A DNA stretch of 20,000 nucleotides from an uncultured virus (IMG/VR IMGVR_UViG_3300021431_000017) (taxonomy: Duplodnaviria; Heunggongvirae; Uroviricota; Caudoviricetes): the IMG/VR virus record IMGVR_UViG_3300021431_000017; one strand, given 5' to 3'. Position numbers and translations under genes: made by a program. How positions within the stretch are numbered: the first letter of the stretch is position 1; each line of letters starts with the position of its first letter. Shown piece after piece: positions 1 through 20,000 of this stretch. Below the pieces are notes generated by a model, which saw nothing but the letters and a program-made list of their open reading frames with translations, was not told the DNA's origin and did not search any database.

Positions 1-93
1 GCTTCAACAACACCAGCATTAGCAAAATACAGTATTACTATCCAAATAGAATATTTGGACACATCAAAAGTTATGTGGAATAAGGAGGACTAA
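1..93 (+). CDS. 3' end of a head-tail joining / tail-completion (minor capsid-type) protein, partial
   Basis: Frame 1 is open from the window edge to TAA at 91-93 (ASTTPALAKYSITIQIEYLDTSKVMWNKED*). It lies directly before the major tail gene, whose RBS AAGGAGG is inside its 3' end. Confidence 0.6.
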   Translation, partial: ASTTPALAKYSITIQIEYLDTSKVMWNKED

Positions 94-96
94 CTT

Positions 97-621
97 ATGG
101 CTTTTAATCTTAGAGATGGTCAACGTGCTGAACGTAAACTTCTCATCACAGTGGCAGAGTGGACTGAGGGTAATACGCAAGTTCGTGAACTGCTTGGTAC
201 ACGTACTGAGGACTCCAGCATTGAGTACAATGCAGATATTGAAACCACAACTGATATTCGTGGTAACAACTATACAGACCTCAACCGGACTCAGCCGCAA
301 CAGGATTTTGACCCGCATCTGATTATGGGCGGTGCGAAACTTGCTGAAAAACTGAATGATATTCGGCGTAGAAATGCACTTAGTGAACTTGACCAGTTTA
401 CTTGCTATATCATCACTGCGTTTAAGGGTGATTCTGAAAACGGTTATGAGGCTGAAAAGCACGTTCACTGCACAATTACCTATAACAGCATCGGCGGTGA
501 TGTAAACGTTAATTTCCCGATTTCTGTCTACTTCAGTAACAACATTACTACAGGTAAAGTAGATAAGATTGCGGATGACTTTACGTTCACACCTGACGGT
601 GCAACCACTACAACAGAGTAG
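97..621 (+). CDS. major tail (tube) protein
   Basis: 174 aa with RBS AAGGAGG, acidic and beta-rich. Canonical position before the two chaperones and the tape measure gene. Confidence 0.75.
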   Translation: MAFNLRDGQRAERKLLITVAEWTEGNTQVRELLGTRTEDSSIEYNADIETTTDIRGNNYTDLNRTQPQQDFDPHLIMGGAKLAEKLNDIRRRNALSELDQFTCYIITAFKGDSENGYEAEKHVHCTITYNSIGGDVNVNFPISVYFSNNITTGKVDKIADDFTFTPDGATTTTE

Positions 622-626
622 TAATC

Positions 627-701
627 AAGGGCTATGCAGATTCAAGTTCTGCTAGGTCCACCCTCTCTGGGCCTATCGTTTAAGTTGGTAAGACAGCCTT
701 T
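627..701 (+). ncRNA. circularly permuted tRNA-like structured RNA (T-arm, loop-closed acceptor stem, D-arm)
   Basis: Closing stem AAGGGC(627-632)/GCCTTT(696-701). T-arm GCAGA-TTCAAGT-TCTGC (636-652). 8-bp stem TAGGTCCA/TGGGCCTA with loop CCCTCTC (653-675). Linker TC. D-arm GTTT-AAGTTGGTA-AGAC (678-694). Confidence 0.7.
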
Positions 702-729
702 ATAATTATTCATGAGAGGAGAATAAATT

Positions 730-1218
730 ATGCCTAACGATTTGCTGAAACGTAACGAACCTGTTGTTGATATAGACTTATCAGCAACAGGTAAAAAGAC
801 ATTCATGGTTAAGTTAAAAGAGGGCGATATTCGACCGCTGGAACTTAATCCTTCTGACCTCATGTTCATCACTAGACTGAACAAACTGTATCCTGAACTT
901 CAGCGTAAGGCTGATGCCGCTATGGCAGAATTGGATATTGATGAGAATAAGTCTGCGGATGAAATTTTAGCAAAAGCTTCCGAGATTCTTACTCAAATTG
1001 ATTCTGATATGCGTGTTGCTATGGATGAACTGTTTGATACAAATGTATCGGAAGTATGTGCACCCACGGGTTCAATGTATGACCCGTTTAATGGTATGTT
1101 TAGATTTGAGCATATTATTAAAGCACTATCCTCACTTTATGAAAATAACATAAGTGCGGAAACATCTAAAACGATGGCAAAATTAAATAAGCACACTGCA
1201 AAGTATATTAAATCGTGA
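730..1218 (+). CDS. tail assembly chaperone
   Basis: 162 aa, acidic and helical, RBS AGGAG at 717-721. Sits between the major tail and Gp15-like genes. Confidence 0.7.
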   Translation: MPNDLLKRNEPVVDIDLSATGKKTFMVKLKEGDIRPLELNPSDLMFITRLNKLYPELQRKADAAMAELDIDENKSADEILAKASEILTQIDSDMRVAMDELFDTNVSEVCAPTGSMYDPFNGMFRFEHIIKALSSLYENNISAETSKTMAKLNKHTAKYIKS

Positions 1219-1814
1219 TGGATAAGTACAGTATTCCGACTGAAGTTAATGTCAACGGAAAGATATTCAAAATAAGAAACAAGGGCGATTATCGGGTTAT
1301 GCTTGATTGTTTCGCCGTATTAGATGACCCAGAGTTAGATAAACAAGAAAAACTACTTGGTTGTTTAATTATATTTTATGAGAATATCGTTAGTTTAAAT
1401 GATGTTGAACAATTAACAAGAGAGGAGTTGGAAAGTGCTGTATCTGAAATGTATACATTCTTTAACTGCGGAAATAACGAGAGTTCTGGTCCCAAGCATA
1501 ATTATAAGTTAATTGATTGGGATAAGGACTCTCAATTAATTTGTAGTGCAGTTAATAAGGTTGCAAATACAGAGATACGAGCAGTACCATATCTTCACTG
1601 GTGGACATTTATGGGATATTATTCTTCCGTAGGGGAAAGTGTGCTGTCTACAGTTATTGGTATTCGTGATAAAATAGTATCGAATAAAAAACTGGAGAAG
1701 TGGGAGAATAAATTTAGAAACGAAAATCCACAATACTTTACTTGGAATATGCGCACTGCTGAGCAGATTGCGGATGATGAATATGTAAAGAGTTTGTGGA
1801 ATAGCGGAAAGTAG
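1218..1814 (+). CDS. Gp15-family (A118-like) tail assembly chaperone
   Basis: Contains D..LI.SA and YLHWWTFMGY, typical of the phage Gp15 family. Start is coupled to the upstream stop (TGATG); an alternative GTG lies at 1215. Confidence 0.75.
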   Translation: MDKYSIPTEVNVNGKIFKIRNKGDYRVMLDCFAVLDDPELDKQEKLLGCLIIFYENIVSLNDVEQLTREELESAVSEMYTFFNCGNNESSGPKHNYKLIDWDKDSQLICSAVNKVANTEIRAVPYLHWWTFMGYYSSVGESVLSTVIGIRDKIVSNKKLEKWENKFRNENPQYFTWNMRTAEQIADDEYVKSLWNSGK

Positions 1815-1822
1815 GTGACTTT

Positions 1823-4800
1823 ATGGCAGAAGATGCAGTTGTTATACCCGTATCACTTGAACCTGACATGCAATCTACCTTAAAGGCTGGCGCACAGTTA
1901 AGCAAGGAACTTTCTGATGCAATAAATGAATATGCCGATGTAGATATTTCAGATAAGTTACGAAAAAACCTTATTCAGGCTCAAAAATTTGAATCTCAAT
2001 TAACTAAGGTTAATAGTAAAATAGTGGAACTTGCATCAACTTCTGAAAATTTAATTCCTACAGATACTTATCAATCTGCTTGGGATAGTATGGTTAAATA
2101 CCGAGAGGAAGCAAACAAAATAACCGCTGAATTAGAAAAATTAAAACAGAAACAAGAAGAATTAAGTAGGCGAGATTCCACAATGCTTACTAATTATGCT
2201 AAAAGGAATAACATTTCTAATCGTGGTGAAGCAAGAGAAAAACTATTCGCTGAAAATAGTACGTATTATCGATTACAACAATCCATTAAAGACACAACCG
2301 CACAAGAAAATGCGCTTAGAGATTCACAAGAACGTGTAAATGCCGAACTTGAACGTTATAGAAATTTAGTAAATGAGATTCAAAATAACGGAACAGCATT
2401 TATTAAAGTTGGCGATACTGATGCGTATTACACATCATTAACGGATAATTTAGCAAAGTCGGCTGAACTTACTCAAAAACTTCAAATGTCATTGGGTGCT
2501 GTAGCGCATGAAGGCGGAGAAAATGTACAGAAGATAATTTCTCCTATTGCACGATTAGGCACTATTGCATCTATAACGGGTGGTAAAATTGCCACATTAG
2601 CAAAAAATTTACTGATGATGGCTAAGTCTGCTATTGCTGGCGGTATTAGACGATTAGCGTCTTCATTTAGAGGACTTGGTAAAGATTCTGAAAACTCCGG
2701 TGATTCGTTTAAAAAGGCGATAAAGTTATTCATTAAATATGGATTTGGTGTTCGTAGTTTCTTCTTCTTGTTCCGAAAAATTCGGTCTGCTATTGCAGAT
2801 AGTTTGAAAACATTGAAGGATGCGAGTTTTGGTGATGTTGGAGCATCATTAAATGCCCTGTCAACGTCTCTGCAATATTTAAAGGATAGTTGGGCGGCGG
2901 CATTTGCACCGATTATTACATTTGTAACTCCGGTGCTGACGAGATTAATGGATGCTTTCTCTGGTATTATGAATACGATTGGAGCATTCATCGCACTGCT
3001 TACAGGTAAATCGTTCTTTGTTAAAGCAGTAAAAGGAACCGGTGCGTTAGCAGATAAAACTAAAGCAGGTGCTGAAGCGCAAAAAGAATGGAACAATGAA
3101 CTGTACTCTTTTGATGAACTTAACAGACAACAAGACCAAGATGATAAGAATAAAGATTCAGGAAGTGGTAGCGGTGGAGGACTTAACTTTGAAGAGTCTC
3201 CGATTAGCGGAACATTATCTGAGTGGCTTCAAAATTGGGGAGAACGTCTTAAAGAGGCTTGGCAAAATAGTGAATTCTATAAGTTTGGAGAAATCGTTTC
3301 TGAAGGCTTAAATAAGGCTGTCGATGCTATTGATAACTGGATTGATAACACGCTTCAACCGTTTGCAGTTACGTGGTCAAAGAACATTGCGACAATCTTA
3401 AACGGTGTGGTTGCAGGATTGGATTGGGCACGTCTTGGAGATATGCTTGCGTCCGGTCTTAACATTATCCCTGCTGTCATTAATACGTTTATGGATACGT
3501 TTGACTTTAGTGTATTTGGTCAGCGTCTTGGTGAAGGGATTAAATCTTTTGTAGATGTTGTTGATTGGGAAGGTATTGGAAAATTATTTTCTAATAAACT
3601 GCGCCGATTAATCGAAATATTTCACGGCATTGTTAATACTCCGGGACTTTGGGAAAGTATTGGAAATGCAATTTCCTCAGCAATCACGGGATGGTTCTTC
3701 AACATTGATTGGCAATTAGCCGGTGAAACACTTGCTACCGGATTTAACGGGCTTGTAACATCTGTACACATAGCAATTCAAAATATTCCGTGGTTTACAA
3801 TGGCTGAAACCTTTGTCGCTGGTTTGAATACGCTGGTTACTGATATTGATTGGGCAGAATTTGGGCGTACTGTTAGTGATGCTCTTGTTGACGCTCTTGG
3901 CATGATTGTACTAGCACTCGCTGAATTTGATTGGCAGGGACTCGGTGAAGCAATCGGAGAATTTATTAGTAATATTGATTGGGGCAAAGTTGCGTTACTT
4001 GCAGTCATGGGTTTAATGGCACTTGCCAGCGGTCTATTTGAAGCATTAATTAGCGCATTGGAGTCAGTTTTTGAAAATATTGGTGATAAATTTGCTGAAT
4101 TTGGAGATGATGGCATAGCAGGATTCTTTAAAGGAATTGCAGATGCGTTAAAGAATTTAAAAAATTGGGTTCAAGAAAACATGATTGACCCATTAGTCAA
4201 TGCAGTAAAAGACCTACTTGGAATTCATTCGCCATCAAAAGTATTTTCTGAAATTGGTACAAATTTAGTCGATGGATTATTTGAAGGTATTAAAAATACA
4301 TGGTCTAAAATTACAGGATTCTTTGACCAGTCACTTGGTCCGTTAGTTAGTAAAATTCAAACAGCGTGGGATGATTTAAAAACTAAAACAGGTACGACTT
4401 GGAATAACATTAAAACTGCGGTTTCCAATACTTGGACAAATACAAAAAACAAACTGTTTACTACGACAGGAAATATCAAAACTGATGTTACTAATGCGTG
4501 GAATAATCTTAAAACCACAACTACCACATCGTGGAATAATATAAAAACTACTGTTACTAATTCCTGGAAAAATCTGAAAACAAATTTACGGTCAGTAAGT
4601 TTCAGTGATATTGGTAGAAATTTAGTAGATGGTATTAAGAACGGTGTCAGCGGTGCTTGGGATTCTTTGGTAAGTAGTGTAAACAGACTGTGCGGTTCAT
4701 TGGTAGACAGAGTTAGGGGAATGTTTCAAATTCATTCGCCATCAAAAGTATTTGCTGAAATTGGTGAAAACTTAGCATTAGGTCTTGCTGAAGGTATTAC

Positions 4801-5236
4801 AGATGAATCTAGCACACCGATTAAAGCCGCTGAGAATATGGCAGAGAGTGTTGGTGATTTAGATACCGCAATTACTGATGTGCCTGATGCATTAGACTCT
4901 GTTCTTGAAAAGTTAAATCAGATTGCCGATAGATTTACTACTATTACCAATGCTTTGCTGGGTGTATCGAATATGCCTATTCCGGCTGTAGCATCCGGAA
5001 GAGTTGTTCCTAGTGGAGTTTTTGCTTCAGGTGGTGATTCTGCTACTGTTGCAACAACTATTGCTGATGCTATTGTTAATGCATTTGATTCCCAAGGAAT
5101 CTCGTCTACATCTAACACACCGATGACTGCTCCAGTAATTAAAGTTTATATTAGAGGAAAAGAAGTGTTTGATGCTGTCGTAGATGAGAATAATTCTGCT
5201 ATAATGAGAACAGGGATAAGCCCCTTAATGAGATGA
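1823..5236 (+). CDS. tail tape measure protein
   Basis: 1137 aa with N-terminal coiled coil, Ala/Gly-rich amphipathic helices, repeated (I)DW..(L/I)G units, 11-residue W-spaced repeats (AWDDLKT, TWNNIKT) and two IHSPSKVF motifs. Confidence 0.93.
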   Translation: MAEDAVVIPVSLEPDMQSTLKAGAQLSKELSDAINEYADVDISDKLRKNLIQAQKFESQLTKVNSKIVELASTSENLIPTDTYQSAWDSMVKYREEANKITAELEKLKQKQEELSRRDSTMLTNYAKRNNISNRGEAREKLFAENSTYYRLQQSIKDTTAQENALRDSQERVNAELERYRNLVNEIQNNGTAFIKVGDTDAYYTSLTDNLAKSAELTQKLQMSLGAVAHEGGENVQKIISPIARLGTIASITGGKIATLAKNLLMMAKSAIAGGIRRLASSFRGLGKDSENSGDSFKKAIKLFIKYGFGVRSFFFLFRKIRSAIADSLKTLKDASFGDVGASLNALSTSLQYLKDSWAAAFAPIITFVTPVLTRLMDAFSGIMNTIGAFIALLTGKSFFVKAVKGTGALADKTKAGAEAQKEWNNELYSFDELNRQQDQDDKNKDSGSGSGGGLNFEESPISGTLSEWLQNWGERLKEAWQNSEFYKFGEIVSEGLNKAVDAIDNWIDNTLQPFAVTWSKNIATILNGVVAGLDWARLGDMLASGLNIIPAVINTFMDTFDFSVFGQRLGEGIKSFVDVVDWEGIGKLFSNKLRRLIEIFHGIVNTPGLWESIGNAISSAITGWFFNIDWQLAGETLATGFNGLVTSVHIAIQNIPWFTMAETFVAGLNTLVTDIDWAEFGRTVSDALVDALGMIVLALAEFDWQGLGEAIGEFISNIDWGKVALLAVMGLMALASGLFEALISALESVFENIGDKFAEFGDDGIAGFFKGIADALKNLKNWVQENMIDPLVNAVKDLLGIHSPSKVFSEIGTNLVDGLFEGIKNTWSKITGFFDQSLGPLVSKIQTAWDDLKTKTGTTWNNIKTAVSNTWTNTKNKLFTTTGNIKTDVTNAWNNLKTTTTTSWNNIKTTVTNSWKNLKTNLRSVSFSDIGRNLVDGIKNGVSGAWDSLVSSVNRLCGSLVDRVRGMFQIHSPSKVFAEIGENLALGLAEGITDESSTPIKAAENMAESVGDLDTAITDVPDALDSVLEKLNQIADRFTTITNALLGVSNMPIPAVASGRVVPSGVFASGGDSATVATTIADAIVNAFDSQGISSTSNTPMTAPVIKVYIRGKEVFDAVVDENNSAIMRTGISPLMR
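4222..4765 (+). repeat. 37-bp direct repeat pair inside the tape measure gene
   Basis: AATTCATTCGCCATCAAAAGTATTT(T/G)CTGAAATTGGT at 4222-4258 and 4729-4765. 36/37 identical, 507 bp apart (in frame). Confidence 0.9.
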
Positions 5237-5246
5237 GGTACTGTAT

Positions 5247-5627
5247 ATGTTTGGTGAATTAGATGATGCTTGGACAGTAAACGGAACCCCTATCTATTGT
5301 CCGTCTGAAGACGGAATTAATATCAGTCATGATAACATAGTTGCATCAAAATCAGGTCGAGACGAATCCGGACATATGCACATTATCTGGGTTCGTCCCG
5401 ATATTGTAAAAGTTAGTTTTACGTATGAAAAACTGACGGGCAATCAAGTTGAATATCTGAGAGAACTGATGCAGGGTAAAGAATTCGTATTCAAGTACGA
5501 AGATAACGGCAGTAAAACAATTAATGGTTATTGTGGTAAAATTTCATATGACCAAAAAACTCTTGCAACGCATCAAGATGAGGGCGGAGTTTATAAAAAT
5601 GTTCAGGTAAACGTAGTGGAGATGTAG
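5247..5627 (+). CDS. short distal tail (Dit-like) protein
   Basis: 126 aa directly after the tape measure gene, RBS GAGGT. The SGRDESGHMHI..VR motif is typical of small distal-tail proteins. Confidence 0.65.
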   Translation: MFGELDDAWTVNGTPIYCPSEDGINISHDNIVASKSGRDESGHMHIIWVRPDIVKVSFTYEKLTGNQVEYLRELMQGKEFVFKYEDNGSKTINGYCGKISYDQKTLATHQDEGGVYKNVQVNVVEM

Positions 5628-5628
5628 A

Positions 5629-8337
5629 ATGCTGAATGTATCAGAGGAAGTAAAAGCATTATATAAATCTAGTAGCGCACCTATTACATTACAGTTACGT
5701 ATAGGAAATACTACATATACTGACCGTAATGTAGTGGCTGGTTCAATGTCTATTACAGAGTCTCTTTGTTCCTTAGAGACTTTTAGTCTTTCTACAGTAG
5801 AGAAAAATGAATTGGTATTTTCTCTGTTTAATGAGGAACAGGAAATTTCTTCATTAATTGGACAGACTGTTGTAGCGTCTCACATTGTAACATTGGCTAA
5901 TAATACAACTGAAACTATTCCGCTCGGTACATATACAATAGTAACTGCGGTTAAAGACGGTGACTATATCATAACATGCACTTGTTATGATACCATGCTT
6001 GTATTCGACAAGATTATTGATGATTGGTGGAATACTAGAGTACAATTTCCGATTTCAATTAGAGATTTAGTAATTTCTTTATTTGAAGAGGTTGATGTTC
6101 AGTATACTTTACCGGATACCTTTACTAATGATGACTTTGTAATTTCTGCTAAACCTACATTCTTTGAAAATGTGGCGGCATCAGAAGTATTGTCATATAT
6201 ACAGGAGGTTGTTGGTGGATTTTTTAAAGCCGACAGACTTGGGGTTGTTAGATTATTAAATGCTAGAAAACTCGGTACTTTTGGCTTACGTCCTAAAATT
6301 GGATTATATCCAAAAATTGGTTTATATCCTGCTGGGACAGATGCTGTTGGGTTCGGTGAAAATTCATATATTCAAGAATATGCATATAGACATATTTTTG
6401 GAGATTTAACAGTAGCAGACTATACGGTTAATAAAATTTCAGCACTTCAAATCAGAGGTACTGAAAATGATGTAGGTATTATTGTGGGCACCGGCACTAA
6501 TCTATTTATCATCGAAGGAAATCCGTTACTGTATAACGTAACTGAAGATGATAGACCGATGGTAACAAATATCTTTAATGCAATTAAGGATATTACGTAC
6601 ATACCGTTTAGTGGAGAAGTTGTTGGATTACCGTTCGTTGAAGTTGGTGATTGTATTAATGTAACCACATATAAAAACGTTATAGTAAATTCACCTATTC
6701 TGTATAGAGTATTAAGTAATCAAAAATTATCTGTGGATTCTTTTACAACAAAAGGCGAGAAACAGCGTCCTGTTACTAAGACACTCAATCGTACCATTAC
6801 TGTACTGAATCAGAAAACACATGAGATTGTTAATACGGTGGATACTTTATCCAGCACTATTACAAATGTTCAATCAGCCATTAGCGGGTTGGATACACGT
6901 ATTACTACAAATACATCGAATATTACACAAAACGCCTCACAGATTGCGTTAAAAGTATCTCAATCTGATTATACTGGTGCGAATATTGTTAATTTAATCA
7001 ATCTTGATACAAGTGGTGCGACAATTCAGGCTGCACATGTTGTTGTAGATACTTCCTCTTTAGATTTGACCTTTGGTTCAGCAACTTCAAATGTAACAAT
7101 TAAAGCCACAGATGAAAATGATGGTGTGCTTTTTGATGGTAGTGGTAAAGTTCATTTTGAAACAAATGGACAATTTCAAGCCAAAAATTTGGACAGTAAT
7201 GATGAGCAAGCAAATCATATTATACTGACAAATAATTCTGAAGAATCAAGTGCTGAAATATATAATTATTTTGGTAATGTTCGTGCAAACGACATTGATT
7301 TTACGGCGAATTCCAATTCAAATAAAGCTGTTATTGTAAATAATAAACTTAATGAAGATATAAATGCTAGTTTGATTCGTTTGGAAGCAACAAGTACTGG
7401 ACACTCATTACAGTTATATAATTTTAATTTTAACGGAGTGTCTGGAAGAACTGCAAATTCAGCCGTGTTTAGTGCTGCCAGTACCACAAACACAATAACT
7501 TTTAATAATAATAAAATCACAACGGCAACTGAAACTAGTTTAGCAATGAATCTTATTAAATTACACCACCAACCAGGAAGCAATTGGAATCAAATCCTTA
7601 TTCAAAATAACTGGATGAGTGGAACTCGGTCTAACTGGATTCAGTGTTCAAACGCAAACACAACAAGTGATTTTCAATTTTGGAATTATAACACTTCCGG
7701 TCAATACGCAAATACATTTACAATGACTTCAAATGGCGATAGTAATTTTAATAATGTAACACTGTCAAATTATAATACCTCTAGTCAATATGCAAATACA
7801 CTTACAATGTCTTCAAATAGTAGTAGTAATAGTAATACTGTAACACTGTCAAATCGTAACACTTCGGCAACTCAGGTGAATTCAATAACTTTGTATAGTA
7901 CTACAACAGATACCCAAAATTATGTGTACTTAATGAATATGCATAATAACGGAAACCTTGCAAATACTATTTATATGCACTCCGAAAATAATTCAGGTGC
8001 GCTTGCTATTGCAAATAAGGATTCAAGCGGTAACACTAGAACGGCACTATACATGAATGCGGACGGCACATTTAAAGTGCAAACGCTTGTTAATAATTCT
8101 CAGAAGTGCTTGATTCAGGCATCGAGTTACGGAAATTTAGACCTTGTAACAACAGGTGCATTACACTTTAATGCTGGTTCAATCACTGTTCAATACGGTA
8201 ATACTTATAAAACAGGTGCTGGCAGTGGTGGAAATCCTACTGGAACAGATAATGTCGCAGTAAAAAACTGGGATAACTCAACTGTTAATTTACATTTCGC
8301 AAACGGATTATATATAGGCTGGTCAAAAGCATCGTAA
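5629..8337 (+). CDS. baseplate hub / tail-tip protein with Asn/Ser/Thr-rich repetitive C-terminal spike
   Basis: 902 aa. N-terminal hub-like region (ESLCS, IPLGTY, GLYP repeats, IEGNP), a coiled-coil linker, then about 28-aa beta-repeat units. Confidence 0.75.
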   Translation: MLNVSEEVKALYKSSSAPITLQLRIGNTTYTDRNVVAGSMSITESLCSLETFSLSTVEKNELVFSLFNEEQEISSLIGQTVVASHIVTLANNTTETIPLGTYTIVTAVKDGDYIITCTCYDTMLVFDKIIDDWWNTRVQFPISIRDLVISLFEEVDVQYTLPDTFTNDDFVISAKPTFFENVAASEVLSYIQEVVGGFFKADRLGVVRLLNARKLGTFGLRPKIGLYPKIGLYPAGTDAVGFGENSYIQEYAYRHIFGDLTVADYTVNKISALQIRGTENDVGIIVGTGTNLFIIEGNPLLYNVTEDDRPMVTNIFNAIKDITYIPFSGEVVGLPFVEVGDCINVTTYKNVIVNSPILYRVLSNQKLSVDSFTTKGEKQRPVTKTLNRTITVLNQKTHEIVNTVDTLSSTITNVQSAISGLDTRITTNTSNITQNASQIALKVSQSDYTGANIVNLINLDTSGATIQAAHVVVDTSSLDLTFGSATSNVTIKATDENDGVLFDGSGKVHFETNGQFQAKNLDSNDEQANHIILTNNSEESSAEIYNYFGNVRANDIDFTANSNSNKAVIVNNKLNEDINASLIRLEATSTGHSLQLYNFNFNGVSGRTANSAVFSAASTTNTITFNNNKITTATETSLAMNLIKLHHQPGSNWNQILIQNNWMSGTRSNWIQCSNANTTSDFQFWNYNTSGQYANTFTMTSNGDSNFNNVTLSNYNTSSQYANTLTMSSNSSSNSNTVTLSNRNTSATQVNSITLYSTTTDTQNYVYLMNMHNNGNLANTIYMHSENNSGALAIANKDSSGNTRTALYMNADGTFKVQTLVNNSQKCLIQASSYGNLDLVTTGALHFNAGSITVQYGNTYKTGAGSGGNPTGTDNVAVKNWDNSTVNLHFANGLYIGWSKAS
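7684..7866 (+). repeat. 84-bp (28-codon) tandem repeat in the tail-tip gene
   Basis: Units start at 7684, 7768 and 7852 (NYNTSGQYANTFTMTSNGDSNFNNVTLS / NYNTSSQYANTLTMSSNSSSNSNTVTLS / NRNTS...). Confidence 0.85.
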
Positions 8338-8353
8338 ATTGGAGGTATTAAAT

Positions 8354-8518
8354 ATGAATGCGTTAGATACAACTAAAAAAACAGAAGAAACAATTATTAA
8401 GGCAATTAACGATAGTGGGCTTCCACTTACAACAGTTTATTATATGTTGGCGGACTTGCAGCGTCAGATCACCGATGCCTTAAATAACGTTGAGGTTAAC
8501 CAAACAGAATCTAAATAA
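8354..8518 (+). CDS. small hypothetical tail-module protein, 54 aa (not in the ORF track)
   Basis: RBS GGAGGT at 8341-8346, ATG at 8354, MNALDTTKKTEETIIKAINDSGLPLTTVYYMLADLQRQITDALNNVEVNQTESK*. Confidence 0.75.
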   Translation: MNALDTTKKTEETIIKAINDSGLPLTTVYYMLADLQRQITDALNNVEVNQTESK

Positions 8519-8569
8519 ACAGAAAGGAGAATACCCAATGTTTCAGACATTGATGGGGGGTGACACATT

Positions 8570-10747
8570 ATGGCATATACAAAAACTCAGTGGGTAAATA
8601 ACGAAGAACCGAGCATCAACGCAGAGAACCTGAACAAGATGGAGCAGGGTATTTATGATGCTCAGTTTCCTGATGAGGGTGATGAAGGGCAGGTGCTTAC
8701 GAAAACCGCATCAGGTCAGGCGTGGGGAACTCTAAGTGCAACGAATGTCGAAACATCAAGCGATGTCGCTATTAAGTCGGTGAGTGGAAACCCAGTTACT
8801 ATCGCTGATGCTCTACAAGGGAAAGCGTTAGGAGTGAATACGACACTTGAACCTATTCAAGACCTTCACGGCTACGACCATCCATGGGCAGGGGGCGCAG
8901 GAAAAAACAAGTTGAAAGTGAACACCACATCAGTTACTAGAGGTGGTATTACTTTTACCGTTAATGATGATGGGAGTGTGAAGATAGAAGGCACAACAAA
9001 TAGTTCAAATGTATTCATTAATATGAACTATGTGGCAAATACACTAGGCATACCAGTAGGCACATGGAAAATCGGATTGCTTAGTGACGACCCAAGAATC
9101 AGTATAAGAGGATATGTGACTGCAAATTCTGTAGAAACTCGGGCCGAAGCATTTGGCATGGATTTTGAAACAGTGACAGTGCCAAACGATGCCACGCAAT
9201 CACATGTTCGAGTACAAATCAGTATCACTGGAATTACTATAAATACAACCGTTTATCCAATGATTCTGTCGGGCGATGAAACAGATACCTCTTGGGCACC
9301 CTACTCCAACATCTGTCCTATCAGCGGAAGAACGCAGGTGGATGTAAACAGGACAGGGAAGAATCTGCTAGATAATACGCTTTGCACACCGAGGACAACC
9401 GGTGGCGTCACAAGGATTATCAACTCTGACGGGACGATAACGTTGAACGGCACTTCGACGGGTGCCTCGATATGGTGGCGGTCGGCTGACAACATGAACG
9501 TACCGTTTAAAGCAGGGACGTACGTGGTATCGGTACAGCCGTCTGATGATTTACAGATACAGCTATTGTTCAAAAACGCTGGTTCGAAGTGGAACGAATT
9601 CACTCTTAATGAGGACGATGTACTGACTAATGTCCGCTACTTAATTACTATCGGAACAGTCTTCAATAATGTTGTAACGAAGCCAATGATTCGCCTAGCA
9701 TCTGAAACAGACGCAACGTTCGAGCCATACAACAGGCAAACCGTAACCGTTCAGTTAGGTCAGACAGTCTATGGTGGTACTTTGGATGTAACAAACGGAG
9801 AACTTACGGTTGAGAAGGAGTATGTGGATTTGGGTACGTTGAAATGGTCAAAAAATAGTTCAAACAGAAGTGTTTTTCAAGCGTCTATCGATTCCAAAGA
9901 AACAGGGATGGATAACATAGTATGCTCGAATTACATAACTGTTAATTCAAGTTCAGTAGGTCTAATTCCTAATGGGGCGATTAGAGGACACGCAACTAAT
10001 AAAGCGGTATACATACACGATGACACATACGCTTCTATTTGGGATAACGGTGATGTTGCCGACTTTAAAACCGCCATGAACGGAGTTCAACTCTGCTACG
10101 AACTCGCCACACCTCAAACCATCCAACTGACACCTGCACAGGTTAGCCTTCTGACAGGAACAAATATTATCACAACCAATGCAGATGATTTGTCTGTCAT
10201 GTATTACGCAACTGGAAAAGGTGACGTTGAGGGAAGCCTGTCATTCCTATTAGAAAAAACTGTGAGAAACGAGACATCCATAAATTCCCTTGCAGGTTCG
10301 CTTGCAATGGTAGAAACATCACCTGCAACAACTAATCATGCAGTGGGAGATTTGATAGTCTACAATAATCAACTTTATGAAGTGACTGTGGCGATTGCGA
10401 CTGGCGAAACGCTGACGGTTGGAACAAACATTTCTGCAACCAAAATGGGCGATCAGTTATCGGAATTATCCGATGGTTTTCATAAGTTTGGGGCATCTTC
10501 ACCATCAGGATTGACTATTACAGTTCCGAACTCTTATCGAGGCATTGTATTTTTTACAGATTCGTCTGCTCAGAGATGTGGACAGATTATTCTATTTTCA
10601 AATGGCTCTGGCTCAGTTAGTTATGCAACGGTTTTAGCACCCGGGGACATTACTTTAAAAACTGGAACTAATAGTTTGATTGTCATTCCGACTGCAGGCA
10701 CAAGAAGATTATTTGCCATCGACGTAGCTGGAACGCTAACGATATAA
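8570..10747 (+). CDS. tail fibre / receptor-binding protein
   Basis: 725 aa. N-terminal MAYTKTQWVN...INAENLNKMEQGI anchor motif, two GKN(K/L)L...N.DG(S/T)...GT beta-sandwich repeats, YELATP motif and a short beta-rich C-terminal tip. Confidence 0.75.
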   Translation: MAYTKTQWVNNEEPSINAENLNKMEQGIYDAQFPDEGDEGQVLTKTASGQAWGTLSATNVETSSDVAIKSVSGNPVTIADALQGKALGVNTTLEPIQDLHGYDHPWAGGAGKNKLKVNTTSVTRGGITFTVNDDGSVKIEGTTNSSNVFINMNYVANTLGIPVGTWKIGLLSDDPRISIRGYVTANSVETRAEAFGMDFETVTVPNDATQSHVRVQISITGITINTTVYPMILSGDETDTSWAPYSNICPISGRTQVDVNRTGKNLLDNTLCTPRTTGGVTRIINSDGTITLNGTSTGASIWWRSADNMNVPFKAGTYVVSVQPSDDLQIQLLFKNAGSKWNEFTLNEDDVLTNVRYLITIGTVFNNVVTKPMIRLASETDATFEPYNRQTVTVQLGQTVYGGTLDVTNGELTVEKEYVDLGTLKWSKNSSNRSVFQASIDSKETGMDNIVCSNYITVNSSSVGLIPNGAIRGHATNKAVYIHDDTYASIWDNGDVADFKTAMNGVQLCYELATPQTIQLTPAQVSLLTGTNIITTNADDLSVMYYATGKGDVEGSLSFLLEKTVRNETSINSLAGSLAMVETSPATTNHAVGDLIVYNNQLYEVTVAIATGETLTVGTNISATKMGDQLSELSDGFHKFGASSPSGLTITVPNSYRGIVFFTDSSAQRCGQIILFSNGSGSVSYATVLAPGDITLKTGTNSLIVIPTAGTRRLFAIDVAGTLTI

Positions 10748-10849
10748 ACATGTAAGTTAGGTTTTGGCAGATAGGGATATGAAATAGTATCGTGAGACTG
10801 GTTGCCATGTAATATTGTGTCGTATAAACATTCCTACTTAAATCAGCAT

Positions 10850-10881
10850 TTAGTGCAAAATATTCGATTTTTTTGCACTAA
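10850..10881. repeat. perfect 11-bp inverted repeat (possible terminator or protein-binding site)
   Basis: TTAGTGCAAAA-N10-TTTTGCACTAA, extendable by TCAG/CTGA. No U-tract after the stem. Confidence 0.6.
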
Positions 10882-10922
10882 CTGAATATATGGTGCAATA
10901 ATGCAGTAAGTTCAAGCAAATT

Positions 10923-11097
10923 AAATCGGTGGCGGAATAGGTAGACGCTATTTGGTTCAACTCCAAGCATAAGGGCGCACGACTTAATGGGTAACCCGGC
11001 TGAATATGGCTGTCGTGTGTACACTGGGCAGGCTCATGGCAAGTCTAGTCATGTACTGGTAGGCATGATATGCAGAGTGCAAATCTCTGCCCGATTT
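10923..11097 (+). ncRNA. tRNA-Leu-like element, copy 1 (expanded core)
   Basis: Acceptor-like stem AAATCGG/CCGATTT. D-arm TG-GCG-GAATAGGTAGA-CGC. T-arm GCAGAG-TGCAAAT-CTCTGC. 123-nt multi-hairpin core. Confidence 0.75.
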
Positions 11098-11139
11098 AGT
11101 TGCAAGTTACAGGCAAATTAAAAAAGCCGAAATTTCCTT

Positions 11140-11168
11140 ACTTAAAATCAAAAAATATGATTTTAAGT
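11140..11168. repeat. perfect 11-bp inverted repeat
   Basis: ACTTAAAATCA-N7-TGATTTTAAGT. Confidence 0.6.
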
Positions 11169-11212
11169 TAAACAAAATCAAGTTAGAATTTAGGAAAGTG
11201 AGGATACTAAAA

Positions 11213-11512
11213 ATGAAATACATTGTAAGCGAAATTCAATCATTCGCAACTGGACAGGTGAACGTTCTCAATACCGCTCACAATGCCAGAGAAGACGCAG
11301 AAGCAAAGTTTTATACACTCTGTGCAGGTGGATGCAAAACATCTCTTCCGAATTACACAATAACGCTTTTTACGGATGAGGGATTTATTCTTGATACCAA
11401 AAATTTCAAGCACAATGTTCAGCCAGAACCAGAGCAAGAACCAGAAGTTGCTCCTGTAGAAGATTCCACAGAAACTCAAACTGATTCTGAGGAAAACCAA
11501 GAAACGGCATAA
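11213..11512 (+). CDS. hypothetical phage protein with acidic C-terminal tail
   Basis: ATG at 11213 preceded by GTGAGGA is preferred over the GTG at 11198. 99 aa, located between the fibre and lysis genes. Confidence 0.7.
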   Translation: MKYIVSEIQSFATGQVNVLNTAHNAREDAEAKFYTLCAGGCKTSLPNYTITLFTDEGFILDTKNFKHNVQPEPEQEPEVAPVEDSTETQTDSEENQETA

Positions 11513-11537
11513 AGTATCAAACCCCTCGATACTTAGC

Positions 11538-11674
11538 ATACACGGTGACGGAATAGGTAGACGTGTTCATTTAGCGGTGATGACCAACACCCACATCAAA
11601 CATTAACCTCTTTAAAAACAGGGAAGTCTGGAACGCTTTACAGATATGATAGGTGCAAATCCTATCCCGTGTAT
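11538..11674 (+). ncRNA. tRNA-Leu-like element, copy 2
   Basis: Stem ATACACGG/CCGTGTAT. D-arm TG-ACG-GAATAGGTAGA-CGT (compensatory change versus the other copies). T-arm GATAGG-TGCAAAT-CCTATC. 83-nt core. Confidence 0.75.
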
Positions 11675-11692
11675 TATCAAAGGAGATTACAT

Positions 11693-13210
11693 ATGAATAA
11701 CTTATGTTTACCGATGAAGGTAATTAATATAACTCAGCATAGCGCAGGTTCTTATTCACACCCTAACAACTGTCTTGATTTAGCAGGTGTTGATAGTGGT
11801 GTGGATTTTGCTTTTGCGATGGGAGATTATTGGAAATGTATTTCTGGTCCGTGGGGAAGTCATACATATTTCTTCACCTGTACAGACGCAAAAGGAAACG
11901 CTGTAAAAGTACATTGTGCTGATAATGTTGACCGTGTTGTTACCGTGGCTATGACACACTCTAATTTTCAGTACGTTAAAGCACCGATTATTGGAAAGAT
12001 TTATAAAAACGGCGAGCCTATTTATGAAGAAGGTACTTACGGACAAGCAACCGGAAATCATATTCATTATGAAGTAGCAAGTGGTTTACAGTATTCTAAA
12101 TACAAGGATGAAACACTTGGTGTTTATCGCATGCACAATGAATTGATGCCCGAAATGGTTTGCTTTATCTGTGATGCATTTTCTACAGTAGCAAACATGG
12201 GCGGAGCGATTATGAAGCATTGCGCTACGGTAGAATATCAGAAGAAAAAGGAAATGTTAAAAGACGGATATAATCAGTATGTTTATCAGAATGTAACTAT
12301 TCATACCTATAAACAGACTACAGAAAAAATTGCTATTGTATCTTGTGAATATGGAAGTGTTTGTAATATTGAAGACGTAAAAATTTCACATAAGAAAATT
12401 AAAGCGGTCATGAATGCAAACTATTTCTTAATGTCCGGTGGCGGTGGTTATTTAGGGAGAGTACAAGGATATAAAAATAACTCTACAGACAAGATTGATG
12501 CTAGACCTGCAAATCCTGCTGAGAACGGCGCACCTGCTGATAAACCGTATATGGACTTAGTTTTTACAAAAACAGGAAATATTGTAATTGGTGATTTGTA
12601 TTCTTGGGAATATCCAATTAATGAAGTAGTGTTTGGAACATCTCCAGCAGGTGTTGAAATTCAAAACGGCGTGTCTGTAAATAAATATTCACCTGCTGTA
12701 GGGTATGGAAAGATTGTAAATAGCAATACTCAATCTGTATTAATTAGAGATAATGATGGTAAATTTGCATTCGCAACAGTTGAAAATGGTTTAGCACCTA
12801 TTCCAGACTTACGAGATTGGGGACTCATCTTCGGATTTGACCATATGTCAGTTTATGATTCCGGTGGTTCTACTCAATTAATGGTAGACGGAAAAATTAA
12901 ACAACGTAGCACGGATAAATCCCCTAGAAAATGTCCGGTATGGCTCGTAATGTATGAAGATGCTGAAGATGAACAAGAATATCCAGAAAATGCTATCGGA
13001 ACAATTCATTGCGTAAACAGCGGTATGAACATTCGTACTGACATTCGTGGTGATATTAAACATACAGTACGTAAAGGCGAAACTTGTGAATTATTACAGT
13101 TTATTGATGGTATTCAATCAGACGGTTATCAATGGGTTATGACAAGATACAATGGTATCTGTGGTTATTCTCAACTTGATACAAATGTCTGTTGGATAGA
13201 ACTAGATTAG
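11693..13210 (+). CDS. modular endolysin: M23-like peptidase + phosphodiester glycosidase (NAGPA/DUF2233-like) + SH3b-like domain
   Basis: ATG at 11693 after AAGGAG. M23-like motifs SHPNNCLDL and G.ATGNHIHYE, NAGPA-like motifs NANYF and DSGGSTQL, SH3b-like C-terminus MNIRT...DGYQW...GYSQ. Adjacent to the holin. Confidence 0.75.
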   Translation: MNNLCLPMKVINITQHSAGSYSHPNNCLDLAGVDSGVDFAFAMGDYWKCISGPWGSHTYFFTCTDAKGNAVKVHCADNVDRVVTVAMTHSNFQYVKAPIIGKIYKNGEPIYEEGTYGQATGNHIHYEVASGLQYSKYKDETLGVYRMHNELMPEMVCFICDAFSTVANMGGAIMKHCATVEYQKKKEMLKDGYNQYVYQNVTIHTYKQTTEKIAIVSCEYGSVCNIEDVKISHKKIKAVMNANYFLMSGGGGYLGRVQGYKNNSTDKIDARPANPAENGAPADKPYMDLVFTKTGNIVIGDLYSWEYPINEVVFGTSPAGVEIQNGVSVNKYSPAVGYGKIVNSNTQSVLIRDNDGKFAFATVENGLAPIPDLRDWGLIFGFDHMSVYDSGGSTQLMVDGKIKQRSTDKSPRKCPVWLVMYEDAEDEQEYPENAIGTIHCVNSGMNIRTDIRGDIKHTVRKGETCELLQFIDGIQSDGYQWVMTRYNGICGYSQLDTNVCWIELD

Positions 13211-13219
13211 GAGGTAATC

Positions 13220-13444
13220 ATGAAATTGTCCAATGAAACTTATGATGTACTTAAATGGATTGCACAGATTTTTCTGCCCGCACTCGGTACGCTTTACTTT
13301 GCTTTGGCAAGTATTTGGGGACTGCCGTATGGCGAACAGATTGTCGGTACAATTACCGCCTTAGATGCGTTTTTAGGTGCATTACTTCAGATTTCTACTG
13401 ATGCATACAATAAAGATAAAAATAAAATTAATGGTGTGAAATGA
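13220..13444 (+). CDS. holin (Dp-1 family)
   Basis: 74 aa with two hydrophobic helices and a basic C-terminus. MKLSNETYDVLKWIAQIFLPALGTLYFALA..WGLPY signature. Confidence 0.9.
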   Translation: MKLSNETYDVLKWIAQIFLPALGTLYFALASIWGLPYGEQIVGTITALDAFLGALLQISTDAYNKDKNKINGVK

Positions 13445-13641
13445 AAATTTGCGACTTTACAGTGCCAGAACTTGACCGCTTTAGAGAACTATGTAATTTT
13501 ACGGACGATGAACGTATGTATTTTGATTTAAGAGCCAAAAATAAATCAAATGTTCAGATTGCCTATGAGATGAACGTCTCTGAATCCACCGTTTCAGTAC
13601 TGGCACGTAAAGTCAAAAAGAAAATTGTTCGCATTATCTAA
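13441..13641 (+). CDS. small LuxR/GerE- or sigma region 4-like HTH DNA-binding protein
   Basis: 66 aa. FTDDE...KSNVQIAYEMNVSESTVS...KVKKKI helix-turn-helix pattern. Confidence 0.8.
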   Translation: MKICDFTVPELDRFRELCNFTDDERMYFDLRAKNKSNVQIAYEMNVSESTVSVLARKVKKKIVRII

Positions 13642-13646
13642 AAATG

Positions 13647-13655
13647 TGTTATACT
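13647..13655 (+). promoter_or_regulatory. extended -10 promoter for the tRNA/ncRNA island
   Basis: TG-T-TATACT about 28 nt upstream of element copy 3. The same 9-mer occurs at 19696-19704. Confidence 0.55.
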
Positions 13656-13682
13656 ATGTATAGCACATTTGTGCTTTAAGTA

Positions 13683-13785
13683 CTTCGGTGGCGGAATAGG
13701 TAGACGCTAAAGTTAGATAGATAATTCCTAAACTGGTTGGCGACAGATGCGAGTTATCATGCAGGGTGCAAATCCCTGCCCGAAG
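13683..13785 (+). ncRNA. tRNA-Leu-like element, copy 3 (no anticodon arm)
   Basis: Stem CTTCGG/CCGAAG. D-arm TG-GCG-GAATAGGTAGA-CGC. Long hairpin GATAATTC/GAGTTATC. T-arm GCAGGG-TGCAAAT-CCCTGC. 53-nt core. Confidence 0.75.
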
Positions 13786-13852
13786 AATTAGAAGGAAAAC
13801 TATAAACCCGTTTAAACTACGTAGAAAGTTTCCGTGACTGGTATTTAGTCTA

Positions 13853-13924
13853 GGTATCTAACACGTTTTACCAAAATGGGCAAACATAGCGTATAGATAC
13901 TGAATTCCGGAAAATGTTTGTCCG
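13853..13924 (+). ncRNA. predicted H-type pseudoknot RNA
   Basis: Stem 1: GGTATCTA..ACGTT (13853-13867) pairs with AGCGT.TAGATACT (13888-13901). Stem 2: TGGGCAAACAT (13877-13887) pairs with ATGTTTGTCCG (13914-13924). Confidence 0.5.
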
Positions 13925-13930
13925 AGTTAT

Positions 13931-13999
13931 TCCTGAATAGTTCAATGGTAGAACACATGACTATATCGTGATATGTGGGTTCAATTCCCACTTCAGGTG
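13931..13999 (+). tRNA. aberrant tRNA with a 5-nt anticodon loop (Asn/Gln-like body, undetermined identity)
   Basis: Acceptor TCCTGAA/TTCAGGT+G, D-arm GTTC/GAAC and T-arm GTGGG-TTCAATT-CCCAC are all intact. The anticodon arm is CATGA-CTATA-TCGTG. Confidence 0.7.
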
Positions 14000-14100
14000 C
14001 GCCGGATTGACCAACGTTGACGTCATTAAAACGTGGTGGGCGAGTGCTATCGTCAGCAGAGAAAATAGCATGTGGTTGTTGGTGCATCAACAACCAAAAC

Positions 14101-14175
14101 CCCCGTATATGCTTAACAGGTTAAAGGGTACCCCTTATAAGGGTAAGAGTGGTGGTTCGAGTCCACCTGCGGGGA
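14101..14175 (+). tRNA. tRNA-Ile (anticodon TAT)
   Basis: Acceptor CCCCGTA/TGCGGGG+A, anticodon arm TACCC-CTTATAA-GGGTA, T-arm GGTGG-TTCGAGT-CCACC. The D-arm is irregular (extra T, 3-bp stem). No encoded CCA. Confidence 0.8.
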
Positions 14176-14178
14176 CGC

Positions 14179-14251
14179 GCCGACTTAGCTCAATTGGTAG
14201 AGCAACTGCCTTGTAAGTAGTAAGTTAGGGGTTCAAGTCCTCTAGTCGGCA
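14179..14251 (+). tRNA. tRNA-Thr (anticodon TGT)
   Basis: Full cloverleaf: GCCGACT/AGTCGGC+A, GCTC/GAGC, ACTGC-CTTGTAA-GTAGT, AGGGG-TTCAAGT-CCTCT. Confidence 0.95.
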
Positions 14252-14252
14252 T

Positions 14253-14323
14253 TCCCGTGTAGTTCAACGGTAGAACAAGTGGCTTTGACCCACTCGATAC
14301 AAGTTCAACTCTTGTCACGGGTG
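14253..14323 (+). tRNA. tRNA-Gln (anticodon TTG)
   Basis: TCCCGTG/CACGGGT+G with a T1-T72 mismatch, GTTC/GAAC, AGTGG-CTTTGAC-CCACT, ACAAG-TTCAACT-CTTGT. Confidence 0.9.
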
Positions 14324-14394
14324 CTATTATATGTTATATTAAAAATGCCTTATCGAATCGGAACCCTTACTCAGGTTTTCGCCTCCATTTTTGG

Positions 14395-14432
14395 GATACT
14401 GCAAGTTGCCATGACTTGCAGTATTTTTTTTT
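14395..14432 (+). terminator. rho-independent terminator closing the RNA island
   Basis: GATACTGCAAGTTG/TGACTTGCAGTATT stem running into a T9 tract. Confidence 0.9.
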
Positions 14433-14434
14433 AT

Positions 14435-14467
14435 ACAATTTTTTAACAATTTCTTAATAAGTTGACT
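14435..14467 (+). promoter_or_regulatory. three direct repeats at 11-bp period abutting a TTGACT hexamer
   Basis: ACAATTT at 14435, ACAATTT at 14446, ATAAGTT at 14457. TTGACT at 14462-14467 has no canonical -10 at 17 bp. Confidence 0.45.
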
Positions 14468-14604
14468 GCTTGCTTTTAAAGTACGCTAAAAGCGTGAAAA
14501 GAGAGCGAATATGCGTGATATTAGTGAGTACTTGACAAATACTATGCAAAAAGACAAATGCTCGTCTATGAGTGCTTTTTTGACGCTACACGAAGAGGTA
14601 AATA

Positions 14605-14988
14605 ATGTTCGTATATTACAACCCAAATCCACAGAACAAACTTGTGGGAGATTGTGTGATAAGAGCAATTTGCAAACTGACAGATAGGGATTGGGAAGAT
14701 GTTTATTTAGATATCGCACTTCAAGGTTTCATGATGCATGATATGCCAACAGCAAATCACGTTTGGGGTACGTATCTAAAAGAAAATCATTTTGTTCAGT
14801 CATTACTGCCCAATACTTGTCCTGACTGTTATACGGTAAAAGATTTCTGCGTAGACTTTCCAAAAGGTACTTATCTATTAGCGATAGGAAATCATGTAGT
14901 GGCAGTTCAAGACGGCAATTATTACGATGCTTGGGATAGTGGTGACGAATTACCTATCTTTTATTGGCAAAAGGAGGAAGTTAAATAA
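14605..14988 (+). CDS. hypothetical protein, putative papain-like Cys-His-Asp hydrolase
   Basis: 127 aa with RBS GAGGT. GDCVIRAI ... HVVAV.DG.YYD.WDSG spacing fits a minimal cysteine peptidase fold. Confidence 0.6.
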   Translation: MFVYYNPNPQNKLVGDCVIRAICKLTDRDWEDVYLDIALQGFMMHDMPTANHVWGTYLKENHFVQSLLPNTCPDCYTVKDFCVDFPKGTYLLAIGNHVVAVQDGNYYDAWDSGDELPIFYWQKEEVK

Positions 14989-15398
14989 TGCCAGCATATA
15001 ACAACTATTTTCCGGTCGGATATCAGTATTATCAACCACAGTTTCAACAGCCTATTCAACCTACTCAATCACCCAATGTGGGAAATACTGGACCTAATGG
15101 AATTATCTGGGTGCAAGGGGAGGCAGGTGCAAAGTCGTATCTTGTGGCTCCTAATACAACAGTGCAGTTATGGGATAGTGAATCACAGACTATCTATCTC
15201 AAATCAGCCGATGCAACAGGAATGCCATCTATTAAAACTTTAGACTATACAATTCGTGAACTCCCTAATTCAACCCCAACTGTAGTACAGACTGTTCAGC
15301 CTGATTTAAGTAAATACGTAACTTGGGATGAATTGGAAGAAAAATTAAATTCTATGAAGGCAAGACCGATGCAGAGAAAGGAACACAGAGATGAGTAA
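14988..15398 (+). CDS. hypothetical protein with Q/P/Y-rich N-terminus
   Basis: 136 aa with RBS AAGGAGG and TAATG coupling. Globular core WVQGEAGAKSYLVAPNTTVQLWDSE. Confidence 0.8.
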   Translation: MPAYNNYFPVGYQYYQPQFQQPIQPTQSPNVGNTGPNGIIWVQGEAGAKSYLVAPNTTVQLWDSESQTIYLKSADATGMPSIKTLDYTIRELPNSTPTVVQTVQPDLSKYVTWDELEEKLNSMKARPMQRKEHRDE

Positions 15399-15591
15399 TC
15401 CGCTATTCAATCAGTACGGAAATAATCAGTACAGTAATATGATTCAGCGTTTTAATCAGTTTAAGCAGACATTTCACGGTGACCCTAAACAACAAGTTCA
15501 GAATCTTTTGAACAGCGGTAAAGTGTCACAACAGCAATACAATCAAGCAGTTCAAATGGCTAATGCATTTCAGAAAATGCTAGGCAAATAG
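15391..15591 (+). CDS. small Q/N-rich hypothetical protein
   Basis: 66 aa with RBS AAGGA, overlapping the upstream gene end. Confidence 0.75.
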   Translation: MSNPLFNQYGNNQYSNMIQRFNQFKQTFHGDPKQQVQNLLNSGKVSQQQYNQAVQMANAFQKMLGK

Positions 15592-15647
15592 TTATATAAA
15601 TTCCAAGTGCGCATAGGAGTTTGTATATAGAAGAAAGGAAATAAATT

Positions 15648-16496
15648 ATGTCTTTAGAAGAAAGTGGAAACGGACTTGTTATGCCAGTAGCACCGATGTA
15701 CGGTGGGGCAGGTTCCGGTTTCGGAAATGGTTTCGGCGGTGACGGATGGTGGATTCTTCTGCTGTTCATTCTGCTCGGAAACGGCGCTTGGGGCAACGGC
15801 TTCGGCGGTGGATTTGGTGGCGGAGACCTTTATCCTTGGATGAATCAGTCAAATCAGATTAATGGTGGATTCCGTGACCAGATGATTAACTCTAACATCG
15901 ATTCTATTCAGAATGGTGTAAACAGCATTCAGACACAGTTGTGTAACGGTTTTGCCGGTGTAAATCAGACTGTACAGAATGGTTTTGCACAGGCTGAAAT
16001 TGCTGACAATGCACGTCAGATGGCTAACATGCAACAGGCCTTTGCAAATCAGACAGCAATGTCCCAGGGTTTCAACGCTCTCGGAACTCAGTTTGCGGAT
16101 TGTTGCTGTGAAAATCGCCTTGCTAGTGCTGACCTCAAATACACAATCGCTACAGAAAACTGTGCTGACCGTGCGGCGATTTCTGATGGTATTCGTGACG
16201 TTATTGAAAACTGCAACCGCAACAATCAGCGTATTCTTGACCAACTCTGTGCTGACAAGATTGATGCTAAGAATGAGAAGATTGCAGACCTTGAACGTCA
16301 ACTTACAATGGCTAATCTTGCGGCTTCGCAGACTGCTCAGACCGCACAGATTCGTGCAGGACAGGTTGCAGAGATTGACGCTATGTACAATCGTCTGAAG
16401 GATTGCCCTGTGCCGACAATGCCGGTATACGGTCAGACACCTATCTTTACTTGCCCGAACAATAACTGCGGATGCGGTTGTAGCGGTCAGTTCTGA
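15648..16496 (+). CDS. Gly-rich, single hydrophobic segment, coiled-coil, Cys-cluster protein of unknown function
   Basis: 282 aa with RBS AAAGGA. WWILLLFILLG flanked by GFGGG repeats, long heptad region, DCCCE and C-terminal CGCGC. Confidence 0.85.
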   Translation: MSLEESGNGLVMPVAPMYGGAGSGFGNGFGGDGWWILLLFILLGNGAWGNGFGGGFGGGDLYPWMNQSNQINGGFRDQMINSNIDSIQNGVNSIQTQLCNGFAGVNQTVQNGFAQAEIADNARQMANMQQAFANQTAMSQGFNALGTQFADCCCENRLASADLKYTIATENCADRAAISDGIRDVIENCNRNNQRILDQLCADKIDAKNEKIADLERQLTMANLAASQTAQTAQIRAGQVAEIDAMYNRLKDCPVPTMPVYGQTPIFTCPNNNCGCGCSGQF

Positions 16497-16507
16497 GGTA
16501 CATAATC

Positions 16508-16963
16508 ATGGCAGAATATACTTATAATCCGATTCAATTAGTGGAACCTAATCAGAATGTTATTCTGAATAATAACATTCCGTGTAACAGAGGTTATGTT
16601 CTGCATCGTGAAGAATCCGGAATTGTTACTCTCCGTGGTATTGTCAATAACCCTCAGTGTTGTTTCGCACGTTATCAGGTTACATTCAACGGCAACATCG
16701 CTGTTCCAGAGGATGGAACTGTCGGTCCGATTGCGGTAGCGTTGGCTATTGATGGTGAACCTATTCAGACCAGTCGTGCTATCGTAACACCTGCGGCTGT
16801 AGATGAGTACTTTAATGTAACATCTACCGCATTTGTAACAGTCCCAAGAGGTTGTTGCTTTAATGTAGCCGTTGAAAATGTATCGTTTGGTGCAACTGCG
16901 GCAGACCCTGCGACAGCAATTAACGTGCAGAATGCAAACCTTACAGTTCAGCGAGTGGCGTAA
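16508..16963 (+). CDS. beta-sandwich protein (possibly BclA C-terminal/C1q-like)
   Basis: 151 aa with RBS GAGGT. Alternating beta-strand pattern (YQVTFNGNI, IAVALAIDGEPI, NANLTVQRVA) and two CC pairs. Confidence 0.7.
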   Translation: MAEYTYNPIQLVEPNQNVILNNNIPCNRGYVLHREESGIVTLRGIVNNPQCCFARYQVTFNGNIAVPEDGTVGPIAVALAIDGEPIQTSRAIVTPAAVDEYFNVTSTAFVTVPRGCCFNVAVENVSFGATAADPATAINVQNANLTVQRVA

Positions 16964-16981
16964 TAGAAGGGAGATATTATA

Positions 16982-17551
16982 ATGTCGAAAAGAACTTATG
17001 AGGAACTTCGTGATATGTTACGCCATGAACTTGACGTACTCACGAAAAAGGGTGAGATTACAAAAGATAATCTCGACAATTTCAACAAACTGACTAACAC
17101 TCTGTGGAAAGTCGAAGAATTGATGCAGTCTGAGGGTTCATCTAATTCAGATGGTCAAAGCATGAACTATTCCAGAATGATGCGATACCCAGGTTACAAT
17201 TCTATGACACAAGGTAACAGTAATGAAACAGGCTATAGTCAAGGCTCATATGATACAGGAATGTCTAACAGAGATTCTTACAATGATGGATACTCACGGG
17301 ACGGGAATTATGCCAGTCGAGGGTCATATGCAAGAACCGGACGAGACGGTGATGGTGATGGGCGATATAGCGAAAACGAAGGTAGTTATCGTAGGGGACG
17401 TGATTCGTACAGAGGATACAACCGTGATGGGTACAGCAGACACACTGCGAAAGAACGCATGATTGAAAAACTTGAAGGTATGGCTGATAAAGCAACGTCT
17501 GAAAAAGACCGCATGGCCATCATGGATTGTATTGAAGAGTTAGAAAAGTAA
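16982..17551 (+). CDS. hypothetical protein with S/Y/R/G/D low-complexity centre
   Basis: 189 aa with RBS AAGGGAG. Helical ends flank repeated (G)(S)Y(S)R units and RDGDGDGRYS. Confidence 0.8.
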   Translation: MSKRTYEELRDMLRHELDVLTKKGEITKDNLDNFNKLTNTLWKVEELMQSEGSSNSDGQSMNYSRMMRYPGYNSMTQGNSNETGYSQGSYDTGMSNRDSYNDGYSRDGNYASRGSYARTGRDGDGDGRYSENEGSYRRGRDSYRGYNRDGYSRHTAKERMIEKLEGMADKATSEKDRMAIMDCIEELEK

Positions 17552-17907
17552 TGGACATTAAATTGATTGAACGAACAATAAATGAGTTGGAAAATTCAGA
17601 AACAAATTTTGCGAATTGTGCGGATTTGGCTTATCTGTACATCGTCAGAAGTTTTTATCAACCTAATGAAACGGATGACGTTGAGCGTGAATTGTCAGAT
17701 ATAACTCCAAGTTATAAGATATATCGAAACATAAAACGAAATTATCAGTTGGGCGTGACTAACGAAGATGAAGTTTTATTGGCAATGAGTCAAGTGTGCA
17801 GAGAGATATATGAATTTATAATGACTATATATAGTAGTACAAACACTGCTGAGGAACGTAAATTATTAAGTAGGGCAATCAATAAAGCATGTCAGGAAAT
17901 GCGCTGA
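17551..17907 (+). CDS. hypothetical helical protein
   Basis: 118 aa, TAATG-coupled to the upstream gene. Its stop lies within the terminator. Confidence 0.75.
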   Translation: MDIKLIERTINELENSETNFANCADLAYLYIVRSFYQPNETDDVERELSDITPSYKIYRNIKRNYQLGVTNEDEVLLAMSQVCREIYEFIMTIYSSTNTAEERKLLSRAINKACQEMR

Positions 17908-17922
17908 ATAAGCGCATTTTTT
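17897..17922 (+). terminator. rho-independent terminator
   Basis: AAATGCGCT-GAATA-AGCGCATTT followed by further Ts. Confidence 0.8.
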
Positions 17923-17927
17923 ATTGT

Positions 17928-17956
17928 TTGCACAACTCAAAAATATGTTGTATAAT
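17928..17956 (+). promoter_or_regulatory. sigma70/SigA-type promoter of the helicase gene
   Basis: TTGCAC-17 bp-TATAAT, 30 nt upstream of the ATG. Confidence 0.8.
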
Positions 17957-17985
17957 GTTTACGTAAAAGAAAGCGAGGGTCACAC

Positions 17986-19665
17986 ATGGCGATTACAGTA
18001 AATATTAAAAAAGCGGTTAAGTGCAACGGAGATTATTCATTATTTCTTTCCTTTCCGTATGATTACAGCATTGTCGAAACTATCAAAGAATTTCCGACAA
18101 GATTTTGGAATAAAGAGACAAAAGAATGGGAACTGCCGTTCAATAAACTTGGCGAACTTACTGAAAAATTAAGCAGATACGATTTTAATATTACAGGAAC
18201 ATATGTAAACACTACAAAGAAAACAGTTGCGTTACCTAAAGAATTCTCATTCAAAACTAAGCCGTTTCAGCATCAGATGGAAGGCATTGAATACGGATTA
18301 CAGAACACACGTTGGTTACTTGGTGATGAACAGGGTCTAGGCAAGACAAAGCAGGTTATTGATATCGCAGTTGCGAAAAAGATTATGTACGGTTACAAGC
18401 ATTGCTTAATTATCTGTGGTGTCAACGGTCTTAAATGGAACTGGATGAATGAGGTTGAAACACACTCTAATGAGACTGCTAGAATCTTAGGTCAGCGTAG
18501 TAAGAACAAGAAAATTACAGTTGGCGGTAACAGCGCAAAACTCGATGATTTAAAGCACATTGATGAAATAGATGATTATTTTATTATTACGAATGTTGAA
18601 TCCTTACGTAATGAAGCCATTACTAATGAAATTGTCAAACTTTGTAAAGATAAGGTCATTAATATGATTGCGGCAGATGAAGTACACAAGATGAAGAATC
18701 CCAGCAGTCAGCAGGGAAAAGCATTCTTGAAATTACAGGCTGAGACAATGATTGCGATGACAGGTACTCCGTTAATGAATACACCGATGGATTTGTTCAT
18801 CATTCTTAAGTGGCTTGGTTATGAAAAGCATGCGTTCTACGCATTCAAACAGCATTACTGTCTGTATGGTGGATTTGGTGGCTATCAGATTGTCGGCTAT
18901 AAGAATCTCGATGAATTACAGGAACAGTTAGATGATATTATGCTTAGACGGTTAAAGAAAGACGTTCTTGATTTGCCTGACAAACTGTATGTTGATGAGT
19001 ATGTTGAAATGACACCTAGACAGGAACAGATTTACAACGAAGTAACGGCTGAAATCAAAATGAATATTGACCAAATCAAATTCGCTAATAATCCACTTGC
19101 TGAACTTATCAGAATGCGTCAAGCAACAGGTTATACAGGAATTCTGTCTAGCACAATTCAAGAATCAGCAAAACTCGACCGTATGGAAGAACTTGTTGAT
19201 GATGCCATACAGAACGGAAAGAAAGTTGTTATATTCAGTAATTGGACACAAATGACTGATGCAATTTACGCAAGGTTACACAAGAATTACTCAACCGCTG
19301 TCATCACAGGTCAAACAAACGATGCTGATAGACAGGTTAATGTTAATAGATTTCAAAATGATGATGACTGTAAAGTAATTATCGGAACTATCGGTGCAAT
19401 GGGTACCGGTCTTACTCTGACAGCAGGAACAGTTGAAATCTTCATGGACGAACCTTGGAATCGTGCTAATAAAGAACAGGCTGAAGACAGATGTCATCGT
19501 GTCGGTACAAAAGAGAATGTCACCATCTATACACTTATGTGCAAAAACACGATTGATGAGAGGATTCACTCTATTGTAATGAAGAAAGGAGAGATGGCAG
19601 ATGCGTTAGTAGACGGAAAGATTAATGTGGACAAGTCTGAACTGCTTAATTATCTGTTAGGATAA
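17986..19665 (+). CDS. SNF2-family helicase/translocase with N-terminal HARP-like domain
   Basis: 559 aa. Motif I DEQGLGKT, II DEVH, III MTGTP, VI QAEDRCHRVG. The N-terminal SFPYD..IVETIKEFP.RFWN..TKEW resembles HARP domains. Confidence 0.92.
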   Translation: MAITVNIKKAVKCNGDYSLFLSFPYDYSIVETIKEFPTRFWNKETKEWELPFNKLGELTEKLSRYDFNITGTYVNTTKKTVALPKEFSFKTKPFQHQMEGIEYGLQNTRWLLGDEQGLGKTKQVIDIAVAKKIMYGYKHCLIICGVNGLKWNWMNEVETHSNETARILGQRSKNKKITVGGNSAKLDDLKHIDEIDDYFIITNVESLRNEAITNEIVKLCKDKVINMIAADEVHKMKNPSSQQGKAFLKLQAETMIAMTGTPLMNTPMDLFIILKWLGYEKHAFYAFKQHYCLYGGFGGYQIVGYKNLDELQEQLDDIMLRRLKKDVLDLPDKLYVDEYVEMTPRQEQIYNEVTAEIKMNIDQIKFANNPLAELIRMRQATGYTGILSSTIQESAKLDRMEELVDDAIQNGKKVVIFSNWTQMTDAIYARLHKNYSTAVITGQTNDADRQVNVNRFQNDDDCKVIIGTIGAMGTGLTLTAGTVEIFMDEPWNRANKEQAEDRCHRVGTKENVTIYTLMCKNTIDERIHSIVMKKGEMADALVDGKINVDKSELLNYLLG

Positions 19666-19695
19666 TTAACTTTGTGTAACATATTTTCGTTTGTA

Positions 19696-19704
19696 TGTTA
19701 TACT
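19696..19704 (+). promoter_or_regulatory. extended -10 promoter
   Basis: TGTTATACT, 24 nt upstream of the ATG at 19728. Confidence 0.55.
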
Positions 19705-19727
19705 GTATTTGTTAGAAGGGAGGTACT

Positions 19728-20000
19728 ATGAGTACAGAAAAAGACTTGCTCACGGCATTAGAAGTATGTGTTTTAGTTCATTGTTCGTATAACACACTCA
19801 ACGGCTGGTATCGTTGGAAAAACTTACATCCAGACAATGAGTACGCACAACTTCTTCCAGATTACATTCAAAAAGGTATTAAACAAGAGCGGTATTGGAA
19901 AAGAGAGGATGTTGAAAAGTTGATTAAATTTCGACAGTCATTACCGCAAGGACGAAGTGGAATCATGGGAGATGTAACACAGAAATGGCGGAGAGCAAAG
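19728..20000 (+). CDS. putative HTH DNA-binding protein (excisionase/MerR-like), partial
   Basis: RBS GGGAGGT. Open to the window end: MSTEKDLLTALEVCVLVHCSYNTLNGWYRWK...ERYWKREDVEKL... Confidence 0.65.
   Translation, partial: MSTEKDLLTALEVCVLVHCSYNTLNGWYRWKNLHPDNEYAQLLPDYIQKGIKQERYWKREDVEKLIKFRQSLPQGRSGIMGDVTQKWRRAK

Follow-up and report, generated by a model that had tools for sequence, protein, structure and literature searches.

A circularly permuted tRNA-like element between the tail tube and tail chaperone genes of an uncultured phage

The window, by which we mean the whole 20,000-nucleotide stretch of viral DNA that was analysed, carries a permuted tRNA-like structure in the gap between its major tail (tube) gene and its tail assembly chaperone gene, and this structure is genuine. 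The most likely reading is that one gut-phage lineage acquired, in this gap, a tRNA-Ala derivative that is circularly permuted and lacks an anticodon. As to its role, we lean, tentatively, to an RNase P site where the tube mRNA would be parted from the chaperone mRNA, the tube message would receive a cap, and a linker complementary to the chaperone ribosome binding site (RBS) would be lost. The known role of permuted tRNA mimics is to partner Ro60; one with alanine identity within an operon of protein genes would put them to a new use. If the processing reading is true, host tRNA enzymes would set virion protein ratios, possibly with an aminoacylated mRNA end in bacteria. In the literature on permuted tRNAs, YrlA, phage RNase P sites and tail chaperones (most subscription journals lie outside the coverage), we find no published account of a permuted tRNA-like element in a phage tail mRNA.

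The genes around the element, and the RBS in front of the chaperone gene, are as follows.

97..621, plus strand: major tail (tube) protein gene, 174 aa, phrog_3099; its AF2 model matches tail-tube folds with weak E-values
714..721, plus strand: purine-rich chaperone RBS, recognised from its sequence; duplex with the acceptor loop of -10.9 kcal/mol
730..1218, plus strand: tail assembly chaperone gene, 162 aa; BFVD match to tail assembly chaperones at E 1e-8
1215..1814, plus strand: second chaperone gene, of the Gp15 type; Pfam Phage_Gp15 at E 4e-17
1823..5236, plus strand: tape measure protein gene (PHROGs)

The labels of major tail and chaperone that these genes had been given in an earlier note are both supported, by the tail-tube fold (at weak E-values) and by the chaperone match. 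For the model of the tube protein (97-621), a Foldseek search of the PDB returns zero matches at E<=0.001; the best E-value is 2e-3, and the tail tube of phage NF5 is matched with a probability of 1.0. The gap between the two genes (621/730) measures 108 nt, and the flanks of the element within it are AU-rich. Read-through from the tube into the chaperone is ruled out by a double stop at 619-624 and by a frame change between alleles, while a terminator or an internal promoter at the element is rejected since neither consensus site is present. The element itself consists of the following parts.

627..633, plus strand: basal stem, 5' strand (the former anticodon-stem 3' strand); other alleles pair at 629-633 only
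632..635, plus strand: CTAT at the variable region, the YUAY motif of YrlA; T635 is U48, the Levitt partner
636..652, plus strand: T arm, with stem 636-640/648-652 (5 bp) and loop 641-647; A53-U61 replaces the usual G53-C61
653..662, plus strand: acceptor 3' strand and end; U70 is 657, A73 is 660, C74-C75 are 661-662 and position 76 is C
662..667, plus strand: anti-RBS linker in the acceptor loop, complementary to 714-719
668..669, plus strand: predicted RNase P cut, between -1 and G1, by analogy with M. smegmatis YrlA
669..675, plus strand: acceptor 5' strand, with G1 G2 G3 and G3·U70
676..694, plus strand: U8, C9 and the complete D arm, carrying A14, A15, G18, G19 and A21; stem 678-681/691-694 (4 bp), loop 682-690
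695..701, plus strand: basal stem, 3' strand; the whole stem has 7 bp including one G·U

The element at 627-701 is thus a tRNA with its 3' half first: T arm, 7-bp acceptor stem, A-C-C, linker and D arm. A basal stem closes it in place of the anticodon arm, and there is no anticodon loop. In tRNA terms, the order along the gap is the 3' strand of the anticodon stem, a short variable region, the T arm, the acceptor 3' strand and A73-C74-C75-C, followed by the linker, G1 at 669, the acceptor 5' strand, U8-C9, the D arm and the 5' strand of the anticodon stem. The earlier note had described such a permuted cloverleaf, with a T/acceptor/D topology like that of YrlA; all of its elements lie where they had been placed, and the likeness extends to the sealed acceptor. 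The note had also drawn an acceptor-like stem of 8 bp. There is pairing of that length (653-660/668-675, with loop 661-667) if A660-T668 is counted, but the stem is better taken as a 7-bp acceptor with discriminator A73 and C74-C75, and with a G3·U70 that, like A73, had been overlooked as a mark of alanine. This arrangement points to RNase P, to CCA addition and to alanine identity.

On 20 Mb of simulated DNA (order-3 Markov, modelled on the window), a permuted-cloverleaf scanner returns 0 strict and 14 loose matches. When the two halves are re-ordered in silico, ARAGORN calls a tRNA with a score of 100.2, just above its default threshold; a re-ordering one base shorter passes the relaxed threshold only. 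The anticodon called varies with the join chosen, the flanks differ among alleles, and a decoding permuted tRNA is ruled out since no anticodon is recoverable from the two ends. The tertiary and elbow bases are all kept (U8, A14, A15:U48, G18, G19, A21, U54, U55, C56, A58). Pair 53-61 is A-U in the element; among 283 scored tRNAs it is A-T in 3 and G-C in 275. A YUAY of the CTAT type at the variable region is present too in some phage tRNA-Ala and ordinary tRNAs. The folding energy by itself is not significant (z -1.3 to -1.8), and the D and basal stems have low probabilities in ViennaRNA without tertiary contacts, of which, as of pseudoknots, the program takes no account.

G3·U70 is the main alanine determinant (PMC6451123). 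In a comparison set enriched by the search patterns, both it and A73 are found in 20 of 21 Ala tRNAs and in 5 of 275 others. Phage tRNA-Ala(UGC) genes that share the element's variable region and the T-C-G start of its D arm are among the closest intact look-alikes in a pattern-biased set, where a tRNA-Tyr ties for first place by score. The element probably originated from a tandem pair of tRNA genes, and a dimeric-tRNA origin of this kind is the published model for the YrlA topology (10.1101/312249). Such an origin would need a duplicate of one tRNA, because, of 176 natural tandem-tRNA junctions, just 1 produces the full 7/7 cross-acceptor.

How widely is the element distributed? Among the best 80 of 97 tube-gene loci on viral contigs, it is present in L007 and L008 only (98-100% identical to the window) and absent in 78, so that conservation in homologous loci, by which the earlier note had proposed to judge its idea, turns out mostly negative. 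None of 7 tube loci in bacterial genomes has it either; six of these are in Bacillota bins and possibly mis-binned. Most relatives manage without an element, because 78 of 80 tube loci lack one and the tube-chaperone spacer has a median of 25 nt among 73 distinct relatives. In the loci compared, the element is lineage-specific. No second copy is found in 1.49 Mb from 26 related records, some of them covered partly, and a covariance-model search of the related records gives a next-best score of 27 bits against 87 for the training copies. The related records and the viral and metagenome pattern scans hold no diverged homologue, and INPHARED phages give zero DNA matches and three tube matches at about 30% only. 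The sole matches of one viral pattern scan are the two contigs of the own lineage. Among the matches listed in another (29 loci), most are tRNA-array junctions, joined by the two own copies and by L100 and L092, which are described below; further viral pattern scans (30 loci; 3 loci) give no additional permuted copy. The metagenome scan (26 loci) contains one identical copy, the others being intact tRNAs and chance matches. With a 5-sequence covariance model, 126 of 151 genomes of G030's family are matched, and the best 30 of these 126 matches are 29 tandem-tRNA junctions and one YrlA-like RNA. A scanner match at L261 falls within a coding frame, and we regard it as a chance match.

Runs from 10 studies contain the window stretch, whole or in part, and a second flank allele is seen in three of the 4 runs examined. 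The allele changes in the core stems keep pairing (629 G·U/A-U, 654 A-U/G·U), those at 627-628 lose the two terminal pairs of the basal stem, and the loop and RBS are invariant among the alleles seen. The window and L254 differ by 15 substitutions plus 1 indel in 582-629, by 1 substitution in 630-729 and by 3 in the chaperone gene (489 nt). The low variation in 630-729 is no sign of selection, because that of the chaperone gene is equally low. The divergent block at 582-629 stops exactly at the element's edge, likely a recombination edge, and it hints that both lineages carried the element.

These observations bear on a rival account, a near-neutral relic: an anticodon-to-anticodon fragment of a duplicated tRNA gene pair that landed in an AT-rich spacer and was tolerated. 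The relic would be consistent with confinement to one lineage, with the lack of a second copy in the related records and in the viral and metagenome scans, with a linker length that fits natural tandem spacers, with the published dimeric-tRNA model (10.1101/312249) and with conservation that is not above that of the next gene. We give it some weight but hold it unlikely: the pattern scans contain no near-identical intact source tRNA, none of the four stems or tertiary positions is damaged and pair 53-61 has changed on both sides, the C-rich anti-RBS linker is unparalleled among 176 linkers, and the element is common to alleles whose tube 3' ends differ at 15/48 sites up to its edge, which suggests persistence.

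The topology raises the question of whether this is a genuine Y RNA with a Ro60 protein as its partner. The YrlA topology and YUAY are shared, and only about 25 kb of the genome was examined. The cmscan comparison with YrlA models proposed earlier is negative, however: an Rfam search including RF02553 gives no YrlA match at E<=10 and nothing above noise at the element, where the positive control, L100, scores 43.5 bits (E 3e-7) on RF02553. The Ro60-binding motif GNCGAA(N)G is absent in 561-640 and in the L008 allele, tube coding sequence lying directly upstream, and the long stem is missing as well. For a YrlA, a Ro60 gene would be expected within about 4 kb. The earlier note saw no Ro60 gene in the window, which holds for the 14 window proteins scanned for TROVE (Ro60), and the wider search finds none in 3 fragments of the own lineage or in 30 related records (0/30; 18 of them at least 90% complete). 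A true Y RNA is therefore largely refuted and scarcely credible. Judged from its sequence, the element resembles the tRNA-like head of YrlA and yet is not a YrlA member. Four weak YrlA matches in relatives were rejected, their sites being ordinary tRNAs or partial arms. The control L100 (669-785, minus strand) is a YrlA-like RNA with CCA and G3·U70 that stands just before a Ro60-like gene; it is from the start of this downstream gene, judged by eye, that we take it to resemble Ro60.

Compared with YrlA (RF02553), and especially that of M. smegmatis, the element has in common the T-acceptor-D order, the sealed acceptor, the missing anticodon loop, YUAY and the elbow bases. The 7-bp acceptor of M. 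smegmatis YrlA is cleaved by RNase P and its end is completed by the CCA enzyme (PMC4201824; 10.1101/312249), and the element has the same kind of acceptor. It differs in having no Ro60-binding motif or stem, no Ro60 gene and no Rfam match, in having U8-C9 where YrlA has UA, and in lying inside a structural-gene mRNA, with alanine marks and a loop complementary to the next RBS. With two-piece tmRNA (RF04321) it shares an upstream acceptor 3' piece, a linker and a 5' piece followed by a reading frame, as well as G3·U70 and A73. tmRNA is not known to have a D stem, whereas the element has a full 4-bp D stem, no tag frame and no tmRNA call by Rfam or ARAGORN, and the frame that follows it belongs to an ordinary gene that has an RBS to itself; the D stem and the lack of either call rule out a two-piece tmRNA. 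The permuted tRNA genes of algae and Thermofilum also place the 3' half first, and the 8-nt linker is within the 7-74 nt of C. merolae (PMC3978253), but the element has no anticodon loop to rebuild, belongs to a bacterial phage and is not a stand-alone gene. With RNase P sites in mRNAs and phage RNAs, and with the tRNA-like 3' processing elements of mammalian lncRNAs, it shares a tRNA-like fold, which serves there for the cutting of a longer transcript (PMC11143913; 10.1101/312249); it would differ in that, in the permuted layout, the upstream message would carry the CCA end and the two pieces would stay paired.

Starting from what is observed, namely the fold, the elbow bases, the 7-bp acceptor with A-C-C, the alanine marks and the position, we infer the following course. 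The cloverleaf would fold within the transcript, and RNase P would cut some fraction of the transcripts at 668/669. Trimming would leave a 3' tail that ends in C-C, which would then be made up to CCA in the manner of M. smegmatis YrlA. The tube message would then end in a protective tRNA-like cap, possibly alanylated, and the chaperone/tape-measure part would decay separately. Trimming would take away the linker pairing with the chaperone RBS, and cutting may also unmask the RBS, the net outcome being that the element would set tube versus chaperone output. A processing or stability element had been named in the earlier note as an alternative; it has become our leading, still tentative, reading, with a cleavage that is predicted.

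The support for the processing reading comes, by analogy, from several precedents. In M. smegmatis YrlA the 7-bp acceptor decides RNase P cleavage, and CA is then gained (PMC4201824). C74 and C75 pair with RNase P RNA (PMC1874595), the enzyme cleaves mRNAs and phage RNAs too (PMC11143913), and the intervening loops of algal permuted tRNAs, 7-74 nt long, are removed (PMC3978253). The element has the features of an RNase P substrate, a 7-bp acceptor stacked on a T arm and RCC at 73-75. The four tRNA genes in the window encode no CCA, so the host must add it and host CCA addition is available. In a two-piece model, the unpaired share of the 5' part of the RBS rises from about 0.6 to 0.96 in the window allele; in the L008 allele, the RBS is already open in the model. 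Further support is given by the intact elbow and Levitt positions with the two-sided A53-U61 change, by the alanine marks and the tRNA-Ala look-alikes, by the rarity of a full cross-acceptor among natural tandem junctions, by the allele changes that keep pairing, by the lack of a promoter or terminator consensus and by the covarying hairpin of a separate clade in the same gap. In this clade of 8 (L042, L052, L053, L054, L074, L077, L084, L188; the tree is a quick version with 12 duplicate rows omitted), a different, long hairpin lies directly after the tube stop codon and 10 of its 18 pairs are compensatory, so that the tube-chaperone junction is occupied twice by structured RNA. The clade hairpin may serve as a terminator, or else as an RNase III-type site; a T-rich sequence trails it, and some members have TGATATAAT just upstream.

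Several results count against the processing reading. Two contigs from RNA libraries, X3 with the whole stretch and X20 with 468-734, extend uncut across 668/669, although such contigs are blind to ends and may contain DNA, and X3 hardly differs from the window, of which it may be the source. Added to this are the 78 of 80 loci that lack the element, the pairs lost at 627-628, the favoured rival fold described below and the lack of covariation. The A660-T668 pairing, the 7-nt loop and A53-U61 may moreover slow RNase P.

Alternatively, the sealed loop may pair with the chaperone RBS, as a pseudoknot or in a nested fold, and lower chaperone translation without any cleavage. The complement between CCTCTC and GAGAGG pointed out in the earlier note is present: 662-667 and 714-719 form 6 Watson-Crick pairs (-10.9 kcal/mol) that overlap AGGAG at 717-721. 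Simulation with A-C-C as given puts the chance of a 6-bp match at about 0.5%, and none of 176 natural tRNA linkers attains 6 pairs. One unpaired base followed by six paired ones beside a stem fits the rule for H-type pseudoknot geometry. ViennaRNA favours a rival fold in the window allele (-28.6 vs -24.0 kcal/mol), in which the helix of loop and RBS takes the place of the acceptor stem, with a probability of about 0.59; the value is only 0.01 in the L008 allele, which argues against an uncut switch. The match is also post hoc; its C-C derives from tRNA ancestry and pairs with most RBSs, and the RBS regions of 3 of 63 relatives give at least 6 pairs with the window loop, thus equalling or bettering it. 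By the dimensions of RNA, the 12-14 nt linker that must span from the basal stem to the acceptor end would be near full stretch. There is no covariation, and the alanine marks are left unexplained. The uncut switch is accordingly rather improbable. In our judgement the match is real and unusual, but no more than suggestive. Of the cis-acting pseudoknot that the earlier note had inferred, the cis position and the complement stand; as the lead mechanism it gives way, having no covariation support and no diverged homologue in the searches made.

The two ideas can be combined in a processing-gated switch, in which the uncut sealed loop would hide the chaperone RBS, and RNase P and CCA repair would destroy the linker, free translation and leave an alanylated tube-mRNA cap still paired to the chaperone message. 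We hold this combination to be quite improbable. If true, the result would be a chargeable bacterial mRNA in two pieces, through which tail assembly is linked to the host's capacity to mature tRNAs.

The element could also act in trans. Decay of the late mRNA, an abundant one, at the AU-rich flanks might leave a stable 75-nt tRNA mimic as a decoy that binds host tRNA-handling or defence proteins, an idea in line with those flanks and with L092, where two permuted elements lie next to tRNA-like genes. No promoter, terminator or flanking tRNA is there for its release, the phage tRNA array at 13.9-14.3 kb is the usual place of such RNAs, and the RBS complement would be unnecessary, which makes the decoy improbable too. 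The pair at L092 (686-900, minus strand) consists of two tandem permuted tRNA-like RNAs, one with an encoded CCA and a Phe-like 5' half including the anticodon arm, the other with a weak YrlA match.

Elsewhere in the window, 13683-13790 holds a tRNA-Leu-like gene with an enlarged middle and no ARAGORN or Rfam call. Four tRNA genes follow at 13931-14324, two of them called Ile(TAT), an anticodon that is rare in bacteria; Ile(TAT) and Gln(TTG) recur in relatives. Past this array lies a co-oriented gene block (14605-17907; phrog 3754, 16490, 20016) whose function is not assigned. In a genome of G030's family, L291 (G159:C278:2828-2900) is a sealed YrlA-like RNA, and two long frames near it are, as we take them by eye, presumably transposases.

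What the first reader, a model, noticed from the sequence alone, without database searches (positions are those of the whole stretch)
10923..13785. Dispersed three-copy family of tRNA-Leu-like RNAs with a fixed elbow and unrelated cores
Seen: copies at 10923-11097, 11538-11674 and 13683-13785 all fit CGG-TG-RCG-GAATAGGTAGA-CGY-[core]-hairpin-AT-(6-bp stem)-TGCAAAT-(stem)-CCG. The loops are invariant while every stem covaries: D-stem GCG/CGC vs ACG/CGT, T-stem GCAGAG, GATAGG or GCAGGG, terminal stem AAATCGG, ATACACGG or CTTCGG. The cores (123, 83, 53 nt) share no evident sequence. Known: the D-arm matches bacterial class II tRNA-Leu (A15-U48, G18G19), but normal tRNAs have a 5-bp T-stem and a TTC loop. 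All three copies deviate in the same way (6 bp, G at position 55), which argues against independent pseudogene decay. Inference: a selected tRNA-elbow scaffold. It could be an RNase P/Z processing signal punctuating the late transcript, a stable carrier for variable RNA cargo, or a decoy for host tRNA-targeting defence nucleases or tRNA sensors.
Basis: partly seen in the sequence, partly recalled or inferred. Interest (0 to 1): 0.9.

Follow-up and report, generated by a model that had tools for sequence, protein, structure and literature searches.

The report
Phage leucine-tRNA look-alike RNA family
The three repeats are genes for a large, so far unnamed family of phage small RNAs that keep the body of a leucine tRNA but replace the codon-reading arm with a swappable insert, much like the old unexplained "stable RNAs" of phages T5 and T4.

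Summary
Three same-strand copies (10923-11098, 11539-11674, 13682-13787) share a 7-bp acceptor stem, a tRNA-Leu D arm, an invariant AU, a 6-bp T stem and the T loop UGCAAAU, around unrelated cores of 123, 83 and 53 nt.

ARAGORN and Rfam 15 do not call them. Pattern scans of IMG/VR estimate about 530 to 2100 stored stretches. On 115 sequences both stems covary strongly (97% of cells paired against 72% in shuffles).

Hosts are almost all Bacillota. Members sit inside tRNA arrays, or between the late activator and the HNH/terminase genes, and are often followed by a terminator-like hairpin. They lack anticodon arms.

Cores are modular. A close relative of this phage (about 95% identical over 4.7 kb) keeps copy 3's flanks and stems but carries an unrelated core.

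Best reading: a non-decoding tRNA-Leu-derived RNA, cut out by tRNA-processing enzymes, in which the tRNA body is a scaffold and handle for a variable module. Processing and function are inferred, not shown.

Closest known is T5 RNA1, and more loosely T4 RNAC/RNAD, all of unknown function. This scan has noted leucine-tRNA look-alikes in other phages before.

The parts
10923..11098 (+). Copy 1 of the tRNA-Leu-like RNA: 7-bp acceptor, D arm, degenerate CAA anticodon-like hairpin (10952-10968), about 100 nt of extra hairpins, AU, 6-bp T stem, UGCAAAU loop, discriminator A
   Evidence: 62.4 bits
11539..11674 (+). Copy 2: same scaffold with D stem ACG/CGU and an 83-nt core. It ends 5 nt before the ribosome-binding site (AAAGGAG) of the 505-aa lysin-like ORF. 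Homology with relative L322 starts 28 nt upstream of it
   Evidence: (70.5 bits)
13682..13787 (+). Copy 3: same scaffold with a 53-nt core (a 12-nt linker plus one long hairpin). It is the first gene of a promoter-to-terminator RNA unit that also holds four tRNAs. Its core is replaced in relative L322
   Evidence: (90.1 bits)
13628..13655 (+). Promoter-like site TTCGCA-16-TATACT with TG before the second hexamer, about 27 nt upstream of copy 3
   Evidence: consensus match only; 11 such sites found against 12.9 expected in the region
13931..14324 (+). Four co-oriented tRNA genes (Ile-UAU x2, Thr-UGU, Gln-UUG) downstream of copy 3, none with an encoded CCA
14393..14427 (+). Terminator-like 16-bp hairpin plus T run that closes the copy 3 + tRNA unit
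13441..13641 (+). 66-aa GerE / sigma-region-4-like regulator directly upstream of copy 3. This is the position that late activators hold upstream of family members in other phages
   Evidence: phrog_36, E 5.8e-6; PF00196 GerE

Best explanation
Each copy is a gene for a non-decoding small RNA descended from a phage tRNA-Leu.

It is transcribed with tRNAs, or from the leader in front of late or lysis genes. It folds into a tRNA-like L shape: a 7-bp acceptor stem stacked on a 6-bp T stem, with the D loop and T loop forming the elbow.

Inferred: host RNase P cuts its 5' side. RNase Z, or the RNase P cut of an abutting tRNA, frees its 3' side.

The tRNA body then serves as processing signal, stabilising scaffold and probably a protein-recognition handle. 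The region that replaces the anticodon arm and enlarges the variable arm is an interchangeable structured module whose target is unknown.

Shown: the family, its structure, its tRNA-Leu ancestry, the loss of the anticodon arm, its contexts, and the modular exchange of cores.

Inferred: excision, stability, and any action in trans.
For: Structure:
- On 115 distinct sequences, 97.2% of cells are paired against 71.7% in shuffles and 36-44% in slid controls. 13 of 16 pairs show changes on both sides.
- The acceptor stem is exactly 7 bp: 103-112 of 115 paired at pairs 1-7, dropping to 67 and 73 of 115 beyond.

Size and spread:
- About 530 stored stretches for the two-motif pattern and about 2100 for the T-arm pattern in IMG/VR, both estimates from partial scans.
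- Of 121 T-arm hits, 118 have a 7-nt acceptor partner upstream and 94 have the tRNA-Leu-type D arm.

tRNA-Leu ancestry:
- The D arm differs by one base from the true phage tRNA-Leu(CAA) next to a member in L021.
- True tRNA-Leu genes score 32-39 bits on the family model, against 55-96 bits for members.

Not a decoder:
- ARAGORN and the Rfam tRNA model do not call the copies.
- 8 of 248 unique members have a 5-bp/7-nt hairpin right after the D arm, and 1 has a Leu anticodon with U33 and R37.

tRNA-like processing context:
- 13 of 76 loci have a tRNA within 300 nt, always on the same strand, with gaps of 0-5 nt in L262, L293 and L308. L058 has two members in tandem abutting tRNA-Met.
- The base after the discriminator is T in 72 of 115, and there is no encoded CCA in most members, as for the window's own tRNAs.

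Own transcription units: a terminator-like hairpin lies within 400 nt downstream in 30 of 67 loci, against 8 of 67 upstream. Copy 3 lies between a promoter-like site and a terminator, together with four tRNAs.

Modular cores:
- L322 is 94.6% identical to the window over 4.7 kb, yet copy 3's core is replaced from the end of the D arm to just before the T stem, with two further changes inside the T stem.
- L012 and L102 have flanks 95-99% identical and cores 57% identical.
- 248 unique members fall into 176 core clusters. One acceptor stem occurs with 10 core clusters, and one core cluster occurs with 5 different acceptors and, by eye, compensatory changes.
Against: - No transcript end, processing site or stable RNA was shown. 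The only RNA-library data were contigs, which cannot show this.
- 57 of 76 loci have no tRNA within 3 kb.
- No candidate target of any core was found. No core has a complementary match elsewhere in the window longer than shuffles give.
- A scaffold role alone does not explain why the D-loop and T-loop sequences, G55 and the extra T-stem pair are so strictly kept.
- Core diversity could be neutral: it may reflect low constraint plus recombination through the conserved arms.
- Single-sequence folding energies are only modestly better than shuffles (z -2.0, -1.3, -2.4).
- The loop invariance in my first alignment is partly by construction, because sequences were fished with those motifs. The T-arm-only sample relaxes this for the D arm only.
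Confidence: 0.55

Rival explanations
1. Purely cis-acting punctuation. The tRNA-like fold is only a handle for RNase P (and Z) that cuts polycistronic late or lysis transcripts at set points. Alternatively it stays on the mRNA as a base-paired 5' end that blocks 5'-exonuclease. The core is a spacer without function.
For: - Copies 1 and 2 lie between protein genes of one strand with no terminator between them. Copy 2 ends 5 nt before a ribosome-binding site.
- In other phages the element sits in the leader between the late activator and HNH/terminase: annotated phages LP-101, BtpYZU01 and Sha1.
- 28 of 74 upstream genes are late-activator families. 13 of 68 downstream genes are terS, terL or HNH.
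Against: - Median distance to the next ORF of at least 90 aa is 344 nt.
- Terminator-like hairpins follow 30 of 67 members before the next genes.
- Some members sit inside pure tRNA arrays.
- Any ordinary tRNA would serve this purpose, so the role does not explain the family-specific signature or the structured, exchanged cores.
Confidence: 0.2
2. tRNA-Leu mimic aimed at a tRNA-Leu-reading or acceptor-end-reading protein. It binds or is charged by LeuRS, or soaks up a host toxin or defence enzyme that acts on tRNA bodies or 3' ends. The conserved tRNA-Leu body is the working part and the core is irrelevant.
For: - The kept parts (D-loop G18G19 spacing, A14, A15-U48, and A73 in 70 of 115) are those that, as I recall from work on E. 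coli LeuRS, define leucine identity without the anticodon.
- The scaffold is tRNA-Leu again in the sister family with canonical loops and in T5 RNA1.
- D-loop and T-loop sequences are conserved far more tightly than RNase P or Z would need.
Against: - The discriminator is not A in 45 of 115, including copy 2.
- The 13-bp stack and G55 depart from real tRNA-Leu.
- No LeuRS, toxin or defence gene is linked to the element.
- The reading does not explain structured cores conserved across different scaffolds.
- The identity rules are recalled, not tested here.
Confidence: 0.15
3. DNA-level or decaying element: tRNA-Leu pseudogenes kept only as short conserved sequences where phage genomes recombine (mosaic linkers), or intron-bearing tRNA-Leu genes.
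For: - Homology between the window and L322 starts 28 nt before copy 2.
- In L019 and L023 similarity to L012 ends at the 3' end of the element.
- Copy 1 keeps a CAA anticodon-like hairpin.
Against: - Compensatory changes in 13 of 16 pairs with intact loops across hundreds of phages are not decay.
- Only 1 of 248 members has a plausible Leu anticodon loop.
- Cores of 30-160 nt are too short for group I introns (a size limit I recall, not tested here). No Rfam intron model hit them.
Confidence: 0.05

Closest known systems
Phage T5 RNA1 (NC_005859 30501-30644, annotated 'tRNA-like stable RNA with unknown functions')
   Same: - Phage-encoded and co-oriented inside a tRNA gene cluster.
- A tRNA-Leu-type D arm (GGAAUUGGUAGAC), acceptor stem and T arm around an enlarged core of about 85 nt without a normal anticodon arm.
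- Function unknown.
   Different: - Canonical T loop (UUCAACU) and a 5-bp T stem.
- It scores 25.8 bits on the family model, against 55 bits or more for members and 32-39 bits for true tRNA-Leu.
- Its host is a proteobacterium, whereas the family is in Bacillota phages.
- It resembles more the sister family with canonical loops seen.
Phage T4 RNAC and RNAD (species 1 and 2 stable RNAs)
   Same: - Small stable RNAs encoded at the end of a phage tRNA cluster.
- Expressed late, with roles still unknown (passages read in PMC3014915 and PMC9697503).
   Different: - No tRNA-Leu D arm.
- The family model gives at most 7.4 bits (E 0.66).
- Only a T-arm-like end is visible in the sequence.
Class II tRNA-Leu
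   Same: Acceptor stem, U8, 3-bp D stem, D loop with A14, A15 and G18G19, U48-like U before the T stem, and a hairpin in the variable-arm position. There is a one-base difference in the D arm from the neighbouring true phage tRNA-Leu.
   Different: - No anticodon arm in nearly all members.
- 6-bp T stem, so a 13-bp stack.
- G at position 55, which occurs almost only together with A17 in IMG/VR. Counts of stored stretches: about 530 with A17+G55, 1 with U17+G55, 29 with A17+U55, about 390 with U17+U55. The gap windows differ slightly between scans and two of the counts are estimates.
- Not called by ARAGORN or by Rfam's tRNA model.
Bacterial Y RNA-like YrlA (RF02553) and engineered tRNA scaffolds for recombinant RNA
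   Same: A tRNA-like module joined to a second module. The engineered scaffold (recalled: Ponchon and Dardel) likewise replaces the anticodon arm with a cargo RNA and relies on tRNA processing for stability.
   Different: - The YrlA model gives no hit on any copy at E up to 10.
- The 5' and 3' ends here close the acceptor stem, not a Ro-binding stem (that layout is recalled).
- No Ro/Rsr gene is linked. Only 2 of 68 downstream genes are a DUF2828 'RNA-binding' protein.

Membership tests
tRNA (RF00005 / ARAGORN) | Called by the tRNA covariance model or by ARAGORN | tested here: not met
   ARAGORN and Rfam find only the four true tRNAs at 13931-14324. There is no tRNA hit on the three copies even at E up to 10.
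tRNA (RF00005 / ARAGORN) | 5-bp anticodon stem with a 7-nt loop carrying U33, an anticodon and R37 | tested here: not met
   Copy 1 has UUCAACU (CAA) but C37. Copies 2 and 3 have none. Family-wide, 8 of 248 have such a hairpin and 1 has a Leu anticodon.
tRNA (RF00005 / ARAGORN) | 7-bp acceptor plus 5-bp T stem (12-bp stack) and T loop U54-U55-C56 | tested here: not met
   7 + 6 bp with UGCAAAU in all three copies. The 6th T-stem pair is paired in 113 of 115 aligned sequences, and UGCAAAU was itself the fishing motif.
Phage tRNA-like stable RNAs (T5 RNA1 type) | Phage gene co-oriented with or adjacent to tRNA genes | tested here: met
   Copy 3 heads a unit with four tRNAs. 13 of 76 loci have a same-strand tRNA within 300 nt, some 0-5 nt away.
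Phage tRNA-like stable RNAs (T5 RNA1 type) | tRNA-Leu-like acceptor, D and T arms around an enlarged non-decoding core | tested here: met
   T5 RNA1 shows the same layout.
Phage tRNA-like stable RNAs (T5 RNA1 type) | Sequence and structure homology to T5 RNA1 itself | tested here: inconclusive
   The family model gives 25.8 bits (E 3.5e-6 in a 7-kb search) on T5 RNA1. That is below true tRNA-Leu genes (32-39 bits), so shared tRNA-Leu ancestry is enough to explain it.
Phage tRNA-like stable RNAs (T5 RNA1 type) | Accumulates as a discrete processed stable RNA in infected cells | not testable with these tools
   Only contigs of RNA libraries were available. They cannot show ends or levels.
YrlA / Y RNA | Match to RF02553 and a linked Ro/Rsr gene | tested here: not met
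   The only YrlA hit in the region is weak and lies on true tRNAs (14150-14203, 20.4 bits against a gathering score of 69). No Ro gene appears among the neighbours.
tmRNA | tRNA-like domain plus a tag reading frame, called by ARAGORN | tested here: not met
   ARAGORN reports no tmRNA in the window.

The most novel reading that the evidence does not exclude
Bacillota phages run a natural 'tRNA-scaffold display' system. A constant leucine-tRNA body is recognised by the host's tRNA-processing enzymes and perhaps by LeuRS. It presents one of hundreds of alternative structured RNA modules that act in trans on host or rival-phage factors, for example as aptamers or decoys in defence and counter-defence. 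These modules are exchanged like cassettes by recombination through the conserved D and T arms, which would make this an RNA-level hypervariable locus. The same logic would explain T5 RNA1 and the sister family with canonical loops.
Probability: 0.2. Interest if true: 0.9.

Novelty: new variant of a known kind. Interest (0 to 1): 0.75.

Why it matters
**An unnamed, large RNA family.** Small stable tRNA-like RNAs of phages T4 and T5 have been known for decades without a function. Two papers I read in passages still call the T4 ones of unknown role.

This finding puts a very large, sharply defined and unannotated family of the same kind on the map. It has an estimated 530 to 2100 stored stretches in IMG/VR and is absent from Rfam 15.

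**Clear features to test.** The family has a structural signature: G55 on an A17 background and a 13-bp stack. It also has a modular core that is replaced between near-identical phages.

**Tractable systems.** It occurs in laboratory phages of Lactobacillus, Enterococcus, Bacillus and Listeria. That makes the old question testable by deletion, core exchange, pull-down and charging assays.

**Practical value.** It also gives annotators a model for a recurrent feature of the leader between late activator and terminase genes. At present this stretch is left blank: the annotated features under the match read 'none' for nearly all of the 40 listed phage records.

Tried and rejected
- **Rfam.** Gathering-threshold and E-value scans of the window, three annotated phage loci and 40 IMG/VR loci gave no family on the elements. 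The Plastid-rps12 hit on copy 2's T arm (24.3 bits, E 3.5) is a chance or T-arm-like match.
- **Own assembly.** It is not held. The nearest record, G001 (an 11-kb fragment), has no motif.
- **Public RNA libraries.** Four metatranscriptome runs of two studies (animal gut by their records) hold contigs over 9000-16000 at low depth. Contigs cannot show transcription, ends or levels. The contig breaks near 11113-11120 coincide with an A-run length variant. No conclusion is drawn.
- **Antisense targets.** The longest complementary matches of the three cores elsewhere in the window are 9-11 nt, no longer than for shuffled cores (11-13 nt).
- **Donors of the cores.** No other locus I hold shares the window's cores or L322's replacement core.
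- **Core consensus.** A joint fold of eight members with seemingly related cores gave a poor core alignment, so I do not claim a common core structure.
- **L323.** This 63%-identical lysin relative has no element in 4.3 kb.
- **Copy 1 in L322.** It is absent from L322's equivalent spacer, but that spacer aligns too poorly to define an insertion.
- **Literature.** Nine full-text searches found no description of this family. Weinberg et al. 2017 (PMC5737381, passages) and the 10,006-candidate survey (PMC10690425, passages) do not describe it in the text I saw. Their supplementary motif lists were not examined and could hold it. Listeria sRNA tables (PMC3105390, supplement file 2; file 1 could not be searched) place rliG in the equivalent EGD-e spacer, but I could not tell whether any rli RNA is this element.
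Full report
**1. What is in the window**

Three same-strand elements lie at 10923-11098, 11539-11674 and 13682-13787. All share one plan:
- a 7-nt acceptor strand, then UG;
- a 3-bp D stem (GCG/CGC, or ACG/CGU in copy 2);
- the D loop GAAUAGGUAGA;
- a variable core of 123, 83 or 53 nt that ends in AU;
- a 6-bp T stem (GCAGAG, GAUAGG or GCAGGG);
- the loop UGCAAAU, then the acceptor 3' strand.

The 14-nt D-loop motif occurs three times exactly, where 0.07 matches with up to two mismatches are expected. The 9-nt T-loop motif also occurs exactly three times.

Minimum-energy folds recover the acceptor and T helices in all three. The energies are only modestly better than shuffles (z -2.0, -1.3, -2.4).

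ARAGORN and Rfam 15 call only the four true tRNAs at 13931-14324. Nothing is reported on the three elements, even at E up to 10.

Copy 1 alone keeps an anticodon-like hairpin (UUUGG-UUCAACU-CCAAG, CAA), with C where a purine is expected at position 37. The cores show no similarity to each other.

**2. It is a large family with strong covariation**

- A pattern of the T arm alone returned 120, with an estimated 2100. Of its 121 matches, 118 have a complementary 7-nt acceptor strand upstream. 94 carry the tRNA-Leu-type D arm, 42 of them identical to the window's, and some have compensating D-stem changes such as GUG/CAC. Lengths run from 75 to 254 nt with a median near 128.
- On 115 distinct sequences (alignment A2), 97.2% of cells in the 16 proposed pairs are standard pairs. 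Column shuffles give 71.7% and slid partners give 36-44%. 13 of 16 pairs show changes on both sides.
- The acceptor helix is exactly 7 bp: 103-112 of 115 are paired, falling to 67 and 73 of 115 for the next two positions. The T helix is 6 bp, so the stack is 13 bp rather than a tRNA's 12.
- The discriminator is A in 70, U in 31, G in 8 and C in 6 of 115. The next base is U in 72 of 115.

One caveat applies. The sequences in A2 were fished with the two loop motifs, so loop invariance there is by construction. relaxes this for the D arm only.

A covariance model built from A2 finds just the three copies in the window, at 90.1, 70.5 and 62.4 bits, with the next hit at 7.7 bits.

**3. Ancestry and signature**

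The D arm differs by one base (A instead of U at position 17) from the true phage tRNA-Leu(CAA) that sits beside a member in L021. True tRNA-Leu genes score 32-39 bits on the family model, against 55-96 bits for members.

G55 is almost confined to the A17 background. IMG/VR counts of stored stretches:

| D loop / T loop | Count |
|---|---|
| A17 + G55 | about 530 (estimate) |
| U17 + G55 | 1 |
| A17 + U55 | 29 |
| U17 + U55 | about 390 (estimate) |

The gap windows differ slightly between these scans. The pattern could reflect common descent, a structural coupling near the G18-55 contact, or both.

Members are not decoders. Only 8 of 248 unique members have a 5-bp/7-nt hairpin right after the D arm, and one has a leucine anticodon with U33 and R37.

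**4. Where it lives**

In one-genome-per-species bacterial and archaeal contigs the pattern occurs in 85 stretches. Of the 80 listed, 73 are Bacillota (Lactobacillaceae, Bacillaceae, Paenibacillus, Enterococcus, Clostridia, Erysipelotrichaceae). Six are MAGs of other phyla and one is unclassified.

In GenBank phages it is found in Lactobacillus, Enterococcus, Listeria, Bacillus, Leuconostoc, Weissella and Brochothrix phages. The annotated features under the match read 'none' for nearly all of the 40 listed records.

In Listeria phage LP-101, Brochothrix phage BtpYZU01 and Lactobacillus phage Sha1 it lies in the long spacer between the late transcriptional activator and the HNH/terminase genes. 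In LP-101 it sits between rli62 (RF01486) and mcrA RNA (RF03010).

For 80 IMG/VR loci with 3-kb flanks:
- The nearest upstream same-strand ORF of 90 aa or more belongs to late-activator families (phrog_248, 36 or 2198) in 28 of 74 distinct cases.
- The nearest downstream one is terS (5), terL (2) or HNH (6) in 13 of 68, and phrog_704 in 7 of 68. The rest are diverse.
- 19 of 76 distinct loci hold a tRNA gene within 3 kb and 13 within 300 nt. All of those are on the element's strand, with gaps of 0-5 nt in L262, L293 and L308. L058 has two members in tandem abutting tRNA-Met.
- A terminator-like hairpin with a T run lies within 400 nt downstream in 30 of 67 loci, against 8 of 67 upstream. Fourteen of the 30 lie 41-85 nt downstream.

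In the window:
- Copy 3 follows a 66-aa GerE / sigma-region-4-like regulator and a promoter-like site (13628-13655). It heads a unit of four tRNAs closed by a strong terminator-like hairpin at 14393-14427.
- Copies 1 and 2 flank a 104-aa ORF between the tail genes and the lysin-holin genes.

**5. The cores are exchangeable modules**

L322, an IMG/VR relative, is 94.6% identical to the window over 11510-16195. Its copy 2 is nearly the same as the window's.

Its copy 3 keeps the window's acceptor stem and flanks, with 3 differences in the 109 upstream columns. The whole core, from the end of the D arm to the AUCAUG before the T stem, is replaced by an unrelated 67-nt sequence. There are two further changes inside the T stem.

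A second lineage shows the same thing. L012 and L102 have flanks 95% and 99% identical and cores 57% identical. This was 1 of 9 locus pairs with both flanks at least 90% identical. L019 and L023 share the upstream flank and scaffold with two further cores.

Across 248 unique members, the cores fall into 176 clusters, 139 of them singletons. One acceptor stem (GUGCUUG) occurs with 10 core clusters. One core cluster occurs with 5 different acceptor stems and, by eye, compensating changes in its helices.

So scaffold and core assort independently. Whether that reflects selection for diversity or neutral recombination through the conserved arms cannot be told from these data.

**6. Most likely mechanism**

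Shown:
- a conserved tRNA-shaped fold derived from tRNA-Leu;
- no anticodon arm;
- co-orientation and abutment with tRNAs;
- frequent downstream terminators;
- modular cores.

Inferred:
- The RNA is released like a tRNA, by RNase P at the 5' side and RNase Z or a neighbour's RNase P cut at the 3' side. The U-rich start of the trailer and the lack of encoded CCA fit what I recall of Bacillus RNase Z substrates.
- The tRNA body gives it stability and a handle.
- The core is the variable working part.

I put 0.55 on this. Rivals:
- A purely cis-acting cut site or 5' stabiliser for late mRNAs (0.2).
- A tRNA-Leu mimic aimed at LeuRS or at a tRNA-body or 3'-end-targeting enzyme (0.15). This reading would explain why the leucine identity set, and tRNA-Leu again and again, is what is kept.
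- A DNA-level linker, pseudogene or intron-bearing tRNA (0.05).

**7. Comparison with what is known**

Leads from earlier notes of this scan pointed to T5 and T4, and I checked them.

T5 RNA1 is annotated as 'tRNA-like stable RNA with unknown functions'. Its sequence shows a tRNA-Leu D arm, a canonical T arm and an enlarged core. It scores 25.8 bits on the family model. It is therefore the same kind of RNA but not a member.

T4 rnaC and rnaD are annotated small stable RNAs at the end of the tRNA cluster. They score 7.4 bits or less. Their roles are called unknown in passages of PMC3014915 and PMC9697503.

No full-text search found this family described. Supplementary motif catalogues of two surveys were not examined.

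I file it as a new variant of a known kind: phage tRNA-like stable RNAs.

Noticed in passing
L443-L559 (IMG/VR loci), e.g. L446, L455, L472, L535: A sister family. It has tRNA-Leu D arms with the canonical GGAAUUGG loop and the canonical T arm ACAGGUUCGAAUCCUGU, often the acceptor AGUCAGG, an A discriminator, and long non-anticodon cores. 59 of 118 loci have 50-60 nt between D arm and T loop, against about 36-41 nt in true tRNA-Leu. T5 RNA1 looks like this type.
   Followed up: partly
L001:669-728(-), L002:137-194(+), L004:172-231(+), L064:234-275, L121:2268-2335, upstream flank of L012/L102: Mini tRNA-like RNAs of about 58-66 nt (acceptor, D-like and T arm, no anticodon arm) lie just upstream of family members in the late leader. 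They pass Rfam's tRNA threshold (43-47 bits), or weakly resemble mascRNA in L064.
   Followed up: no
window 13931-14000: The first tRNA-Ile(UAU) has a shortened or irregular anticodon region (Rfam aligns 3 nt where 5 are expected; ARAGORN places the anticodon at position 32). A second, regular tRNA-Ile(UAU) lies at 14101-14176.
   Followed up: no
L052:150-271 and L021:291-388: Other odd tRNA-like genes sit in the same arrays. One is a class I tRNA body with a roughly 50-nt insert in place of the anticodon arm. The other is a 97-nt tRNA-like gene that ARAGORN calls with a 4-nt anticodon and a long variable region.
   Followed up: no
L030, L058:231-388(-), L423, L541, L557: Some cores contain a nested canonical T arm (GGUUCGAUUCC), as if a second tRNA-like piece were carried inside the scaffold.
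   Followed up: no
L252:991-2487(-), L293:3558-3998(+): In 2 of 68 loci the next gene is a phrog_850 'RNA-binding protein' with Pfam DUF2828 + DUF7788. This is a possible RNA partner protein worth a look.
   Followed up: partly
L248:517-1674, L261:529-1686, L294:848-1897; L007:619-724: Reverse-transcriptase genes (RVT_1) lie upstream of the element in three loci. In L007/L248 a drum RNA (RF02958) and tRNA-Trp follow it.
   Followed up: no
window 11510; L012/L019/L023 element 3' ends: Family members coincide with mosaic junctions. Similarity between the window and L322 begins 28 nt before copy 2. Similarity among L012, L019 and L023 ends at the element's last base.
   Followed up: partly
window 13788-13930: The 143-nt spacer between copy 3 and the first tRNA is almost identical in L322 (1 difference), has no ORF and no Rfam hit. 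It may hold another small RNA.
   Followed up: no
window 11214-11512 and L322:1853-2097: A small acidic-tailed ORF of unknown family (no PHROG or Pfam hit) sits just upstream of copy 2 in both phages, although the DNA there is no longer alignable.
   Followed up: no
L253, L296, L297, L298, L300, L311, L321 (downstream genes): phrog_704 proteins (380-410 aa; in L253 a GcrA-like N terminus plus a weak metallophosphatase match) are the commonest single downstream neighbour, at 7 of 68.
   Followed up: partly
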